Source of the DNA: Glaucostegus cemiculus
Taxonomy: Eukaryota
Assembly (NCBI GenBank): GCA_976551045.1
Contig: CDPCPM010000054.1
Location: 24,366,001-24,430,000 of the forward strand
DNA length: 64,000 bases
Reading direction: 5' to 3'
Shown: one piece after another, positions 1-64,000 of the stretch
Layout of the letters: every line of letters starts with the position of its first letter
Position numbering within the stretch: the first letter of the stretch is position 1
Program-made: the position numbers and the translations under genes
The notes under the pieces: model-generated
Database searches by the model: none
Told to the model about the DNA's origin: nothing
What the model saw: only the letters and a program-made list of their open reading frames with translations

Positions 1-472
1 TGAAGGAAATGAGTTAGCATTTGTGTAAAAACAGAAATTTATTAGGAATTTAACAGACAAAATATATCATAAATGTCAAATAGTTGCATTTACTTAGTAT
101 TTTCAACATTGCAAATAATCACAGACACTTCAGAGGAGCATGAGGAATTGGAAATCAAACTTTTAAAACATGTTTTAGGGTCAAATGTCAGAAATGAATG
201 TCCCTGACATTGGACCTTACCTTTGTCTGGGGAAATACTGGCTCATCACCAGTCAGGAACATACCAGGACCGACTTGATTTGATGTTGAACTTTCCAATG
301 CTTGGTCGAAACCAACTCCACATCAGGGTGTCGGCCTTCCATATTCTGAGCTCTTTCATCAGGCAGGAGGTCCAAATCCACAACTGGGATGCCCCCAGCT
401 CTGTTTCATTATCCTGTGCTTTCAAGCTCCTGTAATGGAAAAACCCACATTGGTAGTTACTGTTAAGAATCT

Positions 473-1070
473 ATTCTTCTTCTTTTCCCTCCTTCTCCCT
501 TCTGTCCCTCTTCATCCTCATCTTCCTCTTTCTCCTCTTCCTGTCTTCTCCCTCCTCCCTTCTTTCTCTTTCTCCCTCTTTCTCCCTCTTTCACACTTCT
601 CCTCTCTTCTTCTCCCTTCTTCTCCCTCCTTCCCCCTCCTTTATTTTGGGGAGTGGAAATTGCCAGTGAGTGCTTTCCATGTGGGATGGCTGTAACACAG
701 GAATTACCACACAGAAGAATGAGGTCCTGGTTTAGAGAGAGAGTGGGGTCCAAAACAACTGGAGATCAAGCTCAGACTCTCTGACTCCTCCTCACATTCC
801 CCACACCAATAATCCCCTTGATCTGTCTCCCTTTCCATCCTCCCTGTTCCTGAATCTCTTCCATTTATATATCCTCCTACTATTTAGTCTCCACACACTC
901 TCTCATGTTCCCCTTCCTCTCATTCTTGATAACACCCTCTTTCTTGTACCCTGTTACTTTATCCCCTCCTTTCTTCCTGGCACATAGCTCCCCTACCCCT
1001 CTCTTACATCACCCAAACTTCTGCTCCACTTCCCCCCAATTCTCCATATCCCTCTCCTCACTCCTAAACC
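473..1070. repeat. Pyrimidine-rich (C/T) low-complexity tract
   Basis: Nearly pure C/T at 473-645 (ttcttcttttccctccttctcccttc...), with further C/T-rich sequence to about 1070. Confidence 0.85.
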
Positions 1071-1234
1071 CTGAGAATAACCTAGTGCAGTAAAGACATT
1101 AGGCAGCATATAATTCTAAAGTAATCTCTTTAGATATTACTTTTCCACTACAATTCCACTCAAAAACATTACGAAAACTTCGATTACTAATCATGATTGA
1201 TTGCTGATATCATGCTACTGACTCACAACAGTTT

Positions 1235-2095
1235 TGGTGGCACAGTGGCACAGCCAGTAGAGCAGTGGCACACCAGAGACCCAGGCTCAACGCCGACCTT
1301 GGGTCCCAATATGGGGAGCGTGTACATTCTCACTGTGACCATGTGGGTTTCCACCTACATCTAAAAGTTGTGCAGATTGGAAGGTAAATTGACTGCACTG
1401 AAGTTCCCCTCGTGTATAGGTAAGTGGCAGAACCTGGGGAGAGTTGATGAGAATATGGGAGAATAAATAATGGGATTATAGAATCATGGAGTCATACAGC
1501 ACAGAATCAGGCCCTTCGGCCCAACCAGTCCATGGCAACCAAGATTCCCATCTAAGCTAGTCCTATTTGCCTGTGTTAGGTCCATATCCCTCCCAAACCT
1601 TTCGCTTCCATGGACCTGTCCAAGTACATTTGAAATGATGTTAATGTACCTACCTCAACCACTTCCTCTGGAAGTTCATTCCATGTACACACCACTCTCT
1701 GGGTGAAAAAGTTCTCCCACAGGTTTCTATTAAATCTCTCCTCTACCAGCCTAAACCTATGCCTTCTAGTCCTCTTTTCTCCACTCTCTCTAGCTTTTTA
1801 GCATTCTTCTTATAACAGGGTAACCAAAACTGAACACAATATTCCAGATGCAGCCTCACCAATGTCTCATATAACTGCAACAGAACCTTCCATGTGATGA
1901 AGGCCAGCGTGGCAGAAACCTTCTTCACCACCCTATCTACCTGCGATACCACTTTCGGGAAACCATGTACTTATTCCTATGTCCCTCTGTTCTACAAAAG
2001 ATCAATGTAGGATTGGTGTGAGCAGGTGGTTGCTGGTCGACACAAACTAGGTGGGCTGAAAGACCTGTTTTCCTTTTTGTATCTATCCATGTCTT
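1235..2095 (+). mobile_element. tRNA-derived SINE (HE1/V-SINE-like), split by a CR1 insertion
   Basis: Head ggtggcacagtggcacagccagtagagc...gagacccaggctcaa and core to gggatta (1478). It resumes at 2000 as gatcaatgtaggattggtgtg...gggctgaagacctgtttt, colinear with the unbroken copy at 38460-38560. Confidence 0.8.
1479..1999 (-). mobile_element. CR1-type LINE 3' fragment nested in a SINE
   Basis: ORF 1743..1952 reads LYETLVRLHLEYCVQFW (CR1 RT C-terminus). The CR1 tail gggccgaagggcctg and the ...gactccatgattcta repeat are on the minus strand. Confidence 0.88.
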
Positions 2096-2151
2096 TATGA
2101 AAAGCATGGTCTTATTAGGGACCGTCAGCATGGCTTTGTGTAGGGCAAGTC

Positions 2152-3090
2152 ATGTGAATGATTTAGACAAAAATGCAGATGGGCTGATTGGTAAGGTTGC
2201 ACATGACACAAAAATTGGTGGGGCTGTGGATAGTGAAGAAGGTTGTCAAAGGATACAGCAGGATATAGGTTATTTGGAAATATGGATAGAGAAATGGCAG
2301 ATGGATTTCAAACTAGAAAAGTGTGAGTTGTTGAACTTTTGGAGATGAAATATAAAGGGAAAATATACATTAAATGGCAGGACCCTTAGGACCATTGATG
2401 TACAGAGGGAATCTTGCGCTGTAAGTCCATAGCTCCCTGAATGTGGCAAGACAAGTGGATAGGGTGGTAAAGAAGGTGTACGGCATGCTGGCTTTCATCG
2501 GTTGGGGCATTGTGTATAAAAGTTGGGAGGTCATGTTGCAGCTGTATAAAACAACCACATTTGGAGTACTGCGTGCAGTTCTGGTTACCATGTTGCAGGA
2601 AGGACGTGAAGGCTATGGAGAGGTTGCAGAAGAGATTTATCAGGATGTTGCCTAGATTAGAGAGTATTATAGAAAAGGATGTTGGACAAACTTAGATTGT
2701 TTCCTCTGGAGCGTCAGAGGGGAGACCTGTTGGTGGTTTATAAAATTATGAAAGGCATAGATAAGGTAGACAGTTTTTTTCCAAGGATGGAAATTTCAAA
2801 TATCAGAGGGTATAGCTTTAAGGTGAGAGGGGGAATGTTTAAAGCAGATATGCGGGGCAAGTTTACACAGAAAGTGATAGGTACCTGGAACACACTGCCA
2901 GGGGTGGTGGTGGAAGCAGATATGAAAACAATGTTTAAGAGGCAATTAGATAGGTACATAAATATGCATGGATGGGGGATATCGATCATGTGCAGGTAGA
3001 TGGGATTAGTTTAATTTGTGATCCTGTTCGGCACAGACATCTTAGGATGAAGGGTCTGTTCCTGTCCTGTACTGTTCTGTGTTCTTTGTC
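2152..3090 (+). mobile_element. CR1-type LINE, 5'-truncated and frameshifted (RT core to 3' tail)
   Basis: KVAHDTKIGG (decayed FADDTK), WQMDFKLEKC, HLEYCVQFW, RGDLLVVYKIMKG and WNTLPGVVVEA in shifting frames; tail cctgtcctgtactgttctgtgttc. Confidence 0.92.
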
Positions 3091-3724
3091 TTAATCTGCC
3101 ATTCATCTGCTCCTTTGTAACCTCACAGATCTAAGATTTGTTAATATAAAAACATTCAGGAGTCAAGAAAAGCTCCTTGGCTAAATCAAAGTTTATGCTT
3201 TTCAGCCTGCCCTGTGGTTTAATCTACTGTTAGTGAATTAATTGTTCCTTGCATTAATTAATTGTTTTGTTCTCTTAGCAGCTTCATTTGGAGAAAGTTT
3301 TTTGAAGGTTTATGCAGCAAATAGAATGGACAACTAAGCAACTGCAGTAATACTGTGAAGCTACTTGTTAAGATGATAACCAAGCATTAAATCATAGAAC
3401 TGCAGACGCTAGTTAATTCTCCTGGGTAATGTGCATATCATTATCTCACTTTGTTCTGATTGGCATAGATATAGGTGTGTAAAATTGTCTGCAAGATCCC
3501 ACATATCTGTACATGTCTATAGTAACAAGGACGTCATGTTTTATTTACCAGAAGGTAAAATTATTTGCAGGATTAATTGCTCCTTTTGTACAACCTATCA
3601 CCAGTTAAAAGGATAAATTCCCAAACATTTGATATTCATCCATACATTCCTTTCAGAAATGCAAGGTCAAAATCAAATAAGCTGTCTCGCCTGGGGGGAG
3701 GGATGGGAGATCATGAGGAAAGAA

Positions 3725-3960
3725 GGATCTTACATCTTGCCTTTCATGACCTTGAATCATCCAAAGCATTTCACAGCCAGTGAAGTACTGTAGAAGTGTA
3801 GGTATTGATGTACTGTAGGAAGAGGCAGCAACTAAACTGTCTGCAAATTTCACAAGCAACAATGGAATTAATGGCCATACAAATTATCATTAATAACTTT
3901 TGTCAAAATGTTGGCAAGAATCCAAAAGAGCTATCCTGTTCTTCCTCAAATATTTCCATC
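3725..3960 (-). mobile_element. Ancient Deu-domain SINE relic (AmnSINE1/SacSINE1-like)
   Basis: caaagcatttcacagccagtgaagtac...gtaggaagaggcagcaactaaactg...gcaaatttcacaagcaacaatg resembles the reverse complement of the Deu-SINE 3' region as I recall it; similar pieces at 38640 and 40970. Confidence 0.55.
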
Positions 3961-4201
3961 CAAAGTATTTGCTTGGGCAATTAGACATGTCTTCATTTCA
4001 TGGGTCTGAGCACCCTGATGGCAAACTAGTGGGTCTGTAGAGATCCATTACGTCGTTGAGGTGTGCACATCAGTACTGTTAGAACTTCCATGCCTATGCA
4101 CTGCAGCATAGAGATTTGGAACATTCTGGAGCTGAGATGCTCCCACATTGCCCAGGTACCCACCATTCCAATCCAATCAAATTTATGGCAATTCAAAAGG
4201 A

Positions 4202-4956
4202 AATCAGAATCAGAATCAGTTTTATTGTCACAACCATATACATACATAGTATGCATAGGAGTGAGATACCGTCCTCCTCAGGTGCTCGTCCCATTAAATA
4301 ACAACCAACAGAGACACACAGACACACTTAACAAAATAAACATTAAAAAACATTAAACGTTAAAAACTACGGAAGTTAAAACTAAATTAATACGCAAATT
4401 AAATCAAAAATGGCCGGTAAATAAATAAATAGTTATTAAAGTGAACGGGCTGATGGCGGGCATTTAAAGTGCTGGTGCATTCCTGTGCACCTAGCATCTC
4501 TTAGTGTTAACAAGGAAGGTGGAGGGATGAGAGAGTTCGCAGTTCTGATGGCTTGCGGAAAGAAGCTATTGTTCAGCCTGGTCATTCTTGCCCTGATACA
4601 TTTAAGCCTCCTTCCCGATGGCAAAATTGTAAAGAGGTGATGGGAGGGGTGAGAAGGGTCGGCCATTATGCTTTTGGTCTTCCTCACACAACGGTCCTTG
4701 TATATGTCTACGAGGGGTGGAAGAGAGACACCTATGATCCTCTCCGCAGCCCTAACTATCCTCTGGAGGAACTTCCACCCAGCAGCTGAGCAGCTTCCAA
4801 ACCAAACAGTGATACATTGGGTTAGGATGCTCTCAATGGTCCCTCTATAGAAAGTTTTTATAACGGAGGGATGGGAGTTCGCTTTCCTCAGTCTCCGCAG
4901 GAAGTAGAGGCGTTTCTGAGCTTTCTTCGTGAGGGCCGTAATATTAGTGGACCAGG
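4202..4956 (-). mobile_element. Rex1/Babar-type LINE 3' fragment (young subfamily)
   Basis: ORF 4436..5062: WSTNITALTKKAQKRLYFLRRLRK...FYRGTIESILTQCITVWFG...LPSGRR...NSFFPQAIR; tail gtgacaataaaa(ctgatt)n; sister copy at 35415-36337. Confidence 0.9.
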
Positions 4957-5271
4957 TCCACTGTGCAACATCGGCTGTGCAACACTGTGAAATGTCACAA
5001 AGAATAACCTTGCTATTTAGCTGACAAAATTGTTCCCTCACTGATCCCTGTTTTATATCCACAACCTATGTTGGTTCAAATAGTGCAATGATTCCATTAG
5101 TTTACTGAAATAATGGGCTGGATCCTGTTTGATCTGACCCAGCCCCCCAAGCTCGCCCTATGTGCTAGCCCCATTGCATCCATCCCTTGTGGCCTGATGA
5201 CTTCAAAGCCCCAGTCCAGTGAACATCCCAACGCAGTGGTGACTGAACCTGTGAAAACTGGGAGGGAACCA

Positions 5272-5832
5272 AGAGTCAGGAAGTTATATTGCAGCTTTAT
5301 AAAACTCTGGTTTGGCCACACCAGGAGTATTGTGAAGGCTTTGGAGAGGGTGCAGAAAAGGTTTACCAGGATGCTCCATGAGTTAGAAGGTATGAGCTAT
5401 GTTGGATAAACAAGGGTTGTTTCCTTTGGAGCTACAGACATTGAGGGGGAGATCTGATAGAAGTTTATAAGATTACGAGAGGCATAGATAGAGTAGACAG
5501 GCAGTATCTTTTGTCTCCTAGGTCAAAATGTCTAATGCTGGAGGGCATGCATTTAAGGTGAGAGGGAGTAATTTCAAAGGAGATGTGTGCAGGGCAAGTT
5601 TTTTACATAGAAAGTGCTGGATGCCTGGAAATCGCTGCCAGGAATGGTGGTGAAGGCAGATACGACAGAAGCGTTTAGGAGGCTCTTAGACAGGCACATG
5701 AAAGGATATGGACTTGTGAAGGCAGAAGGGATTAGTTTAGTTAAACTTTTAATTACTAGTTTAATTAGTTCAGCACAACATCATGGGTTGAAGGGCCTGT
5801 TCCTGTGCTGTACTGGTCTATGTTCTATGTTT
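5272..5832 (+). mobile_element. CR1-type LINE 3' fragment
   Basis: KALERVQKRFTRML, WKSLPGMVVKA; tail gaagggcctgttcctgtgctgtactggtctatgttctatg. Confidence 0.9.
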
Positions 5833-7470
5833 TGATGACCATCTAATGAACATGGTGGTGACTGAGCTTGTGAGAACCATTTGTTAATTGGCACTGATCT
5901 AATCCTGGATTCCCTACACACTGCAGTAGTTCACAGAGGTAGCTCAGCGCCAAATTACCAAGGATAATTAGGGATGCACAATTAATGCTGGCCTCGCCAT
6001 TGATGCCAATATCCAAAAACCTAACTACCCTTGAGAGCTCAAGCATTCAAAGGTCTGTTTCACCATTCCCAGATGATCAGAGATATTTCAAAACAATTGA
6101 AATTGGTTTAAACAATAGAGTCATAGAGTATTATTCTGTATTCTGAACGTGTCCCAGTTAGCACCTTGTTTTTTGCCTTCTGGAGTTCCAAATCTACTGT
6201 ATCTACTCTGCTTCCCAGATCAACTCTTTCTGCTGGCAATTAAAAAATGTAATCAAATTGATTTGATTTAACAATACCTGCCATTGGGAATCAAAACTAA
6301 GGTAGATAGATGCCAGTCTGCAGCCTGGTGATATGAGGACCAATGTGCTACTCTTCCAAATTACTTGCACATTAAAAGGACCTCCTATTTTAACAAGTAA
6401 CCCTTTTGAACATCCTGGGACAGAACTGGGAGAGGACTGGAGTGAACACTGTGATGCTGAGAATGGGCCAATTAAGCATTCACTGCTATTTTTGGGATGA
6501 TCCTGTCACATCTCTGCCAGGTCTGTAGCCTTCAAATCTCTACCCTTGTGTCATTGTTATCTATCTATGAATATTACAGACTGGGTAGATGATCTAATGA
6601 TTGATTTTAAAATGAACTAAAAACCTTTTCAGATACAAGTGTGTTGCCTTAAATATGTATAAAAAGCTCTTTCCTTTCCCTGATGTGAAACATCATTGTC
6701 AGTGATTGACAAAGTATAAGCAATATCCAGAGATTTAATTCAAATGTGTTGCAGATCTGAAATCACTGCTTTGGATAGTTATCCAATATTGCTGCTGTAC
6801 TGTACAATATTAAATACTTCCTATATCTCTCTGCATCTGCATTATTTAATTGATAAGGGTTTTGTTTCAATTATGTGAGGATTTACATTTTGTTCCAATG
6901 ACGAATACAAACCAAAGAAACCTGGAGCTGGATCTGGCTGTGAATGTACAAATGGTCCTTTTGCCATGTTCAATATTATTCTTGATGTCCTGCCAAGACA
7001 ACTGTTGTTGCAGAATAATTGATGGAGGCTGCAGATACAGAGGACAAATGAAGGTTATACTATAATTTAATGAGCTAACTCTCTTAGACACACACCTCGC
7101 ACAACCTCTGTATCACTCATCTACCTGCAATGTACTAATGCAGTTGTAAAATCATTTGCTTTGTATTAACCGTGATTTCTGACCCCAGATGGGTTTATGG
7201 TGGATGAATGTTTATGCTCTTATCTAATCCCTTTACTTCAGAGTTGTGATGAGTTACCTGAATATGATCCCAAGTAATCTCATCAGAAATATACAGTTGT
7301 GTTTGGGTTTTTAAGCAGTACACTTACCAGTATCTGGTGGCTTGTTGTACCTCTGATTCATTATTGGCCAGTGTGAGAAGGAAATACATCCATTTACCCT
7401 GATTTTCAAAAAATGTTTCCCTGGCAACCAATGCCCTGAGTGTTCATGATATATAACTCTAATTTTTTGT

Positions 7471-7906
7471 AATTGGTTTATTATTGTAGCATGTACCGAG
7501 ATACAGTGAAAAGCTTTGTTTTGCATGCCATCCAGACAGATCATTCCAAACATAAGTACATTGAGATAGTAGAAAAGGAAATGTAATAACAAAATGCAGA
7601 GTATAGTGTTACAGTTACATAGAAAATGCAGTGCAGGTTGGCAAATAAGATGCAAGGGCTGATGAAGTAGATTGAGAGATTAAGAGTTCATCTTTATCAT
7701 ACAAGAAGTCCATTTAAGCCTCTAACAACAGGATAGAAGCTGCCCTTGAGCCTGGTGGTATGTGTTCTCAAGCTTTTGTATCTTCTGCCTGAATTGAGGG
7801 TGGAGAAGAGAGAATGACCCGGGTGGGAAGGGTCTTTGATTGTGTTGGCTGCTTTCCTGAGGCAGCGGGAAGTGTAGGTGGAGTCAATGGAAGGGAGGCT
7901 GGTTTT
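7471..7906 (-). mobile_element. Rex/Babar-type LINE 3' end
   Basis: KTSLPSIDSTYTSRCLRKAANTIKDPSHPGHSLF...SGRRYKSLRTHTTRLKGSFYP; tail tttcactgtatctcggtacatg...aataataaaccaatt. Confidence 0.88.
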
Positions 7907-9637
7907 TGTTTTGCAATCCATGGGTTCAGCTCCAGGTTGTTGAGTTTGCCAAACTCTACTGGTCTCAGCCCTCTTTAGAAAAAGAATGGAAAAGGTCAGC
8001 TGGTGTCCCTGCTTCGAGTCACTAACACCAACCCTTGTTGCAAAGCAGGTCCCAGCAGGCATGAGATTTAGGGAGAATTTTTTTTCTGCATTCAGTTTGA
8101 ATGCTGTGGCTCCATTTTACAATTGAAACCAGAACCAGTGAAGACATGGCCAGTGGCAAGGAGCAGAACTTAGGTAACCCCTTGAAAGCCATAGACCACT
8201 CAAAAGCAAACCCCAGCATAAAGTTATTTCTGGAGTCTGGACACTGGAAAGGAGCCCAGAGGAAGTTTCCAGCTGCACTTGGCACACTGCAGTTTAATCC
8301 CCCGCCAGTTTAATTAGAGAGGGAGGGGAGGTGGGTTTAAAATCAAATGCTCATGTTAACTTTCAGAAAATGAAATTGGCAGTGATGGCAAGATGTCAGA
8401 GAGCTACTGATACCCAGTGAACTGTTGCTGGTACAGTATCAACACAGGAACGTTCCATGGGAAGAGGAGAGCTGGTCGGGGTGAATGAAGTGTGTGCAGG
8501 ATTCCTTCCTGGTTACTGCCTGCAACATCCTGTTCTGCTCCTCAGTCACATCCTCTCCTTTTCACAGCATTTCCCTATCTGAGACTTGAGTACTCATTAA
8601 TCCTGTTTGACACACCAGAACCAACTGTGCTCACTGCTCCAGAATTTTCTGAATTTTTAGAAAATAATTACTCTTCAAGGCTGTTCACCTCAAGAGTTAC
8701 CCATCACAAACTCTGTTCCTTTTTCAGAGGAAAGCCAAACTGAAACCTCAACATTCTGATTCACCATGGACTGAGCTCTGCACTTCATATCTTCTCCATC
8801 ACTGTAAGGATGTATTCCTTCTTCAGTAATATCACCCAGCTCCAGGGTCTGGTACATCCAGACGTGGCCACTCCAATGTCCTGCTGGCCAACCCTCCACC
8901 ATCTGAGAACATGAGCTCAATCAAACTCCGTTGTCTCTGTCCTAACAGAAACCATTCCATTCACCTGTCATTCCTGAAAGTAACAGCTTTATATGTGATA
9001 TGGCTTGATCATATAATCCTCCCTCTTGTTTATATTGTGTTTATTCTTTACTCACTGAAAGTCCTCCAGTTCCTTCATCCTGATTCTTCTGAATCCATGA
9101 ATTGTTTCCTGGTTGGACACAAGTCAATCCGATGGCTTCTTTTTAAATGCATATGTTTCTCCCTCGGTAACCTCTTCAGTTCATCCATACAGGACCATTC
9201 TTTATTCCCCAGCCTTGTCACTCCTGGTTCCATTGGCGCTCTTGTTGCTGAATAGTTAAGCCAGTAATTCTTCTCAAGCCATCAACATCTTGCTCTTTGC
9301 TGGCCACCAGAGTAAAATGAGAACATTTGCTGACAAGTGTGTGAACAACATTGACAGAAATAATAATTTTTTTGTTGTATGTTTCTCAGATTACAATGCT
9401 TTGCAGCAGCCAATATCCTTAGCTGTATGTTCCTCATTGCAATTCATATTAAGCCTCACATCACTAGACTTATGTTGGGTTTTCAAATACTACCTGTTTA
9501 CTTGCCATGATCCATTTGCATTGGTAATATGGGCAGGCAAAATCAAGAAATTCAGAAGTGTGTAGACAGCACAAAGTCTCCTAACATAATATGATGTATT
9601 CAACATTTGCAATTTACACAGAAAGTGGTTGATATCT

Positions 9638-9825
9638 GAATGTGCTGCCAAAGGAAGTGGTGGAATCAGATACAATCATTATGTTTAAGAGGCATTTAAA
9701 CAGACAACAGGAAAGGCATAGAAGGATACCGTCCTAATGCGGGCAAGTGGGATTAGGTCAGCATGGTTGTGGTGGGCTGAAAGGCCCATTTCTGTGCTGT
9801 GAAATCCCATGGCTCTGTGACTGTA
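9638..9825 (+). mobile_element. CR1 3' tail fragment
   Basis: gaatgtgctgccaaaggaagtggtggaatcaga...gggctgaaaggcccatttctgtgctgt. Confidence 0.75.
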
Positions 9826-10774
9826 GCACTTTTCTTTTCCAGAATCATAACACATGACAAACAATACATGCCCATGCAAAGAGGGAAACCTCCACTAAGT
9901 AAGACCATGACTAGAAGTACATAATTTACTTCAAACCTTACACTGATTTGATGACCTGTTGAAGCACAAAACCTTTCAATGTGTTGCACAAATGAAAATG
10001 TAGATTGAGCTCAAGCGATTGTACATTTGATGCAAAATTCACCAAATCTAAGCTCCCAATTCAACTGCAGCATCTTTTTGAATCAGATTTTTCATTGGGA
10101 GCATAATCCATTGAAAGCAGAATATTTAAAACCAGTTCCAAGCTGGGTATTTAATATATTTATTGTCCCCATTAAGCATTGTATCATGATTAATAATCAA
10201 TGAACAGTTCTAGGCACAGTATCTTGTAAGGGAATCACTAAGAAGTTCATCACAGTTGATTCTTTTTTCTCCATATTGATCTGCTGTCTGTTTGCTTTTT
10301 ACCCTACAATGTGATGGACAGTTGTAGATCAAATATTCCATAATTACTTTTGACAAAATGCAACTGGCACAGATTCTTGCAAAGATTTGAACTGCACCAA
10401 GCAGATTGAAAAAAAAACTTCCAAAGCACATAAGGAACATAAATCATAGCAGAATGAGTAGACTATGAAGCCCCTCCAGCCTCTTTACTATTCAAAGACC
10501 ATCTCAGATGATCTTTCAACTTAGCTCAACTCCATTTCAAGTTTACAGTGGTCTGATTCCCTATGAATCAAAAAACCAATTGATTTCAGCCTTTCAATCC
10601 AAAGCAAACAACACCACAACTCACCATATCATATTCCATCTGCCACCTTCTGATTTGTTTAATTACCCTATCTACATCTGTGTAGACTCTTTGGCTGTTA
10701 AGTTAGGCTCTGCTGTTTTTTTGGCTCTATGGATGTCAATTTGATCCCAGTTTGCTGTTTTATGTTAATCATTT

Positions 10775-11612
10775 TTTGGGATCTGGATCTCACAGGCAAG
10801 ACCAGCATTTAGTGCCCATCTCTAAGCACTCTTGAGATGGTGGGGTGAGCCACCTCCTTGAACTGCTGCACTCTTTCTGATGAAGGTGCTCCCATAGTAC
10901 TGTTGAGTAGGGAGTTCCAGAATTTAGACCCATCATATGAATGACGGGCACCTAAGTCACAAATCAAGATGGTGGATTATACGAACTGCATACCTTTAGC
11001 ACAACATGTATCATTGAGCAATTGGTAGTACAGCTGATGTCCGCTGATGTATGCAGGCTAAGTAAACTGGGTATTGTTCCTTGTGCAATGCTGCTTTGAT
11101 TTCCAGCATTGCTAAACTGAGCTGTGGCAATCCAGCCAATTTCATGTGCAATTGTACATGGTGATCCTAACATAAAGCTCCAGGTAGAACACAACTGCAC
11201 AATATAATGTGATTCATGGTGATGACAAGTTTGTTGTTTACTGACAGTGAGTAAAGTTGCCATAGCCAGTCGGTGATTGTTTTTGTTCGAAGATTTAAAC
11301 CTCTCTAAAATCTAGAAAAGTACCACGGCCTGAGTTGAGATGACATCCTTAATTTCTTCCTTTAGCCTTAATTTCTTCCTTAATTTCTGCCTGAAATGTG
11401 AGGTTTGTTGTCCATTTCCTGAGCCTGTGTTTATTAGTTTTTTATTTAGGTTTAAGATCTAGGTGTCACTGGAAAGGCCACACTTATTGCCCATCCCAAA
11501 TAGTCCTCAAGAAGGTGGTGATTAGCCACTTTCTTGAACCACTGCAGTCCTTCTGGTGCAGGTAATCCCACTGTGCTGTTGGGGAGGGAGTTCCAGGATT
11601 AGACCCAGTGAC
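10775..11612 (-). mobile_element. Two 3'-end fragments of an old LINE family (10775-10945, 11455-11612)
   Basis: Both share ...gcccatc...ct(t/c)(g/a)agat/aaggtgg...agccac..cttgaac..ctgca..c.ttctg.tg.aggt...ctgttg...agggagttccag; the same family occurs at about 5930, 19600, 24870, 31850 and 59700. Confidence 0.7.
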
Positions 11613-11650
11613 ACAGGACCAGCCTGATAAGGAGAATAATGAGAGGGACC

Positions 11651-12353
11651 TGTTGTGTGAAATGTTTCTTTCACTGTCTTAAGGATCAAGAACTCTAAAC
11701 ACCAGCTTTGTAGATCAAAGCTAGTTTAATCAAAAAGGCAAATGCAGGAACAGAATGGATGGGAACAGACACACACTCACTCACACAGAATACCATGAAC
11801 ACGAGAGAGGGATAGCAACTGGGGTAGAATACACTCACACTCACACACTGATACACACAAGCACTCAGTAACAAAATACAACTTCAGATATAACACTTCA
11901 ATGCTGGGCCCACCTTAGCATTGGCTCTAAAGACTGCCCAGAGCCTGAGTAGAATGCTCCTTGACCATGTGGTGATGCACTCTTACCAATTATCTCTGCA
12001 GCATGGTCTCACTACTTCTGGGGTCATCAAAAGAGACCAGGATACGGGGCTCAGCCCTTTTTATGGTGCTGGAAGGCTGGATGGAGCCTTACTGTTATGA
12101 TTTGAAGGAGCCAATAGTGGGGAGGTCAAGGACAAGGGCCTCTGCCACAGCCAATGGTCAAACAAGTTCAGAGACCAAAGAACTGGTCAGACAGGTCCAG
12201 AGTCAAGAGACACTCTCACACCTGAGGGATGGGTGGAGCCACACCTTGATTGACAGTAGTATGACTTCCGATTAGTAGAGCAATGCTGCCCTCTGGTCAG
12301 CCGGGGTCAGTGTCATTACTGTCATGTGACAGCCATGTTGGTTTCTCACAACA
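11651..12353 (-). mobile_element. Solo LTR (LTR retrotransposon/ERV), 703 bp
   Basis: TG...CA ends with a 12-bp imperfect terminal inverted repeat (tgttgtgtgaaa / tttctcacaaca); 4-bp flanks gacc/gaac (1 mismatch); minus-strand TATA-like CATAAAAAG near 12060 and ATTAAA at 11725-11730. Confidence 0.75.
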
Positions 12354-12621
12354 GAACTCAAGCACAGGGCAACTTTCCAGAAAAGGGAGGAGACAGGAGG
12401 AAAGTCCCCACTGCAGAGCAATCTATCTGCCATGTTTGTTAAGGGAGCATTTCCTCTACCTGAACCTCAGTAAAACGTCAGGAGACTCCATATTGTTATC
12501 AGCCATGCTGCAGCTCAATTACAACTGCAGGTGTGGTGGGGGCCATGTTGTCTATGGTGGTGAAGGTGAGTGTAGTTCTCAATGTCTTCATCTCATGATC
12601 ATGGAGGGATAAAGTTTGGAA

Positions 12622-12910
12622 ACAGGCCCTTTGGGGTTCACACTAACCATCAAACACTCACTGACACTAATCCTATGTTAATCCCACTGTTTTATTCTCC
12701 CCACATTCCCATCAACTCCCCCCAGATTCTACAACTCACACAGTGACCAATTAACCTGTGAACCTGCACATCTCTGGGATGTGGGAAGAAACTGAGACAC
12801 CCAGGGAAATCCACATGCAAACTCCACACAGACGGCACCTGAGGTCGGGATTGAACCCAGGTCTCTAGCGCTGTGAGGCAGTGGCTCTACCAGTTGCATC
12901 ACTGCGCCAC
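12622..12910 (-). mobile_element. tRNA-derived SINE (HE1/V-SINE-like)
   Basis: Minus-strand head ggcgcagtgatgcaactggtagagc...gggttcaatcccgacc (A and B boxes), core ttcttcccacatcccagag, CR1-like tail agggcctgtttcc. Confidence 0.85.
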
Positions 12911-13199
12911 GGGCCTTTCCACGCCGGAGCTATCCATGGCAATGACATGCAATAACCAGCAGAGCATCATTCCATGAGAGGTGATAAATGCTTGCGGTAC
13001 AAATTGATGTCTTTCCCCTCAGGTGGAGACCACCCGGGGCTTCACCAAGACTGAAAACTTTGCAACAATATGCCCAAAACATTCCCATGGATTCATCTGA
13101 AAATGCAGAAATTTTACACAATCCCATGTACAGATGGTCTGTAATGGTCTTGGTGGTCAATGTATAAACTAAATGAGCTGTTACATTCTCCGCTTCTGG

Positions 13200-13690
13200 G
13201 AAACTGCTTTACTTCTGTTTCTTTTCTCTCTCATCCTGATCTGCTCAGTTCCTTCTACACCCTCCCCAGCCCCCATCACCCTGTTTCTTTCCCCTCCTCC
13301 TTCATCACAACTGCCCATCAACCACACACTCATCCCACTTGTTCCCCTCCTCCATGACTCCCATTGGCCCTCCCCACCTCCCTCTCTTTATTCCATGCCC
13401 CACCTTCCTCTCCCAAACGACCTTTTGTCGCTTCCACCTGTCATCTCCCAGTTTCTGGTGTTATTTCCCCTCTTCTATCTGCCTTTCACCCCTCACCGGA
13501 TCCACCTATCACTTGCCAGCTCTTGCTCTACTCCATCTGTCCACCTTTGAATACTGACCATCTCCCCTCTATCTATCAATCCATATGAAAAGTTTTGACC
13601 CAAAATGCCGACTGTCCATTCCCCTCCATAGATGATGCCTGACCCACTGAGTTCCTCCAGCTTTTTCTGTGTGAACTCTTGCAGTGTCTA
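13200..13690 (+). mobile_element. Penelope-like element 3' terminal-repeat fragment with degenerate hammerhead
   Basis: C/T-rich leader, then catatgaaaagttttgacccaaaatgccgactgtccatt...gatgatgcctgacccactgagttcctccagc; same family as 21790, 24940, 32334, 42385 and 57525. Confidence 0.65.
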
Positions 13691-14304
13691 CATTTTGCAC
13701 CAATCTGCAGTGAACTCTATTTTTCAGCCTCCACATTAAAGCAATAGAGTGATGTTTGTGACAAAGACTGTCCACCATCCACCTGCTCCCTGGTGGCAGC
13801 CTCAAACTCTGTTAAGCCCCCTGGACTTCAGCTCATCTTGTCTGGGTCTCATTAGATGCTGAACCTGGACCATCAGCCATTGAGCTGAAGGACATGTGGA
13901 CACTGAAGTGCCACCATTCCCTGTCAGTAAAGAACATTCCTTTAGTATGTCCTCTGACTCTGTGACAAAACAGATGCAAAGAGCATGATAACAAGGTGTG
14001 TATGTCATTGCCAGAAGGAATCCCCACCAGGCAAGCAGTTACACAAGGATAGAATATTCATTGGCACTGAGGAAAGAGGCATGGTAAAGGACCACTTGGA
14101 AACATCTATAGCTTCTTTATCCAGAACTTCTCAGCTCCAGCAGCCTAGGTGAACCCATTGCCTTCCTGCCTATTGGAGAACCTCTCCTTCAGTCTGGATG
14201 GCCTTTGATATTGGAAGGGATCCCCTTTCTCTTGCAGGAGAAACAGTATGTATTGAGTAACCTTACCCTGCAAGGCAATGAATGAAGTTCATGGCAAAGT
14301 TGAA

Positions 14305-14815
14305 AATCAAGTTTATCGTCATACGCACAAGTACGTGTCTGCACAGGTGCAATGAAAAACTTGCAGCAGCATCACAGGCACATAGCATCATATAAGCAGC
14401 ATTATCAAGAAAAGAACATAAATTAAACATATATTATAACACATTTTACAAGAAAGGACGACACAATTAGAACAAAAAAAGTCCATTTTAGTGCAAAGTG
14501 GTCATAGTGTTGCTATACTGAAGTAGTGATTAGGATTGTGCAGGTTGGTTCAAAAACTGAATGGTTGAAGGGAAGTAGCTGTCTTGAACCTAGTGGTGTG
14601 GGACCTCAGGCTTCTGTACCTCCTGACTGACAGTAGCAGCGGAAAGATGGCATGACCGGATGGTGGAGATCTTTGATGATGAATGGTGCCTCCTTGGTGC
14701 AGTGCCTCATGTAGATACTACCAATGGTGGGGAGGGATGTGCCCTTGATATATTGGGCTGAGTCCACTATTCTCTGCAGTTTCTTACATTCCTGTGCATT
14801 CGAATGGCTATACCA
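14305..14815 (-). mobile_element. Rex/L2-like LINE 3' fragment
   Basis: Minus strand carries tggtatagcc...gtaagaaactgcagag...atcatcaaagatctccaccatccggtcatgcc and tail tgtgatgctgctgcaag...gacgataaacttga; plus-strand tail copy at 19915-20042. Confidence 0.75.
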
Positions 14816-16369
14816 GTAACTATCTTATAATTGATGAATATTGTAGTTCAGTACTTGTGTCTAAATGTGTGATGTGAGTTCTGATACTCTTAAGTAATGA
14901 GATGTATTGAGTAGCTGGAGATATACACTCCCAGCAAGATCAAGGGTCCCTTCCAGTTCCAAAGGCTTAGAAGACTGAAAATACAATGAATGGCATTAAT
15001 AATTTTAGTGTTTCTAATGGTCAAATACACCCCGTTAATTAAGATACTTATTGCACCTCATATGTAAAATCCCCTAATCTGTTATAAAAAAGGCAATATC
15101 AACATAATATCCTTCATAGGAATTCTCAATAGATCAAGAGAAGAATAGAATAGAATATTTAAGCCAAATGAATTCAAATTCATGTTTTAATGCTGACGAG
15201 GAAAGGTGTTGCTATTTTTAAATTGTCATTACATCATCAAATTGAACAAGCAACAGGCTTCTCACTAAAGATATGCAGAGTTTCAAAATATGTTTTCCTT
15301 GATCTGCATATCCTTATGCTGAGAGTTTTAGAATGCCATGGTATTCATTTATAACTACTTGACTGACAATAAATTCAAAACATTTTGAATTTGTTCAGAG
15401 AAGAGGGTCATAATGCCCCAAAATTTTGGCACCCACCTTTACATGTTTACAAATCTGGCTAGGCCTCATTTGAATAGAATTTATTGAAATGAATAGAATT
15501 GATTTTAAGAGCTGCCACTATTAGCATGCGACTCTATGTGTGTTGTATCTATCTTCTCCTCATGTTTAAATTTGCTGCTTTAAGTGGCTTCTCATTTATT
15601 TCAGATAGAAAATTTGTGCTGATGTAAATGACTGATTAATGCTAATCACTGAGTTAGTGTACAGCCATACCACAGGGGTTTTCGAAAATGTCACAAAAAC
15701 ATGCAGAGAAACTTTGGTAATAAATATCTTTCTCGTGACTTGAATTTTGTGTGTGACCATTGGGGATGAGTTATGGAAAAGTTGAGTCATTTTGTTTTCA
15801 TTTGTTTTTCTAGTTCAACATTGAAACCTTGCTTAAGAGAATGGAGCACTTGGGTTGCATTTGGATAGGAATTATTGATGAAGAAAGACAAAGATTTATC
15901 TTGTCCTTCCATCATTCATGTAACAACATTGTGTGACAACAAAGGGTTTGTTGACCAAACTTCTGAAGTAACTAGTCTATAGTAGGCCCACATAAGATGA
16001 GGAAATCTCAAGAGGACAGAACTTTGTCCAAAGTGACCTGTTTCTACCTACAACATCTTACCGTATCTTTTAGAGCACTTATAAACTGTGCTCAGAAATC
16101 TTCTTTGAAAAGATCTAACTTGTATTTCGATGAATCAATAGGATTTCACGAGGAGCCTGTTCCAGACATTTATCAGGGATTCACTGAAACACTGGGCTGG
16201 ATTTTCACCCCTAATAATGGATGCATTGAGGTTGTGTTAGATTTTTAATTTTTAATATGACCTGACCCTAACTCAATGGAGTTAGAAAAAGAGATGAACA
16301 GCCAGCTGATGCTCAGAAGTGGATCGGCAATTGAAATATTTTAATATAGTCATTATTGTCTCAGAGCAA

Positions 16370-16472
16370 TGGAAGCTGGAGCAACAGACAAGATGCTGGA
16401 GGAACTCAATATGTCAGGCAACATCTATGGAGGGAAATGGGCAGTCAACATTATGAGTCGAAACCCTTCATG
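16370..16472 (-). mobile_element. Penelope-like terminal-repeat fragment
   Basis: gatgctggaggaactcaa...atctatggagggaaatgggcagtcaacattatgagtcgaaacccttcatg is the reverse complement of the family motif. Confidence 0.65.
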
Positions 16473-16535
16473 AAGCTTGACCCACAAAATACCACAGTGC
16501 TGGATGTCTTATATAAATACAGAAAATGCCAGATA

Positions 16536-16768
16536 NNNNNNNNNNNNNNNNNNNNNNNNNNNNNNNNNNNNNNNNNNNNNNNNNNNNNNNNNNNNNNNNN
16601 NNNNNNNNNNNNNNNNNNNNNNNNNNNNNNNNNNNNNNNNNNNNNNNNNNNNNNNNNNNNNNNNNNNNNNNNNNNNNNNNNNNNNNNNNNNNNNNNNNNN
16701 NNNNNNNNNNNNNNNNNNNNNNNNNNNNNNNNNNNNNNNNNNNNNNNNNNNNNNNNNNNNNNNNNNNN
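16536..16768. other. Assembly gap (233 N)
   Basis: Run of n characters. Confidence 1.
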
Positions 16769-18459
16769 CGATAAACAGTTCACCTTTCTATTTCATTTTT
16801 TTTTAGGTTTAATGGTTGACAACAATGATTAAAATCCAGCAGCTGTTGGTGAGCCTAGCTTTGGGGAGAGGGTCACTCCCTTTGGAACACTGGTTCTGAG
16901 TCAAGAGCAGCAGACATCCCCTCACGCACCCCGCCATACTAACCTGCACAAAGCTGGAGTCACAGGTTACCCGTCCTCAGATTAGTTGCCCAGGGGCAAC
17001 TACCCAAGAGTGAGTGCTCACCAACTTAGGTCAAGAATCAGCCTGGCCTATGGCAGCTCAGAGGTTGGATCTCGGCCTTGAGGTCAGGAAAATTAAGGGA
17101 AACAAGGGAGAAAAGGTTCATGCAGGTAAAAGGCACTGAGCTGCAAGATTACCATGATCCTTTGAGTGGCAGAGAAGGTGGAGGACTGAGAGTCCTGCTC
17201 ATATTTCTATCTTTTATGTTCCTACATTGGACACTGAAATGCCTAGCAAACCATTTAGTTGTTTTAAACAAAGTAAAATATGAATAAGACAGGATGTGCT
17301 ATTTTGAATCAGCCATGGCATTTGACTTGGATATGATCGTCATTCTGAGCCCAGTTATCCTAGCAAATATTTGAAAGTAAGAAGAGTAAAATGGGAAGAT
17401 GAGAGTGGCCTTACAGCTAACATAAAGAGAACTTATGCTGTCTAAGCACAAGTAAATAGGAGCAGGAGTCAGCCACCTGATCCTTCAAGCTTGTTCCACC
17501 ACTCAATGTGATCATGGTTGATCTATCCTAGCCTTCAACATCTCTTCTACACACAGATCAAGAGTAAACAGAAATGAAGTGCAACTAATTATGGACAAAG
17601 TCACTCAGAGTGCAACCACTCTTTGTGAGCTACTCTCAGCAGATCTATTCATTACATTTATTATAATCATTCAGCTCTCTTCAATCTCAATTCTATGAAT
17701 TTATATTCTACATTCTGTTATAGCTTTTCCTTTTGTACTACCTTGATGTATGTATGTATGGAATGATCCATCTGAATGTTATGCAAACAAAGCTTTTCGC
17801 TGTATCTGGGTACATGTGACAATCATCAACCAATTCTCGCAAAGTCAGAATGAAGTTCAAAAGTGCAAGATGAGTGTTTTACATCTGAAGTTACCAAGGC
17901 AGAATGTGATAAAGGAAGGGATAAAATCAGTCAGGAGGAGGCACTAGGAGTGTTGGGTGTAGACACATCACCTAGTCAAGAAGAGAGGCATCTAAGGTTG
18001 TTGAAGGAAGAAAGGTGGAATTACTGGCAGTAATACTCCAATCATATAGAGGTGGAGTGAGAGACTGGAAAATTACAAAGATTATACTCTTGTTCAAAAA
18101 AAAGGAGCAGGGATAAGTACAGAAAGGAAAGGCCAATCTGTTCAATCTCAGAAGAAAGGAAAGTTTTAGAAACAACAATCCAGGACATAGTTAACTGCCA
18201 CTTGGATGAACATGGATTAAGTTAGCTGAAGCCACCACAGATTTATAAAAGGTAAATTATGTTATTCTGAAGTAATATTGTGCGTTGGTAAGAGAAGAGA
18301 GATTGCACAATGTAAATGGTGGTGCTCCCAGGCAGTGAAGGCTAGTGAATGACAAAAGTAATGCCTTGAGAAGGTGAATGTGGAAAGGGAATGAAATCAC
18401 CAGAAGAAAATAAAATGAACAACTGAATGCTGAGATAAAGGACTGGAGTGATTGGTTAT

Positions 18460-18710
18460 GTGAAATATTGAATTTATGTTGTGTCCAAAAGGCTGTACTG
18501 TGTCAAGCTGGGAGATGCGGTGCTGAACTTCCTCTGGGCTTCATTGGAACCATCTTAACCATTGGAGGCCAAAGACAGAGAGGTCTAAGTGGAAGTGGGA
18601 TGTATAGTAAAGTGAAAGGCAACTAAAAGCTCATGGTCGGTTTTGCAGAGGGAGTAGAATTGTTTAGTAGAATGATCACCTAATTTACTATTGGTTTTCC
18701 CATTATAGAA
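18460..18710 (-). pseudogene. Decayed GIY-YIG endonuclease C-terminus of a Penelope-like element
   Basis: My minus-strand translation gives FYNGKTNSKLGDHSTKQFYSLCKTDHELLVAFHF, which aligns by eye with the PLE pattern YIGET.R.LG.RF.EH..S...D..LPVA.HF; decayed end ...cagccttttggacacaacataaattcaatatttc. Confidence 0.65.
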
Positions 18711-18819
18711 TGCAGAAAACAGAAAGTGGGCACAGACTCAGAAGGACCAAATAGTTCCTTATACTGTTACCCTTCAATGATTTTCCATTCCATTCCTTTT
18801 GTGTATCACTGTAATTATG

Positions 18820-19800
18820 CTAAGTGGGAGAGGTTTACAACAGATCTAGCAGCATGAAATTGGTATTCAAGAGAGCTGTGAGGGATCAGCAGTAGGAGAA
18901 GTATATTCCACCTCAGGATCTAGCCTCCTACCCTTATAAGGCGACCAACACTGGTTCACCGAGGAGTGTAGAAAGGTGAGCCCAGAGCAACTCCAGACTT
19001 ACCTAAAAGTGAAGTGCCATTTTAGCATATCTGCTTCACAGGACCTATGCATGTGCTGACCAGCAAAAGCAGCATCCAATAGACAGCTTTAAGCAATTCC
19101 CTCAAGAAGAGATCAGATGAAAGCTCTGCAGTATTGCTGAATCCAGTGAGAAATGGTCGTGAACAAATAAAAATCTAATGAGAATGTCACCATTCTTAAA
19201 GAAGACAGATCCAGTATTAACTATCACTTTAAGCCAGAAGTACATTTTTGGCTTCCTGTTGAGGTATCATTGACACCTGCTTTCAACATTTGACTAAGTG
19301 TGGCATCAATGAGACCCAGTTAAAATGAAGTCAGTGGGCAGTGGGGAGAAAACATACCTCCTGCTGAAGATAGTTATGGTTCCTCATACGAAAAATGGTC
19401 CTGGTTGCTGGTTGTCAATCATCTTAACCCCAGGGCATTGCTGCAATAACCTGCACTGATCTAGGCCTGCTTATCTGGCACTCTATCTATCACACTAAAC
19501 AATTGTTTCCTCAACCAAAGGCATACTACAGCTGTATGTTGCACTGAAGTAACTCACCAAATCTCAATCAAATCTACGTATTTATTGGAGGAACAACACA
19601 TCAGCCACATGGAAACACCAGCACCCTGATTCCAAGTACATCCCCATACCTTCATTGTCACTGGGTCTGAAACCTAGATCTTCATCCTCAATAGCAGTGT
19701 GGAGCAGTAGAAGATTCTTGTGGCTCACCACCAGCTTCTCCGGGACAATTAGGGATGGACAATAAATCCTGGCCTCACCAACAATATCCATGTCTCATAA
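18820..19800 (+). mobile_element. Highly degenerate old LINE with internal deletions
   Basis: acagatctagcagc...cagcagtaggagaagtatattccac...ctggttcaccgaggagtg; 3' end gctcaccaccagcttctccgggacaattagggatggacaataaat. Confidence 0.55.
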
Positions 19801-21789
19801 AAGAATATAAAAAAAACCTTTCCTTCTTAACATAACAAAGCTATTCAGTAACAATGTGAACAGTGTTAAACTTTATTTCTGCCACGTTATCGTGATCTGT
19901 TTCTAGATTTGGTAGGTTATGTACAATTTATGTTCTGTGTGTTGTCTGAACCTTTGTACCTGTGATGCTGCTGCAAGTAAGTTTTTTATTGTACCTGTAC
20001 CTCACCATACTTGTGCATATGACAATAAAATTGACTTGACTTACCTTTCTCACTCTGGTAACCCAAGACAGAACCCAGCTGAGCACTTTTGCAGCATTTG
20101 TGGTCATGTGGTTAAGCATGAGGTGGCTGACCCTTCTCAAGGAGAAGGTAGGAGAATGAGGTTGAGAGGGAAAAATAAATCAGCCATGATTGAATGGCGG
20201 AGCAATTTTGATGGGCTGAATGACCTAATTCTGCTCCTATGTCTTATGGTCTATTTCTGTTTTCATGGTCACTACTTTATCTTGTTATTTATTTCCCTTC
20301 TCGGTATATCTAAATGACTGTTTTATTGCCATTCAGTTCTTTTGCCATATTCAATTTGAAAATTTGAATTGTGTTCTGAATCCTTATTTAAAGACTTAGC
20401 CTCTTGGTATTAAATCTATCTTAATTTTGTACCATATTCAAGTCTGCCAGACTCACTCTGACAAGACAACTAAACCACATAAAATTTGTCATCTTCAAAT
20501 TTGATAATTTTGTTTGGGTTATTATAACCCCACCAATCCTTGTTATGTCAAATGTGATCACATTATGATCAGTGGTGTTTAAAGACTCATTCATCTTTGT
20601 TTTGGGGATTAGATCATCTCTTATAATCATTTCTAAGATATTTTATGCCCTAACTGGCTCTTTTGTAACCTGAATCCAAGAAGAAACATTTGTTCGTTGC
20701 TGTTCCTTATACACCATTAATGTGTACCTTTCAATTAAAGTTCAATGGAAATCTATTTCAATGAAGATCAGAGACTTATGGCCTGAATCACATTTTCCTT
20801 CTTGGTCTTCTGGGTGTCTGATGCCTTAATGCACTGAGGTACTCAGATATGTATAGCCAGCGGCATGGAGAGTTTGGTCTTTGTGTACAATAGAATTTTG
20901 CAGCAGTATTCCGTTGTCAGATACTGCACATCATCAACTTAATTTCCAAGTGCCAAGGCATTTCTGTACACTTTTTGGCACAGTAAACTTCTGTTAACTT
21001 AATGCCTTCCAGCTTCTACAGTTGGCTTAGATTGGTCAACGTCCTCTCCTTGTCCCACAGTTTCTCATTCAGGCTGTGACTCTTGCTCGGAAACCTACAG
21101 CACATGACCAGTTACATCAACTTCTGATATCAACTATTGATACTAACCAAAGTGATACTGTTTCTCTCCTGTCCTCTTTATATCATATATGGTTGTACGT
21201 TTTGTAATATCACATCCATTTCTTTTGATTCTGTCCATTTTAACCAATTTATGAACATTCAGGTATTCTGAACACCCTCATCTCATTGATAAGAATTATT
21301 CCATTCTGTGAGGCTCTGATGTCCAATCTATGAATGATTGCAAGATGTTCCAAGTGAAACATTTTGTTTATCAGATTTCTTGCATAAATGCAATCTCAGC
21401 TCTGATATTCTCCCACCATTCCCTTTTTTTTTTCCAAATTCTTGCTTTGTCTTTCTCCCACTGTTGGAATAAGACTTAACTTTTGTTTATGCCTCCACAG
21501 CTGTGCCTTAAGACTAGCTCTCCAGCACTTACTGCAGCTACAGAGATTCTACTTGAACATGTACACTAACATGCTGAACGTATTTATAGTTGAGTTATTT
21601 ATGGTTGAGTTATTCAAGAACAGCTTGGACAACTGCCTCCTAATCCTCTTTCTTCCTTTTCCTTCCTCTTCCTTCTCCTCCTCCACTGATGTTTGTCATA
21701 GTAGATATTGTAAACCCTCATGATGGAATGTTTGTGCTGCACATTGAATCATCAGACCCAGTCAGCTGGGTATTGCAGAGCTTCTCCAG

Positions 21790-22090
21790 CGTGGTCCATG
21801 GTTTGCAGCCCTTTGTTCTCTCCACTTTTTTACCTCCCAGCTTCTGTCATTATCTCCACCCTTCCATCCCCCAGCTGATACCATCTTCCCATCAACTCCT
21901 CCTCACCTGGATCCACCTACTGCTTGCTAGCTCCTTCCTTGCCCTTGCCTCACCTCTTTATACTGGATATCTCCCTTTTGCACTCTAATTCCTGATACAG
22001 GGTCTTGACTTAAAATGTCGACCATCCCTCTGCCTCCACAAAAGCTGCCTGATCTACCAAATTCCTCCAGCAGCTTGTTTTTTTGCGCTA
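21790..22090 (+). mobile_element. Penelope-like terminal-repeat fragment with degenerate hammerhead
   Basis: C/T leader matching 13480-13570, then cctgatacagggtcttgacttaaaatgtcgacc...gctgcctgatctaccaaattcctccagc. Confidence 0.65.
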
Positions 22091-22147
22091 GTGATGTGCT
22101 TTATTCAATTGTGTCTGGATTGCAAACAAGAGTCAATCTTGTATATG

Positions 22148-22325
22148 TGGGGGCAGATAGATTAGGGACATTTAAAAGGCTCTTAGATAGACACATAAAT
22201 AATAGAGAAACTGAGAGCTATGTGGGAGGGAAGGGTCAGATAGATCTTAGAGCAGGATAACATGTTGGCACATTGTGGGCCGGAGAACCTGTACTGTGCT
22301 GTAGTGTTCTATGTTTTATGTTCAT
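22148..22325 (+). mobile_element. CR1 3' tail
   Basis: gggacatttaaaaggctcttagatagacac...gtgggccggagaacctgtactgtgctgtagtgttctatg. Confidence 0.75.
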
Positions 22326-22409
22326 ATCCACAGCATTTAGCTCCTGTTACTCAGTAGCCACACTTTAGTTGTCCATAGTGATTCAAGTACAGATCACACA
22401 CAATAAAGT

Positions 22410-22745
22410 CATAAACTGAAAGAGCATGGAAACAGGCCCTTTGGCCCACCAAGTCCATGCCAACCGTCAACCACCCATTTACACTAATCCTACATTAATC
22501 CCATTTTTTATTCTCCCCATATTCTCATCAACTCCCCCCAGATTCTACCACTCACCTACACACCAGAGGCCCATTAACCTATCAATCTGCATGTCTTTTT
22601 GTGGGAGGAAAATGGAGCATCCAGAGGAAACCTACTCAGTTATAGGGAGAACATGCAAACTCTACACAGACAGCACCAGAAGTCAGGATCGAACTCAGAT
22701 CTCTGGCACTGTGAAGCAGTGGCTGTACCAGCTGCACCACTATGC
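22410..22745 (-). mobile_element. tRNA-derived SINE (HE1/V-SINE-like)
   Basis: Same family as 12622-12910; head ggcatagtggtgcagctggtacagcc...gagttcgatcctgac. Confidence 0.85.
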
Positions 22746-23319
22746 CAGTCTGCACCCCCCGCAGACTGTGACAAGATGAAAACGTCATGAGTCCTGCTGA
22801 ATTCTGTGCATTAATGAGACAGATGCCTTTGGTCACCTTACAGCTGAACTCCCAGATGATAGTGATTCAATTTCAAATCAATAAGTGGTGCTCACAGAGC
22901 AATGGACATGCAGTGAATGGCACCCTGTACTGTAAGGAAGCCTGTAATCCTCCAGAAATTGTATGCTTAATCTACCTGTTGCACTTGGGAAGGAGAAGAT
23001 GAAATGTAGTCAGCTCTTTTACAACAGAGTGCTGCTTACCACAAACTTTGAGATATTGCAGTTATCAGCAGCTCAAGCATGGAAGGAACCTACCAATAAA
23101 TATTCAGAGCAATAGTGATATTGAAGTTTTAACACTTTGGCCTTCACCCTGTTCTGAATTTGGAGTTGGGGTTGAAGCAGTGGCATAATTTAATGAAGAC
23201 ATTACATCTGAGGCAATGGAGTCTCACACACTGTTCCAGGTCAAAGTATTGCTTCCTGAAGTCCGGGATGGATATATTCTCCTATGAAGAACCCTCCCAC
23301 TTCCTGCTCCTGCTCCTCC

Positions 23320-23553
23320 ATCAGAATCAGAATCAGGTTTACTATCATTGACGTATTTTGTGAAATTTGTTGTTTTGCAGCAGCAGTACAGTGCAAGACA
23401 TAAAAATTACTATGTTACAAAATAAATAAATAAACAGTGCGAAAGAGGACTAACGAGGCAGTGTTCATGAGTTCATGGACTGTTCACAAATCTGATGGTG
23501 AAAGGGAAGAAGCTGTTCCTAAAATCTTGAATGTGAGTCTTCAGTCTCCTGTA
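23320..23553 (-). mobile_element. Rex/L2-like LINE 3' tail
   Basis: (atcaga)n ggtttactatca...tgaaatttgttgttttgcagcagcagtacagtgca...gggaagaagctgttcct. Confidence 0.7.
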
Positions 23554-23599
23554 CTCACTGTGCTATCTGCTAACTCTCCCAGTCAGAATCTAATGCTCT

Positions 23600-24073
23600 T
23601 ATAAGACCATAAGATATAGGAACAGAATAAGGCCATTCAGCTTATCAAGCCTGCTCCACCATTCAGTCATGGCTGATTTTGTTTTGTCAACCCCATTTTC
23701 AGGCCTTCTCCCCGTAACCCTTAATCCCTTCACTAATCAAGAACCTATCACTCTCTGCGTTACACCCAACGACTTTGCCTCCACAGCCCCCCATGGCAAT
23801 GAATTCCACAAATTCACCACCCTCTGGCTGAAGAAATTCTTCCTCAACTCAGTTTTAAAGGGACGTCCCTTTATTCTGAGGCCGTGCCCCTGGATCCTCG
23901 CCTCTCCTACTAATAGAAACATGCTCTCCATGTTCGCTATATCCAGGCCTTACAGTATTTGGTAGGTTTCAATGTGATCCCCCCTCATCCTTCTGAACTC
24001 CATCAAGTCCAAGCCCAGAGACATCAAATGCTCCTCATACATTAAGCCTTTCATTCCTAGGATCATTCCTCAT
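23600..24073 (-). mobile_element. CR1-type LINE 3' fragment
   Basis: GHGLRIKGRPFKTELRKNFFSQRVVNLWNSLP; ...tcttatggtcttat tail. Confidence 0.9.
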
Positions 24074-24939
24074 GTCTGGGAGGAACAGGTTTGTGCAGAA
24101 ACCTTAAAATCTTTCAATAGTTTGTAAACTTTAACAAATTCTAGAAGGAAATAAAACCCTTGTAACAGCATGTAAAAGTCCATTAGCAACAAAAACATGC
24201 AAATGCAGAAAATCATGTCAGTACTTCTGGAATATTAACATTTCATCAGTCCCAATAAGATTAATTATATTTATTTTAGTGAGGCAATTATGTTAGCTGA
24301 AGGGATTCTCTCTGGATTCTTCAATGAGGATCTTTAACAAACATCAGAATGGATAACGGATGCATTCAAAGCTACAGGCCAAGATCTATGATGGGGGATT
24401 AACCATAATGACTTATTTTTAGCTTGCATAGATATGATGGACTAAATAACCTCCTCTATGTGCTATAAATTTCAATGTTTCCATGATTTTATGTGTGGAT
24501 AATAAGGTCCCTTTTCTATTGAGTGTCATCGCCAGGCAACATTTGCACACCATGAGGTGTAGTCCTACGAGGCCAATAAGTCATAATGGTGTCACGGTGG
24601 GTAAATCACTTGATCAGTGATCTCCAGCCTGGACTAAATCCTGAGTTCAAATCCTAATGTGGCAACTGTCGAATTTAAATTCAGTTGATAATTTTGAATT
24701 ATAATGAAAATGGTCTTTTGCAATACTGACCACAAATTGTATGGGGTGTTGTAAAAACCCTTCTAAATTAGAGGTAGAATTCTATTGAGCTTACCTGACC
24801 TTTACGTGACTCCAGACCCTCCAACATGTTTGCCTTTGAACTGGCCAGTGGATTCTGTTCAAGGACAATTAGGGATGGACAATAAATGTTGGCAATGCCC
24901 ATGATAAACAGATCTCAAACAACGAATGGAAAAGCAAAT

Positions 24940-25132
24940 GGAGACACAAGAGACTGCAGATGCTGGAATCTGGAGCAACAAACAAATGCTGGAGGAACTC
25001 AGCAGGTCAGACATCATCTGTGAAGGGAAATGGACTCAGTCCACATGAAGGGTCTCAACCCGAAATGTCGACTGTCCATTTCCCTCCACAAATGCTGCCT
25101 GACTCACTGAATTCCTCCAGGATCCTGTTTGT
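24940..25132. mobile_element. Penelope-like inverted (fold-back) terminal repeat around a hammerhead-like core
   Basis: Left arm ...aacaaacaaatgctggaggaactcagcaggtcagacatcatctgtgaagggaaatggac is an imperfect reverse complement of right arm gtccatttccctccacaaatgctgcctgactcactgaattcctccaggatcctgtttgtt. Confidence 0.75.
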
Positions 25133-26049
25133 TATTCAATGAAAAAGAAAAAAACTGTGCCAGTCCTTGCTATTCATTATTAGACTGCAGTTCAATTTCT
25201 ACAGCCTGGCATTGGGCTTTGTTCTGACTTCACTCATAAAATGAGGGGTTATTCAGTACTTGATCTGAAGCTTCAGCCCAATTATCTCATTCAACATTAA
25301 GCCATATCAACTTGTGAAATTAGACCTTTGCACAGTCTCTGTTCCACGACATAAGTGTTTGCCCTGCTCACCCACTGACTCATGCCCTCTGACAATAGAC
25401 TATAAATGTATTTGCTCTTTCCAATAACTGATCTATAATTTTCCCTGCCGTGGATTCTGTCCTACTTATTAATTTCCTGAGGGAGGTGAACTGCAAATAA
25501 ACTGAGCCAGTGAAATCTTTTTCTGATTCTGCCACAAACAATTTAATCTGTTATAGTCCACAAGATCAATCTAATATTGCAATTCACATTATTCACCCCT
25601 GACTAGTCCTATTCCACTGATGAGATTTCCTTGGCTTGAGTAGCACAGAAATCTTTGCATTACCCAAGATATTTGATCAGAACTGCCATAGCTTGTCCTC
25701 ATAATGTCCAATCCTGTCCTTAATAAAATACGCATCTGTCTCTTTTTTTTTAAATAGTTAATCAGCATTGTATCAACTGATTGTGATTGCAGTCTATATT
25801 TCAGATCTAACACTCTGTGGCAGAAACAATTTCTACAGTCTGATGTGAAGCTTGTTAGTTTCTTTTAATGTTTTCCAGTTGCACAATCACAGTTTGAATT
25901 GAATGACCTGTCTAATCTGCATTATTTAAATTGTTGGGCATCTAACATTAGCCCTCAAAATCTTTTCTTGGTTATAAACTATTTCAGCTTTATGCACCTT
26001 TCTTCATAATTCATAACAATCAGTCCTGGAAGATTCTTTAGAAGGAGAA

Positions 26050-26220
26050 ATACTTAATGTTTCATGTTTGAAGTCCTCTGTCAGAACTAGGAAAGGAAGA
26101 AATCTTTTTCCCAGATCTGACAAAGGCTCTGGCCCCAAAATATTAACTGTTTCTCCTTCCACAAATGCTGAATTTCCAGCATTTTCTGTTTGACATTTAA
26201 GATTTCCAGCATCTGCTTTT
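26050..26220. mobile_element. Older Penelope-like terminal repeat with short inversion
   Basis: tctgtcagaactaggaaagg / ctttttcccagatctgacaaagg inverted arms; tail aatattaactgtttctcc...gatttccagcatctgc. Confidence 0.55.
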
Positions 26221-26914
26221 TTGTGGATTTGCTGAGATTTTCTTTGTCAGTCTTCCCTGCAAAATGATTCTGAAGGTGGAGTCTTGAAAACTATATATAA
26301 AATTTACAATGAAAATTTGCTGATGAGCTGCACAATATCCAAACAGTCACAGTGAAACAAGACTTGATGAGTTTGAAATATAATCCAGAATTGATTGGCT
26401 CATGAAAGAGAGAAGTTGGGGAACAGATGAGTAGACACAATCAAATCTTTTTCTTTTTCTGTGTTTTCTGTTGGACAACCAATTCCTTCCTACATTTGAT
26501 TTATGTTTTTGGTATGAATGTATATAACCTTATTCACACCCAGCCGTCCTCTTCTGCAGTGTATGTGCTTAATTAAATTCAATTTTCTTTGAAAGTGATC
26601 AATCACTCACAGTGATCACACAGACCTGTGGTTTAGTGTCATCACCAATGATCAGAACTTTAGGACTTTGTCCCAGTATTCTGCTGGAAGTTGGGCTTTA
26701 TTTTACTAGAGCACCTGGTCAAATCATGTCTTTTGACCTCACCTCTGGAATTCAGCTCTTTTGTCCATGCTTGGACCTAGACTAGGGTGAAGTCTAGAGC
26801 ACACCTTCTACCACTTTATAACCTAGCCTTCCTGATATAAAGACCAAAATTCTAGTCATCATTTTGATTATCTTCTGCAATGTTAATAACATTTATCTGG
26901 ACCTATACATCCAA

Positions 26915-27395
26915 AAGGGTAGTAAAAAGATTTATGAGGGTGTTACCGGGGCTGGAGGGCTAGAGTTATAAGGAGAGACTGGATAGGCTGGAACTTTGTT
27001 TCCCAGAGTGTAGAAGGCTGAGGGAAGACCTTATAGAGGTTTATAAAATCATAAGGGGCATAGAGAAGTTTAACAGTCACAGTCTTTTCCCCAGGGCAGG
27101 GCAGTCCAAAACTGGAGGGCAGAGGTTTAAAGTGAGAGGGGAAAAATTTTAAATGGACCAGAGAGGCAACTTCTTCACACAGAGGGTGGTGCATATATGG
27201 AATGAGGTGCCAGAGGAAGTGGTAGAGGCAGGTACAATTACAACGTTTAAAAGAAATTTGGACAGGTACATAGATAGGAAAAGTTTAGGGGGATATGGGC
27301 TAAATACAGGCAAATGGCTCAGTTCGGCAATTTGGTCGGCATGGATGAATGGGTCAAAGGCCCTGTTTTCTGTGCTGTATGATTTTATGACTCTA
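26915..27395 (+). mobile_element. CR1-type LINE 3' fragment, next to an older minus-strand CR1 relic (~27450-28170)
   Basis: RGNFFTQRVVHIWNEVPEEVVEAGTITTFKRNLD; tail gccctgttttctgtgctgtatgattttatgactcta. Confidence 0.9.
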
Positions 27396-29621
27396 TCTAT
27401 CAGACTAGCTTTCCTATTACAGCTTTTTTTTTCAATTCAGTGTTGGCCTCATATTTGACTACATTGAAATCCATTTGCTTCATGTTTACCCAGTTGTCTA
27501 ATTTATTAATACCCCTCAGAAACATTGTGCTTCCACCTGTATTACAAAGCTGCCTTTCATCATGCCATCAGCGAACTTGGATGTGTGGCTTTCTTGACTA
27601 TGATTCAGTTAATTAAAAAATGTGGTGAATAGCTGGACCCCCAACTCAAATTCATGCAGCACTGTGCAAGTCACATCGCAGCAATTTACACACATCTCCA
27701 TTATCCTTACTCGCTCACTCTCACTGTTAAGCCAATTTCCTCACCAGATACTGAGTCCCATGAATCTTAATTTGAACTGACCTGTAAGAGATTCTATCAA
27801 ATGCCTTTGGAAGTCCATATAAATAAAATGCATAGAGATTCCTCTGGCAATTGCTTTAGCCACCTCTTAAAATATTTAGTGTGGTATTTCAGACAATTCC
27901 TACATTTTACAAATTCATGCTCTTTATGTTCCATCATTCCATGCTAAATCAAGGGCTCTAGTAAGTTCCACTCAATAGATGTTTGGCTAAATGACCTATA
28001 ATTCTCTGGTTTCTTTCTCTCACCTTTGTTCAGTAGTGCCACAAACATACTCAATTTTACAATCTGCAGGAATACTTCCAGCATCAGGAAAATTATGGAA
28101 GGTCAGGATTCAGGCATATCTTCATTTACTGCCTTTAATCCTGAAATAGAAATTATCTGGTCCTGGGGATTTGCTATGATTCAGAGTCATTATTTTTTGT
28201 CAGGGCTTATAATAACTTTGATGTGTTTTCAATTGGATGCCTTGGAGTGTCTGGCGATTATCAAGGAAGCTCTGAAAATGAAAGACTTTCTCACTTCTTC
28301 CCTCTCAACCAATTTTAAATTGTGGCTTTGAATCATGCTTAGGTTATGTTAGAACTCACGGAAAGCACGAGCTGTTTGAACCTCCTACCTAGAGATGTGG
28401 TCACAGCCTGCAATTTCAGTATCTCATAGGTTATGCTATCACTTTCACATCCTGATCTATTCAAACCTGCCTCAAATTGACAGAGAAGTGATCAAAAAGG
28501 AACAGTGCTACATAGACACATAGATAGATGTAGAACTACCTTAATTATTATAATTAAAACCATAAAACATGCTTTTGCCTTGCAATTACATTTCTTTTGT
28601 AACTAGTGGGAATCAAAGATACTCACAAAATGTCATGAGCAGCAATTGTTTCTTTGCAATTATATTTTTGTACTGGAGATAAATTTCAGTAGCTTGCAGT
28701 TTGTATACTTGAACACAGATCCTTGCCCCTGATTCACTTGTGTCTGCCAATCAGGGGTCCCAGAAAGTCATTTGGGACAGAAATTCATCTTTGATGCAGA
28801 AAGTTAAAGAATTGAACTGGAGTCAGTTAAAAAGGCATTATTTGAGTGGAGTATTTTGGGAAAAATCCATCTCATCTTTGCATCAGTGAATTTATGCAGT
28901 GCACCTTATGCAATAGAACATTGACATGAAAGGAAAGCTGTGGGTTGCAGCCAGAAAAGGAAGGAATTTAGGAGGTGGCATTAAATGCATATTTTACGAA
29001 GGTGGTTTCAAAGAAGTTATTAAGGCAGGGAGGAAGAACAAGGAAGAATAGGAAGAAAGAACAGTTTGGGATGAATTCCAGAAGGCAGGTGCTTGAAGCT
29101 AATGAAATGGCTTCAGATGTCAGAGTGAAAAAGCATGAGCAGCATTCACATCAAGGGATCATTGTATTCAAGTTAGATGGCTGAGCACAGAATTCCATGC
29201 GTAGAGGCAGAAAAAAGTAAGAAGTGATTTGAAAATAAGGGCAATATTTTCTACATAGGCAACCAGTGAAACCTGGAGTGGGCAGTGGGATAGGTCCCTG
29301 GAGGTTCTGAGCAGGAAAGGAATCAAACCATTGGCAGGAGTGGAAATGAAACAAGGCTTTGGCTGGAAATGTTCTGAAAATGGATGGATGCACAGACCAA
29401 ATGTAGGGTTAAAAGCTTAAAGCTTAATCACCAAAGCTTCTCAAGCAAGCTCCCCAGCACCACATTGGGATTGCTGACTGCTCTGCCTTGTCCCTGGATC
29501 CAGGCTAAGTTAGCCTTTGGTTGGCTGGATATTATACCAGGTGGGAAGTGGTGAACTACAATATCTGCAGCAGTTACCTTGTTGCTGACTTGTGGCCCAT
29601 CGCCTGAAGACACTGATAAAA

Positions 29622-29912
29622 TATGATTTCTTTATTAGTCACATGTACATCGAAACACACAGTGAAATACATCTTTTATGTAGAGTGTTCTGGGGACAGC
29701 CCGCAAGTGTCGCCACGCTTCCGGCGCCAACATAGCATGCCCACAACTCCTTAACCTGTACGTCTTTGGAATGTGGGAGGAAACCGGAGCACCCGGAGGA
29801 AATCCACACAGACACAGGGAGATTGTACAAACTCCTTGCAGACAGTGGACGGAATTGAACCTGGATCGCTAGCACTGTAAAGCATTACACTAACCGCTAC
29901 ACTACCGTGCCT
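29622..29912 (-). mobile_element. tRNA-derived SINE with Rex-like tail
   Basis: Head ggcacggtagtgtagcggttag...ggttcaattcc, core ggtttcctcccacattccaaagacg, tail tttcactgtgtgtttcgatgtacatgtgactaataaag. Confidence 0.85.
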
Positions 29913-30154
29913 GCGGTTAAAATAAACATTTGGAATCATAAAGTTTTGGGTTTCATTAAAATATCAGTTTGGAAAGGAGCGATAAAATATTCCTTTGAAT
30001 CAGCAGTTCGGGCATCATGTGCTTTGTTCCTTCCATGAAAAAGCATTCTATGTCATTGGGAGGGTGAAGTGCTGCTCTTTCCAAATGGAAGGCAACTGCA
30101 TGAATCACAACTGAGTTATAGTATGCTAACAGGAAGGAGGGAAGGAGATAGAGA

Positions 30155-31420
30155 GCTTAGTGACATGATGTCATGACAACAACCTTTCCCTCAATGTTAG
30201 CAAAACAAAAGAGCTGGTCGTTGACTTCAGGAAAGGGAGCGGTGTACGTGCACCTGTCTACATCAATGGTGCTGAGGTCAAGAGGGTTGAGAAATTCAAG
30301 TTCCTAGGAGTGAACATCACCACAAGATCACAAGATCACAAGATAATGGAGCAGAAGCAGGCCAGTCGGCCCATCGAGTCTGCTCCAAAGGGAAGGGAGG
30401 GTGGTGAAAAAAAAGAGGATAAGAAAAAAAAACCTACTATTCTAAGTCCAAATCCCTGCCTTATCTCCATATCCCTTGATACCTTGACCAATTAGATATC
30501 TATCTATTTCCTTCTTGAATATCCCCAATGATCTGGCTTCCACTGCTTTCTGTGGTAAGGAGTTCCACAGGTTCACCACCCTCTGGCTAAAGAAATTCCT
30601 CCTTATCTCTGTTTTGAACCTGCTTCCTCTAATTCTAAGTTTGTGTCCTCTAGTCCTGGATTCCCCCACCAAGGGAAACAGCTTGACCACATTCACTTGG
30701 TCCATTCCTTTCAACATCTTGTACATTACCAATAGCCTGTCCTGGTCCAACCATGTAGATGCCATAGCCAAGAAAGATCACCAGTGCCTCTACTTCCTCA
30801 GGAGGCTAAAGAAATTTAGAATGTCCCCTTTAACACTCACCAACTTTTATTAATGCACCATAGAAAGCATCCTATCTGGATGCATCACGGCTTGGTATGG
30901 CAACTGCTTTGCCCAGGAGCACAAGAAACCACAGGGAGTTGTGGACACAGCCCAGTGCATCATGGAAACTAACCTCCCCTCCATGGACTCTGTCTATACC
31001 TCTCCCTGCCTTGGTGAAGCAGCCAGCATAATCAAAGACCCCATCCACCCAGGTCATTCTCTCTCCTCTCCTTTTCCATCAGGCAGATACAGGAGCCTGA
31101 GGGCATATATCATCAGGTCCAAGGACAGCTTCTATCCCACAGTGATAAGACAATTGAACGGTTCCCTTATACGATGAGATGGACTCTTGACCTCACAACC
31201 TAACTTGTTTGACCTTGCACCTTAATGTCTACCTGCACTACGCTCCCCTGTAGCTGTGACACTTTACTCTGTAGTCTGTTGTTGTTTTTACCCTGTGTTA
31301 CCTCAATGCACTCTGTACTACCTCAATGCACTGTGTAATGAATTGATCTGTATGATCGGTATGCAAGATATGTTTTTCACTGTACTACGGTGCAAGTGAC
31401 AATAATAAACCAATACCAAT
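30155..31420 (+). mobile_element. Rex/Babar-type LINE 3' portion, interrupted by CR1
   Basis: NNLSLNVSKTKELVVDFRK...KFLGVNIT | NSLSWSNHVDAIAKK..YFLRRLKK...IIKDPIHPGHS...DSFYP; tail gtgacaataataaaccaatacca. Confidence 0.9.
30323..30722 (-). mobile_element. CR1 3' fragment nested in Rex, with 9-bp TSD
   Basis: SRTRGHKLRIRGSRFKTEIRRNFFSQRVVNLWNSLP; (caagatca)n tail; flanks acatcacca (30314-30322) / acattacca (30723-30731). Confidence 0.9.
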
Positions 31421-32333
31421 ATCAATTGCTGGATTTTGTTGTGATTAACTCCAACATTCTGAAAGACATACGGGTAGGTTAATTTGGGGGTTAAAAATGG
31501 GCGGCGTGGACTCGGAGTGCCGAAAGGGCCTGTTACCACGTTGTGAATAAAATTTAAAATTTAAAAATAGGCTTGAAATTCAAAAATGTTTTTTTTAAAT
31601 AGCATTATTCATGACAAATGAAATGGTGATGTACTCAATGTATCATCTACTGTTGGCCAATTCCAATGAGATGTGAACCTACTCAAAATCAGTTTAGACT
31701 TTCTGTTGAAGCTTCAGACAGAATGACTATTTACAGAATATGAGGTAGAACTTGGATATCACTGATCACAGTTTGCAACGTTCCAAGAAACCATATGAGT
31801 TGGGCAATTCTACTGTGTGTTGCTGCTTTTTGCCAAATATACTTTTTAATAATTCACTTGTGGGCAGTGGGTAATGCTGGCATGACTGGCATTTTACTAA
31901 ATTGAGAACAATGTAAATATTGTAAATAGGTTAATAAACCTTTTCTTAAAAAGAAAGCTGACATTTATCACCCATCCTTAATTATCCTTGAGAAGGTCAG
32001 GGTGAACATCCTTCTTGAAATACTGTAGTCTGATCAACGAGTTGCCTTTAGATAAAACGGACCAGCTTTCTGGGCCATTTCAGAAATTCTTCTGACCTGT
32101 TGGTGAGTTTCAGAAGTAATGTTTATGCATTAAGATCTGAAAAGTGAGCTAAAATTTGTGTTCTTTCAAATCAGAATACAACTGAGAATAATTTGATGGA
32201 TGGGATTTTAATTTTTACTCCAGGACGATGTATTCTTTTGTGTTAGTGAAGGAGAGTTCTGGGTCAAAGGGCAGATAAAGTGCTGCCTCTTCTGAGAGGA
32301 AAGCAACTTTCTGAATCACGACTGAATTATAGT

Positions 32334-32430
32334 ATTCCAGATGATGGGTCTCGACCTGAAACCTTGACTGTCCATTTCCTCCACAGATACTGCCTCACCT
32401 GCTGAGTTCCTCCAGCTCCTTGTTTGTTGC
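32334..32430 (+). mobile_element. Penelope-like terminal-repeat fragment with degenerate hammerhead
   Basis: ccagatgatgggtctcgacctgaaaccttgactgtccatttcctccacagatactgcctcacctgctgagttcctccagc. Confidence 0.7.
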
Positions 32431-32794
32431 GATAGTATGCCAACAATTGCTGGATTGTATTGAGATTATCCCTAACATGGTAAGTGAAGTAGATATCTTG
32501 GTGCATCCATTCTAAAATCTTAGATATAGTCATAGAGTAAAACAGCACAAAAACAGGCCCTTTGGCCCACCATGTCCGTGGCATCCATTGTTTCCATCTA
32601 CACTGATCCCATTGACCTTCTTCCAAGGCATGATGATGCCTCAAAAAGGCACCCTGCTGAGTCCGTGCCTGAACGTCGCAACAGCCTTTGACAGAAGGCA
32701 AGCTGGGCTGTGGTTTTGCCTTGTGTCAAATCTATGGGACTTTTGTTTTATATCTCTGATATTCAGAGGCATTGAGAACCTGTAGGTTACTACA

Positions 32795-32910
32795 AATAGC
32801 TTGGGAAAAAACTGAAGTAAAAAAATATTTTAAAGCACATAAAAAGACCGAGAATAGCTTGGGAAAAAACTGAAGTAAAAAAATATTTTAAAGCACATAA
32901 AAAGACCGAG
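32795..32910. repeat. Perfect 58-bp tandem duplication
   Basis: aatagcttgggaaaaaactgaagtaaaaaaatattttaaagcacataaaaagaccgag x2 (32795-32852, 32853-32910). Confidence 0.95.
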
Positions 32911-32980
32911 AAATGATTTTTAAAAACATTAAATAAAGTAACATGATTAATAAAAATAAATAGCTGAACTTTAAAAAAAA

Positions 32981-33230
32981 ATTTTAATTTTTTTTATTTA
33001 CGGTGCAGTAACAGGCCCTTTTGGCCCAACGAGTCCACGCTGCTCATTTTAACCCCCCAAATTAACCTACCCGTACATCTTTTAGAATGTGGGAGGAAAC
33101 TGGAGCACCCGGAGGAAACCCACGCAGACACAGGGAGAATGTACAAACTCCTTACAGACAGCGACGGGAATGGAACCCAGATCGCTGGCGCTGTAACAGC
33201 GTCGTGCTAACCGCTACGCTATCGTGCCGC
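32981..33230 (-). mobile_element. tRNA-derived SINE with CR1-like tail
   Basis: Head ggcacgatagcgtagcggttagc, same core as 29622-29912, tail gactcgttgggccaaaagggcctgttactgcaccgt + A-rich end; a 3' half-copy at ~31455-31565 (+). Confidence 0.85.
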
Positions 33231-33232
33231 CC

Positions 33233-33276
33233 TATAATCTATAATTCCCATATAATCTATAATTCCCATATAATCT
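33233..33276. repeat. 18-bp tandem repeat (about 2.4 copies)
   Basis: tataatctataattccca x2 + tataatct. Confidence 0.9.
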
Positions 33277-33371
33277 CCAGGACTGGGAAATCTTTTCCAG
33301 ATCAGTGGGGTTGCTGTTCCCATATGGAATCCCGGTATGGGACACAGTGGTAGACCCACCATTTAGCATAT

Positions 33372-34480
33372 ATACAACCATCAAAGATGCCTACCAAGCC
33401 ACCTCCCCACCCTCACTTTGGTAAGTCAGACCACCAGGTTGTGCTCCTTCTCCCTGCGTACAAACGGAAGATGAAATGGGAGGATCCAGTACAGGAAGTC
33501 ATACAGTGCTGGTTTCAGGAGATAGATGAGCATCTACTCAACTGCTTTGAGTCAATAGACTGGTCTGTGTTCAAAGACTCAGCTGCCAGCCTAGATGCGT
33601 ATGTCACCACCATTACTGACTTTATCAGCAAGTGGGTTGAGGTCTGTGTACCAAAAAGTACAATCAGGGTGTTCCCAAACCAGAAACCATGGATGAACCC
33701 TACTGAGGTCTCGGACTGCAGCATTCAAATCAGATGACCCTGACCTTCACAAAGAATCGAGACATGACTTCCGTAAAGCTATCAGAGATGCCAAGAGACA
33801 ATATCAGACCAAAATTGAGCCCCAGACAAGCTGTCAGTTGTGGTAGGACTTACATGCTATAATGGGCTACATCGCTAACAACAGTGCATCCCTTCCCAAT
33901 GAGCTTAACACTCTCATCAACTTTTATTGACACAACATAGAAAGCATCCTATTTGGATACATTACAGCTTGGTATGACAACTGCTCTGCCCAGGACCGCA
34001 AGAAACTGCAGAGAGTTGTGGACACAGCTCAGCGCATCATGGAAACCAGCCTCCCCTCCATGAACTCTGTCTATACTTCTTGATGCTTCAGTAAAGCAGC
34101 CAGTTTAAATAGAGACCCCACCCACCCCAGACACTCTCTTTTCTCCCCCTCCCATCGGGCAGAAGATACAACAGCCTGAAAGCATGTACCGCCAGGCTCA
34201 AGGACAGCTATCCTGTTGGTATAAGACTATTAAACAGCTCCCTAGTATGATAAGGTGGACTCTTGACCTCACAATCTACCTTGTTTATGACCTTGCGCCT
34301 TATTGCCTACCTGCACTGCACTTTCTTTGTAGCTGTGACACTTCATTCTGCATTCTATATTGTTTTACCTTGTACTACTTCAATGCACTGTATAATGAAT
34401 TGATCTGTATGAACAATATGCAAGACAAGTTTTTCACTGTACCTCAGTACAAGTGATAATAATAAATCAATTCCAATTCC
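33372..34480 (+). mobile_element. Rex/Babar-type LINE with large internal deletion (endonuclease end joined to RT C-terminus)
   Basis: PHFGKSDHQVVLLLPAYK (APE SDH motif) and FPNQKPWM, then at ~33910 a direct jump to the caacttttat...atagaaagcatcct RT C-terminal region; Rex tail. Confidence 0.85.
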
Positions 34481-35414
34481 CAAGTTCCATTCAAACCAAG
34501 GTGCTCTCCCATTCTCCAGTAACAAATTTGATTCAAAGATAATTAAGGGTAGGCTACAGAGTATGTCACACAAATTGGTTGCATCACAGCCAACATTTGA
34601 CACAAATTCAAGATTCTGGAGGTGGTTAGAACAGAACAACAGGTGATGTAAAACGTGTTCAGGAACAATGGCTCCAATCCAATATTGTGGTTTTGGAAGC
34701 CAATCTTTCTGGTTTAATTTAATTGATTAACTTGTGCTGAAACAATATGCTGTTGTTCAGTAGGCATCAGATTATCTCCCCAACTATGTGTGATCCCCAA
34801 ACAGATTTCTTTTCATGTTCAAATCCATTCAAGCACAATAATTATTAAAATAATATCAGCGCAGTCAAGGGAAATCAGAATCCGCTTGACTGTCAAAACA
34901 TACATTCCGCTACATAATTGAGGTTTGAGGTTTGAAGGACATTCCTAGAACTTTTGCAAAAACGTAACCCTCGGGCAAACTTCTGAATGATTGAATCCTC
35001 TGTTGATTGTGAAACAGCTGCCACCATTCTTTCATGGTCTAAGTGTTTGTGCTGATCATCGAGACACCATATCTTGCTGGTGCTTTCAATGGGTGTGTAG
35101 CTGTGATGATATGATGTTCAACCTTTACTCCAAGTTTCTTCTGAGAACACCACAGAAATCGGAGATGATTATTGCTTTGAGCTATGGTTTTGGACGAATG
35201 CTGACCTAATGATGTATCTAGTAGAGCTGCTGCGTCACAGCTGCAGTGACCTGAGTTCAATCCGATCTCCAATGTTTAATTTAGCATTAAAATGTTGATA
35301 CTGAACCAGCAAGTCGGAAGGCCAGGATTTCACTGAGGTTTTAAAATTTTTTTTTTTTTAATGCATGGTTGCCAACTTTGGCTCAGTTCCTTCAGAACTT
35401 AGATAAGATAAGAT

Positions 35415-36337
35415 AACAATGATGAAACAAACTATAGAGAAGAGGTGAAGCGACTGGCCATGTGGTGCAGCAACAACAACCTCTCCCTGAATGTGGAAAA
35501 AAACTAAGGAGATGGTAGTGGATTTCAGGAAAGGTCACCGTGTGCACGTCCCGCTGACCATCAACGGGTCTGTGGTGGAACAAGTCAGCAGCACCAAGTT
35601 CCTGGGGGTGCACTTCGCTGATGACTTGAACTGGTCCATTAACACCACAGCCCTCACCAAGAAAGCCCAGAAACGCCTCTACTTCCTGCGGAGATTGAGG
35701 AAAGTAAACTCCCATCCTTCTATTATGAAAACTTTTTACAGAGGGACAATTGAGAGTATCCTGACACACTGCATCACCATCTGGTATGGGAGCTGCTCAG
35801 CTGCTGGACGGAAGTCCCTGCAGAGAATAGAGAGAGGGGCAGAGAAGGTCATAGGTGTCTCTCTACCCTCTATTGCAGATATATATATATGGACTGATGT
35901 GTCCGAAAGGTCACAAACATAATATCGGACCCTTCTCACCCCTCTTACCACCTCTTTACACTCTTGCCATCCAGAAGAAGGCTCCAGTGCATCCGGGCAA
36001 GGACTACCAGATTGTGCAATAGCTTTTTCCCACAAGCTATCAGAACCATGAACTCCCTCATCCCTCCATCACTCCTGCCAACACCAAAGGATGCTAGGCG
36101 TACAGAAATGCACCAGCACTTTAAATGTCCTTTGTCTGCTGCCTCAGTACGCTCACTTTGAGATTGTTTATTCGAGCCGCCATTTAATTTTGTGGTTCCG
36201 ATGTTGTTAATGTCTGTCTTTGTGTGTCTCATTGTTTTTTTTAATGTGACGAGCACCTTGATCTGTCGAGTACGGTATTTTGCTCCCATGTATGCTGATT
36301 GTGTATATGGAAGTGACAATAAAACTGATTCTGATTC
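35415..36337 (+). mobile_element. Rex1/Babar-type LINE 3' fragment (young subfamily), inserted in a SINE tail
   Basis: KTKEMVVDFRK...KFLGVHF..DLNWSINTTALTKKAQKRLYFLRRLRK...NSFFPQAIR; tail aataaaa(ctgatt)n; sister of 4202-4956. Confidence 0.92.
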
Positions 36338-36573
36338 TGATAAGATCTTTATTAGTCACATGCACATCAAAACACACAGTGAAATACATCTTTTGTGTAG
36401 TGATTTTGGGGGGCAGCCCCCAAGTGTCGCCATGCTTCTGGCACCAACATAGCATACCCATAACTTCCTAACACAGACACGAGGAGAACATACAAACTCC
36501 TTACAGACAGCGGCCGGATTTGAACCCGGGTCGCTGGCACTGTAAAGCATTGTGCTAACCACTGTGCTACCAT
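36338..36573 (-). mobile_element. tRNA-derived SINE with Rex-like tail (rest of tail at 35401-35414)
   Basis: Same family as 29622-29912 with a core deletion; (agata)n tail split by the Rex insertion. Confidence 0.85.
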
Positions 36574-36654
36574 CCCACTGACTCCCAACCTCAGTCCAGT
36601 CTTCAACCTTTGGTTCAAAATCCAAAGTGATACAGCAGTAAGTGTAGGACATAC

Positions 36655-37826
36655 AAAGTAAATGGTAGAGCCCTAGGCTTAGGGGTACACCCATAGATCC
36701 CTGAATGTGGTAGCACAGGTGGAGAGGGTGGTAAAGAAGGCATATTGGATGCTTGCCTTCATCAGCTGTAGCATATTACAACTTTGTAAAACACTGGTTA
36801 AGCCATGTTTGGAGTGTTGTGTGCAGATCTGGTTGTCACACTATAGTAAGGACGTAATTGCACTGGAGAGGGTGCAGAGGAGATTCCCAGGATTGCAGTC
36901 GCACTTTGGACTTTGAACCAAAGGTTGGAGAGTGAACTGAGGTTGGAAGCCAGTGGGAAGTTCTGAAGGAACTGAGCCAAAGTTGGCAACCATACATTCA
37001 AAAAACATTAACTTTAAAACCTCTGTGAAATCCTGGCCTTCTGACTTGCTGGTTCGGTATCGACATTTTAATGCTAAATTAAACAATTGGAGGTCAGGAT
37101 ATTGTCAGGATTGGAGCATTACAGTTATGGGGAGAGATCAGATAGGCTGGGTTTGTTTTCCCTGAAGCAGAGGAATGACTTGTTAGAAGCATATGAAATT
37201 ATGAGGGGCATAGACATTGTTAGATACCCCACAGTCTTTCTCCCATGGTGTGGTTGTCTGAAACAAGAAGGCATAGGTTTAGAACATAGAACATAGAACG
37301 TAGAACAGTACAGCACAGCAATAGGCCCTTTGTCAAACACAATGCCAGATTGAATTAAATCTTTTTAGCCTGCGCATGATCCATATCACTCCATTCCCTG
37401 CATGTTCACATGTCTACATAAAAGCCTCTTAAATGTCACTGTCATATCTACTTCCACTGTTACTCCTGGCAGCCTGTTCCAGGCACCTACTACTCTTAAT
37501 GTAAAAAACTTGCCCCACATATCTCCTTTAAACTTCCCCTCTCACTTTAAATGTTTAAGGTGAGAGTTAGGATGTTTAAAGGGGATCTGAGGGGACATTC
37601 TTTCACAAAGAGAATAGCTGGAATCTGGAATGCTGTGTCTGAGAAGAAGGAGGCAGATTCTCTCATAAAATTAAAGAAATATCTGGACAAGCACCTGAAT
37701 CGCCAAGGCATAGAAGGCTACAGACCTAATATGTGAGTAAATGCAATCAGTATAGATGGGTGCATGGCCTGTGTGGATGTGGGAGGCAGAATGGCCTGTT
37801 TCTGTACTTTACAACTCCATGACTCT
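36655..37826 (+). mobile_element. CR1-type LINE 3' portion, interrupted twice (36894-37094 and 37281-37550)
   Basis: VERVVKKAYWMLAFI...ECCVQIWLSHY.KDVIALERVQRRF | RLGLFSL...AYEIMRGID | FKGDLRG.SFTKRIAGIWN; CR1 tail. Confidence 0.85.
37281..37550 (-). mobile_element. CR1 3' fragment nested in opposite orientation within CR1
   Basis: (agaacat)n tail then acagtacagcacagcaataggccc; host ggcataggtttag | gtttaaggtgagag resumes after it. Confidence 0.85.
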
Positions 37827-38299
37827 ACAGAACTTCAACGCCACAGTAAATCTGCTGATTAACAGACCAGAAGCAAAGAGAAATAATTCAACAACATATG
37901 TATCTTTCTTAATGGCAAGCTTCCCGCCAAGAATCACATAAAAGGAAGTAGAATCTTAGAGTGAAGACATGGAGTGTTGGCATTGAAGTTTCAGAGACTG
38001 AAGAGTAATTTTATGAATTCGCCTGTCTTTCCTTCAGTATTTTTTATAATACATTTTTGTTTGAAATTTCAAATGCAGAGTAAACTAAAATCAGCAACAG
38101 AATTTATTAACTCATGTTTTTATTCAGCAGTTTGTTAAGCAACTCTAGCTAAACAATAATGATTGAAACAAAGGCTTGATGTAAGGAAGTAAACTTCCCA
38201 TTAGATATATTCAACTGGCTAGGCTGCATCTGTGGGGAGAGAAAGAGTTAATGTTTCAGGTTAGTGACCTTATATTAGAATTTCCTGCTTGATCTGCCA

Positions 38300-38565
38300 A
38301 GATCAGCATCCTTCATTCTGATGTTGTATGTTCTCCCTGTAACCATGTGGTTTCCTCCCACATCCCAAAGATGTGTGGGTTGGTTGGTTAACTGGCCACT
38401 GTAAATTGCTCCGACTATGCAAGTGAGTGGTAGGATCTGGGAGATGTTGATGAGAATCTGGGGAAAATTTTTAAAAATGGGATTAATGTAGGATTAGTGT
38501 AAATGGGTGGCTGATGGTTGACATGGACAGTGGGCTGAAGAGCCTGTTTTCATGCTGTATCTCAT
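38300..38565 (+). mobile_element. HE1/V-SINE-like body and tail (head lost)
   Basis: gttctccctgtaaccatgtggtttcctcccacatcccaaag...gggctgaagagcctgttttcatgctgta. Confidence 0.8.
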
Positions 38566-39002
38566 GGCTAGTTGACTCTACTAAGAGATGGCCTTATAAC
38601 AGCTCGATCTGAGTTTGAAAGTGGGAGGCAGATAAAGAGAGACTTGCACATACAATATGCCCTTCAGGATTTCAAAACACTTCACAGATGATGAACCAAT
38701 TTTGTTGTTGTAGTCACTGTTATAATCTTGGAAGCCCATTGACACACAGTTCAGCCGAGTGCCTTAGTACTTGTCCTGGTTCAAGAGGCGGGTGCTGGAG
38801 CAAGGGGGAGGGGGGTGGGGTGTTCAATCCCAAGAATGGTTAGTGACTGCAAAATCCATTCATATGAAATTTATGCAGCCCATTTTAACATAATGTCCAT
38901 CCCTTGTCTTGTTCTTGCCCCATTCTCCCAGTGTTGAGAAATTACAAGTGTTATTTAACAGTTATTGCCACATTTGACATGTTTGTTGTTATTTTTGGAC
39001 TT

Positions 39003-40400
39003 AGAATCATAGAAACATATAGCACAAAAATGAGTCCTTTCAGCCTACCCCATATATTGCTGACCATGACGCCTATCTACACTAATCCCAATTGCCCATA
39101 TCCCTCTACACCATTCCTATCCAAGTACCTGTCCAAATGCATTTTAAACTTTGTAATTGTAACTGCCTCTAACACCTCCTCTGGCAGCTTGTTCAACATA
39201 TCCACCGCTCTCTGTGTGAAAATCTTGACCCTCAGATCTCTTTAAATATCTTACCCCCCCACCCCCCAGATTAAACCTGTGCCCTCTAGTGCTAGATTCC
39301 CTTGCCCAGGGAAAAAGACCCTGACTATCTATCCTATTTTTTCCCCTCATAATGTTATACACCTCTGTACGATCACCCCTCAGTTTCCTACATTCCAGTG
39401 AGCATAAACCCAGCCTATCTAATATTTCTTTATAACAATCGCCCCCTATTCCAGACAACATCTGGGTAATTTTCTTTAGTACTCTCCCTATAGTTCCCAT
39501 ATCCTTCCTGTAGTGCAGTGACCAGAACTAAACACAATACTCCAAGTGTGATCCAACCAGTGTTTTGTACAGCTGCAAGATGATGTCCCAACTCTTACAT
39601 TCAATGCCTTGGTCTATGAAGGCAAGCATAGCAAAAGTCTTCTTCACCACCTGACCAACCTGCATCACCACTTTCAGCGAGCACTTGGTCGTGCACCCCA
39701 AGGTCCCTCTGTATCTCAGCACTCTAAAGTCCTTGCCCTTTACTATATATGTCCTATCAGAATTTGACTTCCCAAAGTGCATTACTTCACACACATCTGG
39801 ATTAAATTCCATCTGCCACCGGACCCCCCTGGCATCTCAGCTGATGTATATCCCACTGAACCCTAAGACCACTTTCTTCGCTATCAATAATTTCACCAAT
39901 TTTTGTGTCATCTGCAAACTTACTTACCAGGCAACCCACATTGTCATCCAAGTCACTTATATATATGAAAACAACACAGGTCCCAGCACCAATCCCTGCG
40001 GTACACCCCTTGTCACAGATTTCCAGATAGAAAAAAAACATCCACCACTACCCTCAGCCTCCTTTCACCCAGTCAGCTTTGGATCCAGTTTGCCAACAGG
40101 TCCCATGCCTCTTAACCTTCTTGCCCAACCTACCATGTGAGACCTTGTCAAAAACCTTACTGAAATCCACATATCTATTGTCCTGCCTTCATCAATTTTC
40201 TTAGTTACCGTCATATAAAATGCAATCAGATTTGTGAGACATGATCTCCCCTGCACAAAGCCATACTGTCTCCTCCTAACCAGTCCCTGCCTTTCTGGGT
40301 GAACATAAATCCTGCTCCTCAAATTATTCTCCAACAACTTCCCTACCACTGGCTAAAGTTTTCAGGCTTTTTTTCTATTGCCCTTTATGAACAAGGCGGA
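39003..40400 (-). mobile_element. CR1-type LINE, decayed RT domain to 3' tail
   Basis: QYGFVQGRSCLTNL, YISDLDD..SKFADDTKIG, MEFNPDVCEVMHFG, HLEYCV, RKLRGD..VYNIMRG in shifting frames. Confidence 0.93.
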
Positions 40401-40499
40401 CAATATTAGCTATCAACCAGTCACATGTTGCTAACTCTTCAATCAACATTGTGACACCTATCCTCATAAACTCTTTTGATCCTACAAAGCTTTGCAATG

Positions 40500-40645
40500 T
40501 CAAAGTAAAATACCGCAACTGCTGGAAATCTGAAATTAAAGCACAAAATGCTGGAAAAACTCAGCAAGTCAGCCAGCACCTACAGAGAGAAACAGAAACA
40601 GTAAGCATTTCAGCTTGATTTCCTTTCAACAGAACTGGGAATGGT
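40500..40645 (-). mobile_element. Older Penelope-like terminal-repeat fragment
   Basis: ctgctggaaatctgaaattaaagcacaaaatgctggaaaaactcagcaagtcagccagcacctacagagagaaacag; similar pieces at 38220-38285 and 62695-62775. Confidence 0.55.
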
Positions 40646-42384
40646 TAAAAATGAAACAAGTCCCAAGAAGCAGAGAAAGTGGATAACACAGAATAAAGAA
40701 CAAAAAGAGCTGTGAAAAGGTAGAAGTCCAGAGAGATAAAATGGGATGAAGGTGTATGGGGCAGGATAATGGTCTTGGGGAATGGCTCTGATATATCTTT
40801 ATGCAGCTTGCTGTCAAATTTTGTTTGATAATGCTTATGTGAAGCACATTGCGATGTGTCTTACTTCAGGAGTGTAATATAAATGCAATTGCGGTAATAG
40901 TTGGAAGGGAGCACCAACAGGAGTTTGCTCCTGTGTCTTTGTTGTTTAGTGTAATGTTGATTTAAAAGGAAGGATTGTATTTATATATCAGGGATTAAAT
41001 CTTCCCAACAGGCTTTATGGCCTATGAAGTACTTTTGAAGGAAGTACAGCTACTAATTTATGCACAGTAAACTCCAACAAGTGAAAAAGCAATAAGGATC
41101 AGTTCATCTGTTTGAAGGATGCACATTGGCCAGAATATTGGGGCAGACTCTTCTGCTCCTCTTCTAAGCAGTGACTTGGTATCTTTTGCAAGCATTGGCA
41201 TAGCGTTGTATGTCTCATTCCTGGAGGAGAGAGAAGTGAAACAGAAACTTAAAGGAATGAACAGAAATACATAAAACAAACTTCTATTCTTGTAACTGTT
41301 GATTAAGCTTTTTGCACATGAAGTGTTTCTATAATCTTGTGTTTTAATGGCAAGTAAAATACTATACAATTTCACCAAAATACATACTGTGCATTATGAA
41401 CCCATGAACTCTTTTTCAACTATGCTTTTATCTCTTTTGACTGCTTCCAGTTGGCTGTGTAAGTAATTGTTATACACAGCCTCCAAAGAAGAAAGCATTT
41501 ACATCCTCAAGCCCTCTAAAAATATATAACAAAAATATATATGGTAGCTTCTGAGGTCTTGTAATGTGCTTCAATAGCAAATAGAGCCAAATGGATTGCA
41601 AATAAGTCTGGTTTACAAAATATTCCATCTCTAAATTAAGTAGAACCAGTTTGATCACTAAATTGTTTACCCATCTTTGCTTTATATTCTTCAATGACCT
41701 CGGCCAATAAAAATCTATCAATTCTTGGATCATTTTATGATTACAACACAGAAGGTAGCCATTTGAACTATCACATTTGTGCTGACTCCTTGTATATCAA
41801 CCCTGTTCATCCCTTTTTGCTCCACAGACCTATGTATTAGATTCCCTCGTGCCTATTCTGTTCCTTTTAGAAACTCTGTATTGAGTTGCTTTCCACCATC
41901 CTCATGACAGTGAGATCCAAATCACAAATTCTCAATATCTGAAGCTTTTCCTTGAAGTATCAGCCAGTGAGCATGGCTCTTTACCCTTTATTCTGTCTAA
42001 ACTCGTCATGTTCTCTCAAATCTTCTTCTGGCATTCCTTTCTCAATGGATAACATCCCAAATTCTCCAGCCTGAACTTGTAAATAGAATTCCTCACCCAT
42101 GGATCTGTTCTAGTATTTCTTCTCCACTCCCTTTCAAGGACATCTGCATTCTTCCTAAAATGTTGTGAACAGAATTGACACAATACTCCAATTACCTATC
42201 ATTTCTCTCTCTGTCTTTGATAACAGAAGTCCAGAACTTTCCCCACAACTGACATTAAACTGATTGATCTGTTAAATGGACTATTTAACAGCCCATTAAA
42301 TATTTCACAGAATTTGAGAATGCTTCCAGAATGAAAGGAGGCCTATTGAGTTTGTACCTATTCTTATAATAAGAGCTATCTAGC

Positions 42385-42540
42385 CTCCCTCCTCTCCACT
42401 CTAAGTCCTGATGCAGGGTCTTGACCCAAAACATTGACAATTCCTTTCTTCCCACAGATGCTGCTCAACCTGCTGAGTTGTTCCAGCAGTTTGTTTTTTT
42501 TTGCTCTAAATTCCAGCATCTGCAGTCCCTTGTGTTTCTA
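42385..42540 (+). mobile_element. Penelope-like terminal-repeat fragment with degenerate hammerhead
   Basis: agtcctgatgcagggtcttgacccaaaacattgac...gatgctgctcaacctgctgagttgttccagc...ttccagcatctgcagtc. Confidence 0.7.
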
Positions 42541-42764
42541 TGCAGCTTTCTCTCATCCTTCCTACTTCAATACCTCTTTAAATTTCATCTGCCATCAATC
42601 CATTCCACCAGCTTCTTCTTGAGCCTACCATCATCCTCACAGTTCACCACACTTTCAAGATTTTGGTTTTCTACAAATCTGAAAATTATGTCTGCATATC
42701 CAAATTCGGAGTAAAACTAGGTATGTGAGAAAAGCAAACAATGAACAAAGTGAAAGCAAATAAT

Positions 42765-43060
42765 CTTCTTCCCAGGGAGGCAGTGCTAAAAACAAGAGGG
42801 CATAGGTTTAAGATCAGAGGCAATGGTTTTTAAAAAGGACATCAGGGGCAGCTTCTTCATGCAAGGGGTGGTGCGTATTTGGAATGAGCTGCCAGAAGTA
42901 ATGGTTGAGGTGAGCACGTTAGCAACATTTAAAAGCCATCTAGACAAATACATGGATAGGAGAGGTTTAGAGGGTTGTAGGCCAAATACAGGCAACACAG
43001 TCAGTATGGATGAGTTGGGCTGAAGAGTCTGTTTCCATGTTGTATGACCCTATGACTCTA
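42765..43060 (+). mobile_element. CR1 3' fragment
   Basis: RGSFFMQGVVRIWNELPEVMVE..TLATFKSHLDKYM; tail tatgaccctatgactcta. Confidence 0.88.
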
Positions 43061-45035
43061 CAACCCTTGAGCAATGTCACTGTGTACTTCCCTACAGTCA
43101 GTAAGGCAACCTTTCACCACTACACTCTGTTTCCTATTTCTTAGCCAGTTTTTTTTTAATCCAGACTGTTACATTCCATTTTATTCCATGGCCTTCAGCC
43201 TTGAGGACAACCCAATGTGTAGCATCTTGTCAAGTACCTTGAAAGTCCATATATGTCACCAAATGCATTCCCCTCATCGATCCTCTCTTTTGAACTCTGT
43301 TGACATATTTAGGCTCAAAATGCCTATAAAGATCTCTGCTGGCTTTCACTAATCAATCCACACTGGTCCAAATGACTGCTAATTCTGTCGCTAACAATTG
43401 TTTCCAGAACTTTCCCCACAATTGAGATTAAACTGATTGATCTGTTGTTGCTATACCTTTTCGTGAACAAAAGTGCAAGATTTACAATTTTCCATTTAAG
43501 TTCCACCTGAATCTGTGAATGTTTAGAAGATTATGGCCAGGCTTTCTGCAATTTCCTCTCAGCAACTTGCTCTATATCGCACCTGGATGAGGAAGTTTAT
43601 CCACTTAACTTGCAACCAGCCTTTTTGGTATCTCTGCTTTTCCAATTTGTCACCCATTAGAATCTCCACTACCCTCTCCTTTGCTGAACCCCCAGAACCA
43701 TCTTCTTCCTTGGTGCAGACTGCTGTAAAATACTCCACTGGTACCTCAGTCAAATCTTCTGTCTCCAGGAGTAAATTTCCTTATTGGTCTCTGATCGGCT
43801 CCAGTTCTCCCCTTACAACACTTTACCTGCTCACATGCCTATAGAATATATTTAGTTTCCCCTTCTGTTTGCTGCCAGTCTTTACTAATGCTCATTCTTT
43901 GCCTCTCTGATTTTCTTTTGCACTTCCCTTCTGAATTTTCTGTAAATAGCCTGGTTCTCACATGTAGCATCTATCTTATGTTGTTCTTTCTCTCTCTGAT
44001 GTTTTGGCCATCCATGAGCCTCTGGCCTTTGCCTCATGGATTGTACTCAATTTGCAGCTGAAACACCTTAAACGCCTCCCACTGTTCAATTACATTTTTA
44101 GCTCCCAAGCCAATTCACCCAGGACAGACCTATTATTAATCTCAATGAAACTGGTCTTCTTCCAACTGATTACTTATCCTTGAAGTGATCCTTACTCTTT
44201 GCCACAAACATTAAATACTGTACTATCTATATTGTGATCAGTCTTTGCTGGATGCTCTCCCTTTGATATTTGCTCTCTTTGGCCTGACACCTTTCCCAGA
44301 AACTTTCTATCAATGCTGCTTTGTCATTGGGTCAAACATGTATAGATAAAGAAAGTTATTTGGAACACATTTCAGAAACTTCACCCCTCTTGTCCTTTAC
44401 GTTATTACTATGTCTATATCTGAATAATTGAAATCTTCCATTCTCACTGCTTTGTGGGTTTTTGTACATGTTTACAAATTCCCTGCAAATTTGCACCTTA
44501 ATATCCTTTCCACAATTTGGTAGTCTTCTGAATAGTCCAGTAGTGTCAGTCTACCTCTATTGCTTCTTAATTTAAAACATATTTTGTCCTTAATTGTTCC
44601 TGGATATCACTCTATCTCTCCAGCATTGTAATATTCTCCTTAATCCTTCTCCTTTCTTCCTGAACACCCTGGTATCCAGGAAGATACTTAGAACCTATAT
44701 TTATCCTCTCTTTAAGCCAGGTCTCGTTCTAGTCACAGCATAATCCCATGTAGTTGGGTATCCCTGTAGCCCACCAATCTTGTTTAGCTAATTGATTCTA
44801 TTTGTGTATATCCTTTGTAACCTATCTTAGATCTTCTTGTAGCCTGTTCTGGTCTGGTTGTAAAAACCTGCTATTTCTTCTTCTTGTGTTATTTATGTCT
44901 CCCAATCTTTAATACACTTTTTTTTCTTTTAAATGCTACCTTCCTCTTTCCAAGCTCATATCAAATTAGTTTAAATCTCTCATCTCAACACAGCAAACCT
45001 TCCAGCCATGTTGAGATGCAATCTTTCTGGTATGT

Positions 45036-45260
45036 AGAACATAGAACATCATAGCACAGTACAGGCCTTTTGGCCCATGATGGTGTGCCAACATTTTATC
45101 CTGCTCTAATATCTATCTAACCCTTCCCTCCCACATAGCCCTCCATTTCTCTATCATTCATGTGGCTATCTCTTAAATGCCCCTACAACCTCTGCTAGTA
45201 GTGCATTCCATGCACCCACCACTTTCTATGTAAAAAAAACTTACCCCTGACATCCCCCAT
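45036..45260 (-). mobile_element. CR1 3' tail
   Basis: agaacatagaacatcatagcacagtacaggccttttggccc...cattccatgcacccaccactttct. Confidence 0.8.
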
Positions 45261-45504
45261 AAGTTGGTCTTTCTAGATCCTATCTCCCTCAAAACTGGAC
45301 CAAATGCTCCAGGAATAAAAAACTGCACCATCTTTATTGACTACAATACTCATGGCACTAGAAGAAATCTGGATGTTCCAACCTTTGGGGGTCCTGATTC
45401 TTAATCACTTTGCTAACTTCTTAGGACCTACCTACTGGTACTGATATGGACCACAGCTTATGGCTGTTCATCATCCAGAATATGTTTGCAGTCATACTGT
45501 AGTA

Positions 45505-45855
45505 TCATTGAGTCAGCACAGAAACAGGCCCTTCAGTCCATTGAGTCTGTGTTGACCATCAACCACTCATTTACTTTAATCCTACCCTTACCCATTTTAT
45601 TCTCTTCACATTCTCATCAACTGCCCCCCCCCATTCAACCACTCACTGATATACCAGGGACAATTTATGGTGGCCAATTAACCTACCAACCCCTACGTCT
45701 TTGGGACGTGGGAGGAAACTGGAGCATCTAGGATAAACTCACATCATCACAGGGAGAACATGCAAACTCCACACAGACAACCCTGGAGGTCAGGATCCAA
45801 CCCATGATACTGGAGCAATGGGGCAGCAACTCTGCTAGCTGTGCCACAGTGCTGC
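45505..45855 (-). mobile_element. tRNA-derived SINE (HE1/V-SINE-like)
   Basis: Same family as 12622 and 22410; head ggcagcactgtggcacagctagcagagttgctgcc. Confidence 0.85.
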
Positions 45856-46504
45856 CTTATCCCTGCCATTAGAGGAGGCAATGTACCATCCTGGAATAAT
45901 TTGGTCAACCACAGAGTCAACTGCCTGCTTCCCCAACTGCAGAATCCCCTCTGTCTATTACTCTCTCACTGTACAGTTGAGCCACCCATGGTACCAAGGT
46001 CTTGGCTCTGGCTACACTCCCCAAAGGAATCCTCTGCTCTGTTATTATTCAGAACTAAACACAAGTTACAGTGAAATATGCCCTCGAGTTACCACCCAGC
46101 TGTGTAAATACTACACTGAATTTCCAACTATATATTGCATGGTCACATTCTGAACTAGAGGTTGAACATAAAACCTTTAGACCCTAAACCACACTAAAAT
46201 TTCAGATGCACAGGTTTCTTCCTATATATAGTAATTACTACAGAAATGTAAATTGGTGCTTTATTGCAGATTAAATTTCAATGCATGTTATTTAATACAC
46301 GTTGAAAATCAAGAAGTCAAAACAGAATCTCTATTAGACAGACTCCAGAAAGATGAGCTAAATGCTGAGTAAATAAGTAAGTATAAGTTATCAACCAAGG
46401 CATGGTCATGTTTTCTGTGAGTTATTTTCACATCATGGATTTGTCTGTAAAATTAAATCAACATTGGCATATTTTCATTACATTTGGTAATTTAGAGTAT
46501 AAAA

Positions 46505-47070
46505 AGTTATACAGTCATACAGCACAGAAATGGCCCCTTCAGACCACTGCATTCATACAGACTTTTTAGACCATCTACACTAATCCTATTTGCCTACAGT
46601 AGATCCGTATCCTTTTATGCCTTGCTTGTTTAATTATCTGTCTAAATGTCTCTTAAATGTAGTGATTGTATCTGATTCCACCATCTCCTGTGGCAGTGAG
46701 TTCCAGATATCAACCACTCTCTGTGTAAAAAAAAACTTACCTCTCAGATCCCCTTTAAAACTCCTTTTCACCTTAAACCAAAGTCCTCTTGTTTTTGATA
46801 CCCCTACCATGGAAAAAAGATTCTGACTATCAATCTATCTTGTTTATGAGAAACTATGTCTTTCATAATACTTATTAAGTTACTCTGAGCCTGCATCACT
46901 CTAGGGAAAACAAGCCCAGCCAATCCAATCTCTCCTCATGACTAAAGTCCTCCAATCCATGCAACATCCTGGTGAATCTCCTCTGCACTCTTTCCAGTGT
47001 AACCACATCCTTCCTTTAGTGTGGTGACCAGAACCGAACACAATACTCCAAGTGCAGCCTAACCAGTGAT
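46505..47070 (-). mobile_element. CR1 3' fragment
   Basis: Minus strand cacttggagtattgtgttcggttctggtcacc...ttacacagagagtggttgatatctggaactcactgcc; CR1 tail. Confidence 0.88.
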
Positions 47071-47552
47071 TTTTTTTCTGTCATGTAAGGACAGGTGTGG
47101 TCTCATGTTATACATTCTGTTGTTCAGCAATGCATAAATCTAGATTCTACATATCCTCTTTAAGATCATTCATTCTGATCCTCTAAATGATAAATAATAA
47201 AGCCCATTGGTGGATAATTTACATGAATGCACATCCTAAGTTCACTATGAAGGAGCATATTTCCCTGTAGAGCAGGCATATTCTCTTGGTCATCACCATG
47301 GTCAGGAGTAAGCAACAGGAAAGAACAGGGGTCCTCTTGTTTTTAAACATGTTCTGCCTCTGTAAGGGTGAACCTCTGCAATAACTAAGACTTCTGATAC
47401 TTATAATTGAAGAACTGAAAATGCATTTTCTAAAGTCTATCCTTGACTTCAATCACTTCTCAGCAAAAACACTGTTCAAAAACTTTATGATGATATTGGT
47501 TATTTCAACAATTCATACTGTTTTGAAGTCCTTTGAAAATGGGTTGGATTGA

Positions 47553-48672
47553 CTGGTGCAAAAGGTGAGGACCCATGGGATCCAAGGCAAATTGGTAAAC
47601 TGGATCCAAAATTGGCTTGGCAATAGGAGACAGAGAGTGATGATAGAGGGGTTGTATCTGTGATCTGGATGCCTGACTCAGTGTGTTCCACAGCGATCAG
47701 TGTTGGAACCATTGCTCTTTGAAATATATGTGAACAATTTGTATCTGGATGGAGGAGGCATGGTAAATGAGATAGCAGATGACATGAAGATTGGTGGAAT
47801 TGTTGACAGTGTGGATACAGGGTGGTATTGATGCATTGGTGAAATAGGATGAGAAATGGCAGATGGCGTTTAATCCTGATAAATGTGAGTTGATGCAGTT
47901 TGGGAGTTCTAATGAAGCTAGGACATACACCATGAATGGTGGGGTCCTAAGGAGAAATGAGGAACAGATCAACTTTAGTGTACAAGTCCAAAGATCCTTG
48001 AAGGTTGCAGCGCTGGTGGATAACGTAGTTAATAAAGCAGATGGGATACTGGTCTTCATTAGTCAGGGTAGTGACCACAAGAGCAGGAAGTTTACATTCC
48101 AACTCTGTAAAACATTGGTCAGATTGCAGCTGAAGTACTGTGTACAGTTCTGGTCACCACACTGCAGGACAGATGTAATAGCACTGGAGAGGGTGCAGGG
48201 GACATTCTCCAGGATGTTTCCAGGGATGGAGCCTTTCATTTAGGGGAGACTGGAGAGGCTGGGTATGTTTTCCTTGGGGCAGGGAAGATTAAGAAGGGCT
48301 ATGATTGAGGTATATAAAATGATGTGGGGTATAAGGAGGGTAGACTGCAGGGAACTTTTCCCAAAATCAGAGGTCAATAAAACTGGAAGACATAGATTTA
48401 GGATAAGAGATTTAGAGGGGATCTGAGGCGGACTTTTTTCAAAGAGAGAGCAGTGAGTACCTGGAATGCACTGTGAGCTAGTGGTGGAAGCAGAGTCATT
48501 GACAGCATTTAAGATGGCTACTTGAATCACCCAGGCAGAGAAGGCTACAGGCCAAGTGGTGGAAGACAGGATTAGGAAAGGATTGGGATAGGACTAGGAA
48601 GGGTGCCCATTGGTCGGCATGGGCATTGCGGGCCGAATGGCCTGTTTCCATGCTGTATGAATCTACGATTTT
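47553..48672 (+). mobile_element. CR1-type LINE, RT core to 3' tail
   Basis: IADDMKIG, MAFNPDKCELMQFG, LVRLQLKYCVQFWSPHCR.DVIALERVQ; tail gggccgaatggcctgtttccatgctgtatg. Confidence 0.92.
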
Positions 48673-49812
48673 TTGACACGTGTTAAGATTTTGCATTGAA
48701 AATAAGTCTCCTTGCGACGTTCAGTGAATAGATGCATTGCTGCTGGTTGCTGAAGGGAAGTATCTTGACAAGCGGCGAAAAAACGAGTGCGTCGACAACG
48801 AGTGAAAGCAGCGAGGTCCCTTTAAAGGTCCGGGATGGTTTGCAGTGCGGAGAAACGCCTTTCCAGCAGAGGGCACATTGAGCCCCAAGAATGGGCAGCA
48901 ATACTGACAGGTGAAACTGGCCTCGGAGCAGTCCAGCTCTGGACAGGAACCCCACGATGGCGCAACCCGTTTTATTTTTGTTTCTTTTTAAGAAAATCTG
49001 TTTTTACTTTCAATAATTCTACAAATGATTTTAAGTGCCCGCGGGCTCCACTGCGGCACAGAACCTCCTTCCCGTTCCTTTTCCATGGAATCCCCATTAA
49101 TTACTCATCTCAACAATTTGATGGGAGTTTAATTGGATCTAGACTGCAGCGGAGGCGTACGGTGTACAAGACTTAGTACAGATTTGCGCCCTATCCTCCA
49201 ACCAGCGAGAGACACCGGCCAGTTAGACCCACCTTCCCTGAACTAAAGCAACACATCAAGGCCTCTCTCCCGCTCTAATGAAGAGAAAGGGAGGTGCACA
49301 TACACACAAAAAAGTTTCAGTGTCTCCTTATCTATTTTCCTTCTCCCTCCAATTCAGCGTGTGGGATTGTGTTTCATAGAAAGCCGGTCGGTGACTGAGC
49401 CACTGTGTGGGAACACCACGGCATCGGAAGGAGTAGCCTCCGGAATGGAGCGGGCAGACAATGTGGTTTTCAAATGTCAAATATTTTCTATCGGGTATTC
49501 GGGTGCCGAACATTTTCACAGTAACTCGCACCTCTGTAGGTGTAAAACTAGGACTGGACGATCTTAATTATCTAATAAAGTTATTGGAACTTCTGTCAGA
49601 CTATCATCTCCCATTCTAAAAGCAATTAATGAGTGGAATGCAATCCTAATCCTACAGAGAGATTGTGTCTCCAGTAACCAGGGAACAGAACTATCGGCCG
49701 TGCAACACACATTTTCATTCTGTTTTTGGCAATTGATAAGAAACCTGCCTAGTCCATTACTTTTATGTTCAGATGTATCCTGATTTAAGAATAAAAGTTT
49801 GTTCTAAGGCAA

Positions 49813-49972
49813 GATGACGCAAGGTTTGAAAAATTAATGTATATCATTCCCCTTCCAAAAGTAACTGTGATGATCAAGAGATTATGCAATGAGTCAGAGG
49901 GGGTTTCTGGGAATATTAGCAATGAAATTGTTTCAATGTTAAATTACTAGGGCGCACTGTGAAACGGAAGCT
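49813..49972. promoter_or_regulatory. Cluster of TF-motif matches (ATF-C/EBP, C/EBP, AP-1, STAT, ETS)
   Basis: TGACGCAA 49815-49822, ATTATGCAAT 49881-49890, TGAGTCA 49890-49896, TTCTGGGAA 49905-49913, ACGGAAGC ~49964-49971. Confidence 0.5.
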
Positions 49973-50124
49973 GCTGGCATAATCCAGCGCCAGGGTTTAT
50001 TCCCGTTCCCTCCTCGCTTTTTGAAAGCAGCATCAGAGCAAGGTTTAAATCGGTTTGCCATTTGGCGGAGCTCTGTTTGTAAGCAAACATTTTTTTCTCA
50101 CTGTTTCGCCAGCTTGCATGCCAA

Positions 50125-50154
50125 GGGGAGGGGAGGGGAGGGGAGGGGTGGGGG
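50125..50154 (+). promoter_or_regulatory. (GGGGA)n G-quadruplex-capable / SP-KLF-MAZ-type tract
   Basis: Six runs of at least 4 G separated by single bases. Confidence 0.7.
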
Positions 50155-50519
50155 AGAAAAGAGGGGCAAGAGTATTTTGGGGATAGTGGTGACAGGGAGG
50201 TCGAGGAAGGAAGTGGGGCAGCTTTGTTTAACAAGGGCATTTCTCTCTCTCTCTCCCTCTCCGTGTGGAGTGTGGGATTGTATGGAAGGGAGCGCCGGGC
50301 TCTTGAAGGAAGACGAAACATAAGGGAAGAGGGAGGAGGAGGAGGGCAAAATAAAATCAAGGGAGAAATAACTGGATACAAGAAAAGCCCAGAGCGGTTG
50401 CGAGTTGGACTGCGGCACACGGAGAGGGGCACGGGAGAGTGATTGGGAAGGCTGCGGGCTGCGAAGTCTTGCACATACGGACAGGCTTTCGAAGGGGGGA
50501 AAGTGTCCAGGAGCGAGAG

Positions 50520-50815
50520 GCGGAGCAGAGCAGCCGGCACCCCCCATCCGAATGGCAGCTTGCGACAGGTCCCCGGTGCACCATCCGCCGGCGAGAGGGA
50601 GCTGCACACAGTGAACGGCCGCCGCCTTCCTCCGCCGGAACACAGGGAGGAGAAGGTGGAGACGCGAATGGAGCCCAGTCGCATCTGGGGTTGAGCGGAG
50701 GACGTCGGTTGTGCCCGCTCAGTGCATGCACAGGGTTGCCTCGCCGTCTCTGGAACCAAGATCTCTACCCAACAGGGGCTTATCTTCCCGCAGGAGAGCC
50801 TAGCTAAGCTCTGTG
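50520..50815 (+). other. Putative non-coding first exon of an unidentified gene (start approximate)
   Basis: Follows a reverse CCAAT (gattgg ~50441) and a GC-box-like gaggcggag (~50517); ends at donor GTG|GTAAGA where GC content falls; the ATGs inside open only short ORFs. Confidence 0.5.
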
Positions 50816-53800
50816 GTAAGAATAAAGGGATGCACTTGTGTACCCCCCACACACACACACCATCTATACGGACCGCGTCTTTCATTTCCAGCCTTCCTAC
50901 ATTCATTGCATTCACTTCATCTTCGTTGCGCGCACACTCTCTTGCTTCAGATTTTATGCCTTAATAGCCCTTTCTCTCTCTCCCTAAGCCGGTTGTTTTG
51001 TGAATTCCCTGCTCATTGTGTGTTGGATGTGCTCCTCTTCCCATTCGCACGTCGTTCTAATGGGAAACCGGCCGTATTTCATTTACGGGTTGATTCTTCG
51101 CGTACCAAGGTGCGGAAAACACGTTCCTTCATGATGTTAGGAATACTAATGCAGGAACAGATGTTCCGTACGGAAATGTGGCTTCCCTATTTTTGGGATT
51201 TTCGGATGAGCGATGGCTTGTAGAAACCTCGGATTTCGGAATGCTGTGTATTTTACAGTGGTGCCTCACTATTAAGGGCGAAGGTAGGGTGCAGTTCATA
51301 GCACAGGGTTAGAGTTGGAATATATTGGATGTGTTGGAAAATGGGGAGTGTGGGACCCTCAGGGAAACGATGCTTTCTGCTGGTGTCGACCACGCCGTGT
51401 GAGCTTCATCGTATTTATTCACGTTAACCATTACTTTCGTAATGGCATCCGTCTGACTTGTAAAAGAATGTCACGGGCTTCTGTCGCTGGTGCTTGCGAT
51501 CAAAATCCCATTCAGCATTTCAAATTAATACTGGATTGTAACCTCAACGTTTCTAGTCGGCTGTGCGCTCCACAGTGCAACCAACATGAAATAAATGGTC
51601 ACTCAAAACCTTTTATTAGTTATGAATGAACGTGTGCATGTTAAAGTGCGTGGGAGACTTCAGTTGCATTGAGACACGTATTTACGTTTTTTTTATTGCT
51701 ATTGTTAGTTTTTGACAATGCAGCGAGTTTTACTTTTAATAAGTAGATCCAGTGGAGGCGGTTTTGGTAAAGTGTTACTTGCTCAGCAGTTTGTGTTGAG
51801 TAGAGAAACAGTATTGTCTTGGTAACTCTGCATTAACTTAAGCCTGTGAGAATGGCGAGGAGCTGGTAGGTTTTTTTTGATGTTCTGCTTGGCTGACTAA
51901 CCTGAATACTAAAAAGCATTCCATCAGCAGCTGACCCTGTTAGCAGTTTTTCAATGGCACCCTGTTTTCTAAAGCTATTGCAAGGGTCCAAGGAAGAAGA
52001 AAGGGAGCCCGGTAGTTCACTCTGAATAGCTCTTAGTGCCAGCAGGTTAGGGAGTCGGGACCAGATAGTGCTACCTCTTTGTAAGGGGAACTATCCACCA
52101 TTACTGCTGCAGTAGCTGTCATTCTATCGATTGTAACCGGGGGCAAATTCTACTCATTTAACTTGAACCGTGGAAAGACAGAGCTTATTTTATTATATGG
52201 TGTGATCAAATGGACGGGAAGATTCGAGTGTCATTATCTTGTGTCATTTTAAGCAAATCATGCACTTGTGCTAAAGTGAATTTCTTCCCCGTGGACTGAA
52301 CTACATTCACGACTGCTCCGTAATTTTATTTAACCCTGGTGGGTGAGGTAGTGATTTGAAAAATTGGAATGTTTGCATTAAGGTTGTAGGACTTCAACCT
52401 GTTGTAATTGCAATTGAAAGTGGTTTGAGGATTGTACATTAGGATTGGTACGACAATCCATATTTCGTCAGTTTACATTAGGAGTTTGTAAACTACTGAT
52501 TTCAGCTATGTTCAGTTCAGTGATGGAAGTGTGCAGGATTAGTACAGCCAAATAACATCAGGACAAAGGGGTTTTGCATGAGAATTTTATTTTTGCCTTG
52601 CCTTTTTCCCTTATAAGAATAGTTCATGTATTATTACTAATGATGAATACTGAACTCTGAAATAGACCAGTGCACGTTCTAGTCCTTGTCTTGAACACAA
52701 CCACTTTGAAGTAGATTATTCAGGATGCTTGGCTGAATGCATATTTATATCCTGTAGTGAGGAAAAAAGTATTGAAGGATTTGAATAATTTTATTAAGAT
52801 GAGATTTTTGTTTGGCAAACCCACTGTGTGGTCAAAAAGACAGTCCTGTTGTTTTGGAATCTATTCCCATATTGGATGTAGTAAATAATTGGGAAGGAAA
52901 TTTATTCATAACATGAGTGGGCATTGATTCCAAAGAATATTACAAAACTTCAGGAAATGGATTGGAATGAAGCCACTGTACATAAATTAAAACCCGGACG
53001 AGGGCTCCACAGGACTTTCTCTTTTCTCCATGGTCTTTGAGCCTGTTCATTTTTCTTTTTTAAAAAAAAAAGCACCTCAGATGGCCAGAGGTAGTTTGAA
53101 CCATATTGTTGGATTTTTGGAAGAGAATGTAAATCATGAATGGAGAAGTTCATCTCACAGTTCTCCAGAACGAGTTCTTATCCACCTTTTGGGATCTGAA
53201 AGAGAGAACAGTTCACAGCTTGTATTAAATATTAATGTGTTTGTCCATCTAGCTTTAATCCTTTTCTGTTTTCTGATCTCTAGTTTGTCGAAGGCTGTTT
53301 AGTTTCTAATCAAAGCCTGAGGTATCTTTTATCTTTATTTTTAGGATTTAATCCACTTGGTTTCAAGTTTACTGATGAATGAAGAGCCGATGAATGACTT
53401 AAGGCTTTTTCCAAATGGGCACAATTTTGAAATGTTACCTTCACCCCTCATTTAAACCTAGTGAACAGAGTCGATATTTGTTTGTGCACTAATGATCACT
53501 TGTTTAAAGGTAAAGTTTGACCTTGCTGAAAATAACTACCAGCCAGCTTGACTTTAACGTCTCATTTCTGATAGGAGAGTGAATAAGAATCTTTCATTTA
53601 ATGATTTAAGCTCTAGCCTGTAGTCATGAATATTTTCAGTTCTGTCATGTTATTTCATAAGATGGAAGGAATAGTCAGTTGAACACTACAGCACTAAATT
53701 CATACAGCCATTGGTTAGTGTGGCTTTGTATTACTAGATCTTGGAACTAGCTCCAGGCTGTTTATTCTGAATGGAAAGGCCTCAAAAGATGGCTCATTAA

Positions 53801-54819
53801 ACTCATTTTATCCTCCAAATCTGTTCTGTTTGCACAACGCTAACTGCTGGGTTGGTTACAAGATGATTTCAACCAAATTTGGTTGATTATTTGGTTGAGA
53901 TCATTCACTGAGACATGATAACTTATCTGTAAATGCTGTTCTTGTGATTTATGGATTTTTTTTGTTTTTGGACAGAAAGTCAGCTTTGATATCTTGCACA
54001 AGAACATTAGATCATCCTTTGTGCAGTTGAAAGTGACGCACAATGCTTCATGCTAATCTTTTGAAAAGACTGCCAATAAAAGCTGAATGATTAAATTCTT
54101 GAGCAGTAGTGTGTTGTAATGAGTAGAAGGAGGAAGGTAGGGTTTACTGGTATTTGTTTCTTTGCTCTCTCATATGTGAAAATGCAAAAAGTGCCGTCAC
54201 AGTGACATTTCTCCTTTTTCTGTACACATTAACCTGGACTTTAAGAATTAACAAGGTGCTGATGGATTGTTGAGTCCCATTATTGGTTTAGAAATAGTCA
54301 TTTTTCGTGTCTTTTTGGCACACTCTAGTAACTGCCTGGGGTGGATGTGGGGAGTGGTGAAAGAACAACATTTCAGGAATGTGCAAACAAATCGACGTTT
54401 TAAGGCATTTTTGCTGAGGGATAAAGTTCAGATACGATTGTGGTTAAATTGGGTTGTTATCTGGAGAGAAGCAATTGAGTAAATTGAAGCGGGCAAAAGT
54501 GATGAATAATAACCAGTATCACAATGTTTTGTCAGTTCATTTTACCGTAGGTTAAGAAGTTGCAGTATGGAAATGGGTCATGTGGCCTGCCCTCTCTGAG
54601 TGGAACTTCACTCCCGTCTGTCTGGGTGGAATTTCATTCCCAGCCTGTCTGAGCGGGAAGCAGGCCTAGTCACTGTTACCCATGGCATTCCATGTTACCT
54701 TTACCCTTTCCCTACACTTGCCTCTGCAGAAACTGCTGCATGTAAATCACCTGCTATGTTTCTGAAAAATCCATCTCATTGCATTCCTGATCTACAAATA
54801 ATGAAGCAGTCACTCCCCA

Positions 54820-55560
54820 TAGACAGCAAGTCCTGGATTACAGTAACAGCCAGACCACAGAACTACTTGTCAATGACAACCAACATCAGAAGGGACTCCA
54901 TTGTTCAATGTTGCCAAGCTTCACTGCTGTCAGTGTCCTTGAGTGGAGGTAGGGGTTCACCGTTGACCAGAAACAGAATTGGATTGGCCTCATAATTACT
55001 TGGGCTACGTGTGTAGATCAAAAGTTTGGTAATACGCTGTGACTAACTCAACTCCTGATTCGTCAATACCTTTTTACCGTCAACAAGACACAAGTCAGGA
55101 TTGTGAAAGGGTGCGCTCTTGCCTGGATGTTTTGGATTGACACCCTTCATCAGGTCTGAAAGATAAGTCCTGTAGAATCAATACATTATGTATAATGTGG
55201 CACGGCAGTGATGAATGTGAAAGGATGCACTCTTGCCTGGTTGGGTGTAGCTCCAACCACACTGAAAGATCAGCACTATCCAGGGCAAAGCAGCTCATTT
55301 GATCAGTATGCAATTCACTGTCATAATATGCATTAACTGCTTTGCCAGCATTTTCTGCTTGAAGTGTGCACCTTCCGTAAGATGCAGTGCAGTACCTTGC
55401 CAAGGTTTCATTCATAGCCTCCCAAATTTGTGACATCTGCCTAGCTGGACAAGCTTGCTTCCATTTGCAAATTGTCTTTGAAGCCATACAGCTTCCTGAT
55501 TTGGAAACATATAGGTGTTCCTTTATATTGATGAAAGTACTGGAACTCCTGACCTAACAG
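54820..55560 (+). mobile_element. Old degenerate LINE 3' fragment
   Basis: ggggttcaccgttgaccagaaacagaattgga...caagtcagga...cttgcctgg...agctccaaccacactg...atccagggcaaagcagctcatttgat; same family as 58850-59880. Confidence 0.55.
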
Positions 55561-55699
55561 CAATGTTTGGGTGTCTTCACGAGAGACTCAGAGTGATACG
55601 GGAACCTGGCATCAGGATTAGACTATATGGGCTTCCATTGACTGTCTAGTCTGTGACTCTAGTTCATGTGACTGCCTTTTCATGTGTTCGCAAGTTCTT

Positions 55700-56560
55700 G
55701 GGTTAGCAAAAAATATAGCTCTCTCAGATTTAAAGCTAACAATTAACCAAACACTAATTGTCATTTACAGAAGAGAATTCCAAAATTTGCCACTCTCTCA
55801 ATATTGAGACATTTCCTAACATCACCCCCAAATTTTTAGATTCTCCAACCAGTGGGTAACCCTATAAATTTATCTCAATATATTAAACTGAACAAGTCAT
55901 CCTAAAGTATTCTAAGATTCCAGTGACTACCTCTCCAGTTTTTGATATCGCTTGTAGCTTGGCTAGCATCCTGTTTAGTACACACTTACCAACCTCCCAA
56001 ACCAGTATATCATTGGAGACAATAAATTCTCCATATTTGTTCTAGTCAAGGCTCTTGTTAGATTATACCCATGACATTTAACAACTGAGGTGCATAAATC
56101 CCAAAGTCTGTTTTGGATCCCAGTTGTTTCTAGGTTTTCACTGTTTTAGAAATTACTCATTCTAAAGTTGAAGTCTAAAGTAAATAATCCCATATTTGCC
56201 TACACTGAAATTCACTTGCCACAGTTTCCTCTAATTACTCAAGCATTATTAATAGCTCTTTCTAATTTAATGCTTCAGTGCTTGCTATCTTTCTGTCATT
56301 GGCAAACCTGGATACATGGCTTTCTGTTCCATCGTCTGAATCATTTATAAATATTGTGAATAATTGTGGCCCAACAGGTACTTGTGGGACACCACCAGTC
56401 AGATCCTGCCAATTTGAATACCTGCTCATTAATCTTGCTCTTTCTCCTGTCAACCAGTTTCTCAGTCAGGTCAGTAAATTGTCATCAATTCAATGAGCTC
56501 CCACTTTAACTAAATCTCTTATGAGGGACTTTGAAAGATGAACTTCCAGAAGATATAAAA
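55700..56560 (-). mobile_element. Old CR1 relic
   Basis: ORF 56262..56453 YSNWQDLTGGVPQ..GPQLFTIFINDSDDG..SRFANDRKI (decayed RT motifs). Confidence 0.75.
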
Positions 56561-57524
56561 CATAACATCTTTAGGCATTTTATTATGATAAGAAATGAAT
56601 CAAAAAGAAAATGAATGGGGAAAATTGGCCTTTTTGATGATCCATGTATCCCATGACTGAAGGTATTTTAGGGAAAAAATATTGCTCTAAGAGTACTTGG
56701 TGAAATATTTATGAACTTTCGGGGTAGCATAGGATGTTCTAAATACAACATTTTGCTCTCCATCAGCTATTCAAACCAATCTCAAACATATACATTGTTT
56801 CTGCCTCAGCTGTTAATTCACTTCTAGCCTTTAGTTGCAGGAACAAACCTTTCTGATGTGCTTGAAATTGTGGCATAATTGGAGATTGATTGTTGGTAAG
56901 CGTGGAATGTTTTCCAAAGAGAGGGGAAGCCATTACTATGTGAAGAAAATGCAAATAAAGTCTTCTGTGAACTGTGTCAGGTGTTTCTAAAACCTGGTTT
57001 GTGCATTGTGGATGCTTTGGTTTGATTTTTAGCCTGAGAATTTGGATTTGCAAAATTATTTGATCATGGCTAGAAGTACTTCATTAGTAGAGTTCTGTTT
57101 AGAATGATGGCAATTCATCCTTGGGCGTTTGTACTTGGCACAAGGTGCATATTTTTTCTCTTCCCATTTGCAGTTGATGAAAGTACACCGAGGGAATTTA
57201 TTGAAGCTATTTACTTGATTTGCATATCTGCTTGACCTTAATGTAGAATCACAGTGATTGCAAACAAAATTCTCCAGTAGGGGAGCAGGCTCCCTATTTC
57301 ATTTCCATTGTTTTTGCAATGTGAAGAACCAAAATTATATCCCTTATTGCAATTTAAAAGTAGGCTGCCCATCATATTGCTGCAGATGTCAGTGTTTTTT
57401 TGCCTTGATTCATATCATGTTAGTGTCTGAGGTCTGACAAGCATTAAAGTGTGCAGTACATAATTATGTTGGCTATTAATTGTAAAATTACATATAATTT
57501 TATTGTTACCCTAAACCTGTGTGA

Positions 57525-57667
57525 AACCTGTCCTGATGAAGGGGCTTCGCCCAAAACGTTGACTGTTCACTTCCCTCCATAGATGCTGCCTGACCTGCTG
57601 AGTTCCTTCAGCATTTTGTATGTGTTGCTTTAGATTTCCAGCATCTGCAGTCTCTCTTGTATCTCCT
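57525..57667 (+). mobile_element. Penelope-like terminal repeat with the best-preserved hammerhead core
   Basis: gtcCTGATGAaggggcttcgcccAAAAcgttgactg...gatgctgcctgacctgctgagttccttcagc...tttccagcatctgcagtctcttgt. Confidence 0.75.
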
Positions 57668-58849
57668 TTATGAAATTGTTGCTTTGGGATAAGAGTGTAC
57701 AATCATACAAGGTACTTTTTTAATTTAAAAAATTAAGCTTGCCCTTTACACTTGCTCTTCTTAAAAAGTCATGCCTATATGTATGGGTCTGTGCTTTCGT
57801 GAATGTATTATGGTCTGAAATTGAGTGTGAAAGCAACCTAAATTTCTTACCCAAATAGTCATACTGCTAATGTTGTCGATTTAACCTATTTGCAATGATT
57901 TTGTTTGTCACTTTCTCACCACTGTGCCTTGTCAGCCTGACCTGGCTTGCTTTTACCTCTGCGTGGAGTGCAAGTGATTGCTGATTAGTGACTTTAGTGA
58001 CTTGGTTCCTTGTTGGAAATTTTCTGCTATATATTAGATCTGTGAGTTCATCCAGTGCATTATCCCACTTAGCAAAGATGACATCTGGATTCCTCCAAAA
58101 AAAAAAAAATGCTCACTCTAATGGGTAAGGGTGAAAGGTCACTTTCGTAATACATCCTTTTCCCATCTTCCATTTTCTCATTTGATAACTTATGGAGATT
58201 TGCACATCTGTACTATGTCAAACAGCTGAGTGTGGAATTGGATCTATTTACAGTGGTTGTGGGGAAAGAAGAAGCGGATGGAACTAATCTCTTTCAAAAA
58301 TGTCAGCACAAGCACGAGGGGCTAGATTGACATCCTTCTCTGTGTTCCATTTGATGGACTTGTGTGAGACAAGCCCACTTGTATCACTCTCCATTGAAAA
58401 TGACGCTGGCAGTGTTAAGTCAGTGTTGAATCCATTGTTATTGATATTAGCACCGCCTTGCTCTTTATTTAATTGCTTATATTTCCTTGATAAACCTTAG
58501 TGGTGCAGTCAGCGTCTCAAATGAAAACACTTGCTAGATATTAGTGTGAAAAGAAATGATTGAAGACTAAATTAGAGCTATGTTTCGTCGTGTTGGTTGT
58601 CAAGCCCGTTACAATTTGGCGTATTCTCGCTTTAATAAGCTTTATCCTCCTGTGCTTGTGCACTTGGCTTCTTTTGATGCAAATTTGACTTGCATACTAA
58701 ACCAATGCTTTTGAAAGCCAAAGAAATAATTAAAAATTCAAACTGACATTTGTGCATGGGGGATGGGGGAGAGAAGGAATAGGTTTAAGAATGACCCAAA
58801 TAAAGAAACCCTTTATTTTCTGTTTTCTTTCATTAGACCAAGGGTTTTG

Positions 58850-59880
58850 TAAGGAATTCCCAAGGGTTATTTACGCAGTCACATTTTTTGTATTATTATG
58901 GAACATCCTAATAGAATCAAGGAGGAAAGGCTGGAATTATACCTTGCATGAAGGAAAACCATTCCATTGGTTAAAAGTAAATCACCTCAAACTCAGGATG
59001 TCACCACAGGAATTCCTCAGGGACTGTCCTGGACCCAACCGGTTTTGGATCGTATGTCTGTCACTGTTCTTCCATCAGAAAGTCAGAAATGGAGATGTTC
59101 TGTAGCATTTGCAACTCCTTAGGTAAAGAAGCTTCTGTGCCTGAATTTGGCAAGACCCAGGCAACATTTGGACATGGGTTTAAAAAGTGCCAGGCAATGA
59201 TCAGTTCCAATGAGAGAGAGAGAGAGAGTTTACTATGACCTCTTGATATTCAGTGGCATTACTATTAAGTAATTTCCCTTCATACCCCTCTCCCTCTTCA
59301 ACCCCACTCTCCAAATCTCTATTGACCAGTCACACAGGTTCTGAAGCAACAACTATCAATTACATTAAATAAAACCATGGCTACAGGAAATGGGTGTCCT
59401 AAAGTAAGTGACACCCCAGAGCTTATCCATTATTTACAAGGTACAGGTTGGGAGTGTGATAAACTAGCCTAGATCAGTGCAGATCCACTATCACATGGAG
59501 TTCAACATAATATGTTTGATTGTTACCTCTTCCTTCAACCAATAGGGACACAACATAGCTTCATGCGTCATCTACAAAACATGCTGCAGAACTTGCTGAA
59601 ACATTGTGGACGGTCCCTCCTGGTCCTTGATTCTTGCACCAAGATGGTGAAGGAGTCGCAAATGTTTGGGTGAATTGCCACCTGCAGGTTCCCCTCAAGT
59701 TTGACTATGATCCGAATGCGAAAATATGTTGGTGTTCCTTTTCATTGTGGGGACGCCCTATTCAACACCGTCACCAAAAGAACTACAGCAGTTCAAGAAG
59801 GTGGCTTACCACTTCCTTAAAGGTAATTAGGAATGGGTGATAAATGTTGATTGGCCAATGCCATCCTTATCCTGTAAATG
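58850..59880 (+). mobile_element. Old degenerate LINE (RT to 3' end)
   Basis: caggaattcctcagggactgtcctggacccaacc (G.PQG.VLGP-like), gtcagaaatggagatgttc, 3' end gcagttcaagaaggtggcttaccac...aattaggaatggg. Confidence 0.6.
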
Positions 59881-59894
59881 AATATTAGACATCA

Positions 59895-60140
59895 GACTCT
59901 TGAGTGGATCTCTTGAAGAACTATTGATCTCCCAGTCTACCTCGTTGTGGCCCTTGTACTTTATTTGTCTACCTGCACTACACTTTCTTTATAGCTACTA
60001 CACTATATTCTGTTTTCTTTTTAATATCTTGATGTACTTGTATATAGAATGACCTGCCTGGTTGACGTGCAAACAAAGCTTTTCACTGTATCTCAGTACA
60101 CATGATAATAATAAACCAACAGCAAAACCAATTCCAATAC
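59895..60140 (+). mobile_element. Rex/Babar-type 3' tail
   Basis: ctacctcgttgtggcccttg...aaacaaagcttttcactgtatctcagtacacatgataataataaacc. Confidence 0.75.
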
Positions 60141-62484
60141 CAAACATCTTTTTAATAAAAAATGCACACGAGATCCCTTGCAGAAGATACGTCATCATTG
60201 AGCATGTGTTCATAAATACTCTGATATAAAATTCTTATTAACTTAGCTGAATTATGTTTTCATAACTGGAGCTTAAAATGTCCATGTCATGGCACAAAAT
60301 TATTCTTCAAAGTGATACTGACATTGTTTCTACCCAGTATTTGGGTTTTGATATTCTGCATTGGTTGAAACTAGGTTGACAGAAAATAGTGTACGGGAAG
60401 TTGGTATTAAGTGTAATTATGTATGATAAAGCAAATCCATTTATTGTATAGAAGCTTTGCAATGCAATAGTGAAATTTCCTGTAATCTTAGATCACAGGT
60501 GTATGTTTGTAATGATCTGGATCTTGGAACTGGTTTATTAAGAGAACTCGGACTGAATTGTTTCAGTGAACAGCTTTCAATATTTTTGAAAGCCTTGTTG
60601 CTGAGGCTTTCTCTTTAATTGTTAGAGAAAATAGGCAACTAGATTGTCTTAAATGCTGAAGTGTTCGTAGTATTTAGAAGCTGCCTCTGTAGCACACTGA
60701 ACTAAATCAAAAACAGTTCTATTTTCAAATTAACCCACTGAAAATTACCCATTCATTGTGTTCCATCATCTGTAGCAGAAAATTTTATTAGCAACAGAGG
60801 GAGCTATTATGACTAATCTTGGGGAATCCCATCATTCTCTCAGCAGTTTTTGGAAGCCTCACTGTCGACTGCTGCTGGAACCGTTTGTATAATGCTGGGG
60901 TTGTGTTGTGGTCTGTTGGCTGGATTTGCAAGTATAGTTCCTTTTTATTGTGGCAACTAATTTTGCTGTCTGATTAGCAGCAACAGCAGTTCATTGTTTA
61001 ATTCCATGTGAATGAACTAGTTGTTGAAGCATTTCAAATAGTGCAAATGGGCCAGAAGATTTTTGTATATTAACATAGGTCAGAGATTTCCCAGTCACCA
61101 TTTATTATTGAATAGTGGAATCTTTGAAATCAATGTACAGTTTGAATAAAAATCTTTTAGAATTTGGTTAGGTGAATATCTCTCGATTGGTGTTAGGTAA
61201 CCTCAGTATCTTGGTAATACTTGGTTCTTTTACATTAGTGTAGTATCTGACATTATATACTACAATGGCAGCAAGACTCAAAACGTATTTTATTCCTGAA
61301 GTTCAATGCTCTGTACATGTGCCTCTTTAGGTAGAGTACAGAATTGGGAACTTGGAGCCTAGTTAGAACTTATGTGAAATTCCTGCTTGTTTGAAGTTAC
61401 AAGTTCTAAGTGTGGACTTGTTGGATAAGATGGTTAGAAGAAGAATGATCACCCTCTTCTGAACAATGACTACTTTAATTCATCAGTGCACCCAGTAGTG
61501 AAAGATGTTAAATAGAGAAAGGAGATTGGTAGGTACACAGCTGATGTTGCACACCCTCCCATCCTCACGCCCACTAGCCCCAGTGGTATTAATTGCAAAA
61601 GCACATAGAGCCAAGGCCATTTAGGATATAGATCACTTATGATCTTCATTGATGGAACTCAATTAATGGGTTGAACAACTTTCTCTAACTGCGAGGTTTT
61701 CCCAGTAAATTACATTAACTGAATGGTTGAAGTTGAGATAAAATCTTTTATAGGATGGATCTGTGCACTGGAATCAATGTGTATAACTGTCAATATGCTT
61801 AGAATTAATCACATTTTATGAAACAAAATGAACTAAGCGTTAGTCATTATGAAAACTTTTTTAAAATGAATTGATCTTGAAAAGATGTTCAATTTTTTTG
61901 TTGTATGTAGAGGACCAATTGACTCATTTTTATCAGAAATTGATGCAGTAGACATTAACTCCTTTATAGCTTCAATGGCGTCCCTTAATGAAGCCAAAAT
62001 ATTGTATTGAATTGGATTAAGAGATCACCAATGCTTCCTTCCCAAACCAGTCTTGAGTGCATTACTCATTGTAATGATCACCTTCATGTAAACTCAATTA
62101 AATTCTTTCCATAGAATTATGGGAAACATTGTTCTTGTGGAAGATGATGTTTTCTCTTTGTACTCAAATGTAACCTATTTTACAAAATTTCATAATCTGT
62201 TCAGTTCAATTTAGTGGGCAGTGTTTTTGTTCAAAGCAAGTTTATTTCTTTGCTGTAAATTGTTGTATTTCTGGACATTTAAAGAAGATGTTTGTTTTCC
62301 ATCATGCTGGTGTCTGCTTTTCCAAATGATCCTTGCAGAGCTTTAAGATTTTGAACCAGCGTTACCAATGTGTTTTAGAGTATGGTGTGGATTTTGATGA
62401 AGTTTACCATGTGCTTTTGGAGTCCAACACAGCAAAAATTGACTGCAGAATTAGCACTGCTTTAAAAAAGAATTTGTTAGTTTC

Positions 62485-62680
62485 TGGTATTGGTTTTGAT
62501 ATAGGTTTATTATTGTCACATGTACCGAGATACAATTAAAAGCTTTGTTTGCATGCCATCCAGGCAGAGCATACCGTATATAAGTACATCGAGGTAGCAA
62601 CAAGAAAACAGAATGCCAAATGTTGTATTGTAGCTGCAGAGAAAGTGCAGTGCAGATAGACAAATAAAATGCAAGGGCCT
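62485..62680 (-). mobile_element. Rex/Babar-type 3' tail
   Basis: ggtttattattgtcacatgtaccgagatac...gaaagtgcagtgcagatagacaaataaaatgcaaggg. Confidence 0.8.
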
Positions 62681-64000
62681 TACTAAACTAAAACTGAAGT
62701 AAGAACTGCAGATGCTAGAAACACAATAATATAATAAAGAAAATGTTGAAAATTCTCACCCTTGTAGCATCTGAAATACATGTGTAGCTAGACTTTGGAA
62801 AACAAACCGGAAAGCCATGATTTGACTTGCAGAACCTGGAAAGTATGGATGATGCATAAAAATTGTCATTTAGCCAGAGTAGCGTTGGCCTGCTTCTGAT
62901 CCCTGGTGTGTAATTAGCTTGTTGTAACTAGAGCGTGGATAAAGGGTGCTACAATTGGCTCTACCAGCCTGGCACTTGGGAGTAGGAAGAAGTAGGCCAG
63001 GGTTTAGTCCTTGTGCATACGTAAGAGCTTCTTGTGTGATAAATAACATTCACTCTACTAATTCATCTGCTGCTCATAGCTGTATGTCCTGACATTGAGA
63101 CTTGTTGTAGAGGGAAGTGGCTGGAGTGGTGGGATGTGAGAAAATGAAATAACAGACGGTTGTGAGGATGCAAGGTAATTTGACTGCAGAATTAGCACCT
63201 CCTGTTCTTTGCCACTTTGGAGTATATTACTACCATTCAATCATTCCGTCAATATTTTAAAGAACATTATTCACTCTGTGTGGAAAGCTGACTTTTTAAT
63301 TAAAACGGTACTGATCTTTGCCTCTGGGTTGGATTAGGTCAGCGTCATCCTGCTGGGCAAGATGTAGTCAATCAAATGTGATGGGATGGACAAGAGCCAA
63401 TCAGGCTGCTGAGTTGTTAGTGTACTTCAAGGGATTGATTGCTGCAGCACATCAGATGGATTGAATTTCCTGATCACTTTCATTCACTCCCCTGAAATAT
63501 GCAGCACCCATTAATGGCCATTTTATTAATCCTAATCTGTAAACTTATTTCTGTGCAAATTGAAGTAGAACTGCTCTGAAGACTTACCTAATGGGCATAA
63601 TAAGCTTAAATGCTCACTTCATTTGATGATCAGTGCATTGTGGGATTAGTCCAGGCAAAAAGTGAGTCACTGAACTAATATAACCCACACATGCTGTTTT
63701 GCTCGATTGCTAAAATAGCAGCAAACAAGGAGACTTGTTTTGTTACTGTAGCTTCAGTGGATACTTGGTCTGCAACATGAAATGTACAGTAACATTTGCT
63801 ATTTGAACCACAGCATTAGAATTTTAAATATTGTCCAAATTAGAAATGCTGTTAGTGTTCTACATCTGATTCCTGTTTTGTCTGCTGCATTTTCTGCCAT
63901 GGGAATAAACCAAAACTGGAATTGATGGTGGAAGACTATTTGTAGCAAGTAAAATATATAGTCATTGCTTGCTGATACTGTGATCCAGTGTTAAATTTGC

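Follow-up and report, generated by a model that had tools for sequence, protein, structure and literature searches.

Results and discussion

Copies of the repeat in the window

The window analyzed here is a stretch of 64,000 nucleotides from Glaucostegus cemiculus. At 57527-57667 on the plus strand it carries what we read as a solo pseudo-LTR (pLTR) stub of a Neptune-like Penelope element, running from the 5' edge of a hammerhead motif through an optional 3' tail (profile match from -6 to +132, E 2.7e-45). This stub shares 88-89% identity with the 3' ends of ORF-bearing copies, its repeat has 3930 candidates in the genome, and inspection of its flanks gave no convincing target-site duplication. 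A search of the window with a profile built from genome copies of the repeat returned 11 matches, compared with 0 in reversed-sequence controls. An earlier note on this DNA had listed eight short motifs; all eight are present at the positions it gave, and they make up the 5' portion of a dispersed repeat that extends further, to approximately 95-140 nt (repeat family D1/D7). Three matches go beyond that list (24941-25056 on the minus strand, 26107-26216 on the plus strand and 40510-40642 on the minus strand), and a weak twelfth candidate (38209-38281, minus strand) appeared in one search only and is not among the 11. The high abundance that the note had claimed holds in the window, at a value closer to one copy per 6 kb than to its figure of about one per 8 kb.

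The remaining profile matches differ in length and in the state of the motif, which was scored position by position in several of them. On the plus strand, a longer stub at 13370-13673 includes approximately 240 nt of pyrimidine-rich 3' region and a heavily decayed motif (13577-13614), and a second longer stub at 21791-22087 is of the A9C type with G8A and G12A. The minus-strand stub at 16371-16479, near a run of Ns (16536-16768), also has a decayed motif. At 24941-25036 (minus strand) lies an inverted partner with a tail, the first of the three added matches, head-to-head with a direct copy without a tail at 25037-25132 (plus strand) that starts at the first base of the motif and carries U4A and G5C; on either side of this pair (24941-25132) stands a 10-nt sequence, with one mismatch, that may be a target duplication. 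The other two added matches are older stubs (26107-26216, E 8e-13; 40510-40642, E 2.9e-16). Further plus-strand copies are a U4A-subfamily stub at 32333-32482, in which GAAA is kept and the ACGU palindrome broken, and an A9C-subfamily stub with G12A at 42380-42541. The minus-strand match at 55126-55167 is a fragment that retains only the 5' two thirds of the motif, with G12A, and is missing the 3' part.

The motif of the 57.5-kb stub, read from its sequence as a minimal hammerhead relic at 57528-57565 (plus strand), has a stem I (57528-57532 with 57561-57565) in which four of five pairs are formed, a CUGAUGA box at 57533-57539, an extra A at 57540, stem II at 57541-57552 and a retained ACGU palindrome, with the predicted cut after 57560. 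In place of GAAA it has AAAA at 57553-57556 (G12A), and the relic is likely dead. The note's statement that the window holds no intact copy is borne out, in that every scored copy has a core defect: G12A occurs in six of the eight listed copies, and the other two have U4A plus further damage. There are four CpGs within the motif, G12 among them, and transitions were found in 337 of 798 CpG cells (42%) compared with 62 of 695 non-CpG C/G cells (9%), which confirms the proposed CpG decay. As a general account of the core defects, methylation decay holds at the CpGs and fails for the recurrent U4A and A9C changes, which are subfamily traits. Among 58 sampled motif-covering copies, the core boxes are kept in nine, and the palindrome is also kept in two of those nine. 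Judged by their sequences, the window copies probably have an inactive self-cutting motif.

We consider it very improbable that the 57.5-kb copy, or any other copy, still functions as a ribozyme on a host transcript. The copy does retain CUGAUGA, the palindrome, the UH site and four of five stem I pairs, and a GC- and CG-rich stretch lies approximately 6 kb upstream of it; against this, G12, the general base of the hammerhead (PMC6155905), is A in this copy, stem I is lost when the copy is folded, and intact metazoan minimal motifs have been described as not cleaving as monomers (PMC4209133) or as needing the element protein (PMC11167929). Nor was a host exon found: 92 of the 102 plus-strand ORFs of at least 56 amino acids in the window from 49.9 to 64 kb and in the next 30 kb had 0 Pfam matches (the scan covered the plus strand, and the 10 omitted ORFs overlapped repeat copies). 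The intronic location in sense orientation that the note had proposed for this copy gained no support.

Other features of the window include the GC- and CG-rich stretch itself (49900-51500, about 50-51.5 kb), which resembles a promoter or first exon, and an approximately 80-nt hairpin at 37512-37595 with weak, sub-threshold matches to microRNA families, which may be an inverted repeat junction. The segments at 2022-2999, 4436-5065, 30169-31177, 35491-35922, 39144-40140 and 47697-48243 hold many fragments that resemble the 3' ends of other LINE-type retrotransposons.

Abundance and architecture of the motif

In 80 stretches of 10 kb, taken at arbitrary round positions on large contigs (800 kb in total), there were 144 repeat matches, or one per 5.6 kb, and 0 in the reversed control. 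Extrapolation to the genome gives approximately 513,000 copies (408,000-618,000), so the very high copy number suggested by the note is upheld, at about half a million relics. The exact 31-nt intact core occurs 357 times genome-wide (control 0), a count that includes segmental duplicates because one insertion was copied together with its flanks; leaving the core open at four positions raises the count to 696. The number of copies that deviate only at the positions left open for CpG decay plus one A/G site in stem II is 3676.

The duplicated insertion accounts for a candidate 'young subfamily' with a helix I mismatch, which we rejected on finding that its eight loci are this one insertion with its flanks. 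These loci (L066-L071, L248 and L257, on contigs C1, C3 and C4) are 75-98% identical over GC-rich flanks of 1-3 kb and have unusually well kept CpGs, which suggests a tandem or segmental gene family.

The minimal type-I hammerhead architecture that had been proposed agrees with what the genome copies show. Across the 800 kb of arbitrary stretches, the CUGANGA and GAAA boxes are the majority at every core position. The motif has no helix III, positions 15.2-16.2 are palindromic, G is found at 10.1, and an extra base, which is A in 83 of 85, is inserted between 9 and 10.1; an intact copy (L079) has a 5-bp helix I and a 4-bp helix II. Stem I covaries, in that U2.1 is found in 50 of 72 copies ending UU-AAC (hand count) and C2.1 in 26 of 30 copies ending UC-GAC, the other four being truncated there. 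The inner helix I pair is thus C-G or U-A depending on subfamily, an association that is weaker in the arbitrary sample (p 0.03). With Rfam covariance models, neither the window nor the intact copy gave a hammerhead match, as expected for a motif without helix III.

Folding predictions agree that the active hammerhead form is disfavored. For the intact monomer, the preferred fold is at -12.4 kcal/mol compared with -10.2 kcal/mol for the two-stem hammerhead; the ACGU duplex contributes just -1.7 kcal/mol, and the lowest-energy dimer is an extended duplex. In published assays, dimers of a single minimal hammerhead that did not itself cleave cut weakly (PMC4209133), and an anole hammerhead cut only with protein, while mutations in that ribozyme did not impair insertion (PMC11167929). 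In the parent element here, the motif likely has weak cutting activity, either in dimeric form or assisted by protein.

The carrier element

We evaluated the proposed Penelope-like origin, and the linkage of the repeat to reverse transcriptase (RT) and GIY-YIG coding sequence, at 20 loci taken from 145 RT matches, mostly for their long frames. Both were supported: at 18 of the 20 the repeat lies downstream on the same strand, and of the other two, one has the repeat on an inverted arm and one is without it. At seven loci where the ORF end could be aligned and a copy follows, the distance from ORF end to repeat is 289-440 nt. Several of the best genome matches share more than 1.5 kb upstream, a region that translates as RT and GIY-YIG-like fragments. 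A first-look search of the genome with the RT fragment gave 21,544 candidates. Shark proteins are its nearest homologues that have a name, and both RVT_1 and GIY-YIG are present in longer, unnamed ones. In two homologues (P0012 and P0020) RT is followed by a C-terminal GIY-YIG, and loci of this genome align collinearly to them; the translation of one locus (L049) contains an RT core, a CxxC zinc-finger-like linker and GIY-YIG-like boxes. Pfam matches of the own-genome ORF to RVT_1 (E 5.5e-6 and 0.026) are both below the curated cut-off, the Pfam scan of its decayed copies gave no GIY-YIG match, and none of the element loci examined has an intact ORF.

At one locus (L063) the 3' part of the repeat runs directly into the N-terminal region of the ORF; the repeat therefore stands on both sides of the coding region, and the unit is a pLTR. 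Copies of this unit of approximately 135 nt stand alone or are paired head-to-head, and the 3' tail is present in some and absent from others. The likely start codon lies approximately 35 nt past the tail end (L063 and L093).

Two pyrimidine-CAG runs were seen in the element. One, at L063:2093-2110 and in the second copy of L093, resembles a splice acceptor and ends two bases before the likely start codon; the other ends within the 5' strand of helix I. At L093 (contig C21, near 6650627), two motifs in the same orientation lie approximately 220 nt apart with nearly the whole ORF deleted, a compact unit with the potential to fold in dimeric form.

Taking the carrier and the motif together, we put at about 85% the probability that the repeats are truncated pLTR ends of an ORF-bearing Neptune-like Penelope element, with decayed copies of the known minimal hammerhead, and likely inert debris. 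The note had spoken of a ribozyme-bearing, mostly non-autonomous Penelope-like family; the Penelope-like identity and the high copy number stand, and a separate non-autonomous family is not supported, given 5' ends that are continuous into the ORF. In such a family, SINE- or retrozyme-like, the short solos would be transcribed and remobilized in trans. Most copies are indeed without coding sequence (10 of 144 sampled matches reach the model's 5' limit), 5' ends cluster at the motif edge, the short internally deleted tandem unit of L093 exists, and animal retrozymes derived from pLTRs have been reported in one chondrichthyan (bioRxiv 10.64898/2026.07.22.740005). These non-LTR retrozymes, as described there, share with the present repeats a type I hammerhead, derivation from pLTRs and lack of coding sequence, but they are head-to-tail tandem units with complete motifs, whereas the window holds dispersed decayed monomers and a head-to-head pair; no head-to-tail unit with complete motifs was found within the 64 kb. 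Since 5' ends of copies of the same subfamily run continuously from 0, past -230, and on into the ORF, and the upstream flanks of solos have no visible common sequence, we regard a true non-autonomous family as unlikely.

Where copies begin and end

Among 55 copies selected on the motif only, with duplicates removed, 12 start at -6 to 0, 10 at -30 to -7 and 33 further upstream, an excess at the edge relative to the adjacent interval (p 0.001) with its mode at an A at -4. (In the arbitrary sample 56 of 144 copies start at the edge, a figure that is inflated because subfamilies differ upstream.) In a hand tally of the first 100 of 149 copies, G directly precedes the modal start in 20 of the 43 non-C cases (p 0.002), an excess that, we propose, a copied cap would give. 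The 3' ends spread from approximately +80 to +135, and 49 of the 144 coincide with the end of the tail, in line with an optional tail.

A cleavage footprint was sought at the cut site and is rejected for the main subfamilies of this genome. In the main GACUG subfamilies, and given assumed capture rates, 70 copies start at the cut site compared with 69 at a control three bases upstream (p 0.67); the upstream motif is missing in these 70 copies and kept in 7408. A downstream control gave 120 starts, with a looser denominator and many small deletions, and many of the 30 fetched cut-site loci are small internal deletions or inversion junctions. Approximately 4% of copies start near each tested position, and a small cleavage footprint could hide there. 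With no excess at the cut site, the templates were likely uncut RNA, and cleavage is therefore likely not needed for insertion. RNA reads from three runs of a relative cover the repeat in both orientations, most of them less than 95% alike and from poorly suited libraries; they show no pile-up of starts or ends, and none is spliced at the acceptor-like site that precedes the likely start codon.

In the mechanism that we consider most likely, synthesis is initiated internally on an uncut RNA and runs off at an RNA start close to the motif edge. By analogy with the anole element, for which internal initiation approximately 90-130 nt downstream of the motif was measured (PMC11167929), the element protein would start reverse transcription inside the RNA at a similar distance, and copying would proceed toward the RNA 5' end. 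If the template were the first pLTR of a transcript beginning at the motif 5' edge, the run-off product would be a short stub; if it were the last pLTR, copying would continue into the 3' region and the ORF and be truncated at variable points. The transcription start at the motif edge is deduced from DNA ends only; in Drosophila virilis, the Penelope promoter is internal and lacks a TATA box (PMC2377424). After insertion, methyl-CpG decay at the four motif CpGs, including G12, would silence most copies.

The principal rival to run-off is fold-back or template switching at the motif hairpins and palindromes, which would produce edge starts independently of an RNA 5' end. Self-priming has been proposed for head-to-head pLTR junctions (PMC3846280), and here an overlapping six-base palindrome self-pairs at -7.5 kcal/mol. 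Because 19 of 30 edge-starting copies are inversion junctions, adjoining an inverted copy, the edge hot spot may stem from such switching. The other 11 of 30, however, have no inverted partner. The modal A at -4 also lies in what we take, from the initiator consensus, to be an initiator-like context, and G is enriched just before it, as from a copied cap. We therefore prefer run-off at an RNA start, and hold fold-back to be a serious possibility of clearly lower probability.

Subfamilies with core changes

By hand count among the first 100 of the 696 well-preserved copies, position U4 is changed to A in 21, to C in six and to G in 0, and position A9 to C in 11, to G in five and to U in 0; transversions thus outnumber transitions (U4A, p 3e-6; A9C, p 0.004). 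In the arbitrary sample, U4A (14 of 74) and A9C (23 of 82) are each associated with a diagnostic base downstream, at p 3e-4 and p 2e-7, respectively. The transversion excess and this linkage indicate that both changes are traits of parent elements, not products of decay. A description of other rare hammerhead core variants does not, in the text available, name U4A or A9C (PMC3088659). A further subfamily (L182 and 14 more copies) has A at position 7 and is also set apart by its stem II loop and by the sequence downstream.

More speculatively, the hammerhead fold may be a non-catalytic cis element whose first helix strand acts as a transcription initiator and sets the 5' ends of hundreds of thousands of run-off stubs, and the U4A and A9C subfamilies would have reached copy numbers in the tens of thousands or higher with no need for cleavage; or else U4A and C-before-A would be natural active variants in which the bulged base has moved between G8 and A9. 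We offer this two-sided proposal with considerable doubt.

Comparison with known systems

Minimal hammerheads by definition lack helix III, have a palindrome at 15.2-16.2 and G10.1-C11.1, and carry one additional base ahead of stem II; they have been reported, mostly as single motifs, in Neptune and Poseidon elements of fishes (PMC4209133). The present motif resembles the metazoan Penelope-like motifs described by Cervera and De la Pena (2014, PMC4209133) in being type I without helix III, in its palindromic 15.2-16.2 and 5-bp helix I, in the extra base between 9 and 10.1, in G10.1-C11.1 and in its location in pLTRs, as well as in the prevalence of single dispersed motifs, the several consensus families per genome and the opposite-strand pairs. 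Unlike the Schistosoma motifs, in which helix II has 7-8 bp, helix II here has 4 bp (PMC4209133). The approximately 0.5 million extrapolated relics are not comparable with the descriptor counts of 4,000-9,000 given in that paper, the available text of which mentions neither U4A/A9C subfamilies nor cartilaginous fishes (PMC4209133).

Among studied elements, Poseidon PAc of Anolis carolinensis (Frangieh et al. 2024, PMC11167929) likewise has a pLTR hammerhead and an optional tail, and its reported main template is uncut RNA, with no reads ending at the cut site, as we propose for the element here. Unlike PAc, whose ORF starts at stem II (PMC11167929), the present element has its likely start past the tail end, and a CxxC linker. 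As in EN+ Penelope-like elements of the Neptune clade (Craig et al. 2021, PMC8557442), there is a C-terminal GIY-YIG, a zinc-finger-like linker between RT and EN, 5' truncation, an inverted 5' copy and a tail at one end. The CxxC linker is described as common to Neptune and Nematis (PMC8557442), and our Neptune label, taken from domain features, is provisional.

A search of the literature on Penelope elements and ribozymes in sharks and chondrichthyans found no paper on this repeat family (Repbase, Dfam and supplements were outside its scope). The arrangement of the motif within Penelope pLTRs is already published (PMC4209133), and is here extended to one more cartilaginous-fish genome; the fresher points are the subfamilies with core changes (U4A and A9C), the preferred starts at the motif edge and the lack of an excess at the cut site. 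So large a fossil record is relevant to the still open question of the role of the Penelope hammerhead. Core-variant subfamilies that amplified, together with templates that were likely uncut, agree with the one in vitro study, where mutating the ribozyme left insertion unimpaired, and U4A and A9C are natural variants that could be used for a cheap cleavage assay.
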